Shown here: positions 1 through 61,274 of the stretch, piece after piece
Layout of the letters: each line of letters begins with the position of its first letter
Numbering within the stretch: position 1 is the first letter of the stretch
From: Thermoproteota archaeon
GTDB taxonomy: Archaea > Asgardarchaeota > Jordiarchaeia > Jordiarchaeales > Freyrarchaeaceae
Length of the DNA stretch: 61,274 nucleotides
Direction of reading: 5' to 3'
Assembly (NCBI GenBank): GCA_029258835.1
Contig: JAPDJY010000012.1
Coordinates: forward strand, 1-61,274
Translations under genes and position numbers: made by a program
The notes under the pieces: generated by a model
Databases searched by the model: none
Told to the model about the DNA's origin: nothing
What the model saw: the letters and a program-made list of their open reading frames with translations, nothing else

Positions 1-1
1 C

Positions 2-115
2 CCCGAAAACGGGGTCAACGCCACGCTGCCCCGAGTACTGCCTCCACCCCCAGGATACGTACTGGAGGCCGTGGTATCTGCCTGGGATGCCGTGAGAAAT
101 CAGGGGGTTAAGTAG
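2..115 (+). CDS. 3' end of upstream gene (partial), probably ABC substrate-binding protein
   Basis: Open frame PENGVNATLPRV...RNQGVK* ends at TAG 113-115, directly before two ABC permeases; identity from context only. Confidence 0.4.
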   Translation, partial: PENGVNATLPRVLPPPPGYVLEAVVSAWDAVRNQGVK

Positions 116-1030
116 TTGAGCTCCAGCAGAGAGAAAGGCGGAAAAACGAGGGTTGCCACCTACCATGCGTTAGAATCGGTTTTCTCGGCTAGATGGTTCC
201 TCCTCCTTAGGGACTCACTTATAATTTTAGCCATCATCGTCCTCTTACTAGCACCAATCCTTTACCTCGGGAAGTACGCAATAACAGACTGGTGGGAAAT
301 CGACTTCAACGTGTTTAACCATCCTGTAATCCACTCGACCAGGTGGGAGGCAATAAAGAACAGTTTAATTTTGTCTTTTAAGCTAGCACTCTACGCCACC
401 CTACTCGACGTCGCCCTCGGAATCCCTGTTGCCATCGCACTGCAGAAGGACATTCCAGGACGACGCATCCTAGACACCCTCGTCAACGTCCCCCTCGCTA
501 CGCCAACGAGCGCCCTCGGCTTCGCCACGTTGATCTTTTGGGGGACCCGGGCTGGCATCGGCGGCATTCTAGGCCTTCAGACAGGTTTATTTAGCCTCGA
601 CGAGCTCGTCGGCGGGAACATTTTCGGCTTTCCTCCGCTACTTTTGCTAGCCCACGTCTCCTTCACCTTCCCATACATTGTTCGTTCGGTGTCAGCCGTA
701 CTTGAAGGAATAGATGTGACGTATAGTGAAGCAGCCCAGACCCTTGGGGCCAAAAGCTTCACAAGGTTCCGCACAGTAACCCTCCCCCTAATGGCTCCAG
801 GGGTCTTCGCAGGGGCGATTCTGGCGTTCACCAGAAGCCTAGGGGAGACAGGGGCTTCAATAATAGTTGCAGGCGTCTTTGTTACGGCGCCAATCTTAGT
901 TGTAGAGTGGAAAGCCGAGGTCTTAATAGCGTCCGCCGCCTTTCTAAGCATGATACTTGTCGTCTTGGCATGCATCTCTATCTTCGTTTTCAGAAAGCTG
1001 ATGGGTGCCGCCTTCGCAAGGGCACTCTAG
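116..1030 (+). CDS. ABC transporter permease (CysT/ModB/FbpB-like)
   Basis: Multiple TM segments, EAA loop SEAAQTLGAKSF, LAFTRSLGETGA. Confidence 0.9.
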   Translation: MSSSREKGGKTRVATYHALESVFSARWFLLLRDSLIILAIIVLLLAPILYLGKYAITDWWEIDFNVFNHPVIHSTRWEAIKNSLILSFKLALYATLLDVALGIPVAIALQKDIPGRRILDTLVNVPLATPTSALGFATLIFWGTRAGIGGILGLQTGLFSLDELVGGNIFGFPPLLLLAHVSFTFPYIVRSVSAVLEGIDVTYSEAAQTLGAKSFTRFRTVTLPLMAPGVFAGAILAFTRSLGETGASIIVAGVFVTAPILVVEWKAEVLIASAAFLSMILVVLACISIFVFRKLMGAAFARAL

Positions 1031-1033
1031 GGG

Positions 1034-1894
1034 ATGATGGAGATGCGGAGGAGGCAGATGCCGAAGGCTGTCAGAGGGATCGACGCGATCCTGTCCTCCA
1101 AGCCTGTTAAGCTTTTAGGGTACTCGTTGGTGTTCCTCGTCTTAACGCTAGTCGTTTTTGCACCCATCTTCTATGTTTTCTATTACACTTGGAGGTGGTG
1201 GAACTACTCTCCCTATACCTATGACGTGACGGCGGGTGTTCAATACCAGTTTTTCTATTCACCACAAAACGTTTATGAGAGATTCATTGAAAGCCTAATA
1301 AACTCCCTTTTAATTGCGGCATCCGTGACGCTGATTGACATCGGCGTAGGAATACCAATCGGCTTCTTCCTTGTTAGGAGAAAGCTTCCAGGAATAACTG
1401 TTTTGGACACTTTAACAAACGTCCCTTTAATAATTCCCTCCTCGGCGCTAGGCTTCGCAGTTTACCTTCTTTGGGGCTCTCCTAAAGGCTTCTCCCTGAT
1501 TCAACCGGGATTATGGCTTATAATGCTCACACACGTGGTTTTCACGTCACCGTACGTGATAAGGTCGGTGTACGCGCAATTACTGAATTACGACGTCTCC
1601 CTCGAAGAGGCGGCGAGGGTTCTAGGTGCCTCCCCATTAAAGGCATTTACAACCGTCACGTTACCGGTGATTAAGCCGGGAATAATATCCGGCGCAATTC
1701 TAGCCTTCACCAGAAGCTTGGGGGAGACGGGGGCAACCCTAGTCGTCATGGGCTCCGCCAGAACGGTTCCAGTCTTAGTCGTTGACCTGGTGGAGCAGCA
1801 ACTATGGCCTGCTGCCGCCCTAGCGTCATCCATCCTCATGCTGATCTCATTCATCTTTACGATAACCTTTAACTATCTCAGCGCAAGAACTTAA
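1034..1894 (+). CDS. ABC transporter permease, paralog of the preceding gene
   Basis: EEAARVLGASP EAA motif, LAFTRSLGETGA. Confidence 0.9.
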   Translation: MMEMRRRQMPKAVRGIDAILSSKPVKLLGYSLVFLVLTLVVFAPIFYVFYYTWRWWNYSPYTYDVTAGVQYQFFYSPQNVYERFIESLINSLLIAASVTLIDIGVGIPIGFFLVRRKLPGITVLDTLTNVPLIIPSSALGFAVYLLWGSPKGFSLIQPGLWLIMLTHVVFTSPYVIRSVYAQLLNYDVSLEEAARVLGASPLKAFTTVTLPVIKPGIISGAILAFTRSLGETGATLVVMGSARTVPVLVVDLVEQQLWPAAALASSILMLISFIFTITFNYLSART

Positions 1895-2008
1895 CATTTA
1901 ACCGCTAACCGGAGACCTTCCTCCTTAGGGCACATCCTCCCACTAAAAGAATTATTTTATTTGCCCCCATAACTGTTTATACGGTCCCCCATCAAGACCG
2001 ACTAAAGC

Positions 2009-2983
2009 GTGAGAGGTGCTAAGTTGGACATTAAAGGTAAAAGCGTCCTCGTCACTGGCGGATGCGGCTTCATAGGAAGCCACTTGGTAGACAGACTGGT
2101 TGAAAAGGAGTGCAATGTCACCGTGCTAGACGACCTTTCCAGCTCCACGACTGAGTACCTCGAACCCCACCGCAGGGAAGGTAAAGTCAACGTTGTGGTC
2201 GGAGACGTATGTGACTATAACATGGTTAAGAAGTGCGTGGAGGACGTTGACGTTGTCTTCCATTTCGCGGCTCAAGCAGACGTTAGGAGAAGCGTGCTAG
2301 ACCCTCGTACAGACTTTAATGTGAACGTTCATGGTACTGTAAACGTGCTCGAAGCAATGCGGAACAGCGGTGCTGAGAAGATCATATTTGCTTCAAGTGG
2401 TGGAACGCTTTACGGCGTCGCTAAAAGGATGCCGACGCCGGAGGACACACCTCCCGCCCCTATTAGCCCCTACGGCGCCTCGAAAGCCTCGTCTGAAATG
2501 TATCTTTCAGCGTACCATGCATGTTATGGAATATCAGCCATATCATTAAGGTACGCTAATATAATTGGGCCTCGCTCAACCCATGGTGTCATATATGATT
2601 TCTACTGGAAGCTTAAGAGGAACCCGAAGCGGCTTTTAATACTTGGCGACGGAAGCCAAAGGAAATCGTACATGTACATTTCCGACTGTATCGACGCCAC
2701 ATTACACATAGCGGAAAAAGTGGATTGCTTTGAAGTGTTCAACGTAGGGTCTGAAGAGTGGCTTTCAGTGAAAGAGCTGGCGGAGCTAACCGTTAAAGAG
2801 TTGAACCTCAAAAACGTAGAATTCCATTATACCGGTGGAAAGCAGGGATGGTCCGGGGATGTCCCCTTAGTTCTCTTGGATGTTTCTAAATTGAAGAAGA
2901 TCGGCTGGACGCCCAAGGTTACAATAGAGGAAGGTGTAAAGAGATATGTAAGGTGGCTGGTTGAGCGCTTTGGGAGTATTTGA
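2009..2983 (+). CDS. NAD-dependent epimerase/dehydratase (UDP-glucose 4-epimerase-like)
   Basis: VTGGCGFIGSHL Rossmann motif, YGASK catalytic motif. Confidence 0.9.
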   Translation: MRGAKLDIKGKSVLVTGGCGFIGSHLVDRLVEKECNVTVLDDLSSSTTEYLEPHRREGKVNVVVGDVCDYNMVKKCVEDVDVVFHFAAQADVRRSVLDPRTDFNVNVHGTVNVLEAMRNSGAEKIIFASSGGTLYGVAKRMPTPEDTPPAPISPYGASKASSEMYLSAYHACYGISAISLRYANIIGPRSTHGVIYDFYWKLKRNPKRLLILGDGSQRKSYMYISDCIDATLHIAEKVDCFEVFNVGSEEWLSVKELAELTVKELNLKNVEFHYTGGKQGWSGDVPLVLLDVSKLKKIGWTPKVTIEEGVKRYVRWLVERFGSI

Positions 2984-3381
2984 AGCATTCAATGAATGGG
3001 GAGAAGGACGTGAAGTGTGCTCGTTGCGGCAAATGCTGCCATGAAACTGAAATGCTTCTTTCACGAAGAGACATAGAAAGGCTAGAAAAGAGAGGCTATA
3101 GGAGAAGCGATTTCGCCGTAAGGCTGCCTAATGGACTATACCAGCTTAGGAACGTCAACGGTGTATGCTACTTCTTTAAGGATGGCTTATGCAGCGTCTA
3201 CAAGGATAGGCCTGAAGGTTGCAGATATTACCCTGTAATATTATCGGAAAATGGCAGGCGCTGCATCCGTGATCCCCTCTGCCCTAATAGCAAAACGGTT
3301 TCCAAAGAAGAATTGAAAAGGATTTGCATTAAACTTAAACGGCTCTATAAGGAAATACTTTCGTTTACTCTTCAGGGGTAG
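2980..3381 (+). CDS. YkgJ-family cysteine-cluster protein
   Basis: CARCGKCC...CYF...CSVYKDRPEGCRYYP. Confidence 0.85.
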   Translation: MKHSMNGEKDVKCARCGKCCHETEMLLSRRDIERLEKRGYRRSDFAVRLPNGLYQLRNVNGVCYFFKDGLCSVYKDRPEGCRYYPVILSENGRRCIRDPLCPNSKTVSKEELKRICIKLKRLYKEILSFTLQG

Positions 3382-3838
3382 GCACTTCTATTGTTTCTCC
3401 GTTAACTTTCAATGTGACGTGTATGGGGAGCCCCTCCCTCAAAGACTCCGATATGACGCAGTACTTCCTAAAAACCTTAATGCACCATTCTAAGTTTTCC
3501 AAGTCTTCTTCGCTCATAGAAGGATGGAACGCCTTCACCTCAACGTCCACTAAGCCGATACGTACCATTCCCTTCTTACGAACATACCTTCCCCTAACTT
3601 TAACGTTAACCTTTTCAATGGGTACACCAAATTTTCGCGCTGCATATACGAATGACGACGCGGTGCACCCCCCTATCGAGACAAGCAGGTAGTCTGCAGG
3701 GTTAGGTGCGGAATCGTGCCCCTCAGGTTCAAGTTCATCCATGTAAAACTCAGGGAAATCAGCTACTTTAACCTCAAAAAGGAAATCCCTAAGCCACCGC
3801 AGGTCAACCTCGAAGACCTTTGACTTCCCCCGCCCCAT
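3365..3838 (-). CDS. OsmC/Ohr-family protein
   Basis: APNPADYLLVSIGGC and KYCVISESL two-Cys pattern. Confidence 0.85.
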   Translation of the reverse strand: MGRGKSKVFEVDLRWLRDFLFEVKVADFPEFYMDELEPEGHDSAPNPADYLLVSIGGCTASSFVYAARKFGVPIEKVNVKVRGRYVRKKGMVRIGLVDVEVKAFHPSMSEEDLENLEWCIKVFRKYCVISESLREGLPIHVTLKVNGETIEVPTPEE

Positions 3839-4061
3839 AAGGAGGCCCCTTGCTTGTTTTGATGGATAAAATTCCCGATCAAACCCACCTTTTCAAAAAT
3901 AAATCTTTTTTTCCTTTCCTCCAATGGTTCTTCCAATTTAATAGCCTACTTAATCTCTTTAGCGCTCTTTTAGTATTCCATTGCTTTTCTCATGCCTTCA
4001 TTACTTCCCCTCTAATCTAAGATTTCCTAGGGAAACAAAAAGCTTTTATGAATGAATTCAT

Positions 4062-4706
4062 GTGTCAAGAATTGAGGTAAAACGTTGGAAGAGCGTTGTG
4101 ACCTTGAGAACGCTAAAGCGTGCAATGCTTGAAATATGTAAAAGCATTTCTGATTGTATTGAAAACATAAATGACGATGAAGTTGACCAACTAGTTAATC
4201 TGCTGATTGAAGGGTGGAAGAACTCCAAGAGAATTTTCATTACTGGAGCAGGAAGATCGGGGCTTATGGGGCGGGCGTTTGCCATGCGCCTTATGCATCT
4301 AGGCTATGATGTCTTCGTCGTAGGCGAAACGATAACCCCCGCCCTAAGAGAAGGCGACATACTTATCGCAATAAGCGGGTCTGGAAGGACAAAACTTGTC
4401 GTGGAGACATCTAAGATAGCAAAGGAGGACATTAGGGCTAAAGTTATAGCTATTACGTCTTATCCTGACTCTCCACTAGGAAGAATAGCCGATCATGTTG
4501 TGGTAGTTAAAGGACGTACTAAGTACTCTTTGAGGGATGACTACATCTCCAGACAGATAAAGGGTGAACACTCGCCCTTAACCCCCCTAGGAACTCTTTT
4601 TGAAAGTAGTGTTCTAGCGTTCCTAGATGGCCTCATCGCCGAGCTAATGGAGAAAACAGGGAAGAGAGAAGAGGATCTCTTAAAGCAACATTCCACACTG
4701 GAATAA
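4062..4706 (+). CDS. hxlB: 6-phospho-3-hexuloisomerase (SIS domain)
   Basis: GAGRSGLMGRAFAMRLMHLG, ISGSG, PLGTLFE, C-terminal HSTLE. Confidence 0.92.
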   Translation: MSRIEVKRWKSVVTLRTLKRAMLEICKSISDCIENINDDEVDQLVNLLIEGWKNSKRIFITGAGRSGLMGRAFAMRLMHLGYDVFVVGETITPALREGDILIAISGSGRTKLVVETSKIAKEDIRAKVIAITSYPDSPLGRIADHVVVVKGRTKYSLRDDYISRQIKGEHSPLTPLGTLFESSVLAFLDGLIAELMEKTGKREEDLLKQHSTLE

Positions 4707-4743
4707 ATATTTCCTTATGGCAATTATCTTTTCAAGAGATTAT

Positions 4744-5829
4744 TTACGGGATCCTAAATGTGTTACCTAAGCCTATGATTAATACTGGCTGCCTACATTT
4801 CTCAATTAGCGACTTCACGGCATCCTTCGCTTTTTCCACAGCCCTCCTCAAGTTTTCATTCATTTCTTCAGTGAACTCTTTTTCTGAAAGCTTTATTAAA
4901 ATCGAAATTACAGGGAGCCTCTTCCTCGCTACTATTTTTTCAATTTGATATTTTAATGGTTCAGGGGCGGCCGCTACACCTATCGCCTGGCTCATTGCAC
5001 CGCTTTTTTCTCCTTCCATCTTCGCCTGCGCGTTCACTATGATTATGAGTGGTTTCCCCAGCCTACGCACTTCTCTAACGACGACCTTTCCCATATTTTT
5101 CCCGGTTCTCGCTCCAGGGCCTTTCGGCTTAATGATCACTATCTGCTTGTTGTGGTCGCGTTTCTCCGCAATCAAAACTTCACCATCCACTTTTACGTCC
5201 TCTGCTCCCTCCATCATTTCGTACGCGGTAAGCGCTCCCACACCCCACCCCATGGGTAATGATCCCTGGAGGTACGTTTTTACCGCGTTGAAGCTCCTTT
5301 CAGCTTCCCTCTTCAGGAAATGCAGCTGTGTTAGTGCTTGCACTAAAACTGTTAAATTCCTAGACTTTACTCCCGTAAAGTAAAAATGCTTCACTACCTT
5401 GTATATTCTATTTAGCCTAGAGGCCTCTAGGAAAACTTGCTTCATGTTCGCCTTAAGCTCGTTGTCCGCTTGAGGAATTAAAAGGTCTATTTTCCTCTCT
5501 ATTTGTTCGCTGGCTGCTTCTAGAATCTGTTCTAACCTTTCTATGGAGCCAACAGGTTCGTCACCAACTGGAGGAACGATGAAAAAGTTGGTTAACGTTT
5601 CATAGTGTGGTTCAACATCTTGCCAGCTTACTCCAATTTTTTTGATTTCTTCCTTGATGATTCTCTTTACATCAGAAACTTCTTCTTCTAATTGCTTCAG
5701 AAACCTTTTCAGGTCTCTGAACTCGAAAAAGAAGGCCAGCTCTTGCCGGTAGCCTGCGAGGAAGCATATAAGGAAAAGGATTAAGTAGCTTAAAGCGTAA
5801 ACGATGAATTGGTTGTTTAGCTCATTCAT
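4744..5829 (-). CDS. DUF1512-like conserved archaeal protein
   Basis: N-terminal TM; KPKGPGARTGK, AKMEGEKSG..IGVA, IIGLGNT motifs recalled from this family. Confidence 0.7.
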   Translation of the reverse strand: MNELNNQFIVYALSYLILFLICFLAGYRQELAFFFEFRDLKRFLKQLEEEVSDVKRIIKEEIKKIGVSWQDVEPHYETLTNFFIVPPVGDEPVGSIERLEQILEAASEQIERKIDLLIPQADNELKANMKQVFLEASRLNRIYKVVKHFYFTGVKSRNLTVLVQALTQLHFLKREAERSFNAVKTYLQGSLPMGWGVGALTAYEMMEGAEDVKVDGEVLIAEKRDHNKQIVIIKPKGPGARTGKNMGKVVVREVRRLGKPLIIIVNAQAKMEGEKSGAMSQAIGVAAAPEPLKYQIEKIVARKRLPVISILIKLSEKEFTEEMNENLRRAVEKAKDAVKSLIEKCRQPVLIIGLGNTFRIP

Positions 5830-6347
5830 TTACCTTTCACCTTCATTTGCTCCCGGATTTGGGTTAATCTTTGCAGCAGTAACTCTATCTTCTCTTTTTT
5901 CTGTTTTAGAAACGTGATTAAGCGGTCTATTTCATCTAGGTCTAAAGTGATCTGTGACGTTATTGCTGAATAATCAACATTCTCCTGATCATACATTGTC
6001 CTGTTAAAAATTGACTTAAAGAGTCTTGCTACCTTTCTTCGTGTTGCGATCATTTTTTCCAGAGCGCTCAATCCCTTGTCGGTTATGTAGTACCTTTTCT
6101 TCATACGGGGCGTGTCCTCCCCCCGCACCCAAACACCTTTTACCAGTCCTTCCTCCTCTAACTTTTTAAGTACAGGGTAAATACTTCCACTAGTAGACTT
6201 CAGCCATCCATCAGTACAGTTTCGTATACGCTTCATCAACTCGTATCCATGGGTAGGCTTTTGACTGAGAGTGAGTAAAACCATGAACTTTGTAATGCTC
6301 TCCTTAGCCTTCTCTACCCATATCTCATCATCATTACCTGTAGGCAA
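5826..6347 (-). CDS. PadR-family transcriptional regulator
   Basis: HGYELMKRI, GSIYPVLKKLEEEGLV, KRYYITDKG; divergent from ABC-2 exporter. Confidence 0.92.
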   Translation of the reverse strand: MPTGNDDEIWVEKAKESITKFMVLLTLSQKPTHGYELMKRIRNCTDGWLKSTSGSIYPVLKKLEEEGLVKGVWVRGEDTPRMKKRYYITDKGLSALEKMIATRRKVARLFKSIFNRTMYDQENVDYSAITSQITLDLDEIDRLITFLKQKKEKIELLLQRLTQIREQMKVKGK

Positions 6348-6517
6348 CTAATCACCCTAGATTCCTCAAAACCTTCTTGGTCAGACCTCTTACTTTCACC
6401 TAGCGGTAAATTTAAAAGGATATTTAAATATGTTGCTGTTAGATATAATCGCAACTGCTCATAATATATTATTTATATTATTACAGCGCCTTTACAGCGC
6501 CGCCTCAGGTGACGTGA

Positions 6518-7513
6518 ATGAAAATAGTCAAAGTGAGAAACCTAACAAAGGTTTACAATGGGAAAGTTTTAGCGCTTGACAAAGTGAGTTTTGAAGTGGA
6601 GGAAGGAGAAATATTTGGGTTCTTAGGGCCGAACGGTGCCGGTAAAACGACAACGATCCACATTCTATGCACACTTATTTCACCCACAAGCGGCTTAGCC
6701 AAGGTTTGTGGTTTCGACGTCACGAAGAACCCAGACGAGGTAAGAAAAAGAATAGGTTTTGTTCCCCAAGATATAAGCGTCGACGACGACTTAACTGCAA
6801 GAGAGAATTTAGAGCTCCACGCTAAATTATATCATATGTCTAAGCATGAGCGTGAAAGGAAAATAGACGAGGTTCTCGAATTGGTTGGGTTATACGAGCG
6901 AAGCAACCATCTAGTGAAAACCTTTTCTGGGGGTATGCGGCGTAAGCTTGAAATAGCTGAAGGACTGCTTCATAGTCCAAGCGTGCTTTTCTTAGATGAG
7001 CCAACAATAGGCCTCGACCCGTCAAGTAGGCTCTCTATATGGGAGCAATTAAAGGAGTTAAATAGGGAAGGGGTAACCATATTTCTGACAACCCATTACA
7101 TGGATGAAGCTGATAGGCTCTGTGACCGCATCGCCATAATAGATTTTGGTAAAATTAAGGCGGTGGGCAGCCCTAATGAGCTTAAAAGGAGCGTGGGGGG
7201 AGACGTCCTCTTACTCCGCTCCAACAGTGACAACCTCCTCATGGAGCACCTAGCCAATCTTTCATTTATTGGAGAAATAACCCCTGTAAACGGGCTGTTA
7301 CGGATAACCGTTAAAGACGGAGAAAAGGCGATACCGATCATATTCGAGGAGGCTAAAAGAATTGGAGTAACCATTGAAAGCGTCTCTCTGAGTAAACCAT
7401 CCCTAGACGATGTTTTCGTCAAATATACTGGAAGAAGTTTGAGGGAGGAAAAGATCGATAAAATAGAGCGGTATAAGCAGTACATGTTGATGAGGAGAAG
7501 GAGAAGACGGTAG
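6518..7513 (+). CDS. DrrA-type ABC exporter ATPase
   Basis: GPNGAGKTT, FSGGMRRK, LFLDEPT, TTHYMDEA. Confidence 0.93.
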   Translation: MKIVKVRNLTKVYNGKVLALDKVSFEVEEGEIFGFLGPNGAGKTTTIHILCTLISPTSGLAKVCGFDVTKNPDEVRKRIGFVPQDISVDDDLTARENLELHAKLYHMSKHERERKIDEVLELVGLYERSNHLVKTFSGGMRRKLEIAEGLLHSPSVLFLDEPTIGLDPSSRLSIWEQLKELNREGVTIFLTTHYMDEADRLCDRIAIIDFGKIKAVGSPNELKRSVGGDVLLLRSNSDNLLMEHLANLSFIGEITPVNGLLRITVKDGEKAIPIIFEEAKRIGVTIESVSLSKPSLDDVFVKYTGRSLREEKIDKIERYKQYMLMRRRRRR

Positions 7514-7524
7514 AAGGTGGTATT

Positions 7525-8421
7525 TTGCTGAAGGAAGCATGGTACATCTGTGAAAGGGAGCTTAAGCACTTTACTAGGATGCGTGTTCAGATAATCTCAA
7601 GCATAGCTACACCGGTGATATGGCTCGTCTTCTTCGGGTACTCAATGAGTATGATGCCTCTTGGCTTTGGCGGTTTAGGCGCCATCATTGGAGGCGAAAG
7701 AAACGCCATGGTTCAATTGTTCATCGCCAGCCTAAATTTACCCCAACCGTTAGGGTTGATCCTCTCTAATCGGTTGGAAATCTCATACTTGGATTTCTTT
7801 TATTCGGGCGTTATAGCTGTAACCGTGATGTTCGCATCCATATTTAATGGTTTATCGGTGATTTGGGATAAACGCTTCGGCTTTCTCAATAAGCTTCTCG
7901 TTGCACCCATCCCTCGCCTATCAATAATGCTTGGGAAAACGTTGTTTGCAATGATAAGAGCTACCCTTCAGGGAGTTATAATCTTGTCATTAAGCTTCCT
8001 GATTGGCGCAAAGGTGTACACCGGAGTTTTAGGCGTCGCATTAGCGATCCTTTTCATGATGCTTTTCAGCCTTGGCTTCGGAGCTCTTTCAACATCCCTA
8101 GGGTTAAAACTAGCAGACCAAGAAGCTCTCTTCGGAATAATAAACATGATAACGCTTCCTCTCTTCCTAGCGAGCGGCGCTTTCATGCCTATAGAATTCA
8201 TGCCCAGCTGGTTGCAAGTATTCGCCTACGGGAACCCGTTAACCTACGCTGTCGACGCTCTGAGAACCAGCCTTCTAGGCGGCCCCTACTCAGCCTTCGG
8301 ACCACCCTTCTCACTAATAAATATCGCACCAAAACTGATGAAGGACTTGGCAGTGCTTTCCGCATTTACACTATTCTTCCTATCCTTCGGAACACTCATC
8401 TTTAGAAAATCTCTCACCTGA
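7525..8421 (+). CDS. ABC-2 type permease
   Basis: TM pattern, NPLTYAVDALR. Confidence 0.9.
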   Translation: MLKEAWYICERELKHFTRMRVQIISSIATPVIWLVFFGYSMSMMPLGFGGLGAIIGGERNAMVQLFIASLNLPQPLGLILSNRLEISYLDFFYSGVIAVTVMFASIFNGLSVIWDKRFGFLNKLLVAPIPRLSIMLGKTLFAMIRATLQGVIILSLSFLIGAKVYTGVLGVALAILFMMLFSLGFGALSTSLGLKLADQEALFGIINMITLPLFLASGAFMPIEFMPSWLQVFAYGNPLTYAVDALRTSLLGGPYSAFGPPFSLINIAPKLMKDLAVLSAFTLFFLSFGTLIFRKSLT

Positions 8422-8444
8422 ACTTTCAATTTCCAAACTCTGGA

Positions 8445-9548
8445 TCATCCTTTCAACGCTTCCGTTAAGGGTATCCTTGGATGTGCGTAGACGTTGCAGT
8501 CGCTTGGCTTAAACGTTAAAAATACTCGTTCACCGGCCTTCACTTTGTTCAATGGAGGGAGGTACGTTACCACTTTTACACCGTTTTTAAGGCGGATCGT
8601 AGCCCTAGACGTTGCGCCTAGAAACACTATGTCGTCGACGGCCCCCTGCAGGACACCTTCCTCCACGCTTTTTCTGAAATATATTTTCTCGGGTCTTACG
8701 GCTACAACCACCCTACTACCTCTACTGAAGCCTTCGCCCTTCACAGCGACGTAATCGGTGCTTCCCTCCAACTTTACTTTTAACAGGTCATTCTCTCTCC
8801 CAATTACTACGCCTTCAAGGAAGTTCATTTCTCCAATAAACCCGGCTACGAAGAGCGTTCTCGGCTGCAAATAAACCTCCATCGGCGTTCCAACCTGTTC
8901 GATTCGTCCTCTACGCATAACCACGATGCGGTCGCTAACCACCATCGCCTCTTCGGTATCATGAGTGACGTGGATAGCCGTTATTCTCAAGTCCTTTACG
9001 AGACGTTTAAGCTCCCTCCTTAATTCAACCCTTATCTTCGCATCTAAGGCGCCTAAAGGCTCGTCCAATAAGAGCAGCCTAGTTTCCGTTGAAAGAGCCC
9101 TAGACAATGCAACGCGCTGCTGCATACCTCCACTTAGCTCTCTAGGGTAAGCATCCTCCCTCCCTGACAAATTGACCAGGTTCAGCATCTCCCTTGCGAC
9201 TTCCTCCGTTCTCCGTTCATCCCACCCCCTCACCCACGGGCCGTAGGTAACGTTCTCCCAAACGTTCATGTGAGGGAAAAGGGCATAGTTCTGGAAAACA
9301 AAGCCGATACCTCTCTCTTCAGGTGGAAGCTCGCTGACGTCCACGCCGTCAATTAAAACGCGTCCTTTATCAGGTTTAACAAGTCCGGCAATTATACGTA
9401 GGGTAGTAGTCTTACCGCAACCACTTGGGCCGACAATAGTAACGTACTCGCAGTCTTCAACTTTTAAGTTGACATTATCCACTGCCACGATCCTACCAAA
9501 CCTCTTACTGACATTTACAAGTTCCACACTGGGCAACCTATACTCCAC
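8445..9548 (-). CDS. ABC importer ATPase (PotA/CysA/FbpC-like) with TOBE domain
   Basis: GPSGCGKTT, FQNYALFPH, LSGGMQQR, LLLDEP. Confidence 0.93.
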   Translation of the reverse strand: MEYRLPSVELVNVSKRFGRIVAVDNVNLKVEDCEYVTIVGPSGCGKTTTLRIIAGLVKPDKGRVLIDGVDVSELPPEERGIGFVFQNYALFPHMNVWENVTYGPWVRGWDERRTEEVAREMLNLVNLSGREDAYPRELSGGMQQRVALSRALSTETRLLLLDEPLGALDAKIRVELRRELKRLVKDLRITAIHVTHDTEEAMVVSDRIVVMRRGRIEQVGTPMEVYLQPRTLFVAGFIGEMNFLEGVVIGRENDLLKVKLEGSTDYVAVKGEGFSRGSRVVVAVRPEKIYFRKSVEEGVLQGAVDDIVFLGATSRATIRLKNGVKVVTYLPPLNKVKAGERVFLTFKPSDCNVYAHPRIPLTEALKG

Positions 9549-9704
9549 CTAAGGCGTCTCTCAGGAGAAGTCTTCATCAACTAACACGCTGTCCGCTCCC
9601 TGAACCTTTCCAAGGCACAATTAAGCTGCTATAAGTTTAAAGCTTTTCCTAACCGTTTCATGTATGCCTCTAAAACTTTTACCTTCCTATCTTCCATTGT
9701 CACA

Positions 9705-9720
9705 GTAAAGTTCAAATATT
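9705..9720 (+). promoter_or_regulatory. BRE/TATA-like element upstream of H/ACA RNA
   Basis: GTAAAGTTCAAATATT about 25 nt upstream of the first hairpin. Confidence 0.4.
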
Positions 9721-9739
9721 CCCGGACCATACCTACTCA

Positions 9740-10035
9740 TAGCCCCCTCATCGAGGACTAGGCCAACCGACCTGGTTAGGTTGGAATGAGGTCTAGGGCA
9801 AGGAGAGGGGCTACAGTGAAGGGGAGGGTGCCGCGTAACATCCCATTTGACGGGCCTTCACGGAGGTGCTGGTATTAAACCAGCCGATGATGTAGGGTTA
9901 ACCCAAATGGGAGACAGCGGCTTGGAGACGCCAAGATTGCTCCCAGGTTCCGAGAGCACGGTTGAGAGGGACGTATGTTCCACCGTGATACCCGTGTGTT
10001 AGTTACCTAGGGAACATGGCGTCTCCCCCTCCCTA
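9740..10035 (+). ncRNA. Three-hairpin box H/ACA guide RNA
   Basis: Three GC-rich hairpins with internal pockets, each followed by ACA (9813, 9914, 10014); K-turn-like GA motifs in hairpins 2 and 3; pocket 1 (CATCGAGG/GCAAG) perfectly brackets 23S CTTGC-TT-CCTCGATG at 16384-16398. Confidence 0.8.
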
Positions 10036-10174
10036 ACCCCCTTAAATTTACAGGGGACAGTTTCCAAAAGCGAAACCGCTCATTTTTACCCGCTTTCTAG
10101 TCAGAAGTTTTAAAAGTATTTTTGCTGTTAAAGAGTTTTAGGCTGAAAAAGAGGGTAGCTAAGGGTGGGATTAT

Positions 10175-10489
10175 TTGCCTAAGAAAAAGAAAATTCATGA
10201 TGTAGTTGAAATTAAAGATGTAAGGCTTCCTTCTGAGGGTGAAGTTTTAGGCGTTGTGGTGAAATTGGTTGGTAATGACCGCCTCCTAGTTAGCTGTATG
10301 GATGGAAAAACTAGGTTGGCGAGGATTAGAGGAAAGTTTAAGAAGAAGGTTTGGATAAAAAGCGGTGACGTCGTGCTGGTTTCCCCATGGGATTTTCAGG
10401 ATGAAAGGGCAGATGTTGTATGGAGGTATAGTGAGGGAGAAGCTAGATGGCTTAAAAATAAAGGTTACTTAAAGGGATTAGAAGTTTAA
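10175..10489 (+). CDS. eif1a: Translation initiation factor aIF-1A
   Basis: ARIRGKFKKKVWIKSGDVVLVSPWDFQ. Confidence 0.95.
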   Translation: MPKKKKIHDVVEIKDVRLPSEGEVLGVVVKLVGNDRLLVSCMDGKTRLARIRGKFKKKVWIKSGDVVLVSPWDFQDERADVVWRYSEGEARWLKNKGYLKGLEV

Positions 10490-13407
10490 CCCTTCTTCCC
10501 CAGCGTTCTCTGCAATACATACATAATTCTTCTGGCGAAAGATGGTTTCACGTAATTGAGTACTGTGAGCATGCTTGTTAACGCGAGAAACAGTATGGAC
10601 ACGTGGACATTTATACTATTCATCTTTGCGTATCTCGCGGTGAACGCTGCAAGATTTACTGTTAAGAAGCTGGTTGAACTAGGTGTTTCCGGCGGGGATA
10701 TATTTACGATGATACATTTAGGTTGCATGACATGTCCTTCATTATCGGTCGCTGTTACCGTCAAGTTCAGCTTTCCAGGACCTCGTGGCGTTATTGACGA
10801 CGTGTAGAATCCTGTATTGCTGTTATAACTTACTTCCTGCACTGTCCCGTTTACCATTAAATTAACCGTTCCATTGAACTCTTTTGAATCTAAAGAGGGA
10901 GTATACCCCACCCATATGCTTACCGTGTACGTTCTACCTGAAGTCCAGTTCTCCTGGGTTGGAATTATGAAGTACGCCGTGAGCTCGTAGACGTAGAAGA
11001 TATACGTTCTTCCACTAGTGAAGTTTCTGCTGTAACTTGCTGCCTCGCTTTCGGTGGACGCCTTTAAAATATACTTGCCAGTGGCATAAGGCGTGAATGA
11101 GAAAGAGAAGTTATACGTTGGTGAGGGTGAACCAGAGAAATAGTTGGCTGTGCCATTAGGGTAAATTACTGTTACGTTTACGTTGTCTGGAAGGTCTAGG
11201 AGGTTCCCCACGGTGACGTTGAGTTTTTCCCCTACGTATCCAAAGCCGTGTGTCACGTTGAGCTCTGGCAGAAGCGTTACGTTTAACTCTAACTTGTCCC
11301 CGTCGCCGAGCTCACCTATACTCTCGTTTTTTAGTATGATAAGCTCTCGTGCGCTCTCGTTCACAGCCCTGTCAAGCCAGTTTTGCTCGTCGCTTCCATT
11401 AACCTCAACTTTTTTAACTGTATAGTCTGCGGGATAGATGAGTGAGAAGCACTCCTGCTCGAAGGAGACCTCGGTTCCATTATGCGTATAGTCGTACTCT
11501 ATGCTTGCCCCACTTATAGTGGGGCTCCCATGGAAGCTCAGCTTTGCAAACGCGAACACTGTGAGGTTCTCGCTAACCCAGTTGCTTCCATCGTTGAGCT
11601 TAACCACTAAGTGCACTTTCCCCTCGGTTTTATTGTATCCTATGCTGCTCCCGCTATAGGTTACAGTGTACCCTCCTCCAATCATGCTTGTGATCATGGT
11701 GTCATTAATATAAAGGCTATAACTGCTGAGGTTCCCCGTGTAGTTAACGTACCTAGCGGTGCAGTTCACGTCATAAGTCTGGGCTGCAATGGCGGATACG
11801 GGAACCGTCACCTCCCCGCTGCTTGGAACGATTAGCCACACGCTTCCATTCCACGTCCCATCCTTCCTCAATAGGGCGCCATCAACCGTAACCATCAACT
11901 CCTTAAGAACATCCCACTCCGGATAGTCTGGGGCGATTTTCATGCAGTGCCAGTAACGGTTACCGTAAGGATCCCTTACATCCGTAACCCAGCTTTCACC
12001 CTTGTTCAAAGTCCACAGCTCGTATCCCTCATCGGGCGGCCCCTCGTTTAACCCTTCAACGTGGCTCCCCCAGTCATAGTACCCAGAAGAAGGCTGCCAT
12101 CCATCCGTGTGAAGCACCAGAAAGTACCTTCCTGGACTTAGCTGAACCGTAAAGTTGATGGTTATCCAGGAGTAGCTTGCCCCGACGCTTGTGCGTGAGA
12201 TCTTCACGCTTCGCAGGACCTCGCTCCCCGGCACCCAGCGTCCATCAATCAGCGTCGCATTTCGAAGCTCCGCAACCAAGTCCACCTCAGCTCCAAAGTT
12301 TGCAACTGGTATGGATATGTTAACACCATCCGCCATCCTTCCCAAGAGGAACATCTGTGCTTCCCCCATCGACCCGGCACAGCGGGCATACCCGCCACTA
12401 TTCATTTCACCCTCTAAAACGTGCCATACCGCCTCTGGCCTCACGTTTCCGAAGGAGAAATTAGCGGAGTACACCCTGTCCCCGCTAACGTTAAAGGCGA
12501 AGCTCCCATTTTGCCCGGTTAACTCGTAGCTCACACTACCCAAAGAAGTGTCATTGGCTATGTCGACCGTCAGGGAGTCAAGCTCCCAGCCCACTGGAAA
12601 CTCAAAGGAGAGCGCACCCTGATACACCATGAGAGTAACGTTCATCCAACAATCGTAGCCATCACTAGAATCCCACATGGAAGTATCGTTAAGGTCGTCC
12701 AAGCTAGTGTAATTGTTAAAGCTGACAATACCCGAATTGGCGCCCTCCTCATCGGGCGTTGCGTTCCAAACGTACCAGGAAGTGTCAGAAGGCTCGTTCA
12801 TGAAGAGGACAATGAAAAAGACGCCTTCATACGTCTCGCTCACGTTCAACGTGTAAGGTGATTCGTTCAGCAGGGTAACCCACCCGGGAGTAGTGGAGAA
12901 ATTACCATATGAATACCACTTTTGGAGCAATGTTGCATTAGGTACAAGCTGACCGTCATATAATGTTGCGTTCCTTAACTGGACGGTCAAATTAATGTGG
13001 TCCGCTCCGTTCCTCCACACGTACAGCTTAACGCCGGTAAAATCGATTTTCACGTCTCCCAAACTGGGAACGTTAAAAGACATCGCCACGGACTGGCTAA
13101 TGGTGGAATTTTGTGTAATATTAACTGTTTCCGGGTTTGTAAAATTGTCTTCGAGAACCAGCTCCATTGTTTCGTTGGTGAAAAACCATGAATGGTTAAT
13201 CCAGTAACCGGAGAGAGTCAGCTCGGGGTTCATGGTTCCTTCATTTTTTAATTTTACCATTTCACCGTTGCGGCCTTCTTGAAGCGGGAAAAATAAGCCA
13301 TTACCGCTTGACAGCGTTAAGTAAAGGATGGCTGTAAACATCATAACACAAATTAACCCTGCAACCAGCACCTTCAAACCTTTCAACGGAGAACATCCCC
13401 TACTCAT
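10486..13407 (-). CDS. Large secreted, membrane-anchored beta-rich surface glycoprotein
   Basis: N-terminal hydrophobic signal, many N-x-S/T sequons, internal repeat (QLRNATL..G..VP / ELRNATL..G..VP), C-terminal TM plus basic tail. Confidence 0.75.
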   Translation of the reverse strand: MSRGCSPLKGLKVLVAGLICVMMFTAILYLTLSSGNGLFFPLQEGRNGEMVKLKNEGTMNPELTLSGYWINHSWFFTNETMELVLEDNFTNPETVNITQNSTISQSVAMSFNVPSLGDVKIDFTGVKLYVWRNGADHINLTVQLRNATLYDGQLVPNATLLQKWYSYGNFSTTPGWVTLLNESPYTLNVSETYEGVFFIVLFMNEPSDTSWYVWNATPDEEGANSGIVSFNNYTSLDDLNDTSMWDSSDGYDCWMNVTLMVYQGALSFEFPVGWELDSLTVDIANDTSLGSVSYELTGQNGSFAFNVSGDRVYSANFSFGNVRPEAVWHVLEGEMNSGGYARCAGSMGEAQMFLLGRMADGVNISIPVANFGAEVDLVAELRNATLIDGRWVPGSEVLRSVKISRTSVGASYSWITINFTVQLSPGRYFLVLHTDGWQPSSGYYDWGSHVEGLNEGPPDEGYELWTLNKGESWVTDVRDPYGNRYWHCMKIAPDYPEWDVLKELMVTVDGALLRKDGTWNGSVWLIVPSSGEVTVPVSAIAAQTYDVNCTARYVNYTGNLSSYSLYINDTMITSMIGGGYTVTYSGSSIGYNKTEGKVHLVVKLNDGSNWVSENLTVFAFAKLSFHGSPTISGASIEYDYTHNGTEVSFEQECFSLIYPADYTVKKVEVNGSDEQNWLDRAVNESARELIILKNESIGELGDGDKLELNVTLLPELNVTHGFGYVGEKLNVTVGNLLDLPDNVNVTVIYPNGTANYFSGSPSPTYNFSFSFTPYATGKYILKASTESEAASYSRNFTSGRTYIFYVYELTAYFIIPTQENWTSGRTYTVSIWVGYTPSLDSKEFNGTVNLMVNGTVQEVSYNSNTGFYTSSITPRGPGKLNLTVTATDNEGHVMQPKCIIVNISPPETPSSTSFLTVNLAAFTARYAKMNSINVHVSILFLALTSMLTVLNYVKPSFARRIMYVLQRTLGKKG

Positions 13408-13603
13408 CCTAACCCTCTATAAGACGCAAGAGACCATTAAAAATTTAACTTCTCCCCAGATAAAAACGAAGCCACCTCCGCACGACGCCCGGTTAGAGAA
13501 TGGGGACAATCAGAAGGAAGCAGAATTTATAGGTTGCTTCTTCAAAACCCAAGGTATGTTCCTCCCATAACTCTGTTTCTTCCGAAAAAAATATATCCCC
13601 TGC

Positions 13604-13620
13604 AAACCGAAACCTTTATC
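13604..13620 (+). promoter_or_regulatory. Putative BRE/TATA promoter of the stand-alone 23S gene
   Basis: AAACCGAAACCTTTATC upstream of a structured leader. Confidence 0.45.
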
Positions 13621-13722
13621 TGGAAGCGTTACATCCCCATATTCTGCCTAATGTTTAATGAAGATGCAACCTGGGATGAAACTGGCGTCCTAGGTGAAGA
13701 GCGCAGTGGGGAAACCCACGAT

Positions 13723-16889
<3,167 letters not shown>

Positions 16890-16928
16890 CTTAAGGATTT
16901 TATTTTCCTGTTTGTTTTTTGAGAGGAT

Positions 16929-17657
16929 TTAGAGGCTCTCTAAGAGTAGTTGGATTACTGTTGATGCTTGCATGCTTGTTATCGGTGGGAGGAAGGTTGA
17001 TGCCAAGAGGAACACTGCCATGATTGCTACTGGTGGTATTAGTGTTATGCTGCGGGGATTTATGGTTGTTGAGCGTGCGATCAGGTAAGCTGCTAGCGTA
17101 TTGGATATGGAGAGCACGGCTGCTATGGGCCAGCTCTGCTCTGGTGCTGGCAGGTAAGCTCCTAATGTTGCTAGTCCGGTTAATGCGAGTTTCAGGTATG
17201 GGAGTAGTGCTGCTAGTGCTCCTTGAACTCCTGAAGCGGATGCTACGAGTATTTTGACCTTTAATTCCTGCGCTTTCAGTTGCCTTATTCTTTCCCTAAC
17301 TGTTTTTATTTCCTCCATTTCTTCTTGGATTACCTCTTCTAGCATTTCTCCTGCTCTTTTAGAGTCCTTTCTTACCGCAAGGTTAAGCATTTGGAGGATT
17401 ACTTTAATGCGTACGCTCTTAACGTTTTTAGCCAGCATTTTTATTGCTTTGCTAAAGGGCAGCGTTTGTGTAAGTATTTTGTCCTTAATCCTTGTTACGG
17501 TTCCCTCTAGTGGTCCTTTGTAGCTTAGAGTTGCTTTCCTGAAGGCTTCTTCAGGGCTTAACCCTGATTTTAACCCGTCACTTAGCAGTAAGAGAAAAAC
17601 AAGTACTTCTTGAAGTTCTTCTACTTTTTCCTCCATCTCCTCCTTTAGGGCTACCAT
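16929..17657 (-). CDS. Type II secretion F / TadC-like membrane platform protein
   Basis: LSDGLKSGLSPEEAF helical T2SSF pattern followed by TM helices. Confidence 0.6.
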   Translation of the reverse strand: MVALKEEMEEKVEELQEVLVFLLLLSDGLKSGLSPEEAFRKATLSYKGPLEGTVTRIKDKILTQTLPFSKAIKMLAKNVKSVRIKVILQMLNLAVRKDSKRAGEMLEEVIQEEMEEIKTVRERIRQLKAQELKVKILVASASGVQGALAALLPYLKLALTGLATLGAYLPAPEQSWPIAAVLSISNTLAAYLIARSTTINPRSITLIPPVAIMAVFLLASTFLPPITSMQASTVIQLLLESL

Positions 17658-17968
17658 TCTGCCTTCCCTACTTGCGGTGGCTTCTCGTGACCGTATGGCT
17701 CCTTCCAGACTTCAACTAGCCTTTTTATTGCTAGTGCCTTCACGTTTTCAGACTTAAACCTGAAAATTCTGATCCTTCCAAAGTTTTTCTCTTGGACGAG
17801 GCCGGCCTCCTTAAGGGCTTGAAGGTGCCTGCTTGTAGTTTTATAGTTTAACCCGGATCTCCGGGCTATTTCTGAAATGTTCAACTCCCCAGCTTCTGCT
17901 AAAACCTCTATTATTCTGATTCTTCCCTTTGATGATAGCACTTCTCCAAGCGCGCCGTCTTCCCTCAA
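17651..17968 (-). CDS. ArsR-like winged-helix transcriptional regulator
   Basis: LSSKGRIRII..L...GELNISEIARR.GLNY.TT.RHL..L..AGLV. Confidence 0.85.
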   Translation of the reverse strand: MREDGALGEVLSSKGRIRIIEVLAEAGELNISEIARRSGLNYKTTSRHLQALKEAGLVQEKNFGRIRIFRFKSENVKALAIKRLVEVWKEPYGHEKPPQVGKAEW

Positions 17969-17984
17969 AAGCCGTCCTCCATTT

Positions 17985-19079
17985 TTAACTTGCCAGTTCG
18001 ACTATTGTAGTCCTCCCCTTCCTTCCCCTATTAGCCACCTTTACCCTAACTATTCCTTTCTTGCTGAGCTCGTTTATATGCCTCCAGAACTGTGTCCGCC
18101 CTAAGGACCGCTTTCCCATAAGCATACATTTCCTACTGTAAGCATGGAATAGTTCTCCCATGGTAGCGTTGCCCTTTTCCCCTAGGACTTCAAGGACAGC
18201 CTTTAAGATCAGTTTCCTGTTAAGTTTTCTTTCCACTTTAGGCAGGCCTATCTCTTCTTTTTTCTTTCTACAGATAGCTTTCTCAACATGTCTACGAAGT
18301 ATTTGACTGCTCCCTTCCTCCTCCGCGTATCCTACGGCTTCCATCAGGATCTTAAACGCCTCATGTACGCCTCCCGCTTCAGCAGCCTCCCTTGCCAGTA
18401 TTTTTAGGGCCTCCTCGCTCACGCACCCTTTATAGAAAGCCTTCACGATGGCTTCTTTAATAATAATCAAAAGTTGACTATAAGAGTATCCTTCTAGGCG
18501 GGTCACCCCAAAACTTAACGGGTGCATGTTTTCGGTGACCCTCCTCACCACCTCAGCGCTTCTCGTAGTCATAACAATGTATAGTCCCTGCCCGTTTCTT
18601 AACCTATCTTTCATCTTTGAGAGGTTCACTATAAGCTTCATGCCGTTTTTCGTTGAAGCCCACCAGTCGATGTCGTCTAAGATTATTAGGGCGCTTTTTC
18701 CGTTAATAGCGTCCAAAAACACCTCGAAGAGTTCGGTCATCGAAATCCCTCTTCGTGGTATGGAGGGAATGATGCTACGTATTATCCCACACATTACATT
18801 GTATGCGCTGCTTTCCATTCTACTGTTAAAGTAGACTTGAACTGAATCCTTGCTCTTTTCCAGAACGCTGAAAACCCTTTTCGAGATAGCCGTCTTCCCC
18901 ACCCCTGCCTCACCGAATAGTAATCTGCAGAAAAAACCTCCCTCGGCTAAAACATGCTTTGCCTCGGTGATTATCTGCTCTAAGACCTTCTCTCTAAACC
19001 ATAAGCTGCCGTTTAAAGCGTGCGGACTTAAACACCATGGATCCTTAACCAGAAAATAACTGGTATAGCATTGCTTCAT
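17985..19079 (-). CDS. cdc6: Divergent Cdc6/Orc1-family AAA+ ATPase with C-terminal winged helix
   Basis: Walker A GEAGVGKT, Walker B IILDDID, YSYSQLLIII, wHTH ending GRKGRTT. Confidence 0.8.
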   Translation of the reverse strand: MKQCYTSYFLVKDPWCLSPHALNGSLWFREKVLEQIITEAKHVLAEGGFFCRLLFGEAGVGKTAISKRVFSVLEKSKDSVQVYFNSRMESSAYNVMCGIIRSIIPSIPRRGISMTELFEVFLDAINGKSALIILDDIDWWASTKNGMKLIVNLSKMKDRLRNGQGLYIVMTTRSAEVVRRVTENMHPLSFGVTRLEGYSYSQLLIIIKEAIVKAFYKGCVSEEALKILAREAAEAGGVHEAFKILMEAVGYAEEEGSSQILRRHVEKAICRKKKEEIGLPKVERKLNRKLILKAVLEVLGEKGNATMGELFHAYSRKCMLMGKRSLGRTQFWRHINELSKKGIVRVKVANRGRKGRTTIVELAS

Positions 19080-19188
19080 CGTTAAACCTCCCTTGCAACT
19101 CTAAACTTGTTTAGTACTTATTTTTCCGAGCCTAAAAGATAAATAGGCTTAAGTGTCCTAGACTTCCAGTATTTCCAGTATTCTCCCG

Positions 19189-20550
19189 ATGAACCCTTTA
19201 ACCAGGAAGGAATGCATCTCCTCGGTTAAAGACTTCTCAGTGATGATGGTGAATCCCATGAAAATAAGATCTTTTAATCGTCTTGATAAAACGGAACTTC
19301 ATGGAATATTAAGCAGACGGGGAAACAGCCTTAAAAACGTTATGAGAAGGGTGGAAAGAATAGTAGAAGCAGTCCGGGTGCAGGGTGATAAGGCAGTCAT
19401 TCGCTACACGGAAAAATATGATGGGGTAACGCTCTCCCCTTCCACTATAAGAGTTAAAGAGAGAGAGATAATGGAAGCCTACGAGAAAGTTCCAGAAAAA
19501 TTTATAACCGCAATAAGGACAGCAGCTGAGAACATAGAAGCATACCATAAGAGGCAGCTGGCAACTTTTACCTTTAGCCCTGCTCCGGGCATCATTCTAA
19601 AGCAGGTTTTCCGTCCAGTCGAGTGTGCAGGAATATATGTCCCCGGGGGGCGTGCAGCGTACCCTTCAACCGTTTTAATGACCGCTATACCGGCGCGGAT
19701 AGCAGGAGTTAGGAGAATAGTTGCATGCACCCCTCCCAGCAGAAACGGTAGTGTTACACCTGCTATTTTGGTTGCTTGCAAGGAGGCGGGAGTCACCGAC
19801 ATTTTTAGGATAGGCGGCGCCCAAGCAATAGCAGCCATGGCGTACGGAACCGGCACGGTGCCGAAGGTAGACGTTATAGTAGGGCCAGGAAACATTTACG
19901 TTACCGCAGCTAAGCTGCTTGTAAGCTCAGACGTGAAGGTAGACTTGCCTGCAGGGCCAAGCGAGCTCTTAGTTTTGGCTGATAAAAGCTCTAACCCCCT
20001 CTTCGTAGCTGCAGACCTAGTTTCTCAGGCAGAACATGACCCCTCAGCAGCAGTAGTTTTAGTTACCACCTCAAGGAGTTTCGGTGAGAGAGTGGTGAAG
20101 CTGGCTTACAAGCTAGCCAGCAACTTACCAACCAAAGACACCATTGTTAGCGCTCTCAACAACGGATGGGTTATACTGGTGGAAAACTTGGACGAAGCGG
20201 TGAAGTTTATTAATCTATACGCTCCTGAACACCTTGAAATACAAGTGGAGAACGCCGAGTACGTTTTAGAGAAGGTCAGGAACGCCGGCGCTATATTCCT
20301 CGGAAAGTATTCCCCTGTAGCGGTAGGCGACTACGCTGCTGGATCCAATCATGTTCTACCAACCGGAGGATACGCTAAAGCTTACTCTGGGCTTTCGGTA
20401 GATTGCTTCGTTAAAAGAATAAGCGTTGTCAAGTGCACCCTCAGCGGGCTCAAGGAACTCTCTGAAGTCGTATCTACCTTAGCTGAGCTCGAAGGGCTCC
20501 CTGCCCATGCAGAATCCGTCCGGGTGAGACTTAGCAATGAAAAATGTTAG
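19189..20550 (+). CDS. hisD: Histidinol dehydrogenase
   Basis: GIYVPGG, GPGNIYVTAAK, AGPSE, QAEHDP, APEHLE, GDYAAGSNHVLPT; true start may be about 19258. Confidence 0.96.
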   Translation: MNPLTRKECISSVKDFSVMMVNPMKIRSFNRLDKTELHGILSRRGNSLKNVMRRVERIVEAVRVQGDKAVIRYTEKYDGVTLSPSTIRVKEREIMEAYEKVPEKFITAIRTAAENIEAYHKRQLATFTFSPAPGIILKQVFRPVECAGIYVPGGRAAYPSTVLMTAIPARIAGVRRIVACTPPSRNGSVTPAILVACKEAGVTDIFRIGGAQAIAAMAYGTGTVPKVDVIVGPGNIYVTAAKLLVSSDVKVDLPAGPSELLVLADKSSNPLFVAADLVSQAEHDPSAAVVLVTTSRSFGERVVKLAYKLASNLPTKDTIVSALNNGWVILVENLDEAVKFINLYAPEHLEIQVENAEYVLEKVRNAGAIFLGKYSPVAVGDYAAGSNHVLPTGGYAKAYSGLSVDCFVKRISVVKCTLSGLKELSEVVSTLAELEGLPAHAESVRVRLSNEKC

Positions 20551-21646
20551 GCGTATCCTGATGAACCTTAAGCCATATCGTGGGGAGACGTCAAGAGTAG
20601 AATTAGCCAGGTTGCTTGGAGTACCACCAGACTACATTCTACCTCTCCATGCAAACGAAAACCTCTTCATAGATGAGGAATGGGTAAAGGAGAACATAGT
20701 TGAAGCTCTGAAAAGAATCGACCCCAGAATGTATCCTGACCCGCAAAATGTAGAGGTTTGTGAGGTGCTGGCTCAGCATTATGGTGTGCACAAGGAAGAA
20801 GTTGTCATTGGAAACGGGGCGGATGAACTAATTGACGGCATTTCACGCTGCTTCATAGAGAACGGCGACACCGTCGTCACCCTTGACCCCACATTCCAAG
20901 TCTACGAGCTCTCTGCAACCCTCTACGGAGGAGTACACAAAAGTGTTCTCTTAAGAGGGGACTTCTCCATAGACACCGAACACCTTTTAAACGTGGTAGG
21001 AGACGCCAAGCTAATTTATATTTGCTCTCCAAACAATCCAACGGGAAATCAACACGAGGAATCGGTGATTAGGGAAGTGCTGGAAAACACGAACTCAATA
21101 ATTGTTTTGGACGAGGCGTATGTGGAATTCGCCGACAAGTCACTAAGTGGTTTAATTCATGAATATGAAAACCTGATCGTGCTACGGACATTTTCCAAAG
21201 CCTTCGGGATTGCAGGGTTAAGGTTTGGCGTGGCTCTCTCAAACCCTGAAAGCGCCGACTTCATGAGGCGTGTCCTCCAGCCGTACAATGTAAACAGCAT
21301 AGCGCAATACACGGTCCTGTCTCTTCTAGACAATTGGGAGTACGTTGCAGGAAAAATAGAGGAAGTTAAAAGGGAACGGGAGAGACTGCGGAGAGATCTC
21401 TCACGGATAGAGGGGATTAGAGTTTACCCGTCTAAAGCAAACTTTCTTCTGGTTAGAGTCATTAGAGAAGACATAGACGCAACAACCGTTCAGGGAAAAC
21501 TAATGGAAAAAGGCATATTGGTGCGAGACAGAAGCAACCTCCCACTCCTAGGTAATTGCCTGAGAATAACTGTTTGCCCTAAGCCCATGTCTGAGAGGTT
21601 AATTTTAGCGCTTAAAGAAGTGCTTTCTGGTGAAAACGAACTATGA
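20537..21646 (+). CDS. hisC: Histidinol-phosphate aminotransferase
   Basis: GNGADELI, SPNNPTG, DEAYVEF, RTFSKAFGIAGLR. Confidence 0.95.
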   Translation: MKNVRRILMNLKPYRGETSRVELARLLGVPPDYILPLHANENLFIDEEWVKENIVEALKRIDPRMYPDPQNVEVCEVLAQHYGVHKEEVVIGNGADELIDGISRCFIENGDTVVTLDPTFQVYELSATLYGGVHKSVLLRGDFSIDTEHLLNVVGDAKLIYICSPNNPTGNQHEESVIREVLENTNSIIVLDEAYVEFADKSLSGLIHEYENLIVLRTFSKAFGIAGLRFGVALSNPESADFMRRVLQPYNVNSIAQYTVLSLLDNWEYVAGKIEEVKRERERLRRDLSRIEGIRVYPSKANFLLVRVIREDIDATTVQGKLMEKGILVRDRSNLPLLGNCLRITVCPKPMSERLILALKEVLSGENEL

Positions 21647-22842
21647 CGTACCTATATGAAAAAGTCTCCACTTCGCAGGGTTTTTCCCTTATCAGGAAGG
21701 ATCGAGTGTTCCTCGTGAGAAAGCTTGAAGGATTGATTTTTGACTGTGACGGGGTAATATTTGATGTTTCAGAGTCGTTCAGGTCAGCCATAATGCTCAC
21801 CGTTAACTGGTTCTTCAACGTTGTCATGGGGTTTAGCGTGGACGAGCTTGCCAAACCAGACCATATACAGCTACTTAAGGACTCAGGAGGATTTAACAAC
21901 GACTGGGAGTTAACGTATGCATTAGTCCTCTATTATCTCACAACGCTGATAATAGACGCCTTAACGAAGAGCGTCCACCTCAAACTGCCAAGTAGCTCCT
22001 CTGTAAGCACAATGAACGAAGCCTACTCCCTCTTCAGAGAACTTGGTAGGATGTTAAGGAAAAGAGGCGTACAACTTAAACCTGCAACCTCCTTGGAACT
22101 GGAGGAATACATTGAAGAAGCTGGGAATGGCGGCTTACGATCTGTTGAAGAGGTCTCAGCTAGAAGAGTCTCCGCCGCTACAGGCATAAGCACCAGTCAT
22201 GCTAAAGCGGTGCTAGATGCTTTATCCCCTTTTAAAGGAGACCTTTACGGCACGAACATAATTAAGCGGTACTTTGAAGAGTTATACTCTGGAAAAGACC
22301 TGTTCGTCCAAGTTTATAGGGTTCACCCCGTATTTCACCGTGGAGAAGGGTTGATAGAGAAAGAAAAACTAATAGTTAGACGTGAAGCTCTTGCAGGGCT
22401 GATTAGTTTCGGTTTTCCTCCAATAGGCATCGCCTCGGGAAGGTTGAGAAAGCAAACGCTTCCCATAATTGAAAGATATGGTGTTGAGCGTTTCTTCAAT
22501 TTGCCTGCTTCCACTTTCCTAGAGGAAGTAAAGGAAAAAGAGGAGGAGCTCTTGAGGGTGGGCGTCTCCGTTAAATTAGAGAAGCCTAATCCTTATTCTC
22601 TTCTTTCAACAGCCTCGAAAATGGGCATCCGGGAAGCGTTCGGTTATGTAGGTGACACCGTGTCCGATGTTTTAGCATCAATAAACGCCGAGAAGGAAAG
22701 CAAATATTCTGTTATGAGCATTGGGGTACTCTGCTCAACTGTTAATAAGGCGAGGACCATCGAGAAGTTTTTAGAGCTAGGTTGCGATATAATTGCACCC
22801 AGCCCGAACGAGCTGCCAGAAATACTTGCTGAGGTGTGTTAA
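21643..22842 (+). CDS. HAD-family hydrolase, candidate histidinol-phosphate phosphatase
   Basis: FDCDGV motif I, GGFNNDW, KPNP, YVGDTVSDV; located between hisC and a monofunctional hisB. Confidence 0.75.
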   Translation: MTYLYEKVSTSQGFSLIRKDRVFLVRKLEGLIFDCDGVIFDVSESFRSAIMLTVNWFFNVVMGFSVDELAKPDHIQLLKDSGGFNNDWELTYALVLYYLTTLIIDALTKSVHLKLPSSSSVSTMNEAYSLFRELGRMLRKRGVQLKPATSLELEEYIEEAGNGGLRSVEEVSARRVSAATGISTSHAKAVLDALSPFKGDLYGTNIIKRYFEELYSGKDLFVQVYRVHPVFHRGEGLIEKEKLIVRREALAGLISFGFPPIGIASGRLRKQTLPIIERYGVERFFNLPASTFLEEVKEKEEELLRVGVSVKLEKPNPYSLLSTASKMGIREAFGYVGDTVSDVLASINAEKESKYSVMSIGVLCSTVNKARTIEKFLELGCDIIAPSPNELPEILAEVC

Positions 22843-23421
22843 ATGAGAGAGGCCGCTGTTAGCAGGAAAACCGCTGAGACAAAGGTTAAAGTTAAAGTCA
22901 ATTTGGACGGAAGCGGCGTAGGGGAAGCAAAAACTGGAGTAAAGTTTCTAGATCACATGTTAAAGACGTTCTCTAAGCACTCCTTAATAGACGTTTCAAT
23001 AGAAGCCGAAGGTGATTTAAAGCATCATGTGATCGAAGATGTTGGAATAACGCTTGGCGAAGCTCTAAAGAAGGCGCTTGGAGACAAGAAAGGAATCTTC
23101 AGGTTTGGAAGCTGCGTCATCCCCATGGATGACGCATTAGTGGCTGTAGCTTTAGATTGCGGAGGACGTCCATATGCAAGTATAGACCTAAAGCTAGAGG
23201 GCAGCCAAGTCGAGGACATGGCGTCCCAGGAAGTAAAGCATTTCTTTGTCTCCCTAGCTAACTCTCTAGGGTTAAACCTGCACATTAACACGTTGTATGG
23301 AGAGAATGACCATCACAAGGTCGAAGCCGCCTTCAAGGCTGTTGCGGTAGCGTTAAGGCAAGCTGTTAGTATAGATCCTCGAAGAAAAGGCGAGGTTGCA
23401 AGCCTTAAGGAGATGCTTTAA
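22843..23421 (+). CDS. hisB: Imidazoleglycerol-phosphate dehydratase
   Basis: FLDHML, HHVIEDVGI, PMDDA, NDHHKVEA. Confidence 0.96.
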   Translation: MREAAVSRKTAETKVKVKVNLDGSGVGEAKTGVKFLDHMLKTFSKHSLIDVSIEAEGDLKHHVIEDVGITLGEALKKALGDKKGIFRFGSCVIPMDDALVAVALDCGGRPYASIDLKLEGSQVEDMASQEVKHFFVSLANSLGLNLHINTLYGENDHHKVEAAFKAVAVALRQAVSIDPRRKGEVASLKEML

Positions 23422-24037
23422 GATGTTAATGTGCGTGGTGGACTACGGCGTAGGGAACCTGAGAAGCATAGTTAGGGGGCTGGAGAAGGCAGGTGCCTCC
23501 GCTAAGTTGACAAGGGACGCCAAGGAATTATCGGATGCCGACGCGATAGTCCTTCCAGGAGTAGGCGCCTTTAAGGACGCGATGGAAAACCTAGCCAGCT
23601 TAAAAAACACCCTTCTCGACGAAATAAAGAGTGGAAAGCCGCTTTTAGGCATATGCCTTGGCCTTCAGCTTCTTTTCACCGAAAGCACAGAGGGTGGCTT
23701 ACACAAGGGACTTGACGTCGTAAACGGGAAAGTTGTAAGGTTGCCTAGCAACGTGAAAGTACCACACATAGGCTGGAACACTATAAAACTTCATGACCAT
23801 AGCATTTCCTTGTTTGAAGGAATAACAGATGAATCATACTTCTACTTTGTTCACTCATACTATGCCGTGCCCAAAGATGAGAACGTGGTAGCGGCGAGAA
23901 CGCGATATGGTGTGTCCTTCCCCTCGGTTATTCGCAAGAGCAACGTGTTCGCCACACAATTTCATCCAGAGAAGTCTGGCAGAATAGGCTTAAAGCTTCT
24001 TAGGAACTTTGTTCAAATGGTTAAGGAAGGGTTTTAG
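23396..24037 (+). CDS. hisH: IGP synthase glutamine amidotransferase subunit
   Basis: DYGVGNL, GICLGLQ, YFVHSY, QFHPEKS; start probably about 23423. Confidence 0.96.
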   Translation: MQALRRCFKMLMCVVDYGVGNLRSIVRGLEKAGASAKLTRDAKELSDADAIVLPGVGAFKDAMENLASLKNTLLDEIKSGKPLLGICLGLQLLFTESTEGGLHKGLDVVNGKVVRLPSNVKVPHIGWNTIKLHDHSISLFEGITDESYFYFVHSYYAVPKDENVVAARTRYGVSFPSVIRKSNVFATQFHPEKSGRIGLKLLRNFVQMVKEGF

Positions 24038-24784
24038 ATGCTCATAATTCCCTCAGTAGACATCCTTAAAGGTAAATGTGTAAGGCTAACTAGGGGTCAA
24101 CCTGGCAGCGAAGAAGTTTTCTTTCAAGACCCCCTTAAGGCGGCCCTTCACTGGGAAAATCAAGGAGCGGAAGCGTTACACATAGTAGACTTAGATGGTG
24201 CCCTAGGTCAAGGGGACAATATGCGCCACATCAGAAGAATCCTTAAAGAAGTGTCCATTGACGTTGAGGTTGGGGGAGGAATCAGAAGCCTAGAAAAAGC
24301 CATAAAGATTTACTCCATGGGAGCCGAACGTGTAATTCTAGGCTCCTTCGCTTTTAGAGATCCTAAAGCTGTCAAGAAACTTGCCGGTGAAATAGGCGGA
24401 AACCATGTTATGGTGGCGCTGGACTATAAAGGTGAAATGATTATGGTGGAAGGGTGGACCAAAACAGTTAACGCGAACGTTTACGACGTAGCCGCCGGAT
24501 TTGAGGAGGCCGGCGCTCGCTGGATCCTAGCTACAGCCGTGACGCGTGACGGCACCCTCAAAGGAGCAGACGTAAGGGTTATTTCAGAGCTAGTAAGGAA
24601 AGTTAAGGTTATGGTTGTTGCCTCAGGAGGAGTGAAAAGCTTAGAGGACGTCATAGCTCTTAAAAATGCCGGTGCCGCCGGCGTAGTAATTGGAAAAGCT
24701 CTTTACAAGGGCCTTCTCTCTTTGAGGGAAGCGAAGGAGGCTGCAAGATGCTGGCAAAGAGGATCATACCCTGCCTTGACATGA
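24038..24784 (+). CDS. hisA: ProFAR isomerase
   Basis: [34 protein letters not shown]. Confidence 0.95.
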
Positions 24785-25554
24785 CTGGAGGACGAGTGGT
24801 TAAAGGTATCCGCTTTAAAAACTTGAGGGATGCCGGCGATCCCGCAGAGCTAGCCCGCCTCTACGATGAAGAAGGCGCTGACGAACTGGTGTTCTTAGAC
24901 ATAACCGCTTCAAGCGATCAAAGGCAAATTTTAATAGACGTGGTCGAGCGAACAGCAGATAATGTTTTTATACCGTTCACCGTGGGCGGCGGGATCAGAA
25001 GTATGGAAGACATAAGGCAAGTTCTATGTGCCGGTGCAGATAAGGTTGCGATAAACACCGCAGCAGTTAAGAAACCCCAACTAATAAGGGACGCAGCCAG
25101 AAAATTTGGCAGTCAATGCATCGTCTGCGCCATTGACGCTAAAAGAGTGCTGGCAAGCAAGAAGGACCCTGATAGAATAACAGTGTCGACCCCTGAGGGA
25201 AGATTCTGGTGGGAAGTCTACATATATGGAGGCCGGCAGCCCACAGGGATCGACGCTATAAAGTGGTCCATTACCGTTGAAAGGCTGGGAGCAGGGGAAA
25301 TCCTCTTAACAAGCATGGATTACGATGGAACCAAGAAAGGGTACGACGTATACCTCACAAAGGAGGTCTGTAGAAGGGTGAGGGTGCCTGTTATTGCAAG
25401 TGGAGGCGCAGGGAGCCCCGACCACATATACCAAGCTCTAACGCAAGGAGGGGCTGACGCAGCACTGGCAGCCTCCATATTCCACTATGGAATATACTCG
25501 ATAAGCGAGGTTAAAAAATATTTAGCTAGAAAAGGGGTTCCCGTGAGGCTATAA
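24748..25554 (+). CDS. hisF: IGP synthase cyclase subunit
   Basis: [36 protein letters not shown]. Confidence 0.97.
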
Positions 25555-25556
25555 AC

Positions 25557-26225
25557 ATGAACATCAAGGAAGTTGTTAACAAGCTGGATTTCCAGAAGGG
25601 AGGAGGAATAATACCTGCAATAATTCAAGACGTTAAAACCAAAGAGGTGCTAATGTTAGGATACATGGACAAGGAGGCCCTAGAGAGAACACTCACCACA
25701 GGTTACATGCACTACTACAGTAGGACTAGGAGGCGAATCTGGATGAAAGGTGAGGAATCGAAGCACTATCAGTTGGTCCGTGAAGCATACTGCGACTGCG
25801 ACTACGACGCTCTCCTATTCAAAGTAGAGCAAAAGGAAGCGTGTTGCCACGAAGGATACTACACTTGCTTCCATAACGTGATAAGAGGCAATAAAACGTT
25901 CAGGAGGGTTTTCCAGCCGGAAGTAGTCTACAGCCAGGCGAAGATACTGGACGAAATCTTCAATGTAATAATGGATCGCATGGAAAAACCTAGGAAGGGT
26001 TCCTATGTCTCAAACCTGACCGGGAAAGGTCTAAACGCAGTGCTCCAGAAGGTGGGTGAGGAAGCGGTAGAACTTATAATTGCAGCGAAGGACGGGGGGA
26101 GACGGGAAGTAGTAAGCGAGGCAGCAGACCTGCTATTTCACGTGCTAGTGCTTTTAGCCAAGAAGGGAGTGAAAATAAGCGAAGTTTACGAGGAGCTAAG
26201 AAAAAGGAGGGAGAGCAAAAGCTAG
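25557..26225 (+). CDS. hisIE: Bifunctional PR-AMP cyclohydrolase / PR-ATP pyrophosphatase
   Basis: WMKGEES, DCDYDALL, CHEG..TCF then KVGEEAVE, EAADLLFH. Confidence 0.95.
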   Translation: MNIKEVVNKLDFQKGGGIIPAIIQDVKTKEVLMLGYMDKEALERTLTTGYMHYYSRTRRRIWMKGEESKHYQLVREAYCDCDYDALLFKVEQKEACCHEGYYTCFHNVIRGNKTFRRVFQPEVVYSQAKILDEIFNVIMDRMEKPRKGSYVSNLTGKGLNAVLQKVGEEAVELIIAAKDGGRREVVSEAADLLFHVLVLLAKKGVKISEVYEELRKRRESKS

Positions 26226-27163
26226 TATACGGGAGTAACCCAGTGCTCGTACTTAGGATTTTTGCCAAGCGTAACCTCTGAAAACGCTTTCTGAAGCTTT
26301 CTTGTAATCGGCCCCGGCTTACCATCCCCCACCGGAATGTTATCGATCTCGACAACCGGAGTTATTTCTCCTGCAGTCCCGGTGATGAAGACCTCGTCCA
26401 TATTGTAAAGCTCTGCTCTTGTAATGTCCCTCTCGGTCACGTTCACTCCAAGCTCCTCCCTAGCTAGCGTGATCACCGTATCCCTGGTGATCCCCCTGAG
26501 AATGGAAGCGTATAGTGGAGTGGTGATGAGCTCCTCATCCTTAACAGCAAAGAGGTTTTCCCCTGACCCTTCAGCCACAAAACCCCGATGGTCAAGTAGC
26601 AGTGCCTCGTCAAACCCGCGCTCAGCAGCCTCTAGCTTAGCAAGAATACTATTAATGTACTGGCCACAAGCCTTAACTTCAGGCGGTAACGCTCTGGGAG
26701 AAATTCTCTCCCAAGAAGAAAACATACACCGCACACCCTTCTCAAGAGCTTCAGGGCCCAAGTAACGTCCAAAGGGTACAACGTAGATTGCCGCCTCAAC
26801 AGGGACCTTAAGAGGGTTTAACCCTAAAGGACCATACCCTCGGAAAACAATAGGTCTGATGTATACTGTCTCATGGAGGTTGTTTCGTCTTATAAGCTCA
26901 ATGATAGCGTCACATATCTCCTGTTTACTGTAAGGAACATCCATTTTATACACTTTAGCAGAGTAAAAAAGCCTGTCAATGTGCTCACGCAGCCTAAAAA
27001 TCAGAATATTCCCGTCCTCAGTAGCATACCCTCTTATCCCCTCAAAAACACCGCTACCATAATGTAACGCGTGTGTCTTAATGTGTACAACAGCACGATC
27101 CCACTCGACAAACTTGCCATTCACCCAGCAATAATCAGCCCGCTCCTCTGACATAGACGACAC
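26222..27163 (-). CDS. ilvE: Branched-chain amino acid aminotransferase
   Basis: ALHYGSGVFEGIRGY, EGSGENLF, ILRGITRD, GTAGEITPV. Confidence 0.95.
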   Translation of the reverse strand: MSSMSEERADYCWVNGKFVEWDRAVVHIKTHALHYGSGVFEGIRGYATEDGNILIFRLREHIDRLFYSAKVYKMDVPYSKQEICDAIIELIRRNNLHETVYIRPIVFRGYGPLGLNPLKVPVEAAIYVVPFGRYLGPEALEKGVRCMFSSWERISPRALPPEVKACGQYINSILAKLEAAERGFDEALLLDHRGFVAEGSGENLFAVKDEELITTPLYASILRGITRDTVITLAREELGVNVTERDITRAELYNMDEVFITGTAGEITPVVEIDNIPVGDGKPGPITRKLQKAFSEVTLGKNPKYEHWVTPVY

Positions 27164-27384
27164 CTCCGTTAGTTACCTTTAGACTTGAAGGACAAGGAAT
27201 ATAAGCGTTACACCTCCCTTTCTCGCTACCCCTTAGAAAGGTAGCTGGAGTAAATTCCCCCACCTTTCAATCTTTAATTGCCCCGCCAATCAACCACCAC
27301 TATCTCCACCCTAAACAACAAAAGGCATTAGGCTTCTCAGAGGGAAAAATTAAATATAATTGTTCCACTTCTTATCTTCATGGT

Positions 27385-27515
27385 GCCGGGGTCACCTAGC
27401 CAGCCTCAAGCCTAGAATGGATAAACAGCCAGAATGGGTGCCAGACTCATAATCCCTGCTGTATCGGGGTCGGATGGGATATCTGGTTGCAGGGGTTCGA
27501 ATCCCCTCCCCGGCA
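27385..27515 (+). tRNA. tRNA-Met(CAT), elongator type, with three introns (27402-27417, 27423-27434, 27452-27480)
   Basis: GCCGGGG/CCCCGGC acceptor stem, CCAGA-CTCATA..ATCTGG, GGTTCGAATCC; each insert forms a BHB; upstream GAAAAATTAAATA promoter. Confidence 0.85.
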
Positions 27516-27574
27516 CTTCTCCTTTAAATTCTAAACACGTTTCAAAAGTAGGTGAAGGGAATTAACTAATTAGT

Positions 27575-27665
27575 TGGAGCCGCCGAGGGGATTTGAACCC
27601 CTGACCTGCGGATTACAATTTCGGTCTGGCGATGTCCGCCGCTCTTCCAGCTGAGCTACGGCGGC
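27575..27665 (-). tRNA. tRNA-Thr(TGT) with 15-nt intron at 32/33 (27619-27633)
   Basis: Canonical cloverleaf after removing ATCGCCAGACCGAAA; relaxed BHB; encoded CCA. Confidence 0.9.
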
Positions 27666-27841
27666 TCCTTAGTTAGACTCTTTCTTCTAAAGGCTTTTTT
27701 AATTTTTTGTGGTCAGCATTTTTAAGGGATGAGGGGAGTTTGCGTTGTTGGATTTGCTTCCTCCTCTCCCAAGGGTTTCTCATGTAGGATTCATTCTTTT
27801 ATAATGTCTCCTTTGTTTCGCCGTTTTCCTTTAAGGCTGGT

Positions 27842-29050
27842 TTACATTTTTTGGAGTAACGGTGTTATGATTAGTGTTATCATCCCTGGTTTTATAGCTG
27901 ATTTCTTTGAAATATGACTTTGTATGGCTGCTGCTCTTTGTATTTCTATGGGGAGCTGCTCCAGTTCTACGTTTGTGTAGAATGCGATCATGTGGTTCTC
28001 TCCCAGTCTAGGGAGAAACTGTATTAGTAACGGGTTGATGAACTCTCTTTTTTTGGGGTTGTTGACGGTTACGACTATTCTTCTGCTTTGGGGTGCCGTC
28101 TTTATTTTCTGAGTCACATAGCGGATCTGGTTTACTTGTTTTCTTTCTCCTTCGTCGCTCTTCCCTTCGTATTTTTCTAGTTCTTGAAGGAGCTGGTAAT
28201 AACTTTCAGGGGGGTTTGGCGGTGGCTCGGCTTTCTCTATCCTTAAGGTTAAATACAGGTATTTCGTTGAATCATCTTGTTTTTCCGCATACCTTTGGAA
28301 GGCGTCTCTTACCCTCTTGATGGCTGACTGAGGCGTCGTAGCCGTTAACATTATTGGCCCAGCTATCCTGTTAGTTCTTTCATGCGTGTAGGTTGGAGTC
28401 TGATTTTGCTCTAATGCGAGTTTAACATCTTCTTCGGATGTTTTGTATATGTGGGCTGATGCTGAGATCGTGGTTGTTGTGCCTATGGACCGGATCCCTC
28501 TGAATTGTGATGCTACTTCCGTCAGGAAAACCCTGTTTATTCCTGCGACATCGTCTGGGTATGCCCTTGCCATGTCGTTGCTCCTGATGTACACTATTAC
28601 GTGGACGACGTCTGCAACCCTGTGGAATAGGATCATGTTGATGCAGGGTGGGTTAGCATTTTCAATATCTGAAACGGGGTTCCATAGTTGGATCAGGGCT
28701 ACTCTGTCCTCCTTCAGTTTTTCTTTAGCCTGCTTAACTTGGTCAACTTGAAACCTTTTTCTTGCGCACCAGCCGTAAGTGTACGTGTGCCCCCCTCTTT
28801 CGGATGTTATGTATTGAGGTATGTAGCTTTCCTGAAGCGTCTTTAAGTCCATTCCAATGTACCCACGTGGTAGGGGAGGGCCGCTCCTCCAGTTAGTTAA
28901 GTGGATCACGCACCCTATAGTTTCTAGGGTCTCTTGCTTTTTATCCTCGGTGGTTAAGGGGACTCCCTTCTGAAGGATTATCCTGTTCACCTGTCTCCAG
29001 GCGCCGTCTATGTGGCATACCCGCACTAAGTAGGGGCCGTAGGCCTTCAT
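27842..29050 (-). CDS. Tandem two-domain thymidylate synthase/dCMP hydroxymethylase-superfamily protein
   Basis: N-domain: YTYG, VDQV, LWNP, PPC catalytic Cys, RSNDMARAYPDD, SAHIY; C-domain is a degenerate copy (VNQIRYV..KIK..PQSRR..V..NP) lacking Cys. Confidence 0.85.
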   Translation of the reverse strand: MKAYGPYLVRVCHIDGAWRQVNRIILQKGVPLTTEDKKQETLETIGCVIHLTNWRSGPPLPRGYIGMDLKTLQESYIPQYITSERGGHTYTYGWCARKRFQVDQVKQAKEKLKEDRVALIQLWNPVSDIENANPPCINMILFHRVADVVHVIVYIRSNDMARAYPDDVAGINRVFLTEVASQFRGIRSIGTTTTISASAHIYKTSEEDVKLALEQNQTPTYTHERTNRIAGPIMLTATTPQSAIKRVRDAFQRYAEKQDDSTKYLYLTLRIEKAEPPPNPPESYYQLLQELEKYEGKSDEGERKQVNQIRYVTQKIKTAPQSRRIVVTVNNPKKREFINPLLIQFLPRLGENHMIAFYTNVELEQLPIEIQRAAAIQSHISKKSAIKPGMITLIITPLLQKM

Positions 29051-30549
29051 GTTCCATCCTTCCCCAACTGGTAGTATGGATGAACCGGCCTAGGCATCAC
29101 GTTAAGAACGTTGCACAGTTCGTCTGCCACAGTTACTTCTGCAGCTGCAACTTGCCGGAAAATTCTTGGAGCGTTTCTCATAGGTCCATAAAGATTTAGG
29201 TCTACACCGTAGAGTACGGGAAGGCTGTATATGAACGAGAAGTCCATTTTCTGCTTCATTTCCGGTGGGATGCCTGCATAAAGATTGTGGATGCCTATCG
29301 CCGTAGGGTATCCGTAATGGTTCTTTAGTGCCCATGACGAGTAAACAGCCTCTATGCTTCCTTCCCCAAGGATCGGGACGCCTGGGTCAAGAATAACGTT
29401 ATCAACCACTGCTCCTTTAACTCTGGATAGTATCTGGTCTATCTTTTTAAATCTGGCTTCAAGCGTGAAGTCGTAAGCCAGGATTATTGCATAGTCTATC
29501 GGGGATATTTCTTGAAGCATCCTTGCTTCCTTCTCTTCAACGCTTAGTATCGAGTTATAAATTATCCTCCCGTTCAACCCTGTTTCCTTCGCCACCCTCG
29601 TGGCTTCCACCCGTGCTTCCAAGCTTGTTGAATCGATTATTATTGGGGCATCTGTTACGTCCGCTACAAAGAACATATATTTTGTAAGTGCTTCGGCGGT
29701 CTCCCCAACCACATGGACCATTGAAGGTATCCCGTACTCCTCTGAGAGTTCCGCCTGCTGTATTATAAGTTTCTCCGCGCCTTCTTTATCGAATAAACCT
29801 TTCCTTCCATCTTTAACTAAAGGATCTTTCCTGAAGAAGAGCGTTCCAGCAAGGACGGAAGCATACTCTCCCCTCTGCCCCCCAAGCTTGACCCCTGCAA
29901 TGTCATAGACGATCAGCTTCCTGCGATGGAAAAGTGTATTTACCGGCTCAACCCCTCTTAGCCTTAGGTCCTCGCCCTCCCTTAGAACCCGTTCTAGCGC
30001 CGTCATCCAATCATATTTTTCCTCTCTCGGAGAGGGGAGAAGCGGCTGCTCGGGGTAGGCTTCAACCTGCCTTGCCGAGAAGGAACGAATTACTGAGACT
30101 ATCTTGTCAGGATCCTTCTCGCCACGTAAATCTATGATCTCGACTTGCTTTTTGAATCTTTCAACTACAATGTGAGGGGTAGCGATCTTAAAGTATTTCG
30201 GGTGAAGAATCGGGATTGTTCCCTCGCTCCCAATAACCCTAAAATCGTCTCCTATCCCGTTTTGGTGAAGTGCGACCAGAGTCTGTCCTGGCTCATGGCC
30301 TACCACCTTTTCTCCGCAGACAACGAGGAACCTGATGTGGCTGTTAGATACTACGTTCTGAAGTATCCTTGCTATTCCGTCATTTTCCGTTTCACATGAA
30401 CCTGCTATTGCGACAAGTTTAGGTTCTTTCGCGATGATCCTTTCAGGTAGGTCGTGGGATCCACAGGTTACAACGGCAAAGGATGCTTTCCTGTTCCCTA
30501 CGGTATAATCTCCAGCTATGTAAGGCCACTCCAACGTGCTGCCTCCCAC
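29047..30549 (-). CDS. mtrAH: Soluble MtrA (corrinoid) - MtrH (methyl-pterin methyltransferase) fusion
   Basis: MtrA: WPYIAGDY.VG, TCGSH, CETENDGI, NSHIRFLVVCGEKVVGHEPGQ (Co-ligand His); MtrH: IAGVKLGGQRGEY..VLAGTLF, GETAEAL, IIDST, IYNSI, GIHN, LYGP; no TM anchor. Confidence 0.9.
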   Translation of the reverse strand: MGGSTLEWPYIAGDYTVGNRKASFAVVTCGSHDLPERIIAKEPKLVAIAGSCETENDGIARILQNVVSNSHIRFLVVCGEKVVGHEPGQTLVALHQNGIGDDFRVIGSEGTIPILHPKYFKIATPHIVVERFKKQVEIIDLRGEKDPDKIVSVIRSFSARQVEAYPEQPLLPSPREEKYDWMTALERVLREGEDLRLRGVEPVNTLFHRRKLIVYDIAGVKLGGQRGEYASVLAGTLFFRKDPLVKDGRKGLFDKEGAEKLIIQQAELSEEYGIPSMVHVVGETAEALTKYMFFVADVTDAPIIIDSTSLEARVEATRVAKETGLNGRIIYNSILSVEEKEARMLQEISPIDYAIILAYDFTLEARFKKIDQILSRVKGAVVDNVILDPGVPILGEGSIEAVYSSWALKNHYGYPTAIGIHNLYAGIPPEMKQKMDFSFIYSLPVLYGVDLNLYGPMRNAPRIFRQVAAAEVTVADELCNVLNVMPRPVHPYYQLGKDGT

Positions 30550-30646
30550 AAAAAGTAAAAGACCTGTTTCACTCTTTTGTTTAAAATCACATCCTATAAA
30601 ACGTTCGGGGCGTTATTAGTTAAGTGGTACACCTTAAAACTAGGAC

Positions 30647-31498
30647 GTGGAGGGAGAAGTGTTGGCTGATACTGTGGGTGAAATCGTTAAGACCATGATG
30701 AAGCTTGCCCCTCCAGAATTAGCTTTAAGGGACGATGCCATCGGCTTTCAGGTAGAACCGCACAGGAGGGGGATGAATAAGCTTGTCCGGCGCTGCGGGG
30801 TTGCATTAGATCCTTCTTTGGCTGTTATCAGGGAAGCTGTAGAGGCAGGTGTTTCTCTTCTCATAACCCATCATCCTCTATTCACCCAGCCGGTAAATAG
30901 GGTTGATGGAGGCCTCTTAAGACGGCTGAAGCTTCTGCTGGATAACAACATTGCCCTTTATGTCGCCCACTCAAACCTTGACGCTGCAGAGGGCGGGTTA
31001 AACGACACGCTAGCCGAAGTTTTAAATCTAAACATTGTAGATGTCTTGGAGGTTGCCGATGGAAACGGTACCGTTCCACTAGGGCGGGTTTGCATGGTGA
31101 AAGTGAAAGAAATGAAATTAGAGACCTTTGCAGACTACGTTTTTCATAAGCTTGACGCTGAACTCGTCCAGTACGTTAAGGCGAGGGAAAAACCTATAGA
31201 AAAGGTTGCCGTCGCCTGCGGGCGGAACGCATCCCCCAGCCTTCTCGTTTATTCCAAGAAGAAGGGTGCAGACACTTACCTGACAGGCGAGTTCTCTTAC
31301 AGTCTGGCTTTAACAGGGGAAGAAGAAGGGGTGAACGTTGTTAGTGTCAGCCATTACGACACGGAGAAACACGGAATGAAAAAAGTTGCCCAGCTACTGA
31401 GCATAGAGCATCCTGAAGTTCATGTCTTGTTCTTCGACCTCAAACCTAAAGTGTTCCACTTCGTAAAAGGCGAAATTGAAGATGCATTTGAGCTCTAG
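30647..31498 (+). CDS. Nif3/YbgI-like dinuclear metal-centre protein
   Basis: ITHHPLF, HSNLDAAEGGLND, YLTGE, SHYDTE. Confidence 0.9.
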   Translation: MEGEVLADTVGEIVKTMMKLAPPELALRDDAIGFQVEPHRRGMNKLVRRCGVALDPSLAVIREAVEAGVSLLITHHPLFTQPVNRVDGGLLRRLKLLLDNNIALYVAHSNLDAAEGGLNDTLAEVLNLNIVDVLEVADGNGTVPLGRVCMVKVKEMKLETFADYVFHKLDAELVQYVKAREKPIEKVAVACGRNASPSLLVYSKKKGADTYLTGEFSYSLALTGEEEGVNVVSVSHYDTEKHGMKKVAQLLSIEHPEVHVLFFDLKPKVFHFVKGEIEDAFEL

Positions 31499-31620
31499 CA
31501 TTCTCGTCGAGGCATGCAACAACTTTAGTGCTTGGAAGAAATCCATCCGTTTGTAATTCTTGACGGGGGCCATTTTTTAAACTAAACTATTTCAGTTCTC
31601 CTAAGTGGAATAGCGCTCTA

Positions 31621-32184
31621 TTACGTTGTCCATTTTTTAAGCTTGTTGAACACTCTTGCAATCAACTCCGCGTTTTCTTTAAACCGTGTTATGTCTTCTC
31701 TGGATAATACTCTAACCTGGGCTGCCGGTGCCCCTGCAACGCTAGTCCTAGGCGGTACCACCGTGTTCTGTGCAACTATCGATCCTGAGGCGACGAGTGC
31801 TCCCTCCCCTATTGTTGCCCCTTCAAAGATGATTGCCCCGTCTCCTATGACAGCCACATCTCCACAGTAGCATCCATGCATTACAACGTTACTTCCCACG
31901 GAAACGAAATTTCCTATTATAACTGGAGCGCTTTCCGAGCGGGCGTGAATTATTGTTCCATCCTGTATGTTTGTGTAGCTGCCGATCTGAACCTTCCCGA
32001 AGTCTCCTCTTATCACGCAGCCGGGCCATACACTTGAAAACTCCCCTATTTCAACGTCCCCTATTATAGTAGCTTGAGGGCTGACAAAGGCGTTTTTATC
32101 AATTCTAGGTTGCTTGCCTTGAAACTCTAGAATAGGCATTTCCCACTCCTCCATAAAACAGGGGGGCTTTGCCGAGCACTTCAT
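31621..32184 (-). CDS. Gamma-carbonic-anhydrase-family (YrdA-like) hexapeptide protein
   Basis: IIGDVEIGE.SSVW...VIRGD, NIQDGTIIH; start likely 32139. Confidence 0.88.
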   Translation of the reverse strand: MKCSAKPPCFMEEWEMPILEFQGKQPRIDKNAFVSPQATIIGDVEIGEFSSVWPGCVIRGDFGKVQIGSYTNIQDGTIIHARSESAPVIIGNFVSVGSNVVMHGCYCGDVAVIGDGAIIFEGATIGEGALVASGSIVAQNTVVPPRTSVAGAPAAQVRVLSREDITRFKENAELIARVFNKLKKWTT

Positions 32185-32237
32185 AGCTTGAACTTATATC
32201 TTATTTTTGGTTTTAAAGCCTTTATCTTTCATATTTT

Positions 32238-33281
32238 TCACATCGATATCATTTCTTCGTAACGGTAGCTTTCCCACTCTGGCTTGCAACTGCAGCTGAG
32301 TTTTTCGATTTCACTCACGTTTTGGCTTAGCGAAAACTTCCTCAGAGCTCCGTCAACTCTCTTATCGCATACGCCGCAGTTGTGAGGGCCCCTTGGGCTT
32401 CCTGAAGCTACAGGGACGCAGATCAACGTCGTATCAATTTCTCGATACACGTCTTGAATTATTTTCACTAGACTCCAGAGCCACGGAGGTCTATAATCAC
32501 CCTTCTTCCATAGTAGCTCAACGAAGGTGCCCTTGTGAACCGTGCAGGGATTCAGTGAGATAACGTCTACACCCATTTCAGATAGAGTTATAATAGAGTT
32601 CTCGGTGTCGATGATGGCCTCCTCCTCTCTTAAAAAAGGCGGCTTAACCAGGAGGTACACTTTAACCCTTGCTCCGAGAGCCTTTGCCACGTCCATTGCC
32701 TTCTTGAACTCCATGAACGTGAACCCTTTATTTATAACTTTCCTAACTTTATCGTTTACCGTTTCGAGCCCGACGGCTATGGTTAACTGCTTTCCTTTGA
32801 GAGCCTGAACGCACCTGCTAACGTTCTCGACCGTCACAAAGCTAGGACGTGTTTCGAGGACGACCTCTTTCACCCTGGGGTCTTTCGATATGAACCATAG
32901 GATTTCATTTTGCGCGTCTTCAGGAACCTCGTTTTCGTCGAGGAAGCTACCTGAAGTAAATATTTTCACAGCCATAGGAGGCTTAGCTGAGGAAGCCTTT
33001 CTGTATGCATCCTTAAACTGGTTAACGATTTGCTTGGAGGACACGTCACCCTTAACGCCTTCATAAATATATCCGCACATCGAACAACCACCATGCTTGG
33101 ATAGTGCCCAACTACACCCCCTAGTAGCTAAAACAACAACGAGTGCCCTCCCCCTTTCACCTAAAACCCTATCTTCTTCGATCCAAGCTCTCGCCGGCCG
33201 CCCTCCCTCCACCCTCCTGAGACCGAGGTACTCCTTTCTCAGCTCCAAGATAGCCTTCGAAAGAACCCTACTAAACGTCAA
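32238..33281 (-). CDS. Archaeosine biosynthesis radical SAM protein RaSEA
   Basis: TRGCSWA..GGCSMCGY, KIFTSGSFLD, ETRP, YRPPWLWS, RGPHNCG; adjacent to arcS. Confidence 0.9.
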   Translation of the reverse strand: MTFSRVLSKAILELRKEYLGLRRVEGGRPARAWIEEDRVLGERGRALVVVLATRGCSWALSKHGGCSMCGYIYEGVKGDVSSKQIVNQFKDAYRKASSAKPPMAVKIFTSGSFLDENEVPEDAQNEILWFISKDPRVKEVVLETRPSFVTVENVSRCVQALKGKQLTIAVGLETVNDKVRKVINKGFTFMEFKKAMDVAKALGARVKVYLLVKPPFLREEEAIIDTENSIITLSEMGVDVISLNPCTVHKGTFVELLWKKGDYRPPWLWSLVKIIQDVYREIDTTLICVPVASGSPRGPHNCGVCDKRVDGALRKFSLSQNVSEIEKLSCSCKPEWESYRYEEMISM

Positions 33282-35236
33282 CTTCCACCCCTCCTTGCAT
33301 GTTTAATCTTAACAGCTACCCCACGGCTAACCTCCACCATTTCCTCCCCGCTGAGGTTAGCCTCCCCTACCCCAATCAACCTCTCAAGACTATTTATGAC
33401 GAAAACCACGTCTCCAGGTCTTATGTTAGGATCAGCATCTTCAACTCCCGGAGCCATTATGGACGAGCCCCTAAACATCTCTCCCCTAAATAAAACCCAG
33501 TGGCTGCGCTTAGCTAATATTTCTCCCCCATTCATCGTTGGAACGATCAACCCCGTTGAAGGCGATGAAGCAGCTAGCAACACGTCCCCGCGATAAAGTC
33601 TCTTAACCCCCTTCCTCTCTACCTTTACGTGTGTACCCTGTTTAACCAGTAGGTCTCCTGCTCCAACACCGAACTGGTAATCTGCAACGCTTCTAAAGGC
33701 TTCTTTAACCCTTTCAAACCAGCTGACTTCCTCCGATGGAACTCTTTCTAATGTCTCCCTTAGGGAAAGTAGTGAAGACGAACTGGTCGGGTTTCCCTCT
33801 ATTTCCGTGTAAATTATGTCCTTACCTGCTATTTCACTCGCCTTCTTGCATGCTTTAAGGTATCCTCCATCAAGATGGGCTACTATAGCACAGTCATCAG
33901 GAAACTTCTCTATGTATTTTGAAATGCATTTAGCAGCTATTTCTATCTCTTCAGCATCCCAGTCCCCTGTTACCGGTACGTCGTAGTGTGCTGCAGGATA
34001 AACCTCCTCAAGCTCCCTTGGCACCAGCCCCAATGGGGAAGTCACTATCCCCTCACAGATGCTCTTGACTCCTGCTTCCTCCACCACCCTTCTGAAAAGC
34101 TTATGTGACGGTGACTGAGAGTATGGTTTTCTAGCGGAGCAAGGTAGGAGGAGGACGGCAGTAGCCCACTTGGGTGGCGTATACCTTTCAGCTACCCTTC
34201 CTCTGAACCGCTCTAAGGATGGACGATAATAAGACTCGGGTCCTACGCAATGTACCTTGCCTTTACCCGAAATAGGGGTGTATTTTTCTAGGAGCCGCTG
34301 CGCATCCCGGTCCAGTATTCGAAGGAGAGCAGTTAACTCCGTTGAACAGTGTGCCGCCGCCTCCACGCCTTCACGGAGCTGCGTGCTTCTTATGAGTAAC
34401 TCCGCTTTTCTTAGGATTCCCAACGCCGAAAGGACGTTATGCTTAAAAAGAAGCTGAAATCTTTCATCCTCACTTAGCACGCTTGGCAGTTTTACACACG
34501 CATCACAGAAGCATGGTAAACTCTTAAAGTCCTTCAACTGGTACCATTTCCCCTCAAAAAGGTAAAGCCCATTTAGCGATGCGCCGATTAGGTTTGCCGC
34601 GTCGAATAGGTCAACACCCAAGTATGTTAGGTGAAGGTAGTGTGATGGTGGAACCCCTACAGCGTAAACCACAGCATTAGGGCTAATAAACTTGTTAACA
34701 GCCGTCATAAAAGCAGCCAGCTCCCTTGGGTTATGGATAATACGGTTTAGCCCCTTCAAAACGTACATTTCAGCGCCGGCAGCATTGATCCCTGAAAGAT
34801 ATTCTTCCCAAAGATCCTTGTAAGGTATGTAATATATCGGGGCTGCTATAGGTGATCCCCCAGCCAGCTTCCTGAAAACCCTAGTATTTTCTATTACTTC
34901 AAGCATTAGCTGCTGGGCTACCTCCCGAGGCCCGATAACTGGCGTACTGGGAACCATTAGGATGTCGCCACCTGACTTTAACTCCATGTTTAAGGCTTCC
35001 TCTAAATCAAGAAGTAATGGTCCTATGGTGCCTACAATTCGAACCTTCTCCCTGAAAGTTGCATTTACTAGAGCACCACTACTTGACGCTACAACTACCG
35101 TTATTTCGGCTTGAACCGGTAGGCTAAAATGGCCGTTGAGTAATGGAAACACTAGGTTCGGCGTTCCCACCACTTTCCCGTTAATTCTTAAACGGGATAC
35201 TCTTCCGGGTCCATCATGGCACATTATCTCGATCAT
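33278..35236 (-). CDS. arcS: Archaeosine synthase alpha subunit (TGT-like plus PUA)
   Basis: HDGPGR, YLGVDLFD, LLPCSARKPYSQSPSH, VTSPLGLVPRELE..YPAAHYDVPVTGDW, C-terminal PUA. Confidence 0.93.
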   Translation of the reverse strand: MIEIMCHDGPGRVSRLRINGKVVGTPNLVFPLLNGHFSLPVQAEITVVVASSSGALVNATFREKVRIVGTIGPLLLDLEEALNMELKSGGDILMVPSTPVIGPREVAQQLMLEVIENTRVFRKLAGGSPIAAPIYYIPYKDLWEEYLSGINAAGAEMYVLKGLNRIIHNPRELAAFMTAVNKFISPNAVVYAVGVPPSHYLHLTYLGVDLFDAANLIGASLNGLYLFEGKWYQLKDFKSLPCFCDACVKLPSVLSEDERFQLLFKHNVLSALGILRKAELLIRSTQLREGVEAAAHCSTELTALLRILDRDAQRLLEKYTPISGKGKVHCVGPESYYRPSLERFRGRVAERYTPPKWATAVLLLPCSARKPYSQSPSHKLFRRVVEEAGVKSICEGIVTSPLGLVPRELEEVYPAAHYDVPVTGDWDAEEIEIAAKCISKYIEKFPDDCAIVAHLDGGYLKACKKASEIAGKDIIYTEIEGNPTSSSSLLSLRETLERVPSEEVSWFERVKEAFRSVADYQFGVGAGDLLVKQGTHVKVERKGVKRLYRGDVLLAASSPSTGLIVPTMNGGEILAKRSHWVLFRGEMFRGSSIMAPGVEDADPNIRPGDVVFVINSLERLIGVGEANLSGEEMVEVSRGVAVKIKHARRGGS

Positions 35237-35260
35237 TAAACCACCGTTACCTATGTGCCT

Positions 35261-35896
35261 TTACTTCAATTGAAACCAACTTTTTATTTCATCCCCGATC
35301 CTAAATTCTGCTAATTCCTCCAGCACCATTCTATCGTGAGGCATGTTTGGTGGCTGTACACCATTAGCCCGCAGCATTATATCCCGAGCAAGCCTGTAAT
35401 ATTTTGTTCTTCTTATGGAGCGCCAGAGCCGTCTACCGGCAATTTCCCTCGCTTTCTTAAGGGCTTCCTTGTAAGACACTAATCCATGCATTTTTAACGC
35501 TGTAAAGAGCATCAGAAGAAGGCTAAGCGAAGCAGCGAACCTAGATAGTTTAGATGGTTTAGCCGAGACCGCCTCCTTGTACCCCCTAAGAAAACATTCA
35601 AATGCTTCTCTTACGCATCCCTTAGCAAATAAACAGTCACCAGCTTTTAACAGTAAAATTGCCGCTCGCTCGTGTAGCCCCTCCACCTCAAGGATGGAGG
35701 AGCAAAGCGTGAAAAGAAAGGCGCTCTCCTGGTACTTCCCCCTCGCTTTCATGTAAAAGGCTTTGCTCAACAGTTCCCCGACATGCTTAATAACATCAAC
35801 GTAGAGGCTCACTGCTTTACCTTCATCTCTTCCTTTCCTACGTAATTCAATATACTCCTCCAGTAATCTAACTTTGCTTTCACCCATTAAAAACAC
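35261..35896 (-). CDS. TPR / alpha-SNAP-like helical repeat protein
   Basis: GKYQESAFLF...ERAAILLLKAGDCL....REAFECFLRG helical repeat pattern. Confidence 0.5.
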   Translation of the reverse strand: MFLMGESKVRLLEEYIELRRKGRDEGKAVSLYVDVIKHVGELLSKAFYMKARGKYQESAFLFTLCSSILEVEGLHERAAILLLKAGDCLFAKGCVREAFECFLRGYKEAVSAKPSKLSRFAASLSLLLMLFTALKMHGLVSYKEALKKAREIAGRRLWRSIRRTKYYRLARDIMLRANGVQPPNMPHDRMVLEELAEFRIGDEIKSWFQLK

Positions 35897-36008
35897 CTCA
35901 AAATAAGGGAGCAGTTATAAAAACCATTTTTAACCTTTCAAATCGGAACAACACTTCTAAGTGATAAAACGAGAACGCATCTTTTAATAGTTTAGCATTC
36001 CTACTTTA

Positions 36009-37019
36009 ATGACGGTGCTGAGTATGGCTCACTTTAACCACGGCGTCTTCGTATCCCTTTCTAAAGCCGTAGTGCTAGGTAACAGGACGGTATGCGACGG
36101 ACATGAAGACGGCTACACTTTGAGGGTAGTGACACATGCCCATGCAGACCATCTTTATGGCTTACGTAATAGCACTAGGAAATGTGACCTTGTCGTCTCA
36201 ACTAGAGAGACAAAGGACTTACTGTCAGCTACCCGCAGATGCAGAACCAGCATGATCGTCCCCGTACACTACAATCAAACTATAAAAATTCGAGACGAGA
36301 AAGTTACGTTAATACCCGCAAACCACATATTAGGTTCCGCGCAGGTCCTCGTCGAGCGGAGCGACGGGTTACGATGTCTTTACAGCAGCGACTTCAGACT
36401 AGATGGCACCCCAACCGTTAAGTGTGACGTCCTCGTCCTTGACGCAACATACGGTGCACCATCTAACGTTAGGCCATCGATAGATGCTGTTCACGAAGCC
36501 CTTATTACCTTGGTTGAGAGCAGCCTTAAGACGGGGAAACCCGTACATGTCTTCGGTTTCATAGGGAAAGTGCAGGAGGTCATGTCTTTTCTTAGGCGGA
36601 AAGGAATCACCGTTCCTTTCGTAACGTCGCCTAGAATGTACAGGGTTTCAAGGGTTTACGAGAAGTATGGTTTCACGCTTGGAGAATATTATTCCTCGGA
36701 GGGGGTGGTGGGGAGAAAAATTCTTAAGGATGACTTATACATAGCATTTTTCTCTCCGTTTGAAAGAACATACCTAAAGGGCGAGTTTACTCGGATGGAG
36801 CTTACAGGATGGCTCTTTGGCAAGCCCTACGTTGAAAGAAGCAAAAACGAGTATGTTATTTCTTACAGTGGCCACTCGGACTTTAACCAACTAATAGAAT
36901 ATGCAGCGAAATGCGACCCTGAACACGTAATAACAGATAATGCACGTGGCGGGAGTGCGATTAAGCTAGCTGAGGAAATAGAGAAAAGGCTGGGGATTCC
37001 CGCTTCCCCATCACCATAA
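36009..37019 (+). CDS. MBL-fold beta-CASP nuclease (SNM1/ligase-associated exonuclease-like)
   Basis: THAHADH, ANHILGS, YSSDF, LDATYG, YSGHSDF. Confidence 0.85.
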   Translation: MTVLSMAHFNHGVFVSLSKAVVLGNRTVCDGHEDGYTLRVVTHAHADHLYGLRNSTRKCDLVVSTRETKDLLSATRRCRTSMIVPVHYNQTIKIRDEKVTLIPANHILGSAQVLVERSDGLRCLYSSDFRLDGTPTVKCDVLVLDATYGAPSNVRPSIDAVHEALITLVESSLKTGKPVHVFGFIGKVQEVMSFLRRKGITVPFVTSPRMYRVSRVYEKYGFTLGEYYSSEGVVGRKILKDDLYIAFFSPFERTYLKGEFTRMELTGWLFGKPYVERSKNEYVISYSGHSDFNQLIEYAAKCDPEHVITDNARGGSAIKLAEEIEKRLGIPASPSP

Positions 37020-37020
37020 T

Positions 37021-39402
37021 TTATACGTTAAGATTGTATCTACGTCTGTCAAGAAATTCTTGCTTCTTTGGGTCATTCCATGTTGCCTTTATACCTTGCA
37101 AGTATCCGGTTATACGGGAGTATATTTCAACTCTTTGACTTCCACACTTTGGACACTTAAACTCGACTAGCTCTGCTGGAGAGTCGAAGTGTTGATTCCT
37201 CCAGTCGAACGTTCCCTGCGCCCGGCAGTCTGGGCAAACCCATATGTCAATCGTGAAGTCAAAGTATGCTGTAAGAGTGTTACGGGCAATCTTTAAGATA
37301 AACTTCCATATTGCGTAAGGGTCAGGGTAAACGTCGTTTAGGAATATGTGTTGTAAGAAGCCTCCTCCAAGAAGTGGGGCAAACATCGCCTCCTTCTTTA
37401 TTCGCTCCGCTAGAGGTATGTCGGCATCCACAGGTTGATGGACGGAGTTTGTAAGGTAAACGTCCGGGTATTTCCCTCTGAGGTACGGTCTTACTTCTGG
37501 ATACCTCTCATAAAGTATTCTTGCAAGTTTACCCGCTGCTGTCTCTGCCGGAGTGCGCGTAACTTGGAACGAGAGCCCTGTCTCGTTGCTCCACTCCTGA
37601 GCTATCTTATTCATAAATTTAAGGACTTTAACAGCAAATTTTAACCCTTCTTCATGCCAGAGCGGGTACCCCGTGACGATCTCAACCATTTCAGCAAACC
37701 CTATAGTCCCTATTAGGAGCTCCCTTTCTTCCGGAACAATCATATCTTTCCCATTAGGTCGCTTTACGTTGTAGAGCGGCGCCAAGCCAAGACGCTTAAC
37801 TCTCTTTACAACCTCGTACCTATGGAGTAGGCTTGGAATGGTTACTTCCTCTATTATCCTTCCAAAGTCTTCGAAGAAGGCATCCTCGTCTTGCCCCATA
37901 GTTCTAGCAGCTGAAGCAACAGGGTTAGGCGTATCCATCTGGATTGCACCGTAAACCGCATTACCGGAGATGTATTCTTCAACTTGCTCCGGGTTCCTCG
38001 CAGCCCAGGTGTGGGAGCAGCAGGAGACACACCCGCCGATTATCTGTTTTCGCCAGTTCAGGTAATTCACAAAGTATGGTAAACCATATTTAGCCACCAG
38101 CCTAGCAGCCCAAATGTATGCTTCTTCAAACTCGGGTTTCATCCACTCCTCCCTAAGCTCTATGTTCAGCTTCGGGTAGTTGAACAATTTCCCATATCTA
38201 TCGCCATAGTACATAACCTTCATAAACTCTATAAAGTATCTTTTCACCTCGTCAACGAAGTCCCCGTAGACATATTTTTCACTTGTTTTTCCTCCAGGAA
38301 GAATAACAGGTTCGTTCATAAACTCCTTTTTTATCCCCGGGCCTATATCTATGGATGTGAAGGGAACTTGCCCTCCTCTAGCAACATATTGCTGAGTCGC
38401 AATAAACGGGGTATGCTGGCATGCCTGCTCTATTTCCCTTTCAGCCACCCGTCTTAGAACATACTTTACAATAGCATCAACAATATCCCTTGGAACCTGC
38501 TGGAATTTCCTGTAAAGCTCGTCTGTTAACCCTAAAGCAGGCTGGTTCATTTCAGAGACTAGAAGACTTGCGCTCTTAAGCAACTCCTCCTGCTTAAGGC
38601 CGCGGAGGTACCATGCTATCCCCTCCATCCAATTGTGAAATCCTTGCCCACCTGACATGTTGCTTTGCCATGATGCAAGCCATATCGCGGCATGGTTGAC
38701 GAACACCGTCAAATGTTTAGGCGGTCCCGCACTAGACGAGTGCATGCCATTCAACCCATCAGGCTCCAAACCCAAAATTATGAATAGGCGTGGATCCCAT
38801 GACGCACAGTAGTCCCTTATACTCGTGTACTCTCGATCCTTATGGTAGTTGTCCCCCATCAAATGGGCATCAGCAATGTTCGTATCAAAAACAAGCCTCT
38901 TTCCCGTAGGTACAGTTACCTCTAAGTGTCCCGGCAGCGTCAAGAATGTGTGCTCCGTCATCACACGGTCATAAACCACTTTTGCGATAGTTTCTGGGTT
39001 AACTTGAAGATTGGCATTCCAAGTGTGCCTTAATGGGTTAATGATCATCTCGTTAAGGTCATAAATAGGAATCCCAATTCGAGTATACTTCTTCCTAGCC
39101 TCTACAAGCCCCATTTCTGCAAGAACAGAACAGCACATCTCCCTTATCATCGGGCCAGAGAGCCAGCGTATGTTCGAAGAAATTATCCTTTTAACCACGT
39201 TCTTAGCCACTTCTGTGGCGACATCCCTGCTAACTTCAGCTTCCCTCACAAGGCTATCTATAATTTTTCTCACGTCGAACTTCTCTATCATACCTCTATT
39301 CGTTCTGACAGGGGGAAGTATCGAGTTCCAAAACTCATGCTCCTCCTCTTCCTGAGGAAGAGGATACTCTCTATGGTTTGCAACTGGACCAGCCATTTTC
39401 AC
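37021..39402 (-). CDS. nrdD: Class III anaerobic ribonucleoside-triphosphate reductase with ATP cone
   Basis: N-terminal ATP cone, SGGQG, RGGQVPF, TPAET, YLTNS, CPDC/CPKC Zn site, glycyl-radical SRITGYL. Confidence 0.93.
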   Translation of the reverse strand: MKMAGPVANHREYPLPQEEEEHEFWNSILPPVRTNRGMIEKFDVRKIIDSLVREAEVSRDVATEVAKNVVKRIISSNIRWLSGPMIREMCCSVLAEMGLVEARKKYTRIGIPIYDLNEMIINPLRHTWNANLQVNPETIAKVVYDRVMTEHTFLTLPGHLEVTVPTGKRLVFDTNIADAHLMGDNYHKDREYTSIRDYCASWDPRLFIILGLEPDGLNGMHSSSAGPPKHLTVFVNHAAIWLASWQSNMSGGQGFHNWMEGIAWYLRGLKQEELLKSASLLVSEMNQPALGLTDELYRKFQQVPRDIVDAIVKYVLRRVAEREIEQACQHTPFIATQQYVARGGQVPFTSIDIGPGIKKEFMNEPVILPGGKTSEKYVYGDFVDEVKRYFIEFMKVMYYGDRYGKLFNYPKLNIELREEWMKPEFEEAYIWAARLVAKYGLPYFVNYLNWRKQIIGGCVSCCSHTWAARNPEQVEEYISGNAVYGAIQMDTPNPVASAARTMGQDEDAFFEDFGRIIEEVTIPSLLHRYEVVKRVKRLGLAPLYNVKRPNGKDMIVPEERELLIGTIGFAEMVEIVTGYPLWHEEGLKFAVKVLKFMNKIAQEWSNETGLSFQVTRTPAETAAGKLARILYERYPEVRPYLRGKYPDVYLTNSVHQPVDADIPLAERIKKEAMFAPLLGGGFLQHIFLNDVYPDPYAIWKFILKIARNTLTAYFDFTIDIWVCPDCRAQGTFDWRNQHFDSPAELVEFKCPKCGSQRVEIYSRITGYLQGIKATWNDPKKQEFLDRRRYNLNV

Positions 39403-39698
39403 TCACCCTCTAAAACCTTCTCCTTCAATTCCTCGTAAGAGATGGGGTCTCCTAACGCTAGAGGCTTCATCCTGCCATCCTCAACGGCAACTATGGTTGG
39501 CGTGGCAGCCACGTAAATTTGATTTTGAAGTAGTTCGAACTCTAAATCGTCAGGAACTTCATTAACATCCACTACTTCTACTGGTATCTTTAATTCATCC
39601 CCAACCATCATGGCAGCTTTCTTCGCTACCGGACAGTTAGGACAATTTTCTTGGGTGAAGACTAGAAGTTTACTCACCTTCATTTCCGCAGCACCCAA
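39399..39698 (-). CDS. Thioredoxin/glutaredoxin-like (NrdH-like) protein
   Basis: FTQENCPNC, ATPT cis-Pro; 4-bp overlap with nrdD start. Confidence 0.85.
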   Translation of the reverse strand: MGAAEMKVSKLLVFTQENCPNCPVAKKAAMMVGDELKIPVEVVDVNEVPDDLEFELLQNQIYVAATPTIVAVEDGRMKPLALGDPISYEELKEKVLEGE

Positions 39699-40100
39699 CC
39701 ATTAACTCCTCCTGAAATAGGGGGTTAAGCTTGTTTTTAACGGTCAGTTTTCCGGGGGGAATAGCTAGGTAATTATGAAGCACACTTCCCCTTTTGGAGC
39801 CCTCAATCTAAGAATTAAGGTAATGGAGCAAATTTAAGCCTTTCTTTAATCTTTAAATTTATCATTCATAAAACCCCCCTCTATTTCCACTCCAAAAAGA
39901 TGAAATAGATTATATTGTATAGATGCATTGAGGGCGAAGCAGACGGTAAACCCTGCTTTCATCTTCCATCGTTTAAGAAACAGTTAAATTTGGCTTTTTC
40001 AAGGAACTTAACTAACTGAAAAAGTTAAAAGCCCGTCTTGACAGGAAGATTCCCAAAGTTTCACCGTGAAATGATAAGATGAATATAATCCGAACAGCCC

Positions 40101-41729
40101 TTGGGAAAAAAGGAGGTTAGATCGTGCGGAGGGACGATGTTCGTCGCTAGTGTGAGTCACCTTATAAAGTCTGTGGTAAGATCCGCCAGTCTCCCGCAAA
40201 GGCTCTACATTTTCGATACTACTCTCAGAGACGGAGAGCAGATGCCCGGTGTTGCCTTTACGCCGGGTGAGAAGAAGATAATCGCTGAGCAGTTAGCTAA
40301 GTTAGGGGTTGACGTAATAGAGGCAGGAATGCCCGTCGTTTCAGAAGGAGAGAGAAATGCCGTTAAAGAAATAGCAAAATTAGGGTTAAACTCGGAGGTT
40401 TGTGCATTAGCGCGCGCTAGCCGCGAAGACGTAGACGTGGCGCTCGAATGCGACGTGGACAGAATACACCTATTCATAGCGACGTCAGACCTTCACATGA
40501 AGTATAAGCTTAAGCTTTCCCCGGAGGAAGTTTTTCAGAAAGCCGTAGAAAGTGTGGAGTATGCGAAGAGCCACGGTGTAAAGGTGGAGTTTTCAGCTGA
40601 GGATGCCACGAGAAGCAACGTAGACTTCCTTAAAAGGATTTATAGTGGCGTCGTGGATGCAGGAGCAAAGGTTATAAATATTCCGGACACGGTCGGCGCC
40701 GCCACTCCAAGTGCGTACGCCTACCTCGTCGAGGAAATCAAGAAGGTTTTAACTCGTGGCACGGTCGTGTCTGTTCACACACATAATGACTTTGGGTTAG
40801 CTACGGCGAACGCTCTTGCAGCAATAGAGAAAGGTGCACAGCAAGTCCACGTGACCGTTAACGGTATAGGGGAGCGGGCTGGAAATGCCTCCCTGGAAGA
40901 AGTCGTTGTGTCAGCCGTGGCGCTTTACGGGATAAAGGTAAACGTAGATACAACGCGCATCTTCGAAACTTCAAAGCTGGTCGAACGTATAAGTGGGGTT
41001 AGGCTCCCCCCTAACAAGCCGATAATAGGGGATAACGCCTTTAAACACGAGAGCGGGATCCACGCACATGCCGTTCTAGAGAACCCGTTAACCTATGAGC
41101 CTATAAAGCCCGAGCTGATAGGACGTATAAGAGAGAGCATAGTGGAGGACGCTATAGTCATAGGTAAACATGCTGGAGGTCATTCTCTCAGAGCGAAGTT
41201 ACAGGAGATGGGAATAACATGCAATGAAGAGCAACTGAGGGAAATCCTATCACGTATAAAGGAACTGGGTGATAAGGGTAAGAAAGTCACAGACGTAGAC
41301 CTACTAGCCATAGCAGAGGACATCGTCGGGCAAGTTTCAGAGAAGGAGAGGATACTCAGACTTGAGGAATTAACCGTGGTTACAGGGAAAGGTATAACAC
41401 CGACGGCCACGGTCAAAATACGCGTAGGCAACAACGAAAAGATCGCTTCAGCAATAGGGGTAGGCCCAGTTGATGCGGCTTGCAACGCCCTCCAGAACGC
41501 TGTTAAAGCCTTTAAGGAGATGAGCCTTATCGAATATAACTTAGAAGCCATAACAGGCGGAACGGATGCCCTAGGATTTGTCACCGTTAAATTGAGAGAC
41601 AAGGACGGTTTAATTTACACCGCTAAAGCAGCAGACGGCGATATCGTGAAGGCAAGCGTCCAAGCAATAATAAACGCAGCTAACAAAGCACTTTTAGCCA
41701 GAGGCCGCCTTCAGAAAAAAGGCAATTAA
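40101..41729 (+). CDS. leuA: 2-isopropylmalate synthase (LeuA/CimA family)
   Basis: [36 protein letters not shown]-terminal regulatory GVGPVDA; start likely 40137; citramalate synthase not excluded. Confidence 0.85.
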
Positions 41730-41974
41730 AATCCCGTTTTCCTTCCTAATTTTCCGAGGGACATAGGCTGCCTAGGAAAATTGCAGAGCAAACGAATTCC
41801 CACCTTTCCATTAACATTCTTTCAACGGCCGAATTCATGCCTATTAACGTGTCCCCCCATCAGCAGGATTTAAACCCGCCGCCGAATTTTAAACACGCAA
41901 TCATTTATCATAGACATTTCGTTTTTCTTAACTAAGCACTCCTGTTTTAAAATGCTTTTTCTTAAAGTAGCAAA

Positions 41975-42805
41975 TTAATGGTGAGCTATTAAAATTCCTT
42001 CCCTTAGTGGAAAAAGCTCATCTAACATTTTAATTGCCGATTCAGACCAGACTGTAAGTCTTCCTGGGTGACCGCCGGGAGCCAACACCTCTACGTTAAG
42101 GTTTCTTGCAACCACAACGTCCACTCCCGGATAGTTCCTAGCAGCTTTGCTTATTCCTAGGTCTTCTTTGACAACTATGAGGACGCTTCGTGCCCTTTTA
42201 CGTCTTCGCCCACGCATCTTCCCCTTTCCCGCTCTCACCTTTTTCATGCGTTTTCTAGCTCGCAACACATCATCCCATAAGCTGAAAACGGTCAAAACTT
42301 CTTTAAACTCTTTAGCCGTAGCTATCTTTTGAAGCTCATCCGTTAGTACGAGAGGGAACTCTGGTACCCCATCAAGCTTATGCCCTCTCTCTTCTACCAA
42401 CTCCTTTTTAGCTGTTGCAGCTATAGCCGAGCATGTAGCTAACCGCTTCTCTCTTTTGTTAATTTTTTCTAGAAACACTTTCTCAGGCTTAGGCGGATGA
42501 GTTCTTCTTCCACCAACAGCCATAGGGACAAAGGCTGCCCTGCCAGCTGATGGATGCCGACGACCTTTAACCCTTGGAACCCTAGCAACCCCGTAACCCG
42601 TCCCCCAAGACTCCGCTGACGTCCTCTTGCCCGCCCTTAGGTCAACACCGTAAGGCTGCCTTCTCGCACTAAGGATTGATAGGACAGCACGCTTTATCAG
42701 GTCTGGTCTAAATGGTGTAAGGAAAACCTTAGGGATCTCTATTTCTTTGACAGGCTCCCCCTTAAGATCGTAGACGTGGACTCTGGTTAAACTCATATTA
42801 AACAC
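41975..42805 (-). CDS. rpl4: Ribosomal protein uL4
   Basis: RPDLIKRAV, TSAESWGTG.GVARVPR, LAPGGHPGRL. Confidence 0.97.
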   Translation of the reverse strand: MFNMSLTRVHVYDLKGEPVKEIEIPKVFLTPFRPDLIKRAVLSILSARRQPYGVDLRAGKRTSAESWGTGYGVARVPRVKGRRHPSAGRAAFVPMAVGGRRTHPPKPEKVFLEKINKREKRLATCSAIAATAKKELVEERGHKLDGVPEFPLVLTDELQKIATAKEFKEVLTVFSLWDDVLRARKRMKKVRAGKGKMRGRRRKRARSVLIVVKEDLGISKAARNYPGVDVVVARNLNVEVLAPGGHPGRLTVWSESAIKMLDELFPLREGILIAHH

Positions 42806-43946
42806 CCTGTTTAGATGCTAAGCTCACATAGGAGATCATGGGGACCTCACTAAATCCTTTAAGTGACGGGCGGATTGGATACCTTATGAAAACTAGGCGT
42901 TTAGCAGGACCAGGGACGCTTCCCGTGAGGATCACATAATCTCCCTTTATCAACCCGTACCTTAGGAATCCGCCCTTAGGGTTTATGTCCTCCCCCTCAT
43001 TCTTAACGTTGCCTATCTTTAGAATGTACTTGTTGTACTCTGTTCTTTGGTGGTAGCCCATCTGCCCTGCACGCGGTGTAGTGTATGGTACTCTTGCTGG
43101 ATGCCAGGCTCCAATCGCTCCAACGCCACGCTTGGTCTTTCTAGACTTGTGCTGTAGGATCCGCACACCCCACCGCTTCACAGGACCCTGGAACCCTTTA
43201 CCTTTCGTTACCGCTATAACGTCTACGTAGCTCCCTTCCTTTAGCACGTCTCGTACCTCAACGGTACTTGTAGCCTGGAGGTCCCCCTCTCCGTTCCCGA
43301 TTCGTTCTAGGGCATACCCGTATAATTCATCTCCAAGAAACCTTAAAGCATATAGTAACTCCTCTTTAACGTCGCCGCCACCAACCTTTACCTCTAATAT
43401 CTCCGGCTTCTTTTTAGGCACAGCTGCCATACGGGGCTGAGTGTGGAGTAGAACGCGAACCTCGCTTATACGACCCAAATCCCCTATTAGGGAATCAAGG
43501 TTCCTCTTAAACTTTGCCAGCCTTTCATCAACGTTCTGTTCAAAAACCTTCCTGCATGATATTTTTCTAGCTAAATCCTTCGAGAGCTCCGGCGTCCAAA
43601 CCTCAGTTAAAGTCCTTAAGCCATATGGAGTAGACTCATAAACCCTTACCCCGAAAACACGTACAGGAGGCGTTTCCACAACGGTTACCGGCATTGCAAG
43701 TTCTTTCCCGTAATAAGGACTAGTTTTTCTGTTATCAACTAATATGACGTGGGTCATTCCCGCCTTGTACCCTGGAATGCCTAGTAGTGTAGGTGGCCCA
43801 GCATAGTCCGGCCAACTTCTAATACGTGGTACGGGACGCCTCGCCCTACCCCTTGGAAGGTAGGCTAAGCTCCCTCTTTTCGGTGCATGATATTTCCTAT
43901 GACCCATAGTAAACCACCTGTCAGTTTTAGAATAACAATGTAACAA
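42798..43946 (-). CDS. rpl3: Ribosomal protein uL3
   Basis: APKRGSLAYLPR, GYKAGMTH, TKGKGFQGPVKRWG, AGQMGYHQRTE; start likely MGHRK at 43907. Confidence 0.97.
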   Translation of the reverse strand: MLHCYSKTDRWFTMGHRKYHAPKRGSLAYLPRGRARRPVPRIRSWPDYAGPPTLLGIPGYKAGMTHVILVDNRKTSPYYGKELAMPVTVVETPPVRVFGVRVYESTPYGLRTLTEVWTPELSKDLARKISCRKVFEQNVDERLAKFKRNLDSLIGDLGRISEVRVLLHTQPRMAAVPKKKPEILEVKVGGGDVKEELLYALRFLGDELYGYALERIGNGEGDLQATSTVEVRDVLKEGSYVDVIAVTKGKGFQGPVKRWGVRILQHKSRKTKRGVGAIGAWHPARVPYTTPRAGQMGYHQRTEYNKYILKIGNVKNEGEDINPKGGFLRYGLIKGDYVILTGSVPGPAKRLVFIRYPIRPSLKGFSEVPMISYVSLASKQGV

Positions 43947-44010
43947 TCACGTACTAGGATACGAGGAGGAGATAAGGTTTTAAATTTATTCGCCTATCTC
44001 AGCTCTCCTC

Positions 44011-44751
44011 TCAGCGCTTTTTACCTTTCTTCCGTCCAGTGCTACGTGCCGCTATTAGTCCTACTTTTGCTCCAGGAGGCGCATTTCTAGATACGGCTGT
44101 CGGCCCTCCAGGATGTTGATGGCTTCCTCCTCCGTGGGGGTGTGAAACAGGGTTCATAGCAACTCCCCTAACCTTAGGCCACTTCCAACCTTTAGCTTTA
44201 GCGAGGTGATACTTGTTTCCTGCTTTGACGAACGGCTTATCGATCCGCCCACCGCCGGCAACAACCCCTATGGTCGCTCTGCATTCAGGATTAAACGCCC
44301 TGACCTTCTTTGATGGAAGGAGAACTAGCGTTTTTTCCGGTGTGTGCGAGAGGATCGTCGCGTAAGCGCCAGAGGAGCGCACGAATTTCCCGCCGTCCCC
44401 TGGCACGCTTTCTATGTTAAAAATAGGCGTGCCTTCAGGTATGTTTTTTAACGGAAGCGTGTTGCCTATTTTTAATGAGGCGCCAGGGCCATACTCTACT
44501 TCTTGGCCGACCGAAACCCCTTCAGGGGCGAGCATGAGCTGCTCTATCCCATCTTCAAACACAACTTTAGCAAGAGGCGCCCCTCTACCTGGATCATGTA
44601 GCAACGTAATAACTTTTCCACGTAAAACTGTAACATCGCCTAGGGTTCTATGTTTGACGACTCCTCTACGCCTATGAGTTGGCGCTGTAAACGTAGGGCT
44701 TCCTCTACCCCGCCTTTGGACAAGGATCCTTTTACCCATTTCTGCCACCAA
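44011..44751 (-). CDS. rpl2: Ribosomal protein uL2
   Basis: [36 protein letters not shown]. Confidence 0.97.
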
Positions 44752-44951
44752 TCACTGTTCCTTCTGTAAGATTAAAAGCATTTTTAGCAAGGAGAGTGGT
44801 ACATGACTGCTACGTAATATCCTTTTAAAAACTTTTCTTGGCTCGGTTCTGTTGCGTTTATGGGTGTTGGGAGATAAAGTGTTTAGGTTTTTCTGGTGTT
44901 GCGCCTTCGGGAGACATGTTTAAAAATTGTCTTGGCATTATAGGGTATTAT

Positions 44952-45085
44952 ATGTCTGAGGTCGATGGAAAGACGGCGGTGACCCTCCATAAATCGACCT
45001 TGAGAGGGCTGGCGGAGCTTAAGGTTCATCCTGGGCAAGCTATGAAGAGGCCATACTGAAGCTCCTAGAGGTGTATGAGGGGTGG
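44952..45085 (+). pseudogene. Small RHH/antitoxin-like DNA-binding protein, frameshifted
   Basis: MSEVDGKTAVTLHKSTLRGLAELKVHPGQ continues in another frame as SYEEAILKLLEVYE. Confidence 0.5.
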
Positions 45086-46334
45086 GAGCGGTCAAGGTGG
45101 TGAAAGCTGTTTCCATACCTTACCAGCCCTCGGAGGAGGTGATTAAACTACTGAAAGCCTTCAGGAGCATGGTTAACTACTGCGTCCACGTAGGGTTGGA
45201 GAGGGGGGTAAGCTCGAGTAGGCTTACAAGAGAGGTTTATCACAGGCTGATGGAATATGATCATAGCTGGTACGTTCTCTCAGCAGTCGAGGTGGCTACG
45301 GCAATCCTCAAGAATCACAGGAAAGCTAAGAGGAGAAATCCGAATGTTAAGGTTCCTAGAGGCAGAAAGCTCGTGGCTAAGACCGGAAAGCAAGCAGTTA
45401 AAGTAGCCGACGGGGTGTTGGGAATACCCTTAAAGCCTAGACAATACATCTGTATACAGCTCCATAAGAGAGCTAAAAGTCTCCTACGAGAATATGGGGT
45501 TTGCTCGGTAACTCTAACCTTGAAGGCCGTCCACGTAGCATTCTCCAAGACAGTCAGAGTGGAGGAGCCTAGAGGCTGGATAGCGGTAGACGTAAACGAG
45601 GACAACGTTACAGCCGTAAGCTCTGACGGTGAGGTTAAGGTCTTCGACCTCACCAGGTTGAAGGAGGCTGGTTACGGACACTTCGAAAGGAAAAGAAGGC
45701 TCCAACGGAGACACCATAAGGATAGGAGAGTGTTGAGGAAGGCTCTCTCAAAACTATCTGAGAACTATCGCAACAAAGTTTCTACTATGCTCCACCAGAC
45801 TTCTACAGCCATAGTGAAGTGGTGTAAAGAAAGAGGTTACGAACCCATCCATGAAGACATGAAAGGTCTAGGAAGAGCGTGAATAAGAAGTCTAAACGAG
45901 TTAATAGGTTCAACGGAAAGGTTCAAACAGTCTCTAAATGTTCCAAGAAGCTAAAAAGAAGGTTGAACAACTGGTAGTTCAGGAAGTTTCTAAATCAAAT
46001 ATCCTATAAATGCATATGGGAAGGTGTTAAAACCATCGAGAGCAAGCATACTAGAAACTCGTCCTCCACCTGCCCGATATGTGGGTTCAGGCTGAAGATC
46101 AGGCTGAAGAAATACCCGAATGGGCTGGTGGAATGCGGAAAACATGGTTTGATGAACAGGCATGTGGTAGCCTGCTTGAACCTACTCAGATGGGAGGGTG
46201 TGGTTCGCCCTCGACCACTCCTCGAATGTAGCTGTGAAGCGTCCCCTAACGAGGCTCCATTCGGGGCTGATGAGGAAAAGGCGTGGAGCAGAAGAGGAGA
46301 AGCTGCGTCTCCCAAATGCAACACTGAGGGGTAA
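45082..46334 (+). pseudogene. tnpB: TnpB-family RNA-guided nuclease, disrupted
   Basis: RuvC-I IAVDVNEDN, Ruv[11 protein letters not shown], frameshift about 45870, TAG at 45975-77, Zn finger SSTCPICG...ECGKHG, RuvC-III NRHVVACLNL. Confidence 0.88.
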
Positions 46335-46455
46335 CAGGCTCAGCCGTCACCCGCAGACGCAACAGAACCCTTGGCTCATCCTTCCCAAGGAAGCGTTAAA
46401 GGTTCCCAAGTCGTTCTTCTGTTAAACCCCCTTATGGCAAAGCATTTTAAGTTTA

Positions 46456-47436
46456 ATGGAAAGCTTTCAACTCGGTAAAAAAGCGATGGATGGTGAAGCT
46501 TTGCCTGTCGAGAAAGAGTTAGTTATAGTTGGCGGAGGCCCTGCAGGGCTCGCTGCCGCTCTCTACGCAGCCCGCCTCGGCCTCAACGCTGTGCTACTAG
46601 AAGCGAAGGTAGTGGGCGGCCAAGCCGCTGAGGCCGCGTTCATCGAAAACTATCCTGGATTTGAGCACATAAGAGGCATGGAACTCATAGATAAAATGCG
46701 TTCTCAGGTGGAAAAATTTGGGTGCGAAATAAGGGAAATGGAGCCTGTCAGGAAGATCGTAAAGGAAGATGGAAAATTAAGGGTTATAACAAGTTCTGAA
46801 GAGTACGTTGCGGACGCCGTGATAATTGCTTCTGGCAGAGAGAGAAAGAAGTTGGGTGCCCTAGGCGAAGAAGAGTTCAAAGGGCGTGGGGTGAGCTACT
46901 GTGCAACTTGTGATGCCCCCCTATACCGTGGAAAAAGGGTGGTGGTGGTTGGCGGAGGAAACACCGCTGCAAGTGAGGCCCTCTACCTCTCTGAAGTCGC
47001 CAAGGAAGTTCACTTAGTTCACAGGCGTGAGGACCTTAGAGCTGAGAAAGCTCTTAAGGAACGGCTTAAAGAGCGCGGTGTTATATTCCACTGGAACAGT
47101 GTTTTAAAGGCCATCGAGGGCGATCAACTGGTTAGGAGGGTTGTTCTTCAAAACTTGAAAACGGGTGAGGAAGAAAGTTTAAACGTAGACGGCGTTTTCA
47201 TAGCGATCGGCGAGATTCCATCAAGCAGATTGGCAGTAGACCTAGGAGTAAATGTTGACGAAGAAGGCTACATTTTAGTTGACCGGAAACAGATGACTAA
47301 TGTAGAAGGCGTCTTCGCTGCCGGCGATGTCACCGGCGGCGTAATGCAAGTTGCCACCGCAGTAGGGGAAGGAGCCGCAGCCGCCGTGAACGCTTACTTA
47401 TATATTCGTAAAGGATGGTATGGCGAGGGAAAGTAG
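46456..47436 (+). CDS. trxB: Thioredoxin reductase
   Basis: GGGPAGLAAA, GVSYCATCD, GGGNTA, HRR, FAAGDV. Confidence 0.95.
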   Translation: MESFQLGKKAMDGEALPVEKELVIVGGGPAGLAAALYAARLGLNAVLLEAKVVGGQAAEAAFIENYPGFEHIRGMELIDKMRSQVEKFGCEIREMEPVRKIVKEDGKLRVITSSEEYVADAVIIASGRERKKLGALGEEEFKGRGVSYCATCDAPLYRGKRVVVVGGGNTAASEALYLSEVAKEVHLVHRREDLRAEKALKERLKERGVIFHWNSVLKAIEGDQLVRRVVLQNLKTGEEESLNVDGVFIAIGEIPSSRLAVDLGVNVDEEGYILVDRKQMTNVEGVFAAGDVTGGVMQVATAVGEGAAAAVNAYLYIRKGWYGEGK

Positions 47437-48375
47437 CTATTCCCCCCAGTACGGCTTCTTAATATAATTATAAGCGCTTAGGGATGCCACAACCCCCTCA
47501 CCTATCGCTGTGGAGATTCGCATCACGCCGCCAGTTACATCCCCAGCTGCGAACAAGCCATTAATACTCGTTTCCTGCTTCCTATTCACCACCACTTCCC
47601 CTTTCTCGGAAAGTTTCACGCCTAGCTTTTTTAAGATCTCAGTTGCTGGCAGATAGCCAACACAAAAAATCACCTCGTCCACCTTGAAAACCCGCCTCTT
47701 CCTACTCTCAAGGTTATAAAGTAAGGCTTCTTCAAGCCTCTCTTCCCCTCTAAGTTCCTCCACAATCGTATTATACATCACATCAACTCGCCCTATCAGC
47801 CTCTCTATAAGCGCTTCATCAGCTCTTAACATGTCCCGTCTATGAACTAAATGTACCGAAGACGCTTTCTCGCTTGCCATTAACGCTGTTTCAACAGCGG
47901 TCTCTCCCCCTCCAACCACTATGACCTTCTTTCCGTCAACCTCTGAGGGATCACCAAGCATGTACCTTACACCCTTCCCCCTAAACATGGCCTCCCCCTT
48001 CACGCCAACGTGGGTACGTGGTTGCATGCCAAAAGCTATTATCACCGCCTTTGCAAGGTACTCGTCACCCTTATCGTCCTTTAAAACAAACCCACCACCC
48101 TCAAGAGGCGTAATTTCGGTAACCCTAGCATTACACTTGATTTCAACCCCAAACTTCCTTGCATGCTTCTCTAACATGCGGCCGATCTCCATCCCTGTTA
48201 TGCCCTCAGGGAATCCTATCAAATCGTCGACAATCTTATTAGCATAAACAAGCACCGGCTTCCCGCCGGCAGTCGAGGATGCCTCAAGAACCAACGTCCT
48301 AAGCTTCCTTCTAGCCGCAAACGTTGCAGCAGCAAGCCCTGCAGGTCCTGCTCCCACCACTATAACGTCGAACAC
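47437..48375 (-). CDS. TrxR-like FAD/NADPH oxidoreductase lacking CxxC (ferredoxin-NADP reductase type)
   Basis: GAGPAGLAAA, GVRYMLGD in place of YCATCD, GGGETA, HRR, FAAGDV. Confidence 0.85.
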   Translation of the reverse strand: MFDVIVVGAGPAGLAAATFAARRKLRTLVLEASSTAGGKPVLVYANKIVDDLIGFPEGITGMEIGRMLEKHARKFGVEIKCNARVTEITPLEGGGFVLKDDKGDEYLAKAVIIAFGMQPRTHVGVKGEAMFRGKGVRYMLGDPSEVDGKKVIVVGGGETAVETALMASEKASSVHLVHRRDMLRADEALIERLIGRVDVMYNTIVEELRGEERLEEALLYNLESRKRRVFKVDEVIFCVGYLPATEILKKLGVKLSEKGEVVVNRKQETSINGLFAAGDVTGGVMRISTAIGEGVVASLSAYNYIKKPYWGE

Positions 48376-48495
48376 AGGACATCCTCCAATACAAACTGTC
48401 AGGTAAAGTCTTAATAACCCTAGGGTTTTTAGTGATTTTTAATTCTAACTCCTTATAAATTTAAATTTAATACTAAAGCGGTTGGAGGGGTTTCT

Positions 48496-48906
48496 ATGGG
48501 TCCCGAAGTTATAGTTACAGTTGTAATCAGAGACGGAGGAAAATACTTACTTGTAAAGGAAGAAGATGGGTTCTGGGCTCTTCCTGGAGGTAAGGTTGAG
48601 AGAGGAGAGCTACTTGACGGTGCTGCAAGGCGTGAGGTGATCGAGGAAACAGGATATGACGTAGCCATTAAAGGTGTAATATGCGTATACCAGCCAACGA
48701 GCATCCCGAATGCTCCGGTGATATTCACTTTTAGAGGAGACGTGCAAGGTAGGGTAGGGAGAGGATTCCTAGAGCATGGGTGGTTCACAGCCAACGAGGT
48801 TGAAAATGTAGCCAGCTACCCGGAAACCACTGTTTTAATTAAGAAGGCTGACAGGTGGAGCGAGACGAAAGTGTATGATAATCTGAAAGTGTACCTAGAT
48901 TTTTGA
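48496..48906 (+). CDS. Nudix hydrolase
   Basis: GGKVERGE....AARREVIEETG Nudix box. Confidence 0.92.
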   Translation: MGPEVIVTVVIRDGGKYLLVKEEDGFWALPGGKVERGELLDGAARREVIEETGYDVAIKGVICVYQPTSIPNAPVIFTFRGDVQGRVGRGFLEHGWFTANEVENVASYPETTVLIKKADRWSETKVYDNLKVYLDF

Positions 48907-48952
48907 AGAGGAGAATTTATATCAGATTTTTCCCTTTTAGAAGGTAGCAACC

Positions 48953-50761
48953 ATGAACCTAAAAACTATAATTGGTTTGGGAGAGGCTGCAATGTCTGAT
49001 GAGTACGTTTTTAAGGTTGTTGTCATTGGGGATGGAGGGGTAGGAAAAACCAGCTTAATAATGCGTCTCACCGAAGACAAGTTCCTATCGGACTATAAGC
49101 CTACGCTAGGAACCGATTTTGCCTCGCATAAACTGGACATTGACGACTCTATCGTCACTCTTCAGCTTTGGGATTTAGGAGGGCAACCTAGCTTCGCACA
49201 CTTACGCTCTTTTTTCTATACCGGAGCGAGGGGAGGAGTAATAGTTTTCGATTTAACCAATGTCAGATCCTTTGAGAACGTCGAGAAATGGTATAGGGAG
49301 CTTGTAAGCGTCTGTGGCGAAGTTCCCATAATCTTAGTTGGTAACAAGCACGACCTAATCGATCAGCGCCGCGTCCCAAAGCATGAGGCAGAACAGGTTG
49401 CTAGGAAAATCGGTGCAATCTACTTTGAAACCAGCGCAAAAACCAGATACATGGTTAATGAGGCGTTCACAGCCATCGCCCGTCTGCTGCTTGGAGTCAA
49501 GGAAAAGCAGAAAGTAATAGCTCCATTAGAAGTCACGCCAGAAGTAAAAAAGAGGCTCTTAGACCTCATAGATGAAAGCAGAGAGTACGCTGTTGACCTC
49601 CTGCGAGACCTCATCTCCGCTCAATCAGTTAACCCTCCCGGATTTGAGAGGCAAGCTGCAGAAATAGTATTAGGTGAACTCTACAGAATAGGCGCCCAGA
49701 CCGAACTCCACGAAAAAGAAGAGAACAGGACGAACGTTATAGGGAAGCTTGGAGAAGGCAGCCCAAAAGTAATTTTAACCGCCCACCTTGACGTTGTCCC
49801 CCCTGGGGAGGGGTGGATCTACCCTCCCTTCAGGGCGACAGTTAAAGAAGGCTACGTGATAGGTAGAGGAAGCGTAGACGCTAAGGGCTCACTAACCTCG
49901 ATGCTTCTAGCCCTCCACGCAATTAAAAAGCTAAACATTCAGCTTTACGGGACTGTAATGCTCGTGGCAACCGCCGACGAGGAGATGGCGGGAGAGCTGG
50001 GGATGAGGTACCTGCTTAGAGACCTAAATTTGACGGCTGACTACGCAATAGTTGGAGGGCAAACGAGAAGCTGTAAAATAGGCGTTGCAGAGAGAGGACT
50101 CCTCTGGATTAAAGCCACATGCAGAGGGAAAGCTGCACATGGAGGCACGCCGTTCAAAGGCGTTAACGCCATACAGGGACTAATCAAACTACTAGAAAAC
50201 CTGTCAAAGGTCGAGTTCGACGTCCCCCCCCACCCCCTCATGGGAGAGGTGACGATGAACATAGGAACACTGCGTGGGGGGACGGGGGTAAACGTGGTTC
50301 CAGACGTAGCAGAGGCAACAATAGACATAAGATACACACCACACATAACCAAGGAGGAAATAATCAACAAACTAACTGAAATAGCAAAGAAAACAGAAGA
50401 AGGGGCTAAAGGCATCGAAATAAACCTTGAAATAATCCTTTCAGAGCCGCCAACAGAAGTACCTGCAGACCACCCGTTAGTCCAAACAATCAGGAAAAAC
50501 ATAAAAGAAGTGGTCGGCGAAGAGCCGGAACTAATAGGAGGAAAAGAATCCACATCCGCCAAAATATGCATACTCCACGGGATCCCAGCAGTATTCTTCG
50601 GCCCAGGAGAAGAAGAACAAAGACATGAGGCAAACGAGAAGGTACCTATCGACGAACTCATAACAGCAGCAAAAATATATGCGCTAACCATACTGGACTT
50701 ACTCTCCCTTCCAAACAACAAAAAACAAAATCAAAAAGAAGAACGGCACCTCTCAACTTAG
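48953..50761 (+). CDS. Rab-like small GTPase fused to M20 (ArgE/DapE-like) metallohydrolase
   Basis: GDGGVGKT, PTLG, WDLGGQ, GNKHD, ETSAK; then HLDVVP, GRGSVDAKG, ADEE, AAHGG.P..GVNAI, QRHEANE in one open frame. Confidence 0.88.
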   Translation: MNLKTIIGLGEAAMSDEYVFKVVVIGDGGVGKTSLIMRLTEDKFLSDYKPTLGTDFASHKLDIDDSIVTLQLWDLGGQPSFAHLRSFFYTGARGGVIVFDLTNVRSFENVEKWYRELVSVCGEVPIILVGNKHDLIDQRRVPKHEAEQVARKIGAIYFETSAKTRYMVNEAFTAIARLLLGVKEKQKVIAPLEVTPEVKKRLLDLIDESREYAVDLLRDLISAQSVNPPGFERQAAEIVLGELYRIGAQTELHEKEENRTNVIGKLGEGSPKVILTAHLDVVPPGEGWIYPPFRATVKEGYVIGRGSVDAKGSLTSMLLALHAIKKLNIQLYGTVMLVATADEEMAGELGMRYLLRDLNLTADYAIVGGQTRSCKIGVAERGLLWIKATCRGKAAHGGTPFKGVNAIQGLIKLLENLSKVEFDVPPHPLMGEVTMNIGTLRGGTGVNVVPDVAEATIDIRYTPHITKEEIINKLTEIAKKTEEGAKGIEINLEIILSEPPTEVPADHPLVQTIRKNIKEVVGEEPELIGGKESTSAKICILHGIPAVFFGPGEEEQRHEANEKVPIDELITAAKIYALTILDLLSLPNNKKQNQKEERHLST

Positions 50762-50859
50762 CCTCCAAGGAACAATCAGCATTTCAAACACTGAACTCTC
50801 ACTCCACATCCAGTCTTACTAAAAGCTGCTTCCCTAACCAAATGGGTGGAAATGAGATG

Positions 50860-51021
50860 TGGTGCGGGGGGTGGGATTTCTGGGCCGAGTGGACGTGAAC
50901 CCACGAACCCTTCCGCATCCTTTCTACGGGACCGGATCTTAAGTCCGGTGTTCTCTTAAACAAGTCCGGCGCCTCTGGTCTGACCCCTTTTCCCTAACTT
51001 GACCAGCTCGGCAACCCCCGC
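50860..51021 (-). tRNA. tRNA-Leu(TAA) with four introns (50975-50998, 50943-50963, 50911-50923, 50880-50896)
   Basis: Removing four BHB-flanked inserts gives canonical GCGGGGGTTGCCGAGCTGGTCAAAGGCGCCGGACTTAAGATCCGGTCCCGTAGGGGTTCGTGGGTTCAAATCCCACCCCCCGCACCA. Confidence 0.88.
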
Positions 51022-51158
51022 ACTCTACACGAAAAATGCATTTAACACAATATAACCTTAACGCAAAGCTATAATCCACGCATCCACCACCTGAAAACAG
51101 CATCTTCCTCAAAAATAAAAAACATTTTATATGCTTTTTTCCCTCTTAAGGGATGGAG

Positions 51159-51262
51159 GCCCCGGTTTAGCGCCCCGGTGCCTGACCGGCGGGAAAGCTT
51201 AGCTTGGTTAGAGCGTCTCACTGGTAATGAGAAGATCCCGGGTTCGAATCCCGGCCGGGGCT
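51159..51262 (+). tRNA. tRNA-Thr(GGT) with intron at 8/9 (5' end 51159 or 51172; intron ends 51195)
   Basis: GCCCCGGT|AGCTTAGCTTGGTTAGAGCGTCTCACTGGTAATGAGAAGATCCCGGGTTCGAATCCCGGCCGGGGCT; BHB central helix CCCG/CGGG. Confidence 0.85.
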
Positions 51263-51341
51263 TCCAACATTTAAAAATTGGCTTTCCATCTCTTCGATGC
51301 TCCTCTCTATTTTTTCGCTCACGTGCGGATTTTACTGGTAG

Positions 51342-52058
51342 GTGGAGGGCCCCGGATTGGAGGATGAAAAAAGGCTGGCAGCGTTAACTGCCGTTAAACA
51401 CGTTAAGGACGGCATGGTCATAGGTGTCGGGTCAGGGTCGACGGTGGCCTTGTTCATCGAAGCATTAGCTAACGTGGTGAGGGAGCAAGACCTATGCGTT
51501 CAATGTGTTCCAACCTCTTACCAGTCAGCCCTTCTCCTAGCGAACCATAAAATCCCGTTAACGTCTCTTACCGAGCATCCAATCCTCGACCTAGCAGTAG
51601 ACGGCGCAGACGAGGTAGACCCCAACTTGAACCTGATTAAAGGCATGGGAGGCGCGCTAACCCAAGAAAAAATAGTTGCGTCGTCCGCTAAGACGCTGGT
51701 GATCATAGTTGACAGCTCTAAGCTCGTTGAAATCCTCGGCTATAAAACACCTCTTCCCGTGGAAGTTATACCCTTAGCCTGGAGAACGGTTGCAAACAAG
51801 CTGGAGCTCCTCGGAGCGAAAGTGGAGCTTCGCTCTGGAAGCGGAAAGGTAGGGCCAGTAGTAACAGACAACGGCAACTTCATATTAGACGCAAAGTTCC
51901 CAATAATAGAAAATCCAGAAAAACTAGAGAAGGAAATCAATAACATACCCGGAGTAGTTGAAAACGGCCTTTTCGTAAAAATGGCAAAACTAGTCTACGT
52001 TGGACAGGGAAAGAGCGTTAAAAAATTTGAAGCGAAAAATAAACGTAACCCACCTTAA
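51342..52058 (+). CDS. rpiA: Ribose-5-phosphate isomerase A
   Basis: GVGSGST, DGADEVD, KGMGGAL..EK, TDNGNFILD, PGVVENGLF. Confidence 0.96.
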   Translation: MEGPGLEDEKRLAALTAVKHVKDGMVIGVGSGSTVALFIEALANVVREQDLCVQCVPTSYQSALLLANHKIPLTSLTEHPILDLAVDGADEVDPNLNLIKGMGGALTQEKIVASSAKTLVIIVDSSKLVEILGYKTPLPVEVIPLAWRTVANKLELLGAKVELRSGSGKVGPVVTDNGNFILDAKFPIIENPEKLEKEINNIPGVVENGLFVKMAKLVYVGQGKSVKKFEAKNKRNPP

Positions 52059-52128
52059 CCCCTCCACATCCGCAACGGTCCTTCAACGGAAAAGGAAAAT
52101 AAGGGCTAAAGGAAAATAAGGGTTTAAG

Positions 52129-52245
52129 TGGCGGGCCCGCAGGGATTCGAACCCTGGACACCCGGCTTACGCCACCTTACAACTTAACCGACGTTTAGGA
52201 GGCCGGTGCCCTCTCAGGCAGTAATCCTGGCTAGGCCACGGGCCC
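52129..52245 (-). tRNA. tRNA-Arg(CCT) with two introns (11 nt D-loop 52213-52223; 28 nt at 37/38 52168-52195)
   Basis: Mature GGGCCCGTGGCCTAGCCAGGATAGGGCACCGGCCTCCTAAGCCGG...GCCA; BHB helices CAGG/CCTG and CTCC/GGCG. Confidence 0.87.
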
Positions 52246-52306
52246 CAAATAAACTATTAAAGTAATATGCTTTTAAAATTTTTTAATTCGCTCATTAAAA
52301 TCAGGG

Positions 52307-52409
52307 TGGTGCGGGCTCCGGGATATGCTCAGGGAGTCAGCACTCCCTATTGAACCCGGGTCACTGGCGTGGCAGGCCAGTGTCCTAGTCCAGGCTAGAC
52401 TAAGCCCGC
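52307..52409 (-). tRNA. tRNA-Gly(GCC) with 25-nt intron at 58/59 (52325-52349)
   Basis: Strict BHB: GTTC/GAGC central helix, AGGGAGT/ACTCCCT intron helix; encoded CCA. Confidence 0.93.
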
Positions 52410-52519
52410 GCCCATTCTTAGATGAGACGAGCATCCTACTTAAATTTTTCTTTTTAAGGTTCTGTTAACTTGTTGCTGGTGAAATTAAAAAATATTGAGT
52501 TTGCGTCCTAGCCCCATTG

Positions 52520-53028
52520 GAGACAAACCTTGTCAATTTGGTTTGATGATAAGCAGCCTCTCTTACCAAGTCTTCCCAACCATTTTTATTTTCAAATCAA
52601 CTTCGCAAGCTTCAGCAGGTATTTTACCTTTCAAGCTCAAATGAGGTCTTAGGAAATTGTAGTAAACAAACCAGCCTCTTAACCAAATCTTAGCAGTTTC
52701 TTCACTTTTAACCTCTTAAAGGTTTTAGCCTATCCTTTAATGTTCTATGAAGTCTTTCAACAACATTATTTGTTTCTCTTACTCTAATTCCGGCTCTTCT
52801 TACGAATTCTACTCTATGTTCTTTATATCCGCTGTAAAAAATTTTCTTTGAAGTTTTTTCATAGGTCCATAAACCATCTACAACTACTCTTTTTGGTCTT
52901 TCAACTGATCTTTCTTTAGCTTGTTTAAACAGCTTGATTACTTCTTCTATTGTTCTTTCTCCAGATAAATGAGTAGTGACCAAAAATTAGGTATCAGCAT
53001 CAATTATTTCCCAGAACCATTTATATTC
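52520..53028 (-). pseudogene. IS6-family DDE transposase remnant
   Basis: KWFWEIID.., VVVDGLWTY, TNNVVERLHRTLKDR, then frameshifted YYNFLRPHLSLKGKIPAE; 5' part missing. Confidence 0.82.
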
Positions 53029-53095
53029 AATTAGCTCTCCAGCTGATTAAAAAAGAAATACCTACATTATGGATGTTATTTCACAGCAAATCAAT

Positions 53096-53629
53096 CTACT
53101 TCTTCTTAAAATTAAGTATATGATCCTTTTGTTCTACTAAAGAATAAAGATTCGTGGCTCCTATAATTTCCAGAACTCTTTCCTTTTTCATACGGAAGCA
53201 ATAGCGTGTAGAGAGATATCCGCTTGGTTTCAAAACTCTATGTAATTCTTTTAGTACAAAATCTTTGTCCTCTATTTCAGGAAGTGCACCATATAACAAG
53301 ATTATGTCTATGCTTTCATCAGGTAAACCTGTATTTCCATCGGATAGAATTGTATATATATTATGAAGCCCTTCTTTTTCAGCCTTTTCTTCAACCTTTT
53401 TTAAAGCTAATGGTTGCTTGTCCAAAGCATAAACTTTTCCTTGTTTGCCTACTAATTTAGCAACAGGAATAGTGTAGGAGCCAATACCACAACCAAAATC
53501 TAAAATTGTTTGTCCTTGCTTTATATCAATTTTTTTAATTTCTTCCTCTGGTTTAAATGGTATGCCAAATCTATCTCTTAATCTCAAAAAGAAATATTCT
53601 AATCTCAACCTAACATTAAAATGTTTCAT
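53096..53629 (-). CDS. Class I SAM-dependent methyltransferase (cargo)
   Basis: ILDFGCGIG, VYALD, ELHRVLKPSG. Confidence 0.9.
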   Translation of the reverse strand: MKHFNVRLRLEYFFLRLRDRFGIPFKPEEEIKKIDIKQGQTILDFGCGIGSYTIPVAKLVGKQGKVYALDKQPLALKKVEEKAEKEGLHNIYTILSDGNTGLPDESIDIILLYGALPEIEDKDFVLKELHRVLKPSGYLSTRYCFRMKKERVLEIIGATNLYSLVEQKDHILNFKKK

Positions 53630-53757
53630 ATCCAGTAATGATAAATCAATGTTTATAAATTTTCTGTTTTCAGTCTGCTTCGCAGAATTTTATAAAACGC
53701 TCGAGGGGCAAACTTCTCGGAAAGCTTCGCTTTCCTTGTCCTCGTTTCACTCTGAGA

Positions 53758-53838
53758 ATATAACAGCGGATAAACGGTTCGCCTTTGGCTCACCCAAACC
53801 ACTCTCAGTGGCTTCGCATATTCGCCAAAACGTTATAC
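53758..53838 (-). repeat. attC-like imperfect palindrome
   Basis: On minus strand GTATAAC...GCGAATA...TATCCGC.GTTATAT, with AAC/GTT core ends and paired inner boxes. Confidence 0.5.
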
Positions 53839-53939
53839 CAACAATAAGTTAACAGAATCCTTTTTAAAAATATTTAATTATGATGCTAATTGAATTGCTT
53901 TAGCCAATTATCATAACTTTTAAAGCGTCACCATGTTAG

Positions 53940-54824
53940 GTGGGGTGGTACGGTACTATGCTTGTTCCAGCGACCGATAACCATATGCATGTTAATCCTG
54001 TTAGGGGATTGGGACCTAAGGAGGTTGCCAAGTTTTTTAGGGCTTCTGGTGGGAGCTGTGTTTTCCTTGTTAGTTTGCCGAGCTGGTCGTATGGAGTGTC
54101 CGTAAGTAAGTCTTCGGATTACGAAGAATGTTATGGTTACGTGGTTGACTGTGTTAACCATTTCCTGAGTGTTGGCGTAGCTGCGTATGGAGTCGTTGGA
54201 GTACACCCTGCCGAGTTGACGTTTATGATTAGTAGAGGGATGAGTTTGAGGAGGGCGGTGGAGGTCATGCGTGGCGGCCTCGAGGCTGCGGCTCGGTGGG
54301 TTGAGGAGCAGCGAGCAGTGGCGATTGGTGAAGTGGGTCTTCCACATTACCCTGTGAGCGGCGAGGTCCTTGAAGCGTCTAATGAATTGTTGGTATACGC
54401 TATGGAGCTTGCTAAGGATGTGGGGTGTGCTATTCAGCTTCACACAGGGAGTGTAAGGAAAAGTGATTTACTGGAGGTCGTGGGGAAAGCAGAGAAAGTT
54501 GGCCTTAGCCCTGAAAAGGTGGTGAAGCACTTTGCGCCTCCGGACTTAGACCTTTTCTCTAGCGGTGTTTTTCCTTCGATCCTAGCGACTGAGAAGAATG
54601 TTAGTAAGGTGCTGCCTAAAGGTACCCGCTTTCTTTTGGAAACTGATTACATAGATGATCCTAAGCGTCCAGGGGCGGTTCTGGGGCCGAGAAGCGTTCC
54701 TCGCCTTGTTAGGAAAATGCTTATGCGAGGAGTTAGCGAGGAGGTTTTCTGGAAGGTATGTAAGGAGAACCCGGAGAAGATATATGGGGTTGAAATCCAG
54801 ATAAAGACTGGGATTTCCGTTTAA
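53940..54824 (+). CDS. TatD-related metal-dependent hydrolase
   Basis: DNHMHVN, VGVHPAE, IGEVGLPHY, QLHT, LLETDY.DDP.RPGAVLGP. Confidence 0.9.
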   Translation: MGWYGTMLVPATDNHMHVNPVRGLGPKEVAKFFRASGGSCVFLVSLPSWSYGVSVSKSSDYEECYGYVVDCVNHFLSVGVAAYGVVGVHPAELTFMISRGMSLRRAVEVMRGGLEAAARWVEEQRAVAIGEVGLPHYPVSGEVLEASNELLVYAMELAKDVGCAIQLHTGSVRKSDLLEVVGKAEKVGLSPEKVVKHFAPPDLDLFSSGVFPSILATEKNVSKVLPKGTRFLLETDYIDDPKRPGAVLGPRSVPRLVRKMLMRGVSEEVFWKVCKENPEKIYGVEIQIKTGISV

Positions 54825-54830
54825 AGCGCT

Positions 54831-55481
54831 TTGAGGCTTGGGTCAATGTCTGCTTGGCATACCGCCTACAAGCTCCGCATCTCCGACGTTGTGAACGGCA
54901 CTCCCGAAGAATTAGGTAGAGGCGGCGTTCGGATTGTGACGGAAAGCGGCTTCCATGCTACCCGTGTTAGAGTTATGGGTACAGTTGTTGACGTTTTTAA
55001 AAGTGAGATTGGCGAATATGCGAACCTTACACTTGACGATGGTACGGGTACGATTAGAGTTAAGGTTTGGGGCGAAAAAGCCGCCTTGCTGGGTGGTGTA
55101 AGCGTAGGGGACGTAGTGGACGTAGTAGGATTAGTGAGATTTTATCAAGGAGAAATATATTTAGTTCCAGAGTTAATAATTAGGGTGAGTGATCCTAATT
55201 GGGAGCTTGTTAGGGAACTTGAACTAGCTCTACTTCCCAAGATTGCAGGTCAGGTTCACGTGAAACGTTCAAGCAAGAAGCTTCGCGAGGGGATTCTCAA
55301 GATAATTGATGCTTTAGATGCCGGAGATGGTGTGGCAAGAGAGCGCTTAGAGAGTCTTTTAAATGTGTCAGGTGAGGAGTTGGATGTGGAGCTTGACTTG
55401 ATGCTAAGGGAAGGTATAATATATGAAGTGAGGGAAGGGTTCTATAGGAGGTTAGGCGGCTTAGACGAAGACGTGAATTGA
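54831..55481 (+). CDS. RPA32-like OB-fold plus winged-helix ssDNA-binding subunit
   Basis: RVRVMGTVV, LDDGTGTIRV, DPNWELVRELE, C-terminal wHTH EGIIYE. Confidence 0.82.
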   Translation: MRLGSMSAWHTAYKLRISDVVNGTPEELGRGGVRIVTESGFHATRVRVMGTVVDVFKSEIGEYANLTLDDGTGTIRVKVWGEKAALLGGVSVGDVVDVVGLVRFYQGEIYLVPELIIRVSDPNWELVRELELALLPKIAGQVHVKRSSKKLREGILKIIDALDAGDGVARERLESLLNVSGEELDVELDLMLREGIIYEVREGFYRRLGGLDEDVN

Positions 55482-55912
55482 AAATGGAGGTGTGTTTCTT
55501 GGTTGAGTTAGACTATGAGGCGCTCTTGGATAGAGCTAGGGGTCAGCTTCCAAGGGAGGTATCCGAAAGAAAGCGTTTCGAGGTGCCACGCGCCAGTGTT
55601 TTCAACGAAGGCAACAGGACGACCATCAGAAACTTTAAGGAAATAACTGAGAGGCTTAACAGGGATCCACAACACCTCCTAAGGTTCCTTGCAAGGGAGC
55701 TCGCGACCGCGGGGACGATAGAGGGAACACGTGCCGTGTTTCAAGGTGTTTTCACCGAGGCGGCTGTTAACAGGTTGATAGAACGTTACGTTCAGACATA
55801 TGTGATCTGCCGAGAATGCGGAAGGCCGGATACTAGGATAGAAAAAGAAAGAAGGATACATTACCTGGTCTGTGAGGCTTGTGGTGCACGTACTTCGGTA
55901 AAACACTTGTAA
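55478..55912 (+). CDS. eif2b: Translation initiation factor aIF-2 beta
   Basis: YEALLDRA, TTIRNF, RELATAG, YVICRECGRPDT...CEACGA. Confidence 0.96.
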   Translation: MKMEVCFLVELDYEALLDRARGQLPREVSERKRFEVPRASVFNEGNRTTIRNFKEITERLNRDPQHLLRFLARELATAGTIEGTRAVFQGVFTEAAVNRLIERYVQTYVICRECGRPDTRIEKERRIHYLVCEACGARTSVKHL

Positions 55913-55927
55913 GAAGGTTAACTTGAA

Positions 55928-56224
55928 ATGAAGGTTTACTTATCTGAGAGGCGCATAGGGGATGATGTCATAATCGCGATATGTGATGAGGAAATACTGG
56001 GTAAAACCTTTAGGGAAGGCGACCTTAAGTTAGAGGTAAAGAAAGACTTTTACGGGGGAAGGCTTGTCCCAGTTGAGGATGGCTTAAAGGCGATAGAACG
56101 AGGAACAATAGTGAACTTGGTAGGTAACGTCATAATTTCGAAGGCTGTAGAGGCAGGCTTAATACCCGCAGAGGGCGTAATAAAAATTCAGGGAGTGGCG
56201 CATGCCCAGAAAATAATTCTTTAA
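55928..56224 (+). CDS. DUF424 family protein
   Basis: IAICDEEILGK, FYGG, IVNLVG, GVAHAQ. Confidence 0.85.
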   Translation: MKVYLSERRIGDDVIIAICDEEILGKTFREGDLKLEVKKDFYGGRLVPVEDGLKAIERGTIVNLVGNVIISKAVEAGLIPAEGVIKIQGVAHAQKIIL

Positions 56225-56225
56225 A

Positions 56226-57269
56226 GTGGTGGTAATAGTGGCTAGGTTTTGTGCGATCTGCGGTGCATCTAATGTGAAACTAATTGAAAATCTATGTTTA
56301 AGGTGTTACCTAGAGCGGGAGTTTGAGCGGAAACTGCCCAGTGTAAAGGCTGCCATTTGCCCATCCTGTTTGAGTTACCGGGTGAAGGGGAAATGGGTTA
56401 AGTCAAACACTCCCATGTTGAGCGATGCCATCAACCAAGTGGTTAAAGGCTCCGTCCACTTTTCTTTTCCTAGTGATGTTAAAGGAAATGTCAGGGCTGA
56501 AGCGGTAGTTGAAGACGTGAGGCCCAGAGAGGGACGTAACAGGGTTCCTGTGAAGATCACCTACGAAGAAGGCTGCTTCCATTTGGAGGCACATACAATA
56601 ATTGACGTGTATCTTAAGCTGGAGGAGTGCCCGCTTTGCATAAGAAGGAAGAGTGAAGCAAAGGAGGCAATCCTTCAATTTAGAGGTGTTGATAAAAATG
56701 TTGATAACCGGCTGCGTAAGCAGATTCTTTCGATTATAGATGAGGAAGCATCCAGAATAAATGCTACATATAAAGTCGAGGAAAGAAAAATTGGTTTTGA
56801 CGTGAAGGTTAGTTCTAGGAATATGGCTCGCAGCATTGCTCAGAAAATGAAAGAATTATTTAACGCTGAACTGGTTGAAACCTTCAAAAATAAACATGCT
56901 GGAGAAGGTAGGAAAGGCGTTACTTTCATCTCGGTTAGGATACCGCCCCAAAGTGATAAATTTATCCTTCTACGCGAAAAGATCCTGAAAATCAAGCGCG
57001 ACATTAAGAAAAGAAAGGTTCTCAGCGAAGACGTCGTAACAGGGGAACCCCTCCACATTGATCTTGGAAAAGTAAGGGTTCTCTCAAGGGAGGCCTCCCT
57101 CCTTCCCAAAGAATACATGGTGTTATCTGTGATGAACGACGTTGTCCAGTTAATGGACTTGGAAACGTACAAAATATTTGAAGTGCCGCTTCTAGTGGAC
57201 GGGAAAAACTTCAAAGAAGGCATGGTGTTGAAAGCAATAGAACACGAAGGAAAAATAACACTGGTTTAA
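56226..57269 (+). CDS. nmd3: NMD3-family 50S/60S maturation factor
   Basis: CAICG..LCLRC, CPSC, CPLC, EAILQFRG, C-terminal OB QLMDLETYK. Confidence 0.85.
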   Translation: MVVIVARFCAICGASNVKLIENLCLRCYLEREFERKLPSVKAAICPSCLSYRVKGKWVKSNTPMLSDAINQVVKGSVHFSFPSDVKGNVRAEAVVEDVRPREGRNRVPVKITYEEGCFHLEAHTIIDVYLKLEECPLCIRRKSEAKEAILQFRGVDKNVDNRLRKQILSIIDEEASRINATYKVEERKIGFDVKVSSRNMARSIAQKMKELFNAELVETFKNKHAGEGRKGVTFISVRIPPQSDKFILLREKILKIKRDIKKRKVLSEDVVTGEPLHIDLGKVRVLSREASLLPKEYMVLSVMNDVVQLMDLETYKIFEVPLLVDGKNFKEGMVLKAIEHEGKITLV

Positions 57270-57574
57270 AGCATCCAGCTTTTAACCCATTCTCTCCCTG
57301 CTCACCCCTTCCACAAATAATTAATTTCCATTTCAAACTGCTAATCGAATTCTCAGAAGAAACAATCAAGTAATTCGCTGTGGCCGGGGTTATCAACAAT
57401 GCCTTGAAACAAGATTTATATATATTTCACATTAACACTATCTTAAGCTTCATCCGATGAAAAATTTAACAAAGTAAACATTTAACATCTGCTGTATCTG
57501 GAGAATGCCATCCGGTTTAAGACCTAATCATTGTAACCTTAAAATGGAAGATTAATTATAAGTGCATACTTCAA

Positions 57575-57886
57575 GTGGAGGTTCAAGAAATGGTTCGTAA
57601 ATCTAAGGGATATAGGAGTAGGACTAGGAAGCTACTTAGAAAGCACCCTAGAAGGAGGGGAATTCCTTCACCAGATAAGCTACTTTACGATTACAAGGTA
57701 GGTGAGAAGGTTACAATAATTATAGATCCGAGCATCCATAAGGGAATGCCCCATAAGCGCTTCCACGGTAAGGTTGGAACTGTTATCGAGAAGAGAGGCA
57801 GAGCCTACGTTTTATCAGTTATGGTTGGAAGCAAGGAGAAGAAGGTGATCGCCAGACCCGAGCATCTACGTCCACTTATTAGTTGA
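57575..57886 (+). CDS. rpl21e: Ribosomal protein eL21
   Basis: SKGYRSRTR, HKGMPHKRFHGKVG, RPEHL. Confidence 0.97.
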   Translation: MEVQEMVRKSKGYRSRTRKLLRKHPRRRGIPSPDKLLYDYKVGEKVTIIIDPSIHKGMPHKRFHGKVGTVIEKRGRAYVLSVMVGSKEKKVIARPEHLRPLIS

Positions 57887-57905
57887 TGAAAATGGAGGTT
57901 TTTCA

Positions 57906-58247
57906 TTGCCCGTGGAGATCATATCCGAAAGATATCTTACGTTATCTGAAGTTCGAGAAATACTTGAGGAGAGGGAGAGGGAAGGCCGCTTAAATCACGC
58001 TCAAAGAAACACCTTAGAATATGTTCGGTTATTTGCGAAACTACCAGCAAAGAAGTCGAGAGAGTTGGTAAATACTCTCATCGAAAAATATAAGTTGAGG
58101 GAGCTCACGGCAACCCAAATAGCCAACGTTCTACCTCAAACCGTTGAGGAGTTAAGAGTCTTCCTGACGGATGAGGTTAAAGTTTTCACCAAGGATGAGC
58201 TGGAGGAAATATTGTCGACTATTAATAGTTTCTTAGAGGAAAAGTAG
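57906..58247 (+). CDS. rpoF: RNA polymerase subunit Rpo4 (RpoF)
   Basis: LTLSEVREIL, TLEYVRLFAKL, IANVLPQTVEELR; conserved position after eL21. Confidence 0.93.
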   Translation: MPVEIISERYLTLSEVREILEEREREGRLNHAQRNTLEYVRLFAKLPAKKSRELVNTLIEKYKLRELTATQIANVLPQTVEELRVFLTDEVKVFTKDELEEILSTINSFLEEK

Positions 58248-58284
58248 TGGGTGAGCCTTTTATTTACCTGCGATTTCCCGAGGG

Positions 58285-58923
58285 GTGGGGGAGCTGGAGA
58301 AAAATCGTTCCAAGAAGAAGTATGAAGAATATGCATATGTTTTAGACTACTTGCCGTATGGACGTGCTGATGATAGGCGGCCTATTTATCAGCGTAAGCC
58401 GATAGTTCAGGCAGTTGGAGAAGAGTTTTTCACCCTCCTCGAGTTGACCCCTAAAAGAAACGTTAACCTTTCACCTCATGAACGCGTTTACATTGGGAAG
58501 GGAGAACGCGCGAAAATTGACCACGTTGAGAGAAGGATAAGCTATGAAGAGTTGACATCGGTTGCGAAGAGCGAGCTCCCCGCGGTCATTGAGAAGATAG
58601 TGGAGGAAAACGAAAAGAAGTTCGTGGATTTTTTCAATAATGCACAGCCAATATCAACGCGTCTACACCAGCTTAAGCTTATCCCCGGTATAGGAAGCAA
58701 GACCATGTGGAATATACTCGAAGAGAGGGAGAAGAAACCGTTCGAAGATTTCAAAGACTTAGCGGAGCGCGGAAAGCTTCACGAGCCAAAAAAAGCGGTG
58801 GTTAGCAGGATAATCTCCGAGTTGAAAGGCGAAGACAAGTATCGTCTCTTTACGAGGCCGCCAACACCAGAACCGTCAGAGAGGCAATACCAGAAGAAAC
58901 CGGCTAAAGGGATATCCGGATGA
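58285..58923 (+). CDS. DUF655 putative RNA-binding protein
   Basis: EEYAYVLDYLPYG, FTLLEL, FVDFFN.AQPI..RLHQL.LIPGIG. Confidence 0.92.
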   Translation: MGELEKNRSKKKYEEYAYVLDYLPYGRADDRRPIYQRKPIVQAVGEEFFTLLELTPKRNVNLSPHERVYIGKGERAKIDHVERRISYEELTSVAKSELPAVIEKIVEENEKKFVDFFNNAQPISTRLHQLKLIPGIGSKTMWNILEEREKKPFEDFKDLAERGKLHEPKKAVVSRIISELKGEDKYRLFTRPPTPEPSERQYQKKPAKGISG

Positions 58924-59753
58924 GCGTCCGAGAAGTAAGGTCCCTGTTGAGGAAGTATAATGTAAGGCTCAGCAGGAGGAAAGGTCAAAGCCTCCTTGTA
59001 AACCCCAGAATAGTGAGTCGAGAGATATCTTACGCGGAAATCGGAAGGGACGATGTCGTGGTCGAGGTCGGGGCAGGTTTGGGAACACTTACCCGTGCCC
59101 TCGCCGAGAAAGCAGGGAAAGTTTACGCTATAGAATTGGATAAGCGTTTAGTCGCAATCTTGGAGGACCGCCTCTCCCACTTTGACAACGTCGAGATAAT
59201 TCATGGGGATGCCCTCGAAGTAGACTTCCCCCCCTTCAACAAAATCGTTTCAAATCCTCCATACTCCATATCCGCCCCATTGATCCTTAAGATAGCACCG
59301 TTAAAGTTTGAGAGAGCGGTGCTAACTTTCCAGTTAGAATTCGCTGAGCGTCTAGTAGCGAAACCCGGGTCAAAACAGTATGGCCGCCTATCAGTAAGCG
59401 TTCAACACTACCTAAACACCAAAATATTAGAAAAAATAGGCAGGGAAAACTTTTTCCCCCCACCAAAAGTTGACTCTGCAATAGTGCTGCTAACGCCAAG
59501 ACCGTCTCCCCCCCGAATAAACAGCACCTTCCTCTCGGACATAACGCGTCAACTTTTCACCACACCAAACAAGAAAGTAAGGCACAGGGTTTTCCGCATC
59601 CTAGAGAAGCTAGACGTTCCAAAAGACGGCATCTCACGCCTTGTTGAGAGATGTCCGATAGCAGAGAAAAGGGTGAGGCAACTCACACCGAAAGAAGTGG
59701 AAGACCTAGCTTCTTGGATCTGGAGGTTAATTGATGAAAGAAAAAAAGATTGA
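58920..59753 (+). CDS. rsmA: 16S rRNA dimethyladenosine transferase KsgA/Dim1
   Basis: GQSLL, EVGAGLG.LT, SNPPYSIS, YGRLSV, FFPPPKVDS. Confidence 0.95.
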   Translation: MSVREVRSLLRKYNVRLSRRKGQSLLVNPRIVSREISYAEIGRDDVVVEVGAGLGTLTRALAEKAGKVYAIELDKRLVAILEDRLSHFDNVEIIHGDALEVDFPPFNKIVSNPPYSISAPLILKIAPLKFERAVLTFQLEFAERLVAKPGSKQYGRLSVSVQHYLNTKILEKIGRENFFPPPKVDSAIVLLTPRPSPPRINSTFLSDITRQLFTTPNKKVRHRVFRILEKLDVPKDGISRLVERCPIAEKRVRQLTPKEVEDLASWIWRLIDERKKD

Positions 59754-60387
59754 CAACTTCACCATTTTCATCTTCGACGAAGTCTACGATCCTGCTGACG
59801 ATTCACTACTCCTAGCGGATAACTTAGCCGTTAATCCTGGCGACCTAGTGATAGAGGTGGGCTCAGGATGCGGTATAATATCGATCCTAGCCGCAGCTAA
59901 AGGGGGAAAGCGAGTGGTAGCCATAGACGTTTCCCCTCCTGCAGCGAGAAATACACTTTACAACGTCAGAGTTAACGGGATGGAGGGAGTGATCGACGTG
60001 CTAGTTGCTGATCTGTTAAACGCCATTAAACCAGAAGAAATGTTTGACGTCGTCCTCTTTAACCCTCCGTACCTCCCTGTAGAGGAGGACGGGATCCTAG
60101 AAGCTTCATGGAGTGGGGGGAAAACCGGCCGTGAAGTCATAGAACGCTTCATAGAAAACGTTAGGAACTACATAAAATTTGACGGTAGATGCCAAATAGT
60201 TCTCTCCTCCCTCATGAAACCTCAAACCGTGATTAGAAAGCTAAAGAAAATTGGGTTTAAGGCAGAGCTGGTAGCCGAGAAACGCTTCTTCTTCGAAAAA
60301 ATATGCGTGGTAACGTTTCATCGCTCGGCTTCTTCTTGCCCTCCAGACCAAGGCGGAGACCGCCTCCACCCCTTAACGCCTCTTTAA
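59731..60387 (+). CDS. HemK2/MTQ2-family protein-glutamine methyltransferase
   Basis: VYDPADDSLLL, EVGSGCG, FNPPY, WSGGKTGR. Confidence 0.9.
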   Translation: MMKEKKIDNFTIFIFDEVYDPADDSLLLADNLAVNPGDLVIEVGSGCGIISILAAAKGGKRVVAIDVSPPAARNTLYNVRVNGMEGVIDVLVADLLNAIKPEEMFDVVLFNPPYLPVEEDGILEASWSGGKTGREVIERFIENVRNYIKFDGRCQIVLSSLMKPQTVIRKLKKIGFKAELVAEKRFFFEKICVVTFHRSASSCPPDQGGDRLHPLTPL

Positions 60388-60488
60388 GGTTTTCTCCGAA
60401 TCAAAGAAAGGAGACCTTCAGGTTACTGCGAGAAAAATTTAAAGTTGCAACGTCTTTTTTCCTTCTGAGGGTTCTTCTCGGAGGGGCG

Positions 60489-61274
60489 ATGGTGCCGATA
60501 AACCTTAACGCGGAAGCCAAGGTGGCATTAAAGAAGCTCGAAGAAGCAAGAACAAAGGAAGAGCAAATCCAGGCAATAGAGGAGCTCCTGAGCAAAATGA
60601 GTAAACATAAGGGAACTGAAAAGTTCATTTTACAGCTTAAAAGAAGGCTTGCAAGGCTCAGGGACGAGGTTGAACGGGAAAGGGAGAGGAGGGCGAAGGG
60701 CGGCGTTCAGTTTAACGTTAAAAAGGAGGGAGGAGGGCAAATCATTCTCGTCGGCTTAACCAACAGTGGTAAAAGCCTCATTCTTAACCGACTTACGGGG
60801 GCTGACGTGAAGGTAGGAGACTACCCTTTCACTACGACCATGCCTGAAGTTGGAATTTTCAACTTTAACGGAGCCCCCATCCAGATAGTTGAGGCACCAG
60901 CCATCTTCGAAGGGTGCGCGAAGACCGCCACAGGACCGAGAATTTTCTCCTTGATTAGAAACGCCGACGTCATTGCGCTAGTTATAGATTTAACTTTAGA
61001 TCCCGTGTTCCAAGTCGAAACATTACTAAGGGAACTAAAGGAACAGAAAATATACCTGAATAAGCCACGTCCAAAGGTTTACGTGAAGAAGACAGGTGAG
61101 GGAGGCATACAGGTAATCGGCGCATCGATGTACAATGGCGACTTAGACGAGCTCACATCATTTCTTAACTCGAAGCGTATAGTTAACGCTGTGGTGTATA
61201 TAAGGGAGCCGGCAAAGCTTGAAGACGTAAAATTAGCCATGGATGAGGCAGCAACGTTTAAACCGGCATTAATC
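60489..61274 (+). CDS. DRG/OBG-family GTPase (partial, runs off window end)
   Basis: KHKGTEK, FNVKKEGGGQIILVGLTNSGKS, DYPFTT, IQIVEAP; absent from the ORF track because there is no stop codon in the window. Confidence 0.88.
   Translation, partial: MVPINLNAEAKVALKKLEEARTKEEQIQAIEELLSKMSKHKGTEKFILQLKRRLARLRDEVERERERRAKGGVQFNVKKEGGGQIILVGLTNSGKSLILNRLTGADVKVGDYPFTTTMPEVGIFNFNGAPIQIVEAPAIFEGCAKTATGPRIFSLIRNADVIALVIDLTLDPVFQVETLLRELKEQKIYLNKPRPKVYVKKTGEGGIQVIGASMYNGDLDELTSFLNSKRIVNAVVYIREPAKLEDVKLAMDEAATFKPALI

What the first reader, a model, noticed from the sequence alone, without database searches (positions are those of the whole stretch)
27842..30549. MtrA-MtrH fusion coupled to a thymidylate-synthase-like enzyme: candidate corrinoid-dependent pyrimidine C5-methylation system
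Seen: a soluble MtrA-MtrH fusion (Co-ligand His kept, no TM anchor, no other mtr genes in the window) overlaps by 4 bp (ATGA, 29047-50) with a ThyA-fold gene, indicating translational coupling. Established: MtrH moves CH3 from methyl-H4MPT to the MtrA cobamide. ThyA-fold enzymes activate C5 via a Cys adduct at C6, and classical ThyA oxidises its folate and needs a reductase. Inference: methyl-pterin -> MtrH -> MtrA methyl-Co -> C5 of the Cys-activated nucleotide. This would be a third kind of thymidylate/5-methylpyrimidine synthesis, distinct from ThyA and ThyX, repurposing the Na+-pumping Mtr subunits for nucleotide biosynthesis.
Basis: partly seen in the sequence, partly recalled or inferred. 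Interest (0 to 1): 0.9.

Follow-up and report, generated by a model that had tools for sequence, protein, structure and literature searches.

The report
B12 methyl-carrier paired with thymidylate synthase
In this Asgard archaeon the only recognisable enzyme for making the DNA base thymine is an odd single-chain thymidylate-synthase relative. Its gene always sits directly behind a soluble vitamin-B12-type methyl-carrier gene, which points to an untested B12-dependent third way of making thymidylate.

Summary
On the minus strand, a 500-aa soluble MtrA-MtrH fusion (29047-30549) overlaps by ATGA a 402-aa ThyA-fold gene (27842-29050). The MtrA part keeps the cobalt ligand His and its Glu partner and has no membrane helix.

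The pair is not a chance neighbour. All 18 Asgard genomes with this long ThyA form (5 families) have the fusion directly upstream, in at least 5 different genomic contexts. Those families have no ThyX and no other ThyA.

The ThyA-like protein is a tandem of two ThyA folds. Domain 1 holds Cys136, RSND and HIY. Domain 2 has lost the Cys but keeps the invariant Ser-Arg-Arg. The Asn177 position is Asp in 33 of 33 homologues, and the folate-contact residues are replaced.

Natural MtrA-ThyA-DUF4346 fusions are the nearest relatives of the catalytic domain, but their MtrA part has lost the His and Glu ligands.

My best reading, at about 0.45, is methyl-H4MPT to MtrH to methyl-cobamide on MtrA to C5 of a Cys-activated dUMP (possibly dCMP). 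No chemistry was tested. The absence of FolA is uninformative, because it is missing from 397 of 400 Asgard genomes.

The scan noted the same pair before in other genomes. I found no paper that links MtrAH to ThyA.

The parts
29047..30549 (-). Gene for a soluble MtrA-MtrH fusion (500 aa, P0001). It is the first gene of the two-gene unit.
   Evidence: ORF. Pfam MtrA plus MtrH. NCBIfam mtrA and mtrH equivalogs match but fall below their cut-offs. PDB hits are MtrH 8Z9U, MtgA 6SJ8 and MtrA 5LAA/5L8X.
30037..30531 (-). MtrA (corrinoid-binding) domain, aa 7-171. The His85 codon is at 30295-30297 and the Glu55 codon at 30385-30387.
   Evidence: Genome search places MtrA at C14:30037-30531. Alignment to 5LAA puts His85 on His84 and Glu55 on Glu54. 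Both are invariant in 22 of 22 fusions. No transmembrane segment.
29125..29919 (-). MtrH (methyl-pterin:corrinoid methyltransferase, TIM-barrel) domain, aa 211-475.
   Evidence: Pfam MtrH at 3.5e-60. Genome search coordinates. Equally similar to MtrH (8Z9U) and to the methylcorrinoid:tetrahydrofolate methyltransferase MtgA (6SJ8), both near 3e-44.
29047..29050 (-). ATGA overlap: the TGA stop of the MtrAH gene shares bases with the ATG start of the ThyA-like gene.
   Evidence: The same 4-bp overlap occurs in a Jordarchaeales relative (L006: 4511-6004 and 6001-7170). Other lineages have gaps of 2 to 43 bp.
27842..29050 (-). Gene for a 402-aa single-chain tandem ThyA-fold protein (P0002).
   Evidence: ORF. 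Pfam Thymidylat_synt. AlphaFold2 model with pLDDT 93.0 and pTM 0.93. This is the only PF00303 match in the genome.
28376..29050 (-). ThyA-fold domain 1 (aa 1-225), the catalytic half. It carries Cys136 (codon 28643-28645), Arg156-Ser157-Asn158-Asp159, Asp167 at the Asn177 position (codon 28550-28552), and His200 and Tyr202.
   Evidence: Residue table against E. coli ThyA. Invariant columns in 31 homologues. Best structural matches are phage dCMP hydroxylase 9IQU (Z 22.4), MilA (Z 20.7) and ThyA (Z about 19).
27845..28369 (-). ThyA-fold domain 2 (aa 228-402), a degenerate half. It has no catalytic Cys (NPLLIQF) but keeps the invariant Ser322-Arg323-Arg324.
   Evidence: Folded alone: pLDDT 92.9. 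All 7 PDB representatives with Z of 8 or more are ThyA-superfamily chains (Z 16.1 to 11.8), and the next hit scores 5.8. tblastn of aa 303-394 against a short ThyA gives 1.5e-6. Invariant SRR.
30550..30646 (.). Intergenic region shared with the divergent NIF3 gene. It holds A/T-rich TATA-like boxes (TTTTATAG, ATTTTAAAC) about 35-55 nt upstream of the GTG start.
   Evidence: Read directly from the sequence. The promoter role is inferred and untested.

Best explanation
The two genes encode a three-module corrinoid methyl-transfer system that serves as the cell's thymidylate synthase.

Proposed steps:
1. The MtrH domain takes the methyl group from N5-methyl-H4MPT and puts it on the Co(I) cobamide held, His-on, by the fused MtrA domain.
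2. The single-chain ThyA-fold enzyme binds a pyrimidine deoxynucleotide in its one complete active site. Cys136, Arg156, Ser157, His200 and Tyr202 come from domain 1. Arg323 and Arg324 come from domain 2.
3. Cys136 adds to C6 of the base.
4. The resulting C5 carbanion attacks methyl-Co(III).
5. Elimination of the Cys gives the 5-methyl nucleotide and Co(I).

The net reaction is dUMP + CH3-H4MPT -> dTMP + H4MPT, with no oxidation of the pterin.

Shown here: the gene pair, its conservation, the domain anatomy, the retained ligand and catalytic residues, and that this is the only ThyA- or ThyX-type gene in the genome.

Inferred: that the two proteins bind each other, the direction of methyl flow, the attack of C5 on methyl-cobalt, and the identity of the nucleotide. 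dUMP is favoured on physiological grounds. dCMP is possible because of Asp167.
For: Conserved pairing:
- MtrAH lies immediately upstream on the same strand in 18 of 18 Asgard genomes with the long ThyA form (families f1, f2, f4, f28, f29).
- It also does so on Jordarchaeales, Freyarchaeota, Atabeyarchaeia, 'Lokiarchaeia' and Promethearchaeota contigs with unrelated flanks.
- The two genomes of f1 and f28 that lack one gene lack both.

Sole thymidylate synthase candidate:
- There is one PF00303 locus, no ThyX and no thymidine kinase in this genome.
- ThyX is found in 0 of 19 genomes of the five long-form families but is common elsewhere in the phylum.

Ligands and supporting pathway:
- The corrinoid ligands His85 and Glu55 are invariant in 22 of 22 fusions.
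- The genome has methenyl-H4MPT cyclohydrolase, a MetF-like gene and a RACo-type corrinoid activase.
- dUMP supply is plausible, with two DCD-family genes.

Active site:
- The nucleotide-activating residues are invariant: Cys146, Arg166, Ser167, Asp169, His207 and Tyr209 (E. coli numbering).
- The folate-contact positions are replaced: Trp80 and Trp83 are lost, Leu172 becomes Arg, and Phe176 becomes Asp or Glu.

Link between the MtrA fold and the ThyA fold elsewhere:
- MtrA-ThyA-DUF4346 fusion proteins occur in two other Asgard families and in Patescibacteria.
- These fusions make up 92 of the 141 next-best relatives of the catalytic domain among 1.84 billion representatives.
- One sits between dCTP deaminase and thymidylate kinase genes.
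- In family f24, ThyX is in 6 of 7 genomes and the seventh carries the fusion.

Precedent from my own knowledge: SN2 methyl transfer from methyl-Co(III) to nucleophiles (MetH, MtrE, MtaA), polar methylation of an sp2 carbon by TsrM, and Cys-at-C6 activation with an electrophilic methyl donor in m5C and m5U methyltransferases.
Against: - No biochemical or structural test of the complex was possible here.
- Asp159, the equivalent of the folate-pterin ligand Asp169, is still invariant. A pterin could therefore still bind at the active site.
- The MtrA-like domain of the tri-domain fusions keeps the His in only 2 of 123 and the Glu in 0 of 123. No MtrH was seen next to three such genes. The wider ThyA-MtrA link therefore need not involve cobalt.
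- One fusion-bearing operon also carries ThyX.
- Asp at the Asn177 position (33 of 33), and best structural matches to dCMP- and CMP-acting enzymes, argue against dUMP as substrate.
- CobS was not found in this genome, so the cobamide supply is unverified.
- The absence of FolA is phylum-wide and uninformative.
- Published metatranscriptomes of relatives show only weak mtr expression (PMC11291895).
Confidence: 0.45

Rival explanations
1. Classical chemistry with an accessory pterin module. The ThyA-fold enzyme takes the methylene group and a hydride from CH2-H4MPT, as ThyA does from CH2-H4folate. The minimal enzyme has lost its own folate-binding elements. MtrAH (and MtrA-like plus DUF4346 in the fusions) would then act as a docking, pterin-presenting or regulatory partner, not as a methyl-cobalt donor.
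For: - Asp169-equivalent Asp159 is invariant.
- The tri-domain fusions have lost the corrinoid His and Glu yet remain conserved and sit in dTTP operons.
- DUF4346 is a domain otherwise attached to pterin-binding proteins (Pfam name).
- Cell extracts of Methanosarcina made dTMP from dUMP with formaldehyde and tetrahydrosarcinapterin, as summarised in PMC9931769.
Against: - In the Asgard fusions the His-Glu cobalt-ligand pair is invariant in 22 of 22. That is hard to explain if no corrinoid is used.
- MtrH-family enzymes handle methyl-level pterins, not methylene-level ones (established for MtrH and MtgA; one search shows which relatives are solved).
- The folate-contact residues Trp80, Trp83, Leu172 and Phe176 are replaced by polar or charged residues.
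- No dihydropterin reductase partner was identified.
Confidence: 0.25
2. A cytosine-nucleotide methylase. The enzyme methylates dCMP (or CMP or dCTP) at C5 with the MtrAH-borne methyl group. It would make 5-methyl-dCMP for DNA modification, or as a precursor that is later deaminated to a thymine nucleotide.
For: - Asp replaces Asn177 in 33 of 33 homologues. From my own knowledge of the family, Asp at this position defines T4 dCMP hydroxymethylase, and the N229D/N177D mutation switches ThyA to dCMP.
- The best structural matches are phage dCMP hydroxylase 9IQU/9IQC (Z 22.4 and 21.9) and CMP hydroxymethylase MilA (Z 20.7), ahead of ThyA (Z about 19).
Against: - The genome would then have no route to dTMP. 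There is no other ThyA, no ThyX, no thymidine kinase and no dCMP/cytidine deaminase-family gene.
- The invariant Arg162, at the Leu172 position, could pair with Asp167 and still read uracil (inference).
- The related short, fused and second tandem forms keep Asn.
Confidence: 0.15
3. Co-location without a shared reaction. MtrAH feeds methyl groups between H4MPT and some other acceptor, as proposed for Asgard MtrAH in the literature, and the ThyA gene merely shares an operon because both belong to C1 metabolism.
For: - The literature treats the acceptor of Asgard MtrAH as unknown and suggests coenzyme M (PMC11291895).
- The genome also holds a stand-alone MtrH and a RACo activase, which suggests other corrinoid methyl transfers.
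Against: - Adjacency holds in 18 of 18 genomes through at least 5 changes of genomic context, with gaps from -4 to 43 bp.
- The two genes are lost together.
- MtrA-fold and ThyA-fold domains are fused in one chain in many lineages.
- This is the only MtrA in the genome.
Confidence: 0.07

Closest known systems
MtrA and MtrH of the methanogen N5-methyl-H4MPT:coenzyme M methyltransferase (MtrA-H; PDB 5LAA, 5L8X, 8Q3V, 8Z9U)
   Same: Both domains pass the Pfam thresholds. The MtrA part keeps the His84/Glu54 cobalt-ligand pair. The MtrH part is the methyl-pterin:corrinoid methyltransferase TIM barrel.
   Different: The two domains are fused in one soluble chain. There is no C-terminal membrane helix. 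No MtrE was found in the genome. The NCBIfam equivalog scores are below cut-off. The partner is a ThyA-fold protein, not the MtrE/coenzyme M half-reaction.
Asgard 'MtrAH fusion' clade described by Valentin-Alvarado et al. 2024 (PMC11291895)
   Same: It is the same protein family, found in Atabeyarchaeia, Freyarchaeia and other Asgard lineages. One of my loci (L010) comes from a complete Atabeyarchaeia genome, CP147779.
   Different: That paper leaves the methyl acceptor open and suggests coenzyme M. It does not mention the thymidylate-synthase-like gene that follows the fusion.
Short archaeal/methanogen-type thymidylate synthase (NCBIfam TIGR03283; ThyA superfamily PF00303)
   Same: It is the best NCBIfam match (1.8e-31). 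Domain 1 shares the minimal fold and the Cys, RSxD and HIY motifs.
   Different: The score is 109 against a cut-off of 174.55. The protein is twice as long, with two ThyA folds in one chain. The Arg-Arg pair has moved to the second fold. Asn177 is replaced by Asp.
ThyA-fold enzymes acting on cytosine nucleotides: T4 dCMP hydroxymethylase (6L18), MilA CMP hydroxymethylase (5JNH), phage dCMP hydroxylase AfhB (9IQU/9IQC, flavin-dependent)
   Same: They are the closest solved structures to domain 1 (Z 20-22). Asp at the base-reading position is shared (for T4 dCH, D179, by my own knowledge of the family). AfhB shows that the fold can work with a cofactor other than folate, judging by the entry title.
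   Different: Sequence identity is only 17-20%. Those enzymes are homodimers and none is linked to a corrinoid protein.
Three-component corrinoid methyltransferase systems (MtaABC, MtgABC, MetH; methyl donor enzyme, corrinoid protein, methyl acceptor enzyme)
   Same: The logic proposed here is the same: a pterin-side methyltransferase (MtrH), a corrinoid carrier (MtrA) and a third catalytic module. A RACo-type activase is present in the genome.
   Different: Known acceptors are thiols, pterin N5 or nickel. A carbon of a nucleotide, activated by a ThyA-fold enzyme, would be a new acceptor and a new kind of third module.
Uncharacterised MtrA-ThyA-DUF4346 tri-domain proteins of Patescibacteria, DPANN and some Asgard archaea
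   Same: They are the nearest relatives of domain 1 outside its own family. They also join an MtrA fold to a minimal ThyA, and they sit in dTTP-synthesis operons.
   Different: They have one ThyA fold that keeps Arg-Arg and Asn177. Their MtrA part has lost His and Glu. They carry a DUF4346 domain and no MtrH domain, and no MtrH neighbour was seen.

Membership tests
Thymidylate synthase ThyA (PF00303) | Profile match above the curated threshold | tested here: met
   64.7 bits against a cut-off of 24.3, aa 87-219. Structural Z is about 19 to many ThyA chains.
Thymidylate synthase ThyA (PF00303) | Catalytic Cys (E. coli C146) and the nucleotide-binding residues R166, S167, H207 and Y209 | tested here: met
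   Cys136, Arg156, Ser157, His200 and Tyr202 are invariant in 31 homologues.
Thymidylate synthase ThyA (PF00303) | Asn177, which reads the uracil base | tested here: not met
   Asp167 is found in 33 of 33 long-form homologues. Asn is kept in the short and fused forms.
Thymidylate synthase ThyA (PF00303) | Folate-contact residues (I79/W80/W83, L172, F176, C-terminal carboxylate) | tested here: not met
   W80 and W83 are not conserved, L172 is Arg, and F176 is Asp or Glu. The alignment in the N-terminal third is less certain.
Thymidylate synthase ThyA (PF00303) | Obligate homodimer in which each subunit gives Arg126/Arg127 to the other's active site | tested here: not met
   Two ThyA folds lie in one chain. 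The Arg-Arg pair is present only in fold 2 and the Cys only in fold 1. The oligomeric state itself could not be tested.
Thymidylate synthase ThyA (PF00303) | Makes dTMP from dUMP and CH2-H4folate, giving H2folate | not testable with these tools
   This needs an enzyme assay.
Methanogen-type ThyA equivalog TIGR03283 | Score above the equivalog cut-off | tested here: not met
   109.2 bits against a cut-off of 174.55.
MtrA (PF04208), corrinoid subunit of Mtr | Profile match and the His84/Glu54 lower-ligand pair | tested here: met
   143.5 bits against 25. His85 and Glu55 align to His84 and Glu54 of 5LAA and are invariant in 22 of 22 fusions.
MtrA (PF04208), corrinoid subunit of Mtr | C-terminal membrane helix and membership of the MtrA-H membrane complex | tested here: not met
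   No hydrophobic segment. No MtrE in the genome. The TIGR01111 score is below cut-off. MtrB-D, F and G were not searched.
MtrA (PF04208), corrinoid subunit of Mtr | Binds a cobamide | not testable with these tools
   This needs reconstitution and spectroscopy.
MtrH (PF02007), methyl-H4MPT:corrinoid methyltransferase | Profile match; equivalog-level match | tested here: inconclusive
   Pfam gives 204.1 bits against 22.8 (met). TIGR01114 gives 191.8 against 271.4 (not met). The domain is equally close to MtrH 8Z9U and to the folate-using MtgA 6SJ8, so pterin type and direction remain open.
Three-component corrinoid methyltransferase system | Donor-side methyltransferase, corrinoid protein and acceptor-side enzyme encoded together, plus a reductive activase | tested here: inconclusive
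   MtrH, MtrA and the ThyA-like gene form one unit. A RACo_C_ter gene lies elsewhere in the genome. That the ThyA-like protein is the acceptor-side enzyme is inferred.

The most novel reading that the evidence does not exclude
The partnership is general. The whole 'minimal' ThyA lineage would depend on an MtrA-fold or other corrinoid partner instead of binding a folate itself. That lineage includes the Asgard tandem form, the short archaeal and methanogen type, and the MtrA-ThyA-DUF4346 fusions of ultra-small bacteria and archaea. It would form a widespread third class of thymidylate synthase that makes dTMP from a methyl-level C1 unit.

Hints:
- In this phylum, MtrA is found in every family that has a minimal-type ThyA, and in 1 of 155 genomes across the four families (f16, f19, f20, f21) whose ThyA hits are of the classical type.
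- A Woesearchaeota short ThyA sits inside an ACS/corrinoid iron-sulfur protein cluster.
Probability: 0.2. Interest if true: 0.95.

Novelty: new variant of a known kind. Interest (0 to 1): 0.8.

Why it matters
Two routes to thymidylate are known, ThyA and ThyX, and both take a methylene group from a folate. How archaea that use methanopterin make dTMP has never been settled with purified enzymes (PMC9931769).

A route that takes a ready-made methyl group from methyl-H4MPT through a cobamide would be a third kind of thymidylate synthesis. It would also be the first corrinoid methyl transfer to a nucleotide carbon. It would make DNA synthesis in these Asgard lineages depend on vitamin B12.

It would also give a function to the 'orphan' Asgard MtrAH fusion, whose methyl acceptor the literature leaves open. 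The single-chain pseudo-dimer is in addition a natural version of the engineered one-site ThyA heterodimers.

All of this is directly testable with two recombinant proteins.

Tried and rejected
- Literature. Searches for MtrAH or MtrH or MtrA with 'thymidylate synthase', and for DUF4346, returned no paper. The Asgard thymidylate paper (PMC9931769) does not contain the words 'Mtr' or 'corrinoid'. Nyce and White 1996 (PMC177745) is not held.
- Triple fusion. A search for longer proteins (705-2010 aa) related to P0002 found none. This is weak evidence.
- N-half against C-half profile comparison. hhalign gave only E 0.035 over 42 columns, in the right register. The duplication rests instead on the separate fold search, tblastn and the second Pfam stretch.
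- 'No DHFR, therefore no pterin oxidation'. I rejected this as evidence, because FolA is missing from 397 of 400 Asgard genomes, including the families with classical ThyA.
- A route through m5dCMP and dCMP deaminase. No PF00383 gene was found, so it is not supported in this genome.
- Expression. No RNA holder was listed for this stretch.
- A cross-phylum scan for short ThyA neighbours failed. The alignment was too diverse, and a single-protein scan gave one locus.
- Context of a second tandem ThyA family (P0082). The contig is only 1.4 kb, so nothing was learnt.
- The stand-alone MtrH on contig 24 has no corrinoid protein among its neighbours.
- A model of the MtrAH:ThyA-like complex, and a cobalt-to-Cys distance, could not be made. 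Only single chains can be folded and no coordinates are returned.


Full report
**What is there**

On the minus strand lie two ORFs. The first, 29047-30549, has a GTG start and encodes 500 aa (P0001). The second, 27842-29050, has an ATG start and encodes 402 aa (P0002). They overlap by ATGA, and a GAAGGA lies 8-10 nt before the ATG.

Pfam finds MtrA (aa 7-171) and MtrH (aa 211-475) in P0001, and Thymidylat_synt in P0002. The NCBIfam equivalogs for mtrA, mtrH and the methanogen-type thymidylate synthase all match but stay below their cut-offs. These are therefore divergent members, not orthologues of the characterised enzymes.

Best homologues are named Jordarchaeales, Freyarchaeota, Atabeyarchaeia and Promethearchaeota. 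The stretch occurs in hydrothermal-vent and marine-sediment metagenomes. The organism is an Asgard archaeon.

**The MtrAH protein**

I aligned the MtrA part to the cobalamin-bound MtrA homologue 5LAA. His85 falls on His84, the cobalt ligand, and Glu55 on its hydrogen-bond partner Glu54 (roles from Wagner et al. 2016, PMC4915002).

Both residues are invariant in 22 of 22 MtrAH fusions that precede this ThyA form. There is no hydrophobic segment.

The genome is 2.72 Mb and 94.7% complete. It has no other MtrA and no MtrE. It has one stand-alone MtrH elsewhere, with no corrinoid neighbour.

The MtrH part is equally similar to MtrH (8Z9U) and to the methylcorrinoid:tetrahydrofolate methyltransferase MtgA (6SJ8). 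Neither the pterin type nor the direction of transfer can be read from sequence.

**The ThyA-like protein**

Against E. coli ThyA, the long form keeps Cys146, Arg166, Ser167, Asp169, His207, Tyr209 and Tyr94. It has Asp at the Asn177 position in 33 of 33 homologues, Arg at Leu172 and Asp or Glu at Phe176. It lacks Trp80 and Trp83, and it lacks the Arg126-Arg127 pair in the first half.

The second half has an invariant Ser322-Arg323-Arg324 followed by NNP, but no Cys.

AlphaFold2 gives a compact model with pLDDT 93.0 and pTM 0.93. Residues 4-225 match ThyA-superfamily structures. The best matches are phage dCMP hydroxylase 9IQU (Z 22.4), MilA (Z 20.7) and then many ThyAs (Z about 19).

I folded residues 228-402 alone (pLDDT 92.9) and searched them without Foldseek. 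They match only ThyA-superfamily chains at Z of 8 or more (16.1 to 11.8). The next hit scores 5.8.

The protein is therefore a tandem of two minimal ThyA folds. In a ThyA homodimer each subunit lends its Arg-Arg pair to the other's site. By analogy, this protein has one composite active site. That last step is inferred, because no coordinates are returned.

**Is the pairing real?**

I searched 400 genomes of the phylum with P0002. They fall into four groups:
- The long form, in 18 genomes of five families (f1, f2, f4, f28, f29).
- Short forms of about 210 aa, mainly in f31.
- Classical ThyA, mainly in f20.
- No ThyA.

In all 18 long-form loci MtrAH lies directly upstream on the same strand. 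The same holds on metagenome and NCBI contigs of five named lineages.

The flanking genes differ between lineages:
- This window: NIF3 and a class IV aminotransferase.
- Jordarchaeales: a VTT-domain gene and ribosomal protein S26e.
- Freyarchaeota and 'Lokiarchaeia': a hexapeptide transferase and the proteasome.
- Atabeyarchaeia: EMG1 and an aminotransferase.
- A Promethearchaeota contig: F420 ligase and ArsA.

The one genome each of f1 and f28 without the ThyA form also lacks MtrA. Related genomes are not independent, but five changes of context are.

**Is it the thymidylate synthase?**

This genome has a single PF00303 locus, no ThyX and no thymidine kinase. ThyX is absent from all 19 other genomes of the five long-form families, several of them closed, and is common in the rest of the phylum.

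Two DCD-family genes could supply dUMP. No dCMP/cytidine deaminase-family gene was found.

The C1 side is present: methenyl-H4MPT cyclohydrolase, a weak MetF-like hit and a RACo-type corrinoid activase. CobS was not found here, although it is present in most close relatives.

**Fusion proteins**

In two other Asgard families the ThyA hit lies in one frame with an MtrA domain. Pfam shows MtrA plus Thymidylat_synt plus PterinBD-DUF4346 (P0036, P0037). This architecture is widespread, also in Patescibacteria.

In an exhaustive search of 1.84 billion representatives, the long form has only 4 clusters at E of 1e-30 or better. Of the 141 newly returned next-best relatives of its catalytic domain, 92 are 430 aa or longer and 32 are 260 aa or shorter. 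Of the 8 long hits that I scanned, 7 show all three domains and one shows ThyA plus DUF4346 only.

One fusion lies between dCTP deaminase and thymidylate kinase genes, though a ThyX gene is next to it too. Within family f24, six genomes have ThyX. The seventh has the fusion and no detected ThyX, but it is only 76% complete.

These fusions support a physical partnership of the two folds in thymidylate metabolism. They do not support cobalt chemistry. The His84 equivalent is kept in 2 of 123 and the Glu54 equivalent in none. No MtrH gene lies nearby in three loci.

**Mechanism**

I commit to a methyl relay: CH3-H4MPT to MtrH, then to methyl-Co(III) on MtrA, then to C5 of a Cys136-activated nucleotide.

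The relay explains five things:
- The invariant cobalt ligands.
- The methyl-level pterin enzyme.
- The loss of folate-contact residues.
- The tight operon.
- The role as the only candidate thymidylate synthase.

Each chemical step has precedent, but the steps are inferred. My confidence is 0.45. It is about 0.85 for a functional partnership and about 0.7 that the enzyme supplies thymidylate.

The main rival is classical methylene chemistry with MtrAH as an accessory. It is kept alive by the invariant Asp169 equivalent and by the ligand-less fusions.

The substrate is a second open point. Asp at position 177 and the structural neighbours point to dCMP. The lack of any other route to dTMP, and of a deaminase, points to dUMP. 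An Asp167-Arg162 pair could read uracil, which is again an inference.

The argument that a classical ThyA 'needs a reductase' carries no weight here. FolA is missing from 397 of 400 Asgard genomes, including those with classical ThyA.

**Known or new?**

The Asgard MtrAH fusion is published, with an unknown acceptor and coenzyme M suggested (PMC11291895). Asgard ThyA and ThyX have been surveyed without any mention of Mtr (PMC9931769).

I found no paper that joins the two. Earlier agents of this scan reported the same pair, the pseudo-dimer and the fusions in other genomes. My tests here agree with them. They add the phylum-wide FolA control and the count of lost ligands in the fusions.

I rate it a new variant of a known kind: a corrinoid methyltransferase system with a new third module and acceptor. 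If the chemistry holds, it is a third class of thymidylate synthase.

Noticed in passing
window 30647-31498 (+): A NIF3/DUF34 gene lies divergently next to the MtrAH/ThyA-like unit. Filee et al. 2023 noted nif3 next to thyX in Prometheoarchaeum (PMC9931769). The neighbour is not conserved in the relatives' loci.
   Followed up: partly
window 31621-35236 (-): An ArcS/TGT-like gene (652 aa), a radical-SAM gene (347 aa) and a hexapeptide transferase (187 aa) lie upstream. They stand in the same order upstream of MtrAH in Freyarchaeota (L008) and 'Lokiarchaeia' (L012). Here NIF3 is inserted between them and the operon.
   Followed up: partly
family f31 genomes, e.g. G383:C28:2768-3343 and 21743-22204; G312:C1:506596-507189 and 487929-488384: In at least 25 genomes with the short ThyA of about 210 aa, a stand-alone MtrA gene (ORF of about 232 aa) lies 17-22 kb away on the same contig. 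This may be no more than synteny among kin.
   Followed up: no
L061:2754-10046 (Woesearchaeota PCXZ01000018.1) and L059:666-3154: A short ThyA sits inside an acetyl-CoA synthase cluster: CdhC-like, CooC-like, ThyA, then CdhD and FeS+CdhD, the two corrinoid iron-sulfur protein subunits. On L059 it lies 9 bp from them. This is a second, unrelated corrinoid protein next to a minimal ThyA.
   Followed up: partly
L054:4854-9563: A CPR-type contig carries, in order, dCTP deaminase, an MtrA-ThyA-DUF4346 fusion, thymidylate kinase and an unusually long (449 aa) ThyX, all on one strand.
   Followed up: no
P0082, P0089 (L062:142-1389): A second, divergent family of 415-aa tandem ThyA-like proteins. It has no Pfam hit, 26% identity to P0002 over both halves, Asn kept at the 177 position and SRR in the second half. 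Its context is unknown because the contig is only 1.4 kb.
   Followed up: partly
L046:1901-2581 (-) (G286:C209): A 226-aa ThyA-like gene (P0038) on a 2.6-kb contig, with Asp at the Asn177 position and a strong Pfam match (1.6e-43). It may be a dCMP-type enzyme of a mobile element.
   Followed up: no
L056:7742-8659 (+) (G000:C24): The genome's second MtrH stands alone. Its neighbours are an ETF alpha subunit, an FAD-linked oxidase, a CCG/Fe-S protein and NAD kinase. No corrinoid protein is nearby.
   Followed up: partly
window 23396-26225 (+): A histidine biosynthesis operon (HisA/HisF-type barrels and a HisIE fusion) lies downstream, on the opposite strand. It looks ordinary.
   Followed up: no

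Follow-up and report, generated by a model that had tools for sequence, protein, structure and literature searches.

A single-chain tandem thymidylate synthase relative paired with an MtrA-MtrH fusion protein in Asgard archaea

The window, i.e. the whole stretch of 61,274 nucleotides that was analysed, carries on its reverse strand a gene for a tandem (pseudo-dimeric) protein of the thymidylate synthase (TS) fold (P0001, positions 27842..29050), an open reading frame of 402 amino acids plus stop. Its operon partner, located directly upstream on the same strand, is an MtrA-MtrH fusion gene (P0002, MtrAH, 500 aa, 29047..30549) recognised by PF04208 and PF02007. The two genes overlap in an ATGA (29047..29050, reverse strand), where the start codon of the TS lies over the stop codon of MtrAH, as could be read in the sequence. 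About 45 nt upstream of the GTG start of MtrAH, in the intergenic region between this gene and the divergent NIF3 gene, the TATA-like element TTTATAGG (30593..30600, reverse strand) is a candidate promoter on the basis of sequence alone. The neighbouring genes, encoding NIF3, a hexapeptide transferase, a radical SAM protein, an ArcS-like protein and IlvE, showed no link to the TS-MtrAH pair. Literature searches returned no paper on a tandem TS-MtrAH operon and nothing relevant on MtrAH in connection with thymidylate synthase.

In profile searches the whole tandem TS matched the ThyA family PF00303 with 64.7 bits (cut-off 24.3), and the equivalog TIGR03283 with 109.2 bits, under its cut-off of 174.55, the N-domain giving 93 bits. 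Relatives were gathered by exhaustive phmmer, a word-based search with the N-domain having yielded four proteins, and 33 full-length homologues of 389-434 aa were found in Asgard archaea. Structure prediction of the full-length protein gave a model with a pLDDT of 91.1 and a pTM of 0.92.

The N-domain (residues 1-222; 28385..29050, reverse strand) is the catalytically equipped half. It matched TIGR03283 with an E-value of 1.7e-26 over positions 2-197 of 201, and residues 1-220 matched PF00303 with 9e-12. Residues C136, R156, S157, N158, D159, D167, H200 and Y202 are invariant in this domain. The nucleophile Cys136, within the motif NPPC, is encoded by TGC at 28643..28645 (reverse strand, codon checked) and is invariant in tandem and non-tandem relatives alike, while R156-S157-N158-D159 (28574..28585, reverse strand, codons checked) align with R166-S167-C168-D169 of E. 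coli ThyA, and A199-H200-I201-Y202 is also present. For the complete catalytic set of ThyA (E. coli C146, R166/S167/D169, H207/Y209 and Y94), the invariant counterparts C136, R156, S157, D159, H200, Y202 and Y92 could be assigned. The position of the ThyA motif SRR is taken by D115-R116-V117, which is not conserved across the tandem family. A further group of pocket residues near Tyr92 (H50, W54, Y80, H88, W94, K98, R99 and D167) is invariant in the tandem family alone.

The C-domain (residues 226-402; 27845..28375, reverse strand) could be recognised as a degenerate TS fold from the model, a PDB fold search and tblastn. Its match to TS profiles is weak (E about 2e-4), and tblastn against single-domain Thorarchaeota TS genes reached 1e-11. 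When folded alone, the domain gave a pLDDT of 91.6. Among 48,161 PDB representatives its top seven fold matches were all TS-superfamily chains, with Z 15.7-11.7 over about 160 of the 177 residues, and the first match after these chains had Z 5.4. The catalytic Cys position is occupied by Leu342 (28025..28027, reverse strand; NPLLIQ versus NPPCIN, hhalign onto Cys136, codon checked). S322-R323-R324 (28079..28087, reverse strand, codons checked), equivalent to S125-R126-R127 of ThyA, are invariant in 18 sequences and were placed by hhalign onto D115-R116-V117 of the N-domain.

Each chain consequently holds two unequal TS domains, with SRR solely in the C-domain and Cys and RSND solely in the N-domain. 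In the ThyA homodimer, R126' and R127' of the other subunit complete each active site. We infer that the two domains of the tandem protein pack as in the ThyA dimer and that S322-R323-R324 reach into the active site of the N-domain. ThyA is a homodimer with two equivalent sites, whereas the tandem TS is a single chain lacking such equivalence. A preliminary description of this DNA had proposed two TS-fold domains in one chain, an N-domain with the catalytic Cys, RSND and HIY but no Arg-Arg pair, and a C-domain that had lost Cys and RSND and kept the Arg pair; profiles, conservation and the fold of the C-domain bear out all of this. The possibility that the C-domain does not have the TS fold, which had been raised along with it, was examined by an unbiased PDB search of the model, and a TS fold was found. 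The single composite active site proposed there also holds up as a prediction from the TS fold of the modelled C-domain, the invariant Arg-Arg and the disappearance of that domain's own catalytic residues. The best explanation of the gene product is a single-chain pseudo-dimer of a short archaeal thymidylate synthase with one active site per chain.

The short archaeal TS (TIGR03283; Thorarchaeota loci L021 and L022) share with the N-domain the same minimal fold of approximately 200 aa and the Cys, RSND, AHIY and Tyr-Gly motifs. They are single-domain proteins and presumably homodimers, with SRR and Cys in one chain, with Asn at position 177 and without an adjacent MtrA or MtrH gene, while the tandem TS has an obligatory MtrAH neighbour, a composite site and Asp167. 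The cofactor of the TIGR03283 family has hardly been studied (PMC9012536, PMC9931769). The one-carbon donor of the short archaeal thymidylate synthases is poorly known, and the tandem TS-MtrAH pair makes the question testable.

Besides its asymmetry, the tandem TS differs from ThyA in the residue that faces the base. ThyA uses Asn177 to read O4 and N3-H of uracil, and exchange of this Asn for Asp reportedly switches the specificity towards dCMP, according to work on L. casei TS and the T4 enzyme. In a HMMER alignment to the ThyA structure PDB 3ix6, Asp167 (codon GAT, 28550..28552, reverse strand) occupies the position of E. coli Asn177, the segment 'aypDDvag' of the tandem TS pairing with 'gvpFNias' of the solved ThyA. 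The tandem TS accordingly does not have the Asn177 of ThyA and carries, in Asp167, the acidic residue typical of dCMP enzymes. Asp was found at this position in 35 of 35 tandem homologues and Asn in 108 non-tandem relatives, so that the replacement of Asn177 noted in the preliminary description is real and specific to the tandem family. Asn is present at this position in P0041, a divergent tandem relative. This protein and P0048, the other divergent form, are 415-416 aa long and originate from Logan assemblies; no relatives of the two were retrieved from genome, viral or metagenome contigs. An Asp such as Asp167 would ordinarily be expected to prefer cytosine to uracil, which counts against a reading in which dUMP is methylated through a corrinoid.

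Enzymes of the TS fold that act on cytosine nucleotides, namely T4 dCMP hydroxymethylase (6l18), MilA (5jnh, 5b6e) and AfhB (9iqu, 9iqc), gave the best fold scores to the N-domain (Z 22.5-20). AfhB 9iqu matched with Z 22.5 and an rmsd of 2.1 over 198 aligned residues and MilA with Z 20.5, and L. casei TS followed with Z 19.5 (200 residues, rmsd 2.4). The T4 enzyme has an acidic residue (D179) at the Asn177 position, like Asp167. The PDB entries among the fold matches include 1njc (L. casei TS N229D with dCMP) and 6l18 (T4 dCMP hydroxymethylase D179N with dTMP). AfhB, a flavin-dependent dCMP hydroxylase with FAD named in the title of 9iqc, is an example of the TS fold with a non-folate cofactor; a literature search on AfhB with dCMP found nothing relevant. 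In contrast to the tandem TS, these enzymes are homo-oligomers with complete sites, belong to phages or antibiotic pathways, and none of them is the only TS of a cell. To our knowledge none works with a corrinoid protein.

The partner P0002 consists of an MtrA domain (PF04208, 6.8e-42, residues 7-171) and an MtrH domain of the pterin:corrinoid methyltransferase kind (PF02007, 3.5e-60, 204 bits, residues 211-475). The score of the latter against the equivalog TIGR01114 was 191.8, under the cut-off of 271.4, and it is therefore a divergent MtrH; the protein also matched NF047990 (MtgA) with 1.4e-49, likewise under the cut-off. In the MtrH domain, Asp306, Asn332, Asp388 and Asn422 are invariant, and we take them to correspond to the Asp/Asn residues that bind the pterin in enzymes of the MeTr type. 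By alignment to the MtrA structures 5laa and 5l8x, His85 (30295..30297, reverse strand) is the equivalent of the cobalt ligand His84 of MtrA, for which, together with Glu54, roles have been described (PMC4915002). H85 and E55, corresponding to His84 and Glu54, are invariant in 17 Asgard MtrAH sequences, as expected of a corrinoid protein, and so is the motif GTIP. Judged by its sequence, MtrAH looks catalytically intact. CobS was detected in one of five tandem genomes, which means that the corrinoid must come by import or via other genes.

An Asgard MtrAH clade has already been described by Valentin-Alvarado et al. 2024 (PMC11291895), covering the same protein type in Atabeyarchaeia, Freyarchaeia and other Asgard archaea; the fate of the methyl group was stated there to be unknown, the methyl acceptor was left open and thymidylate is unmentioned. 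Homologues of the tandem TS also carry the lineage names Atabeyarchaeia and Freyarchaeia. New relative to that study is the identification of the tandem TS as a conserved partner of MtrAH that is predicted to bind it. For non-methanogens, a role of MtrAH in feeding methyl groups to the Wood-Ljungdahl pathway has been proposed (PMC9635834).

The association of the two genes is strict. MtrAH was found directly upstream on the same strand at all 17 other tandem TS loci, with TS identities of 37-61%, and among 201 sampled Asgard genomes the 18 with the tandem TS are precisely those that have the full-length MtrAH fusion. This coupling, which was not part of the finding in the preliminary description, is probably the most important feature of the system. 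Prediction of the TS-MtrAH complex gave ipSAE values of 0.89, 0.87 and 0.89, the best of three controls giving 0.00. Of 80 solved complexes 58 pass the ipSAE mark, as do 2 of 110 mismatched pairs; these counts are approximate here, own alignments having been used. The runs share at least 76% of contacts, and the pLDDT of the partners is at least 88. In the model the TS contacts mainly MtrH loops preceding beta-strands (residues 216-221, 273-277, 296-302 and 322-328), a face that by our reading would lie opposite the pterin site, and the active-site residues of the TS lie outside the interface. The model therefore depicts a scaffold contact and does not show the corrinoid placed against the nucleotide.

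ThyA and ThyX are the only two types of thymidylate synthase that organisms generally use. The tandem TS is the sole PF00303 gene in its own genome, which is 94.7% complete and in which no ThyX was found. ThyX was also found in none of 19 sampled genomes from five tandem-carrying families, three of these genomes being single-contig, while it is common in Asgard families without the ThyA type. Searches for thymidine kinase in five tandem genomes gave no hit, and neither another ThyA nor FolA was found in the tandem genomes checked. Because ThyX, another ThyA, thymidine kinase and FolA are all missing in these searches, the tandem TS is very probably the thymidylate synthase of the lineages that carry it. 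Jordarchaeia/Freyarchaeia, Atabeyarchaeia and some Lokiarchaeia/Promethearchaeota (names as in the records) thus appear to rely on an altered relative of ThyA that departs from it in three respects: an asymmetric single chain, a changed base-reading residue and a lock to a B12-type methyl carrier. As judged from sequences and models, the pairing with a B12-type methyl-transfer protein suggests a possible way to make the DNA base T. The absence of FolA was considered as support for a route free of dihydropterin and was set aside, as organisms that make H4MPT already require dihydromethanopterin reductase for its biosynthesis.

With respect to substrate supply, dCTP deaminase and dUTPase, the usual source of dUMP, scored above their curated cut-offs in the own genome. 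Conversion of 5-methyl-dCMP to dTMP requires a dCMP deaminase of the CDA type, and no PF00383 deaminase was found in the own genome or in three of five other tandem genomes, two of them single-contig. A cytosine nucleotide as substrate of the tandem TS is therefore possible but weakened, given the presence of dCTP deaminase and dUTPase and the lack of a CDA-type deaminase in the own genome. A possible methyl donor is available, since the Mer gene scored 454.7 bits against a cut-off of 348.7.

Three-component corrinoid systems (MT1/corrinoid protein/MT2, such as MtrA-H and MtgA) have in common with the TS-MtrAH pair a His-ligated corrinoid carrier, a pterin methyltransferase belonging to the MtrH/MtgA family and a third bound protein, the binding being predicted here. 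The membrane subunits MtrB-G are not present beside the Asgard MtrAH. The known acceptors and donors of corrinoid methyltransferase systems are thiols, amines, ethers and metal centres; compared with these, a nucleotide that is bound by a TS-fold protein and reacts through a carbon nucleophile would be new.

In the mechanism that we propose, the tandem TS and MtrAH would form a 1:1 complex acting as the sole thymidylate-forming system of these Asgard lineages. The nucleotide site would be built in the N-domain from Cys136, Lys37, Arg156, Ser157, Asp159, Asp167, His200 and Tyr202, with the C-domain giving only Arg323 and Arg324, so that each chain would have one site. MtrH would transfer the methyl group of methyl-H4MPT to Co(I) of the MtrA domain, and the resulting methyl-Co(III) corrinoid would methylate C5 of the nucleotide once Cys136 had activated it by adding to C6. 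The product would be dTMP, formed without dihydropterin, and the acceptor would most likely be dUMP. We deduce both the corrinoid-borne methyl transfer and which nucleotide accepts it, and to this path, from methyl-H4MPT over MtrH and the corrinoid of MtrA to C5 of the Cys136-activated nucleotide, we give a little under an even chance. That the pair constitutes a third, corrinoid-dependent thymidylate synthase, taking over the methyl group of methyl-H4MPT or methyl-H4F intact and involving neither dihydropterin nor flavin, is put forward tentatively, as a good possibility that falls short of being probable. Passage of the methyl group through the corrinoid, if real, would add a new enzymatic way of making a DNA base and a rare case of polar C-methylation by methylcobalamin, and the orphan Asgard MtrAH clade would gain a function.

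A conventional ThyA reaction is the most serious competitor of this proposal, although we regard it as unlikely. The tandem TS would then use methylene-H4MPT or methylene-H4F to methylate dUMP reductively, releasing dihydropterin, the corrinoid of MtrAH would stand outside the TS chemistry, and MtrAH would be bound for scaffolding, for regulation or to tie C1 flux to DNA synthesis. Such a role fits with the retention of every catalytic residue of ThyA except Asn177, including Asp159 (equivalent to the pterin-binding Asp169), Tyr92 and Glu43, with the PF00303 score above cut-off, with the position of the protein as sole TS next to genes for dUMP supply, with a predicted MtrAH interface away from the TS active site and with the existing need of H4MPT makers for dihydromethanopterin reductase. 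It leaves unexplained, however, the constant adjacency and the identical co-occurrence of tandem TS and MtrAH in 18 of 201 genomes, the conservation of corrinoid ligands in a partner that would be chemically idle, and the family-specific change of Asn to Asp with its remodelled pocket; within 4 kb of the single-domain TS genes of Thorarchaeota there is no gene for MtrA or MtrH. Even a classical enzyme would be of value to the long debate on half-the-sites reactivity in TS, as a naturally occurring single chain with just one working site. The reading offered in the preliminary description is that Asp167 confers specificity for a cytosine nucleotide (here dCMP, CMP or dCTP) and that the 5-methyl-dCMP formed either goes on to dTMP by deamination or serves as a modified base. 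It would work with either C1 source and seems to us somewhat less likely still. The uniform Asp of the tandem family against Asn in the 108 relatives speaks for it, as do the top N-domain fold matches, which act on cytosine nucleotides (AfhB Z 22.5 and MilA Z 20.5 versus 19.5 for ThyA), and the structures 1njc and 6l18. The advantage in Z is small, however, and may merely reflect the short length of the cytosine enzymes, while the Asn of P0041, the missing PF00383 deaminases, the retention of two enzymes whose joint product is dUMP, and the standing of the tandem TS as sole candidate source of thymidylate where no thymidine kinase was found all weigh against it. A reversed, catabolic flow appears very improbable: here scavenged DNA would supply dTMP or 5-methyl-dCMP for activation by the TS-fold protein, Co(I)-MtrA would take the methyl group, and MtrH would pass it via H4MPT to the Wood-Ljungdahl pathway. 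MtgA of the MtrH family, whose profile P0002 matches below cut-off, is a methyl-corrinoid:pterin methyltransferase in demethylation, and the published proposal for non-methanogen MtrAH cited above points in the same direction. Under this scheme, however, the genomes would be left without any thymidylate synthase. The Asgard families with the tandem TS and those with ThyX or ThyA also complement one another, a pattern in keeping with the replacement of one biosynthetic enzyme by another. Moreover, we know of no case in which Co(I) cleaves a C-methyl bond.

A wider association of short TS with MtrA-fold domains is seen in fusions of an MtrA-like domain, a TS and a PterinBD-DUF4346 domain in CPR, DPANN and some Methanosarcinales (e.g. 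P0039, P0042 and P0062), which resemble the tandem pair in this respect. PF14251 (DUF4346) had no match in the proteins of the present locus, P0001 matching PF00303 alone and P0002 PF04208 and PF02007 alone, and a literature search on DUF4346 and on MtrA-thymidylate synthase fusions found nothing relevant. These fusions were considered as support for corrinoid chemistry and set aside; their MtrA-like domains mostly lack the cobalt-ligand His, and the wider MtrA-TS association is therefore by itself no argument for such chemistry. The fusions are single chains with a complete TS (SRR, Cys and Asn) and no MtrH domain, and the cobalt-ligand His and Glu are mostly lacking in their MtrA-like domain, whereas the Asgard MtrA domain is of the bona fide corrinoid type and is fused to MtrH.

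The open reading frame at 27842-29050 (-) encodes a protein of 402 residues with two fused thymidylate synthase (TS) domains, which confirms the tandem architecture observed in the preliminary description. TIGR03283, the model for short archaeal thymidylate synthases, matches the first 220 residues (1.7e-26, profile positions 2-197 of 201), as does PF00303 (9e-12); this half contains the motifs NPPC with Cys136, R156-S157-N158-D159, A199-H200-I201-Y202 and the pair Tyr92-Gly93. The S-R-R site of ThyA is replaced in this N-domain by D115-R116-V117, at positions that vary among homologues. The C-terminal 180 residues matched TS models weakly (E about 2e-4), and their identification as a real TS domain is based on tblastn, hhalign and structure comparison. 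By tblastn, the C-domain matched single-domain Thorarchaeota TS genes down to 1e-11, several of the matches covering domain residues 7-169. Alignment by hhalign of a profile of C-domains with the N-domain of the tandem TS placed S322-R323-R324 on D115-R116-V117 and NPLLIQ on NPPCIN, with Leu342 in place of the Cys. The C-domain modelled alone (pLDDT 91.6, pTM 0.87) was compared with 48,161 PDB representatives without a prefilter; TS-superfamily chains took all of the first seven places (Z 15.7 to 11.7, 151-165 aligned residues, rmsd 2.3-3.9) and the next-best match reached Z 5.4, so this half does have the TS fold on which the preliminary reading depended. The closest solved structures to both TS domains were the 2025 PDB entries 9iqu and 9iqc of AfhB from phage HY126, a short TS-fold dCMP hydroxylase crystallised with FAD, which shows that a minimal TS fold can use a non-folate cofactor.

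In the ThyA dimer, R126' and R127' complete the phosphate site of the partner subunit. The proposal that the single chain forms one composite site is supported by the residue pattern: the Arg-Arg pair is conserved only in the C-domain, whose own catalytic residues are gone, while the N-domain conserves everything but that pair, with Cys and RSND found only there. This is the pattern expected if Arg323 and Arg324 complete the N-domain phosphate site. The full-length AlphaFold model forms one confident body (pLDDT 91.1, pTM 0.92) with the order of secondary-structure elements repeated in both halves, and the two domains would be packed like the ThyA dimer.

Full-length homologues (n = 33; 389-434 aa, 36-63% identity) carry the record names Jordarchaeales, Freyarchaeota, Jordarchaeum, Atabeyarchaeia, Promethearchaeota and Lokiarchaeia. 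When 1.84 billion representatives were searched exhaustively with phmmer, 455 hits were obtained, and only four cluster representatives among them are of the tandem type. In the 18 sequences taken from genomes, C136, R156, S157, N158, D159, R162, D167, H200 and Y202 are invariant in the N-domain and S322, R323, R324, N339, P340, Q344 and R348 in the C-domain. An Asp at the position of E. coli Asn177, also claimed earlier, was recovered by HMMER: 'aypDDvag' of the tandem TS lies over 'gvpFNias' of the solved ThyA 3ix6, and Asp167 therefore occupies this place. It is Asp in every tandem sequence and Asn in 108 non-tandem relatives; the single-domain TS of other Asgard archaea have RSNDMYGAWPAN in their sequence and carry SRR and Cys within one chain. 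Judged by these sequences, the Asn-to-Asp change and the split site are derived features of the tandem family. K37, Q39, H50, W54, Y80, H88, W94, K98, R99, Q121 and T204 are invariant in tandem proteins only, and several of them flank Tyr92, the counterpart of ThyA Tyr94, which lies beside the cofactor site of that enzyme.

A second, more divergent tandem subfamily is represented by two proteins of 415-416 aa from Logan assemblies (P0041 and P0048). Their N-domain has CPC and lacks RR, their C-domain has S/TRR with 'MNPxHxQ' replacing the Cys motif, and at the 177 position one has Asn and the other Asp. A further protein of 160 aa (P0038, on a 1.9-kb contig) matches the C-domain only (residues 258-399, SRR included) and may be a short-contig fragment or a free-standing degenerate TS half.

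The gene directly upstream (29047-30549 (-)) encodes a 500-aa fusion of MtrA and MtrH domains (MtrAH), and its stop codon TGA and the TS start codon ATG overlap in the sequence ATGA. As the genes on either side are unrelated and the nearest one upstream runs divergently, the pair looks like a two-gene operon. The MtrA domain (PF04208, 6.8e-42, residues 7-171) could be aligned with two solved MtrA structures, 5laa and 5l8x (1e-33 to 1e-32), and retains both the cobalt ligand (His84 in MtrA, His85 here) and the partner residue of that ligand (Glu54 in MtrA, Glu55 here); the MtrH domain (PF02007, 3.5e-60) spans residues 211-475. Across 17 Asgard MtrAH proteins there is no variation at His85, Glu55, the GTIP motif or the MtrH-barrel residues Asp306, Asn332, Asp388 and Asn422, and by this conservation both parts of MtrAH, the corrinoid protein and the methyl-pterin methyltransferase fused to it, look functional. 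Genomes with the tandem TS also hold one to four stand-alone MtrH paralogues (e.g. G000:C24:21768-22619 (+), genome and contig, and loci in G006, G017, G028 and others), so corrinoid-dependent methyl transfer is in wider use in these organisms.

The larger finding is that the one-site tandem TS is paired with a corrinoid methyltransferase, an association that is strictly conserved and is also predicted to be physical. MtrAH is located directly upstream on the same strand in all 17 other tandem-TS loci, which come from five GTDB families (37-61% TS identity, 45-69% MtrAH identity). Among 201 sampled Asgard genomes, 18 have the tandem TS and exactly those 18 gave full-length MtrAH matches, the others giving matches of MtrH length only. 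No MtrA, MtrH or DUF4346 genes were found within 4 kb of single-domain Thorarchaeota TS genes. In one family of Thorarchaeia-type genomes, the contig with the single-domain TS gene also has one or two genes for MtrH alone, some 17-22 kb away (G055:C21, G142:C20, G154:C7, G075:C1, G127:C1, G166:C2, G102:C1 and others), probably as inherited synteny with no functional link.

Complex prediction for the tandem TS and MtrAH gave ipSAE values of 0.89, 0.87 and 0.89 against 0.00 for the best of three controls; the threshold applied was passed by 58 of 80 solved complexes and by 2 of 110 mismatched pairs, a calibration that holds only roughly here because the predictions used our own alignments. At least 76% of contacts agreed between runs, with partner pLDDT of at least 88. 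No solved TS-MtrH complex is known to us, so the predictor is unlikely to have merely reproduced an existing structure. The predicted interface comprises, in each TS domain, the first strand and helix (7-23, 231-254) and also the interdomain linker (204-228), facing MtrH loops 216-221, 262-277, 296-302, 322-328 and 487-490 and MtrA residues 12-13 and 176. One MtrH loop contacts the equivalent strands of both TS domains, which in the model places MtrAH on the TS pseudo-twofold axis. A symmetric homodimer offers no 1:1 site on its axis, and this may be the reason for the TS gene fusion and its asymmetry.

The organism's own genome (94.7% complete) contains no second PF00303 gene and no ThyX. ThyX was found in none of the 19 genomes sampled from the five families with a tandem TS (three are single contigs) and is common in Asgard families without the ThyA type; five tandem genomes yielded no thymidine kinase of the TK family. 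The tandem TS is distributed in a pattern that complements those of ThyX, canonical ThyA and single-domain TS, and together with MtrAH it is therefore very probably the thymidylate source of these organisms, serving several Asgard classes as their sole such system.

Asp at the Asn177 position is a mark of TS homologues acting on cytosine nucleotides, and such a substrate had been predicted from Asp167. The N-domain's structural matches agree, the cytosine-nucleotide enzymes AfhB (Z 22.5) and MilA (Z 20.5) ranking ahead of ThyA (Z 19.5). Against this, dUMP is the joint product of two enzymes encoded in the genome, a dCTP deaminase (137 bits against a cut-off of 92.8) and an archaeal dUTPase (166 bits against 130); a PF00383 deaminase, which could turn 5-methyl-dCMP into dTMP, was not detected here, nor in three of the five further tandem-TS genomes searched; and one divergent tandem relative has Asn. 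The residue assignment stands and the substrate prediction is somewhat weakened: a cytosine nucleotide is now a rather doubtful substrate, and dUMP a reasonably likely one.

A true Mer is present (454.7 bits), and methyl-H4MPT, the substrate of MtrH, is therefore made. If MtrAH is tightly bound and catalytically intact, its simplest role would be to hand its methyl group to the ligand of the TS-fold protein, whichever that is. In ThyA and in SAM-dependent C5-pyrimidine methyltransferases, addition of a Cys at C6 turns C5 into a carbon nucleophile, and methyl-Co(III) is an electrophilic methyl donor. By analogy, Cys136 would add at C6 of the bound nucleotide, and its C5 would then receive the methyl from methyl-Co(III) of MtrAH, giving dTMP with no dihydropterin formed. 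Three observations do not favour this route: Asp159, equivalent to the pterin-binding Asp169 of ThyA, is kept; the predicted interface is a scaffold contact in which the corrinoid is not docked on the nucleotide; and of five genomes searched for CobS, only one gave a match. FolA was not found, which is uninformative since these organisms use H4MPT. If true, the corrinoid route would define a new class of thymidylate synthase; on what is shown, the pair is a new variant within a known enzyme family.

The nearest non-tandem relatives are mostly proteins of 450-550 aa with the order MtrA-like, TS and PterinBD-DUF4346, from CPR bacteria, DPANN archaea, uncultured Bacilli and one Methanosarcinales MAG. 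They represent a second, independent physical link of the MtrA fold with a short TS. Unlike MtrAH, their MtrA-like domain mostly lacks the His and Glu cobalt network, and unlike the tandem TS their TS domain is complete and has Asn; they are a different solution and, with the network mostly missing, no argument for corrinoid chemistry.

The Asgard MtrAH fusion clade was described by Valentin-Alvarado et al. 2024 (PMC11291895), who left the fate of the methyl group uncertain and never mentioned thymidylate. Filée et al. 2023 (PMC9931769) treated Asgard thymidylate synthases without mention of tandem or fused forms or of Mtr, and noted that archaeal TS are not characterised; according to Chadwick et al. 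2022 (PMC9012536), ThyA biochemistry in methanogens is little known. Our literature search found no paper linking the tandem TS gene with MtrAH.

Elsewhere in the window, a complete archaeal LSU rRNA gene is located at 13767-16845 (+); Rfam detected no SSU or 5S rRNA across the 61 kb, so the rRNA genes of this genome appear unlinked. Directly 3' of the TS gene, a tRNA gene (27578-27665 (-)) gave an Rfam match of 88 nt to a 71-position model, which suggests an intron. At 32238-35236 (-), a radical SAM gene overlaps an ArcS-like gene with TGT, DUF5591 and PUA domains, probably an archaeosine-related pair.

Follow-up and report, generated by a model that had tools for sequence, protein, structure and literature searches.

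The window, that is, the whole stretch of 61,274 nucleotides analysed here, contains an RHH-like small gene and a tnpB gene, both of them pseudogenes, which lie together with a candidate guide-RNA scaffold between terminal inverted repeats (TIRs) bounded by an 8-bp target-site duplication (TSD). The features of the locus are as follows:

44829-44836, plus strand: left-flank motif AAACTTTT, which fits AANNYTTN; it lies immediately 5' of the TSD and is a candidate TAM
44837-44844: left TSD copy CTTGGCTC, 8 bp, abutting the left TIR
44845-44866, plus strand: left TIR GGTTCTGTTGCGTTTATGGGTG (inverted-repeat search)
44897-44915, plus strand: subterminal TIR-like repeat TGTTGCGCCTTCGGGAGAC, with 84% complementarity to the inner part of the right TIR
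44919-44926, plus strand: TATA-like box TTTAAAAA, about 26 nt 5' of the RHH start codon, a presumed internal promoter
44952-45103, plus strand: RHH-like small gene, pseudogene with a 1-nt deletion in an A run near 45037
45097-46334, plus strand: tnpB pseudogene, 78% identity to intact homologues of 411-434 aa
46087-46110, plus strand: 12-bp tandem duplication (TCAGGCTGAAGA twice) in the zinc finger (repeat search)
46155-46163, plus strand: RuvC-III codons N-R-H, with His at the canonical TnpB catalytic Asp (translation)
46182-46369, plus strand: candidate omegaRNA scaffold (nhmmer, E 5e-32), which overlaps both the 3' end of tnpB and the right TIR
46348-46369, minus strand: right TIR, GGTTCTGTTGCGTCTGCGGGTG on that strand (inverted-repeat search)
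46370-46377: right TSD copy CTTGGCTC, abutting the right TIR, and first 8 nt of the candidate guide

The TIR arms are 22 nt long and match at 19 of 22 positions (86% complementary); their first 12 nt, GGTTCTGTTGCG, are exact in both arms and absent elsewhere in the window. An earlier, sequence-only reading of this DNA had described 22-bp TIRs and an exact 8-bp TSD around an RHH-like gene and tnpB without a transposase, and we located all of these at the places it gave, with a TSD match of 8/8. The interval named there, 44837-46377, spans both TSD copies. No transposase ORF was found inside 44845-46369.

The same reading had called this copy inactivated, and the two genes bear this out. The RHH gene is frameshifted. 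In tnpB, frame 1 is open to 45882 and frame 3 takes over at 45879, the shift itself lying near 45870; an in-frame stop, TAG, follows at 45975-45977, and the gene ends with TAA at 46332-46334. The zinc-finger duplication is polymorphic in the population, being missing from a sister-strain contig (L119) and from some read-derived contigs. Intact orthologues of the RHH gene encode 42-50 aa and match DUF7557, VapB_antitox or RHH_1. Among the tnpB homologues, which carry the Pfam domains PF01385 and PF07282, the protein P0006 scored 93.7 bits against NF040570 (cut-off 100) and above the cut-off for TIGR01766, and the top Foldseek matches of the predicted TnpB fold were Cas12f and TnpB (E 1e-14 to 1e-12). 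The C-terminal 60 residues are predicted to be disordered, and the reading frame there differs between homologues.

The RuvC-I Asp and RuvC-II Glu are kept in frame 1 of the window copy (IAVDVNEDNV and IHEDMKGL), and in the clade alignment each of the two columns reaches at least 90% conservation. At RuvC-III the catalytic Asp of the DRDxN motif is replaced by His throughout the clade (xRH, with Arg invariant). Thus, the NRH of the window copy, previously taken as part of its decay, is instead the conserved state of the whole clade, whose proteins are best regarded from their alignment as putative nucleases of unproven activity.

In the host genome, scaffold-bearing copies were found only on contigs C14 and C30, in addition to fragments at contig ends, and no intact IS6 gene was found. 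The system is extinct in this genome: RHH and tnpB are broken, the other copies have decayed and the sole IS6 transposase gene is a wreck, and the window copy itself is a fossil without functional consequence. A DNA search of the host's own GTDB family found no copy of the element outside the host genome. Contigs assembled from the reads of two DNA and two RNA-library runs span both junctions of the element, and no joint skipping it, that is, no empty allele, was seen in these runs. The RNA-library contigs cover only 45427-46148, outside the scaffold.

Recurrence of the element across archaea

We compared the window element with 36 non-redundant tnpB relatives from Atabeyarchaeia (Asgard), Bathyarchaeia, Methanomethylicaceae and metagenomes. 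GGTTCTG-type TIRs were present in all of them (36/36). The two TSD copies matched at 8/8 positions in 14 elements, at 7/8 in 7 and at 6/8 in 2, and a matching TSD was missing in 13 of 36; such missing duplications fit IS26-like replicative or recombinational rearrangement, which they do not by themselves prove. Elements measure 1228-1311 bp without the RHH gene and 1408-1527 bp with it, and in the shortest ones tnpB starts only about 50 bp after the left TIR. Relatives also carry similar subterminal repeats and TATA-like boxes at the equivalent position. Neither an IS6 DDE gene nor TnpA was found within any retrieved tnpB locus.

It might be supposed that a tnpB element of IS605/IS1341 type had landed in an IS6-derived miniature element, so that the TIRs and TSD would have nothing to do with tnpB. 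The IS200/IS605 and IS607 elements normally have neither TIRs nor TSDs (PMC13565253), and an IS6 wreck lies 6 kb from the window element, both of which would suit such chance nesting. However, TIRs that abut tnpB recur, with independent TSDs, in 36 non-redundant relatives of different phyla, the tnpB open frame often extends into the right TIR, and TIR bases pair and covary with upstream scaffold bases. Moreover, the short form has only its 50 bp or so between left TIR and start codon, and therefore an IS605 left end cannot fit. A chance origin of the TIRs and TSDs is excluded because 36 non-redundant homologous elements share the TIR type, and we regard the nesting scenario as extremely improbable. 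The sequence-only reading had named IS605-type ends inside the TIRs of homologues, or a lack of TIRs and TSDs, as what would overturn it; the homologues show no IS605-type ends there and have kept the TIRs, together with 8-bp TSDs, in several phyla of archaea.

A second possibility is that RHH and tnpB form an immobile toxin-antitoxin module, with TnpB as toxin and RHH as antitoxin, to which mobility is irrelevant. Archaeal TnpBs linked to RHH/MazE genes and having Asp-to-His at RuvC-III (the 'RIIIr-4' and 'MazE' branches) have been published as non-mobile and as a probable toxin-antitoxin pair (PMC10691335), and the RHH protein does match antitoxin-type families, if weakly. On the other hand, many independent sites (L045, L047, L075, L082, L083, L085 and L089) hold RHH and tnpB together within TIRs and perfect 8-bp TSDs, and in the tree the RHH-bearing elements occupy one side of a single branch (support 100/99), whereas their RHH-less sisters share the same ends. 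An immobile module is thus very unlikely. A toxin-antitoxin-like or regulatory role of RHH within a mobile element is compatible with mobility and is possible. At least in the present clade, such RHH-linked Asp-to-His TnpBs are cargo of a transposon.

A candidate transposase of the IS6 type

A remnant with similar ends had been pointed out at 52458, and this proved to be a decayed IS6-family insertion sequence:

52458-53173, minus strand: decayed IS6-family IS, its DDE gene broken by stops and frameshifts; GGTTCTGTTAACTTGTTGCTGG forms one end, and the position of the other is uncertain

Its DDE domain lies at 52696-53022 on the minus strand (PF13610, E 2.4e-11, 3 stops), and GGTTCTGTTAAC starts at 52458. 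One Atabeyarchaeia genome has the end sequence of this wreck too, next to a SWIM-IS6 DDE gene.

Better preserved is a 4.4-kb element in a closed Atabeyarchaeia genome (G008:C1:614149-618567). Its TIR, perfect over 25 bp, is the same as in the tnpB elements, and its TSD matches at 7/8. The element encodes an IS6-family transposase of 251 aa, with 116 bits over the full NF033587 model and 64 bits for PF13610; SWIM-DDE relatives measure 383 aa. An ORF upstream of this transposase was considered as a split N-terminal SWIM domain and rejected on examination. The genome is rich in TIR-type tnpB elements, and its divergent tnpB copies (78-86% identical) have mostly kept open frames of 412-428 aa. In addition, independent IS6-like insertion sequences with perfect 8-bp TSDs were found in Asgard archaea and Bathyarchaeia (L148/L161 and L141). 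IS6 DDE sequence was present in all four Asgard genomes with TIR-type tnpB (4/4), compared with 9 of 400 genomes overall. No IS6 element with a matching TIR was found in five further genomes with tnpB elements (four Bathyarchaeia and one Methanomethylicaceae, all incomplete MAGs); four of them gave no IS6 match and the fifth has an IS6 with different ends (GATACTGTTAAG).

The tnpB elements might instead be moved by another transposase family that makes 8-bp TSDs, or by some other activity, their IS6-like ends being convergent. In favour of this, a transposase-bearing element with matching TIRs is known here from one genome only. However, the left TIR agrees with the IS6/IS26 consensus GGTTCTGTTGCAAA (GG at positions 1-2, G at 7; PMC6807381) at 11 of 14 positions, namely throughout its first 11 nt, and the TSD has the 8 bp expected of a family in which TSD size is a character (PMC6807381). 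The only element found with exactly this TIR has a gene for an IS6-family DDE, and archaeal IS6-like insertion sequences with GGTTCTGGT ends and 8-bp TSDs occur in the same phylum. A mover outside the IS6 type thus seems unlikely to us.

Trans-mobilisation by an IS6-like DDE transposase, which would act on the tnpB elements from outside, is a well-supported inference because the 4.4-kb element with identical TIRs encodes an IS6-family DDE and the retrieved tnpB loci contain no DDE. The TnpB/IS6 hybrid mobilised in trans that had been suggested from the window alone therefore gains support from this element as well as from the recurrence of the TIRs and TSDs. Taken together, 44845-46369 is probably a copy, dead and fixed, of a non-autonomous transposon of archaea, in which a two-gene operon of RHH and tnpB lies with a guide-RNA scaffold between IS6-type TIRs and which an IS6-like DDE transposase mobilised in trans.

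Scaffold, flanking motif and a possible drive

The sequence-only reading had also proposed an omegaRNA running through the right TIR and a T-rich TAM. As to the former, a conserved, covarying structure spans the tnpB 3' end and continues through the right TIR. RNAalifold predicted 21 pairs, 13 of them with compensatory change, and 93.6% of cells were paired, compared with 37-42% in slid controls. In the last helix, upstream bases pair with TIR positions 7-12 and the outer AGAACC is free; the structure stops 6 nt before the TIR tip. A single-sequence fold of 46178-46369 was no more stable than shuffles (z -0.52). On comparative grounds, this is a candidate omegaRNA scaffold at the 3' end that reaches the transposon boundary.

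As to the TAM, an oriented motif was found 5' of the left TSD. YTT occupies positions -4 to -2 on the left side in 26 of 36 copies, compared with 4 of 36 when mirrored on the right (Fisher 1.9e-7; about 6% expected), and T stands at -3 in 33 of 36. A TATA-box reading of the flank was rejected since the TSDs themselves are not AT-rich.

DDE transposases usually have symmetric target preferences, and T-rich 5' motifs are typical of Cas12f nucleases. Both points bear on whether AANNYTTN reflects a selected TnpB TAM, or merely a target preference of the transposase or a promoter context. AA..TT-type flanks also occur at one end of the tnpB-less G008 DDE element (AAGGATTA) and of the IS6 wreck in the window (AAATTTTT), which would suit the latter view. 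Against it, the motif is confined to the side upstream of tnpB, the structurally nearest enzymes by fold match are Cas12f, and two tnpB-less IS6-like insertion sequences (L148 and L141) lack the motif, although only four such tnpB-less cases were usable and their results were mixed. We therefore think it possible, if rather doubtful, that the motif has an origin other than TnpB. The scaffold and the oriented motif together fit a guide that would start with the TSD and a T-rich TAM, the role of the latter being predicted from its position.

A mechanism can be inferred on this basis. An IS6-like DDE transposase would recognise the shared GGTTCTGTT... ends, make an 8-bp staggered cut and move the element in trans. 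The omegaRNA would be transcribed through the right TIR, and its guide would consist of the right TSD copy followed by the flank (CTTGGCTCATCCTTCC, 46370-46385, for the window copy). TnpB could then recognise the unoccupied site, in which the guide-matching sequence directly follows a YTTN-type TAM (AAACTTTT in the window), and a cut there would lead repair to copy the element in. The occupied site would be spared, because its left TSD runs into the TIR and its right TSD is preceded by ...CAGAACC, which is no TAM. In this way, a transposon which duplicates and does not excise would gain a homing-type drive. Insertion site and TAM might be tied in either of two ways: only TAM-adjacent, correctly oriented insertions would drive into empty alleles, or, alternatively, TAM-bound TnpB would help to place the transposase. 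The full proposal, in which the 8-bp TSD made by an IS6-like DDE supplies the TnpB guide with its first 8 nt and the insertion site is bound to the TAM, would amount to a prokaryotic RNA-guided drive of a replicative, non-excising DDE transposon, with a His-containing RuvC, tuned by RHH and with a geometry unlike that of IS605 and Fanzor. It is speculative, and we would sooner expect it to fail than to hold.

Relation to known systems

TnpB is understood as a helper of the 'peel-and-paste' transposons IS605 and IS607, which are excised without a scar. Its presence on a TSD-making DDE transposon that probably copies itself without excision is puzzling in this light, and prokaryotic TnpB-DDE pairings have been called rare in a 2026 review (PMC13565253). 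The present family offers a clean and widespread archaeal case, with many intact copies, a candidate transposase, a defined scaffold and a predicted TAM/guide geometry. One of the intact elements lies at G006:C1:2274599-2275890. Thus, the role of an RNA-guided nuclease on a duplicating transposon becomes testable through the TIR-type tnpB family.

Like the IS1341 group of IS200/IS605, the window element is non-autonomous, carries tnpB only and has a candidate 3' omegaRNA reading into the flank; it differs in having TIRs and a TSD, whereas IS200/IS605 use subterminal hairpins and a Y1 TnpA. With the IS6/IS26 family, which includes an archaeal 'IS6-like' group (Harmer and Hall, 2019; PMC6807381), it shares ends beginning with GGTTCTGTTGC and an 8-bp TSD, and archaeal TIRs in that family are longer (18 bp or more), as here. 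However, the window element encodes no IS6-family DDE of its own, and in place of a transposase gene its cargo is an OMEGA module.

The idea that TnpB rides DDE transposons, and that its solo copies are mobilised in trans, dates from 2023, when DDE-associated TnpB branches (DDE-1 to DDE-6) and solo TnpBs sharing their ends were described (Altae-Tran et al., 2023, PNAS; PMC10691335). The elements studied here resemble these branches in that tnpB lies between inverted terminal repeats with its 3' end near the transposon end, and the ends of solo tnpB copies recur on an element with a transposase, implying trans-mobilisation. They differ in that no element carries both tnpB and the transposase, the 8-bp TSD varies in sequence and the partner is of IS6 type. 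The DDE partner families of prokaryotic TnpB named in the 2026 review are ISL2, IS630 and IS1031 (PMC13565253), and we found no paper naming IS6 as a TnpB partner in its main text.

The RHH/MazE-TnpBs of the RIIIr-4 type likewise have a small RHH gene directly upstream and Asp-to-His at RuvC-III, and they are archaeal, patchily distributed and provided with a long conserved 3' region, a likeness judged from their published description. In contrast to their published non-mobile state, the present elements have TIRs and TSDs around them at many independent sites, and sister elements lacking RHH exist.

Finally, Fanzor on eukaryotic DDE transposons is also a TnpB homologue on an element with TIRs and TSDs, with an RNA overlapping the right end (PMC13565253). 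In Fanzor, the 5' TSD lies within the TAM and the 3' TSD within the scaffold (PMC13565253), whereas in the elements studied here the TSD sequence varies, what is conserved is a motif on its upstream side, and the 3' TSD copy would need to act as guide.

Structure and decay of the window copy

The window corresponds to contig C14 of a 2.72-Mb MAG (91 contigs) of an Asgard archaeon, whose phylum also includes two closed Atabeyarchaeia genomes. Sequencing runs containing the window sequence were hydrothermal-vent and marine-sediment metagenomes. The element at 44837-46377 was found to be built as the sequence-only reading had described it, that is, a small RHH-type gene and tnpB enclosed by terminal inverted repeats (TIRs) and an exact target-site duplication (TSD), with no transposase gene inside.

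Features of the element at 44837-46377
44837-44844 and 46370-46377: TSD copies, 8-mer CTTGGCTC, adjoining the outer side of both TIR arms
44845-44866 and 46348-46369: TIR, 22 nt, arms 19/22 complementary
44919-44926: TATA-like box, 5' of the small RHH-type ORF
44952: start of the RHH-type ORF, one A lost near 45037 compared with intact orthologues
near 45870: first tnpB lesion, 1-nt frameshift
45975-45977: second tnpB lesion, TGG-to-TAG
46087-46110: third tnpB lesion, 12-bp tandem duplication in the zinc finger

The first 12 nt of the TIR (GGTTCTGTTGCG) are identical in both arms and occur nowhere else within the window, and the 3' end of the RHH-type ORF overlaps the tnpB start at 45097. A sister-strain metagenome contig (L119) carried this insertion at an identical position and shared its lesions; compared with the window, it was without the 12-bp duplication and had one extra 1-nt deletion. 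Because site and lesions are shared, the insertion is old and fixed in the population, and the window copy is a fossil. Both the RuvC-I Asp and the RuvC-II Glu are present, and RuvC-III reads NRH in the window copy and xRH, with an invariant Arg, across the clade. The sequence-only reading had reported an inactivated copy with an NRH motif: inactivation was borne out by the three lesions in tnpB, whereas NRH is a clade-wide state. Since xRH was found throughout the clade and corresponds to the Asp-to-His rearrangement published for archaeal TnpBs that accompany an RHH/MazE-like gene (Altae-Tran et al., PMC10691335), NRH is an ancestral character of the clade, separate from the decay of this copy.

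Several other observations were made on this copy and its genome. Within 60 bp of the left tip, the window element (44897-44915) and three fetched loci (L089, L091 and L117) carry one or two repeats of inner TIR segments, for example, GGTGTTGAGC/GGTGTTGAAC and two copies of CTGGTTGTT; they may be extra binding sites for the transposase or RHH. Metatranscriptome contigs from two libraries of one marine-sediment sample matched the tnpB body (45427-46148) at identities of at least 95%; one was without the 12-bp duplication, none reached the candidate omegaRNA scaffold, and DNA carry-over is possible. The genome contained one further scaffold-bearing copy, on contig C30 and with many stops, as well as fragments at contig ends. 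A second RHH-tnpB copy, of a different subfamily and more decayed than the window copy, was split across two contig ends (C25:36700-36964 and C30:1-1051; loci L004 and L002), and an intron-bearing tRNA gene lay ~70 bp from its right end (...GTTACCAGAACC). Stretches of 127 bp at these contig ends are identical to the window and represent assembly k-mer breaks.

Recurrence of TIR-bounded tnpB elements

Intact homologues of 400-435 aa were common in archaeal metagenomes; their identity was 45-81% when compared with P0006, the intact reference homologue, and reached 78% over the N-terminal part of the window TnpB. Approximately 100 loci were fetched from whole genomes and metagenomes, and each was scanned for element ends. 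Using GGTTCTG-type TIRs that were at least 16/22 complementary and closely bracketed tnpB, we identified 36 non-redundant TIR-bounded elements. The adjoining 8-mers matched at 8/8 positions in 14 elements and at 7/8 in 7 (21 at 7-8/8), as well as at 6/8 in 2, and the TSD sequences differed in every element (for example, ATCTTCAG, CGATATTC, TATATGAA, TTCTAATC, GGTATTCC and GTTAGCCG). Hosts included Atabeyarchaeia, Bathyarchaeia and Methanomethylicaceae; the closed Atabeyarchaeia genome G008 had ~15 TIR pairs. Nitrososphaerota contained partial copies that share this type of right end. Thus, the relatives carry the same type of TIRs and 8-bp TSDs, not the IS605-type ends that would have spoken against the sequence-only reading, and chance nesting of tnpB in IS6-type ends is ruled out.

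Two forms could be distinguished: a short form (1228-1311 bp), in which the left TIR and the tnpB start are ~50 bp apart, and a long form (1408-1527 bp), in which this interval holds an RHH gene of 42-50 aa. In the TnpB tree, RHH-bearing elements formed one side of a branch (100/99 support), and the window copy grouped with L045, L071 and L075. Diverged G008 copies (78-86% identical) mostly kept full-length open frames, which points to selection on the protein. The AlphaFold model of P0006 had a confident core (pLDDT 79), was disordered past residue 372, and had Cas12f and TnpB as its nearest solved folds. Past approximately the same residue in the TnpB alignment, the C-terminal tails run in different frames over the same conserved DNA. 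The last residues of several tails (...ATEP, ...LPEP or ...QTQQN) are the right TIR read as protein; therefore, these gene calls run past the transposon end.

The candidate transposase partner

No IS6 DDE gene was present in any fetched tnpB locus, and thus the tnpB elements are non-autonomous. The ends of the window element agreed exactly with the bacterial IS6/IS26 TIR consensus (GGTTCTGTTGCAAA) over the first 11 bases; archaeal TIRs are longer (PMC6807381). A 4.4-kb element in G008 (C1:614149-618567; L040:550-4968) had the same TIR as the tnpB elements, perfect over 25 bp, and a TSD of 7/8, and encoded unrelated cargo and a 251-aa IS6-family transposase (NF033587, 116 bits over the whole model; PF13610, 64 bits). 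Based on these shared ends, the IS6-type termini and the lack of a DDE gene in tnpB loci, mobilization in trans by an IS6-like DDE transposase is the best-supported of the mechanisms that can be inferred. The cargo of the 4.4-kb element consisted of an HxlR-like wHTH, a DUF5678 protein, an aspartyl-protease-like ORF and a 272-aa ORF without family; the omegaRNA scaffold was absent from this element.

The IS6 remnant that had been proposed near 52458 was confirmed as a decayed IS6-family DDE sequence at 52696-53022(-), the only one in its genome, with one end (GGTTCTGTTAACTTGTTGCTGG) at 52458. It is directly adjoined by tRNA-like sequences (52120-52420), such as a T-arm (GGGATTCGAACCC, minus strand, near 52140). 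Counting this wreck, IS6 DDE sequences occurred in 4/4 genomes with TIR-type tnpB, which are kin, so that the count has no statistical weight. IS6-family matches were found in 9 of 400 sampled Asgard genomes, and other IS6-like insertion sequences in Asgard and Bathyarchaeia had perfect 8-bp TSDs. Longer IS6-type DDE relatives (383-399 aa; L041:2897-4048(-), L042, L036 and L146) with N-terminal SWIM and zinc-ribbon domains were present as one copy each in the three searched Atabeyarchaeia genomes (G006-G008) and another Asgard genome (G309), at 65-74% identity; they may be either domesticated or active transposases. In G008, a lone GGTTCTGTTAACTTGTTGGGTG end, of the same type as that of the window's wreck, lay 620 bp downstream of this gene. 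A partner with matching ends was not found in most MAGs searched.

The candidate omegaRNA, its flank motif and known systems

The last 240 nt to the TIR tip, aligned for 17 elements of different lineages, were strongly conserved in nucleotides although the reading frame varied among homologues. RNAalifold predicted 21 pairs, with 93.6% of cells paired (37-42% when partners were slid by 1-3 columns) and compensatory changes in 13 pairs (2-5 in slid controls); the covariation score was reached by 0/500 shuffles. The last predicted helix pairs TIR positions 7-12 with upstream bases, covarying with the lineage-specific TIR sequence, and leaves the outer AGAACC single-stranded. This predicted structure resembles that expected of an omegaRNA ending at the transposon boundary and reading into the flank. 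A 733-bp internally deleted derivative in G008 (C1:2135115-2135847; L043:216-948) lost most of tnpB and kept both TIRs and the full scaffold (nhmmer E 1e-28); it represents an intermediate on the way to a miniature element with a guide RNA only.

The 8 nt preceding the left TSD, in tnpB orientation, followed AANNYTTN across the 36 copies (AAACTTTT in the window), with T at -3 in 33, T at -2 in 29 and a pyrimidine at -4 in 32. YTT was present on the left in 26/36 versus 4/36 on the mirrored right (Fisher p = 1.9e-7; ~6% expected from flank composition). In the empty site, the motif would lie directly 5' of the TSD and right flank, the very sequence that a read-through guide would carry, and it would thus be placed like a TAM. 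The motif could also reflect the target choice of the transposase itself; the few available tnpB-less IS6-like elements were inconsistent in this respect.

Overall, the sequence-only interpretation was supported, with the qualifications that NRH is ancestral and that the principle had been published before. The family offers a testable mechanism. A 2023 study had reported TnpBs that are associated with DDE transposases and have inverted ends, along with solo TnpBs sharing those ends (PMC10691335), and a 2026 review names ISL2, IS630 and IS1031 as partner families and calls such prokaryotic pairings rare (PMC13565253); our literature search found no paper linking TnpB to IS6-type ends. In Fanzor, the TAM includes the 5' TSD and the scaffold includes the 3' TSD (PMC13565253), in contrast to the geometry proposed here. 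The RHH-TnpB group has been described as non-mobile (PMC10691335), whereas the RHH-tnpB described here lies inside TIR-bounded elements and is transposon cargo.

What the first reader, a model, noticed from the sequence alone, without database searches (positions are those of the whole stretch)
50860..51021. tRNA-Leu(TAA) gene with four introns, one in the variable arm
Seen: four inserts of 24 nt (D-loop), 21 nt (32/33), 13 nt (variable-arm loop) and 17 nt (56/57). Each has a 4-bp central helix (GGTC/GACC, CCGG/CCGG, CCGT/GCGG, GGGT/GCCC) with 3-nt bulges, and removing them gives a canonical tRNA-Leu. The maximum I recall for archaeal tRNAs is three introns (Thermoproteales), and introns in the long variable arm are very rare. 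Standard annotators would likely miss this gene.
Basis: partly seen in the sequence, partly recalled or inferred. Interest (0 to 1): 0.82.

Follow-up and report, generated by a model that had tools for sequence, protein, structure and literature searches.

The report
Four-intron leucine tRNA gene, Asgard archaeon
This is a real leucine tRNA gene of an Asgard archaeon (Jordarchaeales) cut into five pieces by four tiny enzyme-spliced introns, which is typical of a lineage where four-intron tRNA genes were tabulated in 2024, so it is not a record.

Summary
On the minus strand, window 51021..50860 is a 162-nt tRNA-Leu(UAA) gene with encoded CCA. It carries inserts of 24, 21, 13 and 17 nt in the D-loop, at 32/33, in the variable-arm loop and at 56/57.

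- **Splice motif:** each insert has a 4-bp helix flanked by two 3-nt bulges. Cutting after the second bulge base gives an 87-nt canonical tRNA-Leu(UAA).
- **Motif-free support:** sister-genus orthologues lack three of the inserts and read exactly like the predicted spliced sequence, apart from one base. The fourth insert is shared across the order and shows a compensatory change in its helix.
- **Not an artefact:** contigs from four metagenome runs carry the gene unchanged.
- **Needed:** no other Leu(UAA) gene was found, and UUA makes up 15.5% of leucine codons in long ORFs.
- **Machinery:** the genome encodes two EndA paralogues (one keeps the catalytic His, the other lacks it) and RtcB.

The novelty premise fails. 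"At most three introns" was the pre-2024 view. A 2024 supplementary table lists four-intron tRNA genes in Freyarchaeia and Atabeyarchaeia, and a 2026 preprint reports up to five in these families. The scan has also flagged similar genes on other DNA, one in this genome. No RNA data exist, so splicing is inferred.

The parts
50860..51021 (-). Whole tRNA-Leu(UAA) gene, 162 nt, 3' CCA encoded at 50860-50862
   Evidence: in-silico spliced product called tRNA-Leu(taa) by ARAGORN
50999..51021 (-). Exon 1 (23 nt): acceptor 5' strand, D-stem 5' strand, D-loop up to nt 21
50975..50998 (-). Intron 1, 24 nt, D-loop (my numbering 21/22). Central helix GGUC/GACC, bulges AAG and AGA, outer helix 3 bp (hBH type)
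   Evidence: Homologous intron in all 9 orthologues examined, 100% of helix cells paired with one compensatory C-G to U-A change
50964..50974 (-). Exon 2 (11 nt): D-stem 3' strand, nt 26, anticodon stem 5' strand, C32
50943..50963 (-). Intron 2, 21 nt, at 32/33 by the BHB register. An 8-nt repeat CCGGACTT makes nine placements give the same product. Central helix CCGG/CCGG, bulges ACU and ACU, inner helix 5 bp (HBh' type)
   Evidence: Absent from sister-genus orthologues, which read exactly as the spliced sequence
50924..50942 (-). Exon 3 (19 nt): U33, anticodon UAA, anticodon stem 3' strand, variable-arm 5' strand and loop GUAG
50911..50923 (-). Intron 3, 13 nt, in the variable-arm loop (after mature nt 53). 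Central helix CCGU/GCGG, bulges AGA and AAG, outer helix 4 bp (hBH type)
   Evidence: Absent in G001-G004. A similar intron sits at the same site in metagenome locus L154 and in G005, and in the Leu(CAA), Leu(GAG) and Leu(CAG) genes of this genome
50897..50910 (-). Exon 4 (14 nt): variable-arm 3' strand, T-stem 5' strand, T54-C56
50880..50896 (-). Intron 4, 17 nt, T-loop 56/57. Central helix GGGU/GCCC, bulges UCA and AGA, inner helix 2 bp (HBh' type)
   Evidence: Absent in G001-G003
50860..50879 (-). Exon 5 (20 nt): A57-U60, T-stem 3' strand, acceptor 3' strand, A73, CCA
51041..51055 (-). A/T-rich TATA-like elements (TTATATT, TTAAAT) 20-34 nt upstream of the mature 5' end; possible archaeal promoter
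   Evidence: read directly; not tested

Best explanation
This is the functional and, as far as the assembly shows, only tRNA-Leu(UAA) gene of a Jordarchaeales (Asgard) archaeon. It is transcribed as a precursor of about 160 nt with four short protein-spliced introns. At each junction the 5' exon pairs with the last bases of the intron to form a 4-bp helix, and a 3-nt bulge follows each helix strand. This is a relaxed bulge-helix-bulge motif, hBH for introns 1 and 3 and HBh' for introns 2 and 4. The genome's splicing endonuclease looks like an (alpha-beta)2 EndA of the crenarchaeal/Asgard broad-specificity kind. It would cut after the second base of each bulge, and RtcB would join the five exons (23, 11, 19, 14 and 20 nt) into an 87-nt class II tRNA. 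Shown here: the motifs, the exact junctions (by comparison with intron-free relatives), the enzyme genes, and the DNA in independent samples. Inferred: transcription, cleavage, ligation, and any order of removal. The D-loop intron is old, being shared across the order. The other three are absent from the sister genus, through either gain in this lineage or loss in that one.
For: (1) Motif and product: one search shows four in-register helices and bulges, and ARAGORN calls the product Leu(taa). (2) Motif-free junction checks. Orthologues G001-G003 and the Jordarchaeum MAGs have only the D-loop intron and are 82-83/84 identical to the predicted mature sequence across all three other junctions. 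Intron-free Leu(UAA) genes of unrelated archaea read identically from the anticodon arm through the variable arm. The paralogue Leu(CAA) has an uninterrupted D-arm equal to the predicted spliced D-arm except for one base. (4) Covariation for intron 1: 100% of cells paired in 8 distinct sequences, one C-G to U-A double change, and 21-62% paired when the register is slid. (5) Unconstrained folding puts the helices of introns 1, 2 and 4 in the MFE structure. The helix of intron 3 is absent from the MFE but has minimum pair probability 0.78. (6) Need: UUA is 15.5% of Leu codons in 819 long ORFs, and BLAST, an anticodon-arm scan and a search with the compact orthologue found no second Leu(UAA) gene. 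(7) Machinery. There are two EndA paralogues. The 190-aa one is closest to tRNA-splicing endonuclease chains 3p1z_B and 3ajv_B, and at positions I read by eye from its sequence it keeps the Tyr, His and Lys expected of the catalytic triad. The other has Ala where the first has that His. RtcB is present. Kaneta et al. 2018 report (alpha-beta)2 EndA with the L1 loop in Asgard. (8) Contigs from four runs in four studies carry the gene with no difference between 50846 and 51047, while the flanks differ from the window.
Against: There is no RNA evidence of any kind. No RNA run was listed, so neither the spliced product nor circular introns have been seen. None of the four motifs is a strict hBHBh', since each has only one flanking helix of 2 bp or more, so cleavage depends on a broad-specificity enzyme whose activity is untested. 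Introns 2 and 4 occur in this lineage only, so they have no covariation support. The assembly is 94.7% complete, so a second copy in the missing part cannot be excluded. Folding at 37 C predicts that the helix of intron 2 is disfavoured once intron 1 is gone (pair probability 0.01-0.12), because an intron copy of CCGGA can form a mature-looking anticodon stem.
Confidence: 0.87

Rival explanations
1. Only three of the inserts are introns. The 13-nt variable-arm insert would be kept in the mature tRNA as a longer variable arm, since class II arms vary in length.
For: The unspliced arm can fold into a hairpin (CCGU/GCGG stem) on an outer stem. No RNA data show excision.
Against: Sister-genus orthologues and unrelated archaea have the exact 14-nt variable region that excision predicts. 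The insert sits in a precise BHB register with 3-nt bulges. Inserts of different length and sequence (11, 13, 17, 17, 29 and 34 nt) in other Leu genes and relatives occupy the same site. The five I register-checked (11, 13, 17, 17 and 29 nt) keep the same geometry; the 34-nt insert of L154 was located by alignment only. The variable arm is a LeuRS identity element in archaea (established knowledge, not tested here).
Confidence: 0.06
2. The locus is a decaying pseudogene, and the working Leu(UAA) gene lies in the unassembled 5% of the genome.
For: Completeness is 94.7% in 91 contigs. Four relaxed motifs in one precursor is a heavy processing load.
Against: Exons are 83/84 identical to the sister-genus gene and every stem is intact. 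All four splice motifs are intact. The gene including its introns is invariant across strain variants whose flanks differ. Searches found no other copy. Three other Leu genes of the same genome are built the same way.
Confidence: 0.05
3. The inserts are an assembly or chimera artefact.
For: None beyond the gene coming from a metagenome-assembled genome.
Against: Independent contigs from four runs cover the gene. One 13.4-kb contig spans the whole stretch, with no differences inside the gene. An identical copy lies on a 49.6-kb JGI metagenome contig.
Confidence: 0.01

Closest known systems
Four-intron tRNA genes of Freyarchaeia and Atabeyarchaeia (Valentin-Alvarado et al. 2024, Nat Commun, PMC11291895, Supplementary Data 4)
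   Same: Same phylum, and Freyarchaeia is in the same order by the kinship given. Short non-canonical introns, several per gene, D-arm introns missed by tRNAscan-SE. Four introns are listed for Freyarchaeia Arg-TCT, Ile2-CAT and Leu-GAG and for Atabeyarchaeia-2 Trp-CCA.
   Different: A different family and a different gene. Their Leu-TAA genes are listed with 2 (Freyarchaeia) or 3 (Atabeyarchaeia) introns. The 32/33 and 56/57 introns here were not seen in any orthologue I examined.
Census of intervening sequences in Asgard tRNA genes (bioRxiv 10.64898/2026.10.13.758758)
   Same: It names Jordiarchaeaceae as one of three focal families with 2.2 intervening sequences per gene, up to five in one gene. 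It reports BHB enrichment, repeated gains, variable-region insertions, and two EndA paralogues in most genomes.
   Different: Its per-gene tables are not held here, so I could not check whether this gene is listed. [quoted passage not shown]
Multi-intron tRNA genes of Thermoproteales (Sugahara et al. 2008, as cited in PMC4033280 and PMC8450103)
   Same: Relaxed BHB introns at many positions, handled by an (alpha-beta)2 EndA with a specificity loop.
   Different: A different phylum, with a stated maximum of three introns per gene.
Ectopic and multiple introns in nuclear tRNA genes of the red alga Cyanidioschyzon merolae (PMC3728597)
   Same: BHB-type introns in the D-loop, variable arm and T-loop, up to three per gene, with an order of removal linked to motif stability.
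   Different: A eukaryotic nucleus. Some genes there are also permuted. Splicing was shown by RT-PCR there and not here.

Membership tests
Archaeal protein-spliced (BHB) tRNA introns | [quoted passage not shown] | tested here: met
   All four inserts; background frequency of such a helix in register is 2.5%
Archaeal protein-spliced (BHB) tRNA introns | At least one flanking helix (h or h') of 2 bp or more, as in the relaxed hBH / HBh' forms | tested here: met
   Intron 1 h 3 bp, intron 2 h' 5 bp, intron 3 h 4 bp, intron 4 h' 2 bp. None has both, so none is a strict hBHBh'
Archaeal protein-spliced (BHB) tRNA introns | Cutting after the second bulge base restores a canonical tRNA | tested here: met
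   The register agrees with PMC4090602, where the first two anticodon bases lie in the central helix of a 37/38 intron
Archaeal protein-spliced (BHB) tRNA introns | Genome encodes the splicing endonuclease EndA and an RtcB-type ligase | tested here: met
   PF01974 and PF02778 in two paralogues; RtcB at 606.9 bits
Archaeal protein-spliced (BHB) tRNA introns | Spliced RNA, or excised linear or circular introns, observed | not testable with these tools
   No RNA run was listed for this stretch
tRNA-Leu, class II, anticodon UAA | 7-bp acceptor stem, A73, G18G19, U33, anticodon UAA, long variable arm, 7-nt T-loop | tested here: met
   ARAGORN cloverleaf of the spliced product; 73 identical positions against the 85-nt intron-free Leu gene of G034
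Heavily interrupted tRNA genes of Jordiarchaeia / Atabeyarchaeia (Asgard) | Genome belongs to these lineages and most of its tRNA genes are interrupted | tested here: met
   The orthologues most similar in sequence carry the titles Candidatus Jordarchaeum sp. and Jordarchaeales archaeon. Only 12 tRNA matches pass the Rfam cut-off in a 2.7-Mb genome. All six tRNA genes in the window and all four Leu genes are interrupted
Self-splicing group I or group II introns | Ribozyme core of hundreds of nucleotides | tested here: not met
   The inserts are 13-24 nt, and no Rfam intron family matches in the window
Split or permuted tRNA genes | Exons at separate loci or in permuted order | tested here: not met
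   All five exons are colinear within 162 nt

The most novel reading that the evidence does not exclude
The extra introns of this gene may have been copied from the Leu paralogues of the same genome by gene conversion between near-identical exons: variable-arm and perhaps 32/33 introns from Leu(CAA), the 56/57 intron from Leu(CAG). That would be a traceable route of intron spread in Asgard archaea, which the 2026 census could not find. Hints: the variable-arm intron resembles that of the sister genus's Leu(CAA). The T-loop intron resembles that of Leu(CAG) at the same site. The single exon difference from the sister-genus orthologue (G57 to A57) lies in the 3' bulge of the T-loop intron and matches the Leu(CAG) state. 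Against it: a similar variable-arm intron in Leu(UAA) of another lineage (locus L154) fits old inheritance with loss in the sister genus equally well, and the similarities are short and partly forced by the motif.
Probability: 0.2. Interest if true: 0.5.

Novelty: new member of a known kind. Interest (0 to 1): 0.3.

Why it matters
It is a clean, fully worked example of how far tRNA gene fragmentation goes in Jordarchaeales. 46% of the gene is intron, exons are as short as 11 nt, and all four splice motifs are of the relaxed kind. The gene is apparently indispensable, because it is the only reader of UUA found.

The sister genus carries the same gene, one base different in its exons, without three of the introns. 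That gives a natural with/without pair for testing how such introns arise or are lost, and a ready substrate set for measuring the range of an Asgard EndA. It does not change what is known: four or more introns per tRNA gene are already on record for this group.

Tried and rejected
- **RNA evidence:** no RNA holder was listed for the 601-nt or the 201-nt query, so expression and splicing could not be examined.
- **Whole-genome tRNA census:** a library of 91 compact tRNAs from three other Asgard genomes seeded only 17 loci by BLAST. The sister genome G001 is as disrupted as this one. I therefore gave up the census and parsed only the window's tRNA genes and the Leu family.
- **Strict-helix solver:** my excision solver gave wrong or tied answers for Met/Ile2, Ala, Arg and Leu(CAG) because the references were poor. 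Those parses are not used as evidence.
- **ARAGORN as a uniqueness test:** it is too permissive, calling 206 of 26,194 alternative excision products a tRNA. I replaced it with similarity to intron-free relatives.
- **ARAGORN canonical introns as a register control:** this was noisy. My count gives 11 of 21 canonical-position calls with 3 or more helix pairs in register, against about 15% expected. It is supportive only.
- **Overall folding energy:** the precursor's energy is not unusual (z = -0.67).
- **Preprint tables:** the per-gene tables of the 2026 preprint are not held.
- **Same-genome tRNA-Phe note:** I tried to locate the four-intron tRNA-Phe noted earlier in this genome, but the library sequence was unsuitable.
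- **Rejected readings:** group I/II introns (inserts too short) and split or permuted genes (exons colinear).

Full report
**What is there**

Read on the minus strand, window 51021 to 50860 is 162 nt. It starts with a 7-nt acceptor strand and ends with its complement, then A73 and CCA. ARAGORN and the Rfam tRNA model at gathering score do not report it. A whole-genome Infernal search sees only a 17.4-bit partial match at E = 0.98.

| Intron | Precursor | Window | Length |
|---|---|---|---|
| 1 | 24-47 | 50975-50998 | 24 nt |
| 2 | 59-79 | 50943-50963 | 21 nt |
| 3 | 99-111 | 50911-50923 | 13 nt |
| 4 | 126-142 | 50880-50896 | 17 nt |

For each insert, the four exon bases that end two bases before the 5' cut pair with the four intron bases that end two bases before the 3' cut. 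The helices are GGTC/GACC, CCGG/CCGG, CCGT/GCGG and GGGT/GCCC. A 3-nt bulge follows each helix strand.

This is the archaeal bulge-helix-bulge geometry with the cut after the second bulge base. The register agrees with the description of canonical introns in PMC4090602, where the first two anticodon bases lie in the central helix. Removing the four inserts leaves 87 nt, which ARAGORN folds as a normal class II tRNA-Leu(UAA).

**Is it more than chance?**

- Only 94 of 3782 possible start/end pairs in this stretch (2.5%) have a 4-bp helix in register.
- I enumerated all 26,194 sets of 2-5 non-overlapping register-compatible excisions that leave 84-90 nt. ARAGORN accepts 206 of them, so it is too lenient as a judge.

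The junctions are also confirmed without using the motif:

- The orthologues in the sister genus (G001-G003, and MAGs titled Candidatus Jordarchaeum sp. and Jordarchaeales archaeon) carry only the D-loop intron. They are 82-83 of 84 identical to the predicted mature sequence, running straight through the junctions of introns 2, 3 and 4.
- Intron-free Leu(UAA) genes from unrelated archaea have the same anticodon arm and variable arm as the predicted product.
- For intron 1, the Leu(CAA) paralogue of this genome has an uninterrupted D-arm that differs from the predicted spliced D-arm by one base.
- With boundaries fixed in this way, and allowing for boundaries that can slide without changing the product, my rough estimate for all four fitting the register by chance is about 1e-5.

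**Comparative picture**

The D-loop intron is present in all nine orthologues I examined from two families of the order. In an alignment of these sequences the proposed outer and central helices are paired in 100% of cells. One pair changes on both sides (C-G to U-A in three sequences) and two pairs change between G-C and G-U. Slid registers pair in 21-62% of cells.

The other three introns vary between lineages:

- The 32/33 and 56/57 introns were seen only in this population among Leu(UAA) genes.
- G004 has a T-loop insert of different sequence.
- G007-G010 have inserts in the anticodon stem and after the T-loop.
- G005 and metagenome locus L154 have variable-arm introns at the same site as here.
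- In this genome Leu(CAA), Leu(GAG) and Leu(CAG) all carry a variable-arm intron at that site (11, 17 and 17 nt), each with its own in-register helix.

So the variable-arm intron is a family trait here and not a rarity.

**Is the DNA real, and is the gene needed?**

Contigs from four runs in four studies cover the gene. One 13.4-kb contig spans the whole stretch laid. These contigs differ from the window at several flank positions but at none between 50846 and 51047. An identical copy lies on a 49.6-kb metagenome contig.

UUA is 15.5% of leucine codons in 819 long ORFs. BLAST with the mature sequence, a scan for UAA anticodon arms and a search with the compact orthologue all found no second Leu(UAA) gene in the 94.7%-complete assembly.

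**Machinery**

The genome has two EndA paralogues, each with both Pfam EndA domains.

- The 190-aa protein is closest to tRNA-splicing endonuclease chains 3p1z_B and 3ajv_B (E about 1e-45). From memory these are the Aeropyrum pernix enzyme. At positions I read by eye from its sequence it keeps the Tyr, His and Lys expected of the catalytic triad. It also has a 9-residue lysine-rich insertion near the N-terminus that the other paralogue lacks.
- The second paralogue has Ala where the first has that His, as expected for a structural subunit.

This fits the (alpha-beta)2 EndA with the L1 loop that Kaneta et al. 2018 describe for TACK and Asgard archaea and link to broad substrate range. Calling the insertion the L1 loop is my inference. 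RtcB is present.

All four motifs here are relaxed. Introns 1 and 3 have an outer helix only, and introns 2 and 4 an inner helix only. A broad-range enzyme is therefore what the gene needs.

**Folding**

The unconstrained minimum-energy fold of the precursor contains the central helices of introns 1, 2 and 4, together with the 5' bulge and inner helix of introns 2 and 4. The helix of intron 3 is absent from that fold but has minimum pair probability 0.78 in the ensemble.

The intron-2 helix competes with a mature-looking anticodon stem formed by an intron copy of CCGGA. Its probability is 0.22 in the full precursor and 0.01-0.12 once intron 1 is removed. After intron 2 is removed the other three helices reach 0.86-0.98. 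This hints that intron 2 goes early. It is a 37 C prediction only and carries little weight.

**Comparison with what is known**

The statement that archaeal tRNA genes hold at most three introns is in PMC8450103 (2021) and PMC4033280 (2014).

Valentin-Alvarado et al. 2024 found that 92-95% of tRNA genes in three complete Atabeyarchaeia and Freyarchaeia genomes have introns. Their Supplementary Data 4 has columns for four introns and lists several four-intron genes.

The October 2026 preprint 10.64898/2026.10.13.758758 names Jordiarchaeaceae as one of three focal families. It reports 2.2 intervening sequences per gene and up to five, D-arm inserts often missed by tRNAscan-SE, variable-region insertions, and two EndA paralogues in most genomes.

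Earlier notes of this scan describe four- and five-intron tRNA genes in other Asgard genomes, and a four-intron tRNA-Phe in this genome. I did not verify those notes.

**Verdict**

The gene is a new example of a known kind and not a record. What remains open is RNA-level proof, and whether the lineage-specific introns were gained (possibly copied from the Leu paralogues) or lost in the sister genus.

Noticed in passing
window 27385-27515(+), 27575-27668(-), 51159-51262(+), 52129-52245(-), 52307-52409(-): The other five tRNA genes in the window are all interrupted too. Met/Ile2(CAT) is 131 nt with about 56 nt of inserts, which I could not solve. Ala(CGC) has one insert near the anticodon loop. 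Thr(GGT) has a 29-nt intron at 8/9 (51167-51195). Arg(CCT) has about two inserts. Gly(GCC) has a 25-nt T-loop intron (52325-52349) with a 7-bp inner helix.
   Followed up: partly
own genome contig 1, 107778-107924 (-), tRNA-Leu(CAA): The 18-nt insert at 31/32-32/33 of this Leu(CAA) gene has no 4-bp helix in the register that would restore a 7-nt anticodon loop. The sister genus's Leu(CAA) has a clean CCGG/CCGG motif at that site. This could be a very relaxed motif or a damaged gene.
   Followed up: partly
L154 (metagenome contig Ga0207433_10011435), around 1700-1900: A Leu(UAA) gene of another lineage has a 34-nt variable-arm insert. It reads like the 13-nt intron of this gene followed by a second 21-nt unit that also ends in GCGGAA. 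This may be a tandem or nested pair of introns.
   Followed up: no
window 50879 (A57 of the tRNA): The only exon difference from the G001 orthologue is G57 to A57. This base is the third base of the 3' bulge of the T-loop intron. The two Leu(CAG) genes I looked at that carry an intron at that site (this genome and G003) also have A57.
   Followed up: partly
own genome, other contigs (earlier scan notes): Earlier first-reader notes report BHB-type introns inside many protein-coding genes and RNase P RNA of this same genome. I did not test them. If true, the EndA system here works far beyond tRNA.
   Followed up: no
G037 contig 54, about 19100-20390 (-) and 25170-26270 (+): Another Asgard genome has two dense arrays of about 25 compact, mostly intron-free tRNA genes within 7 kb, unlike the dispersed, interrupted genes elsewhere. 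This may be a mobile element or foreign DNA.
   Followed up: no
window 13767-16845 (+): A full-length archaeal 23S rRNA gene (2922.9 bits) with no Rfam SSU rRNA match anywhere in the 61-kb window.
   Followed up: no
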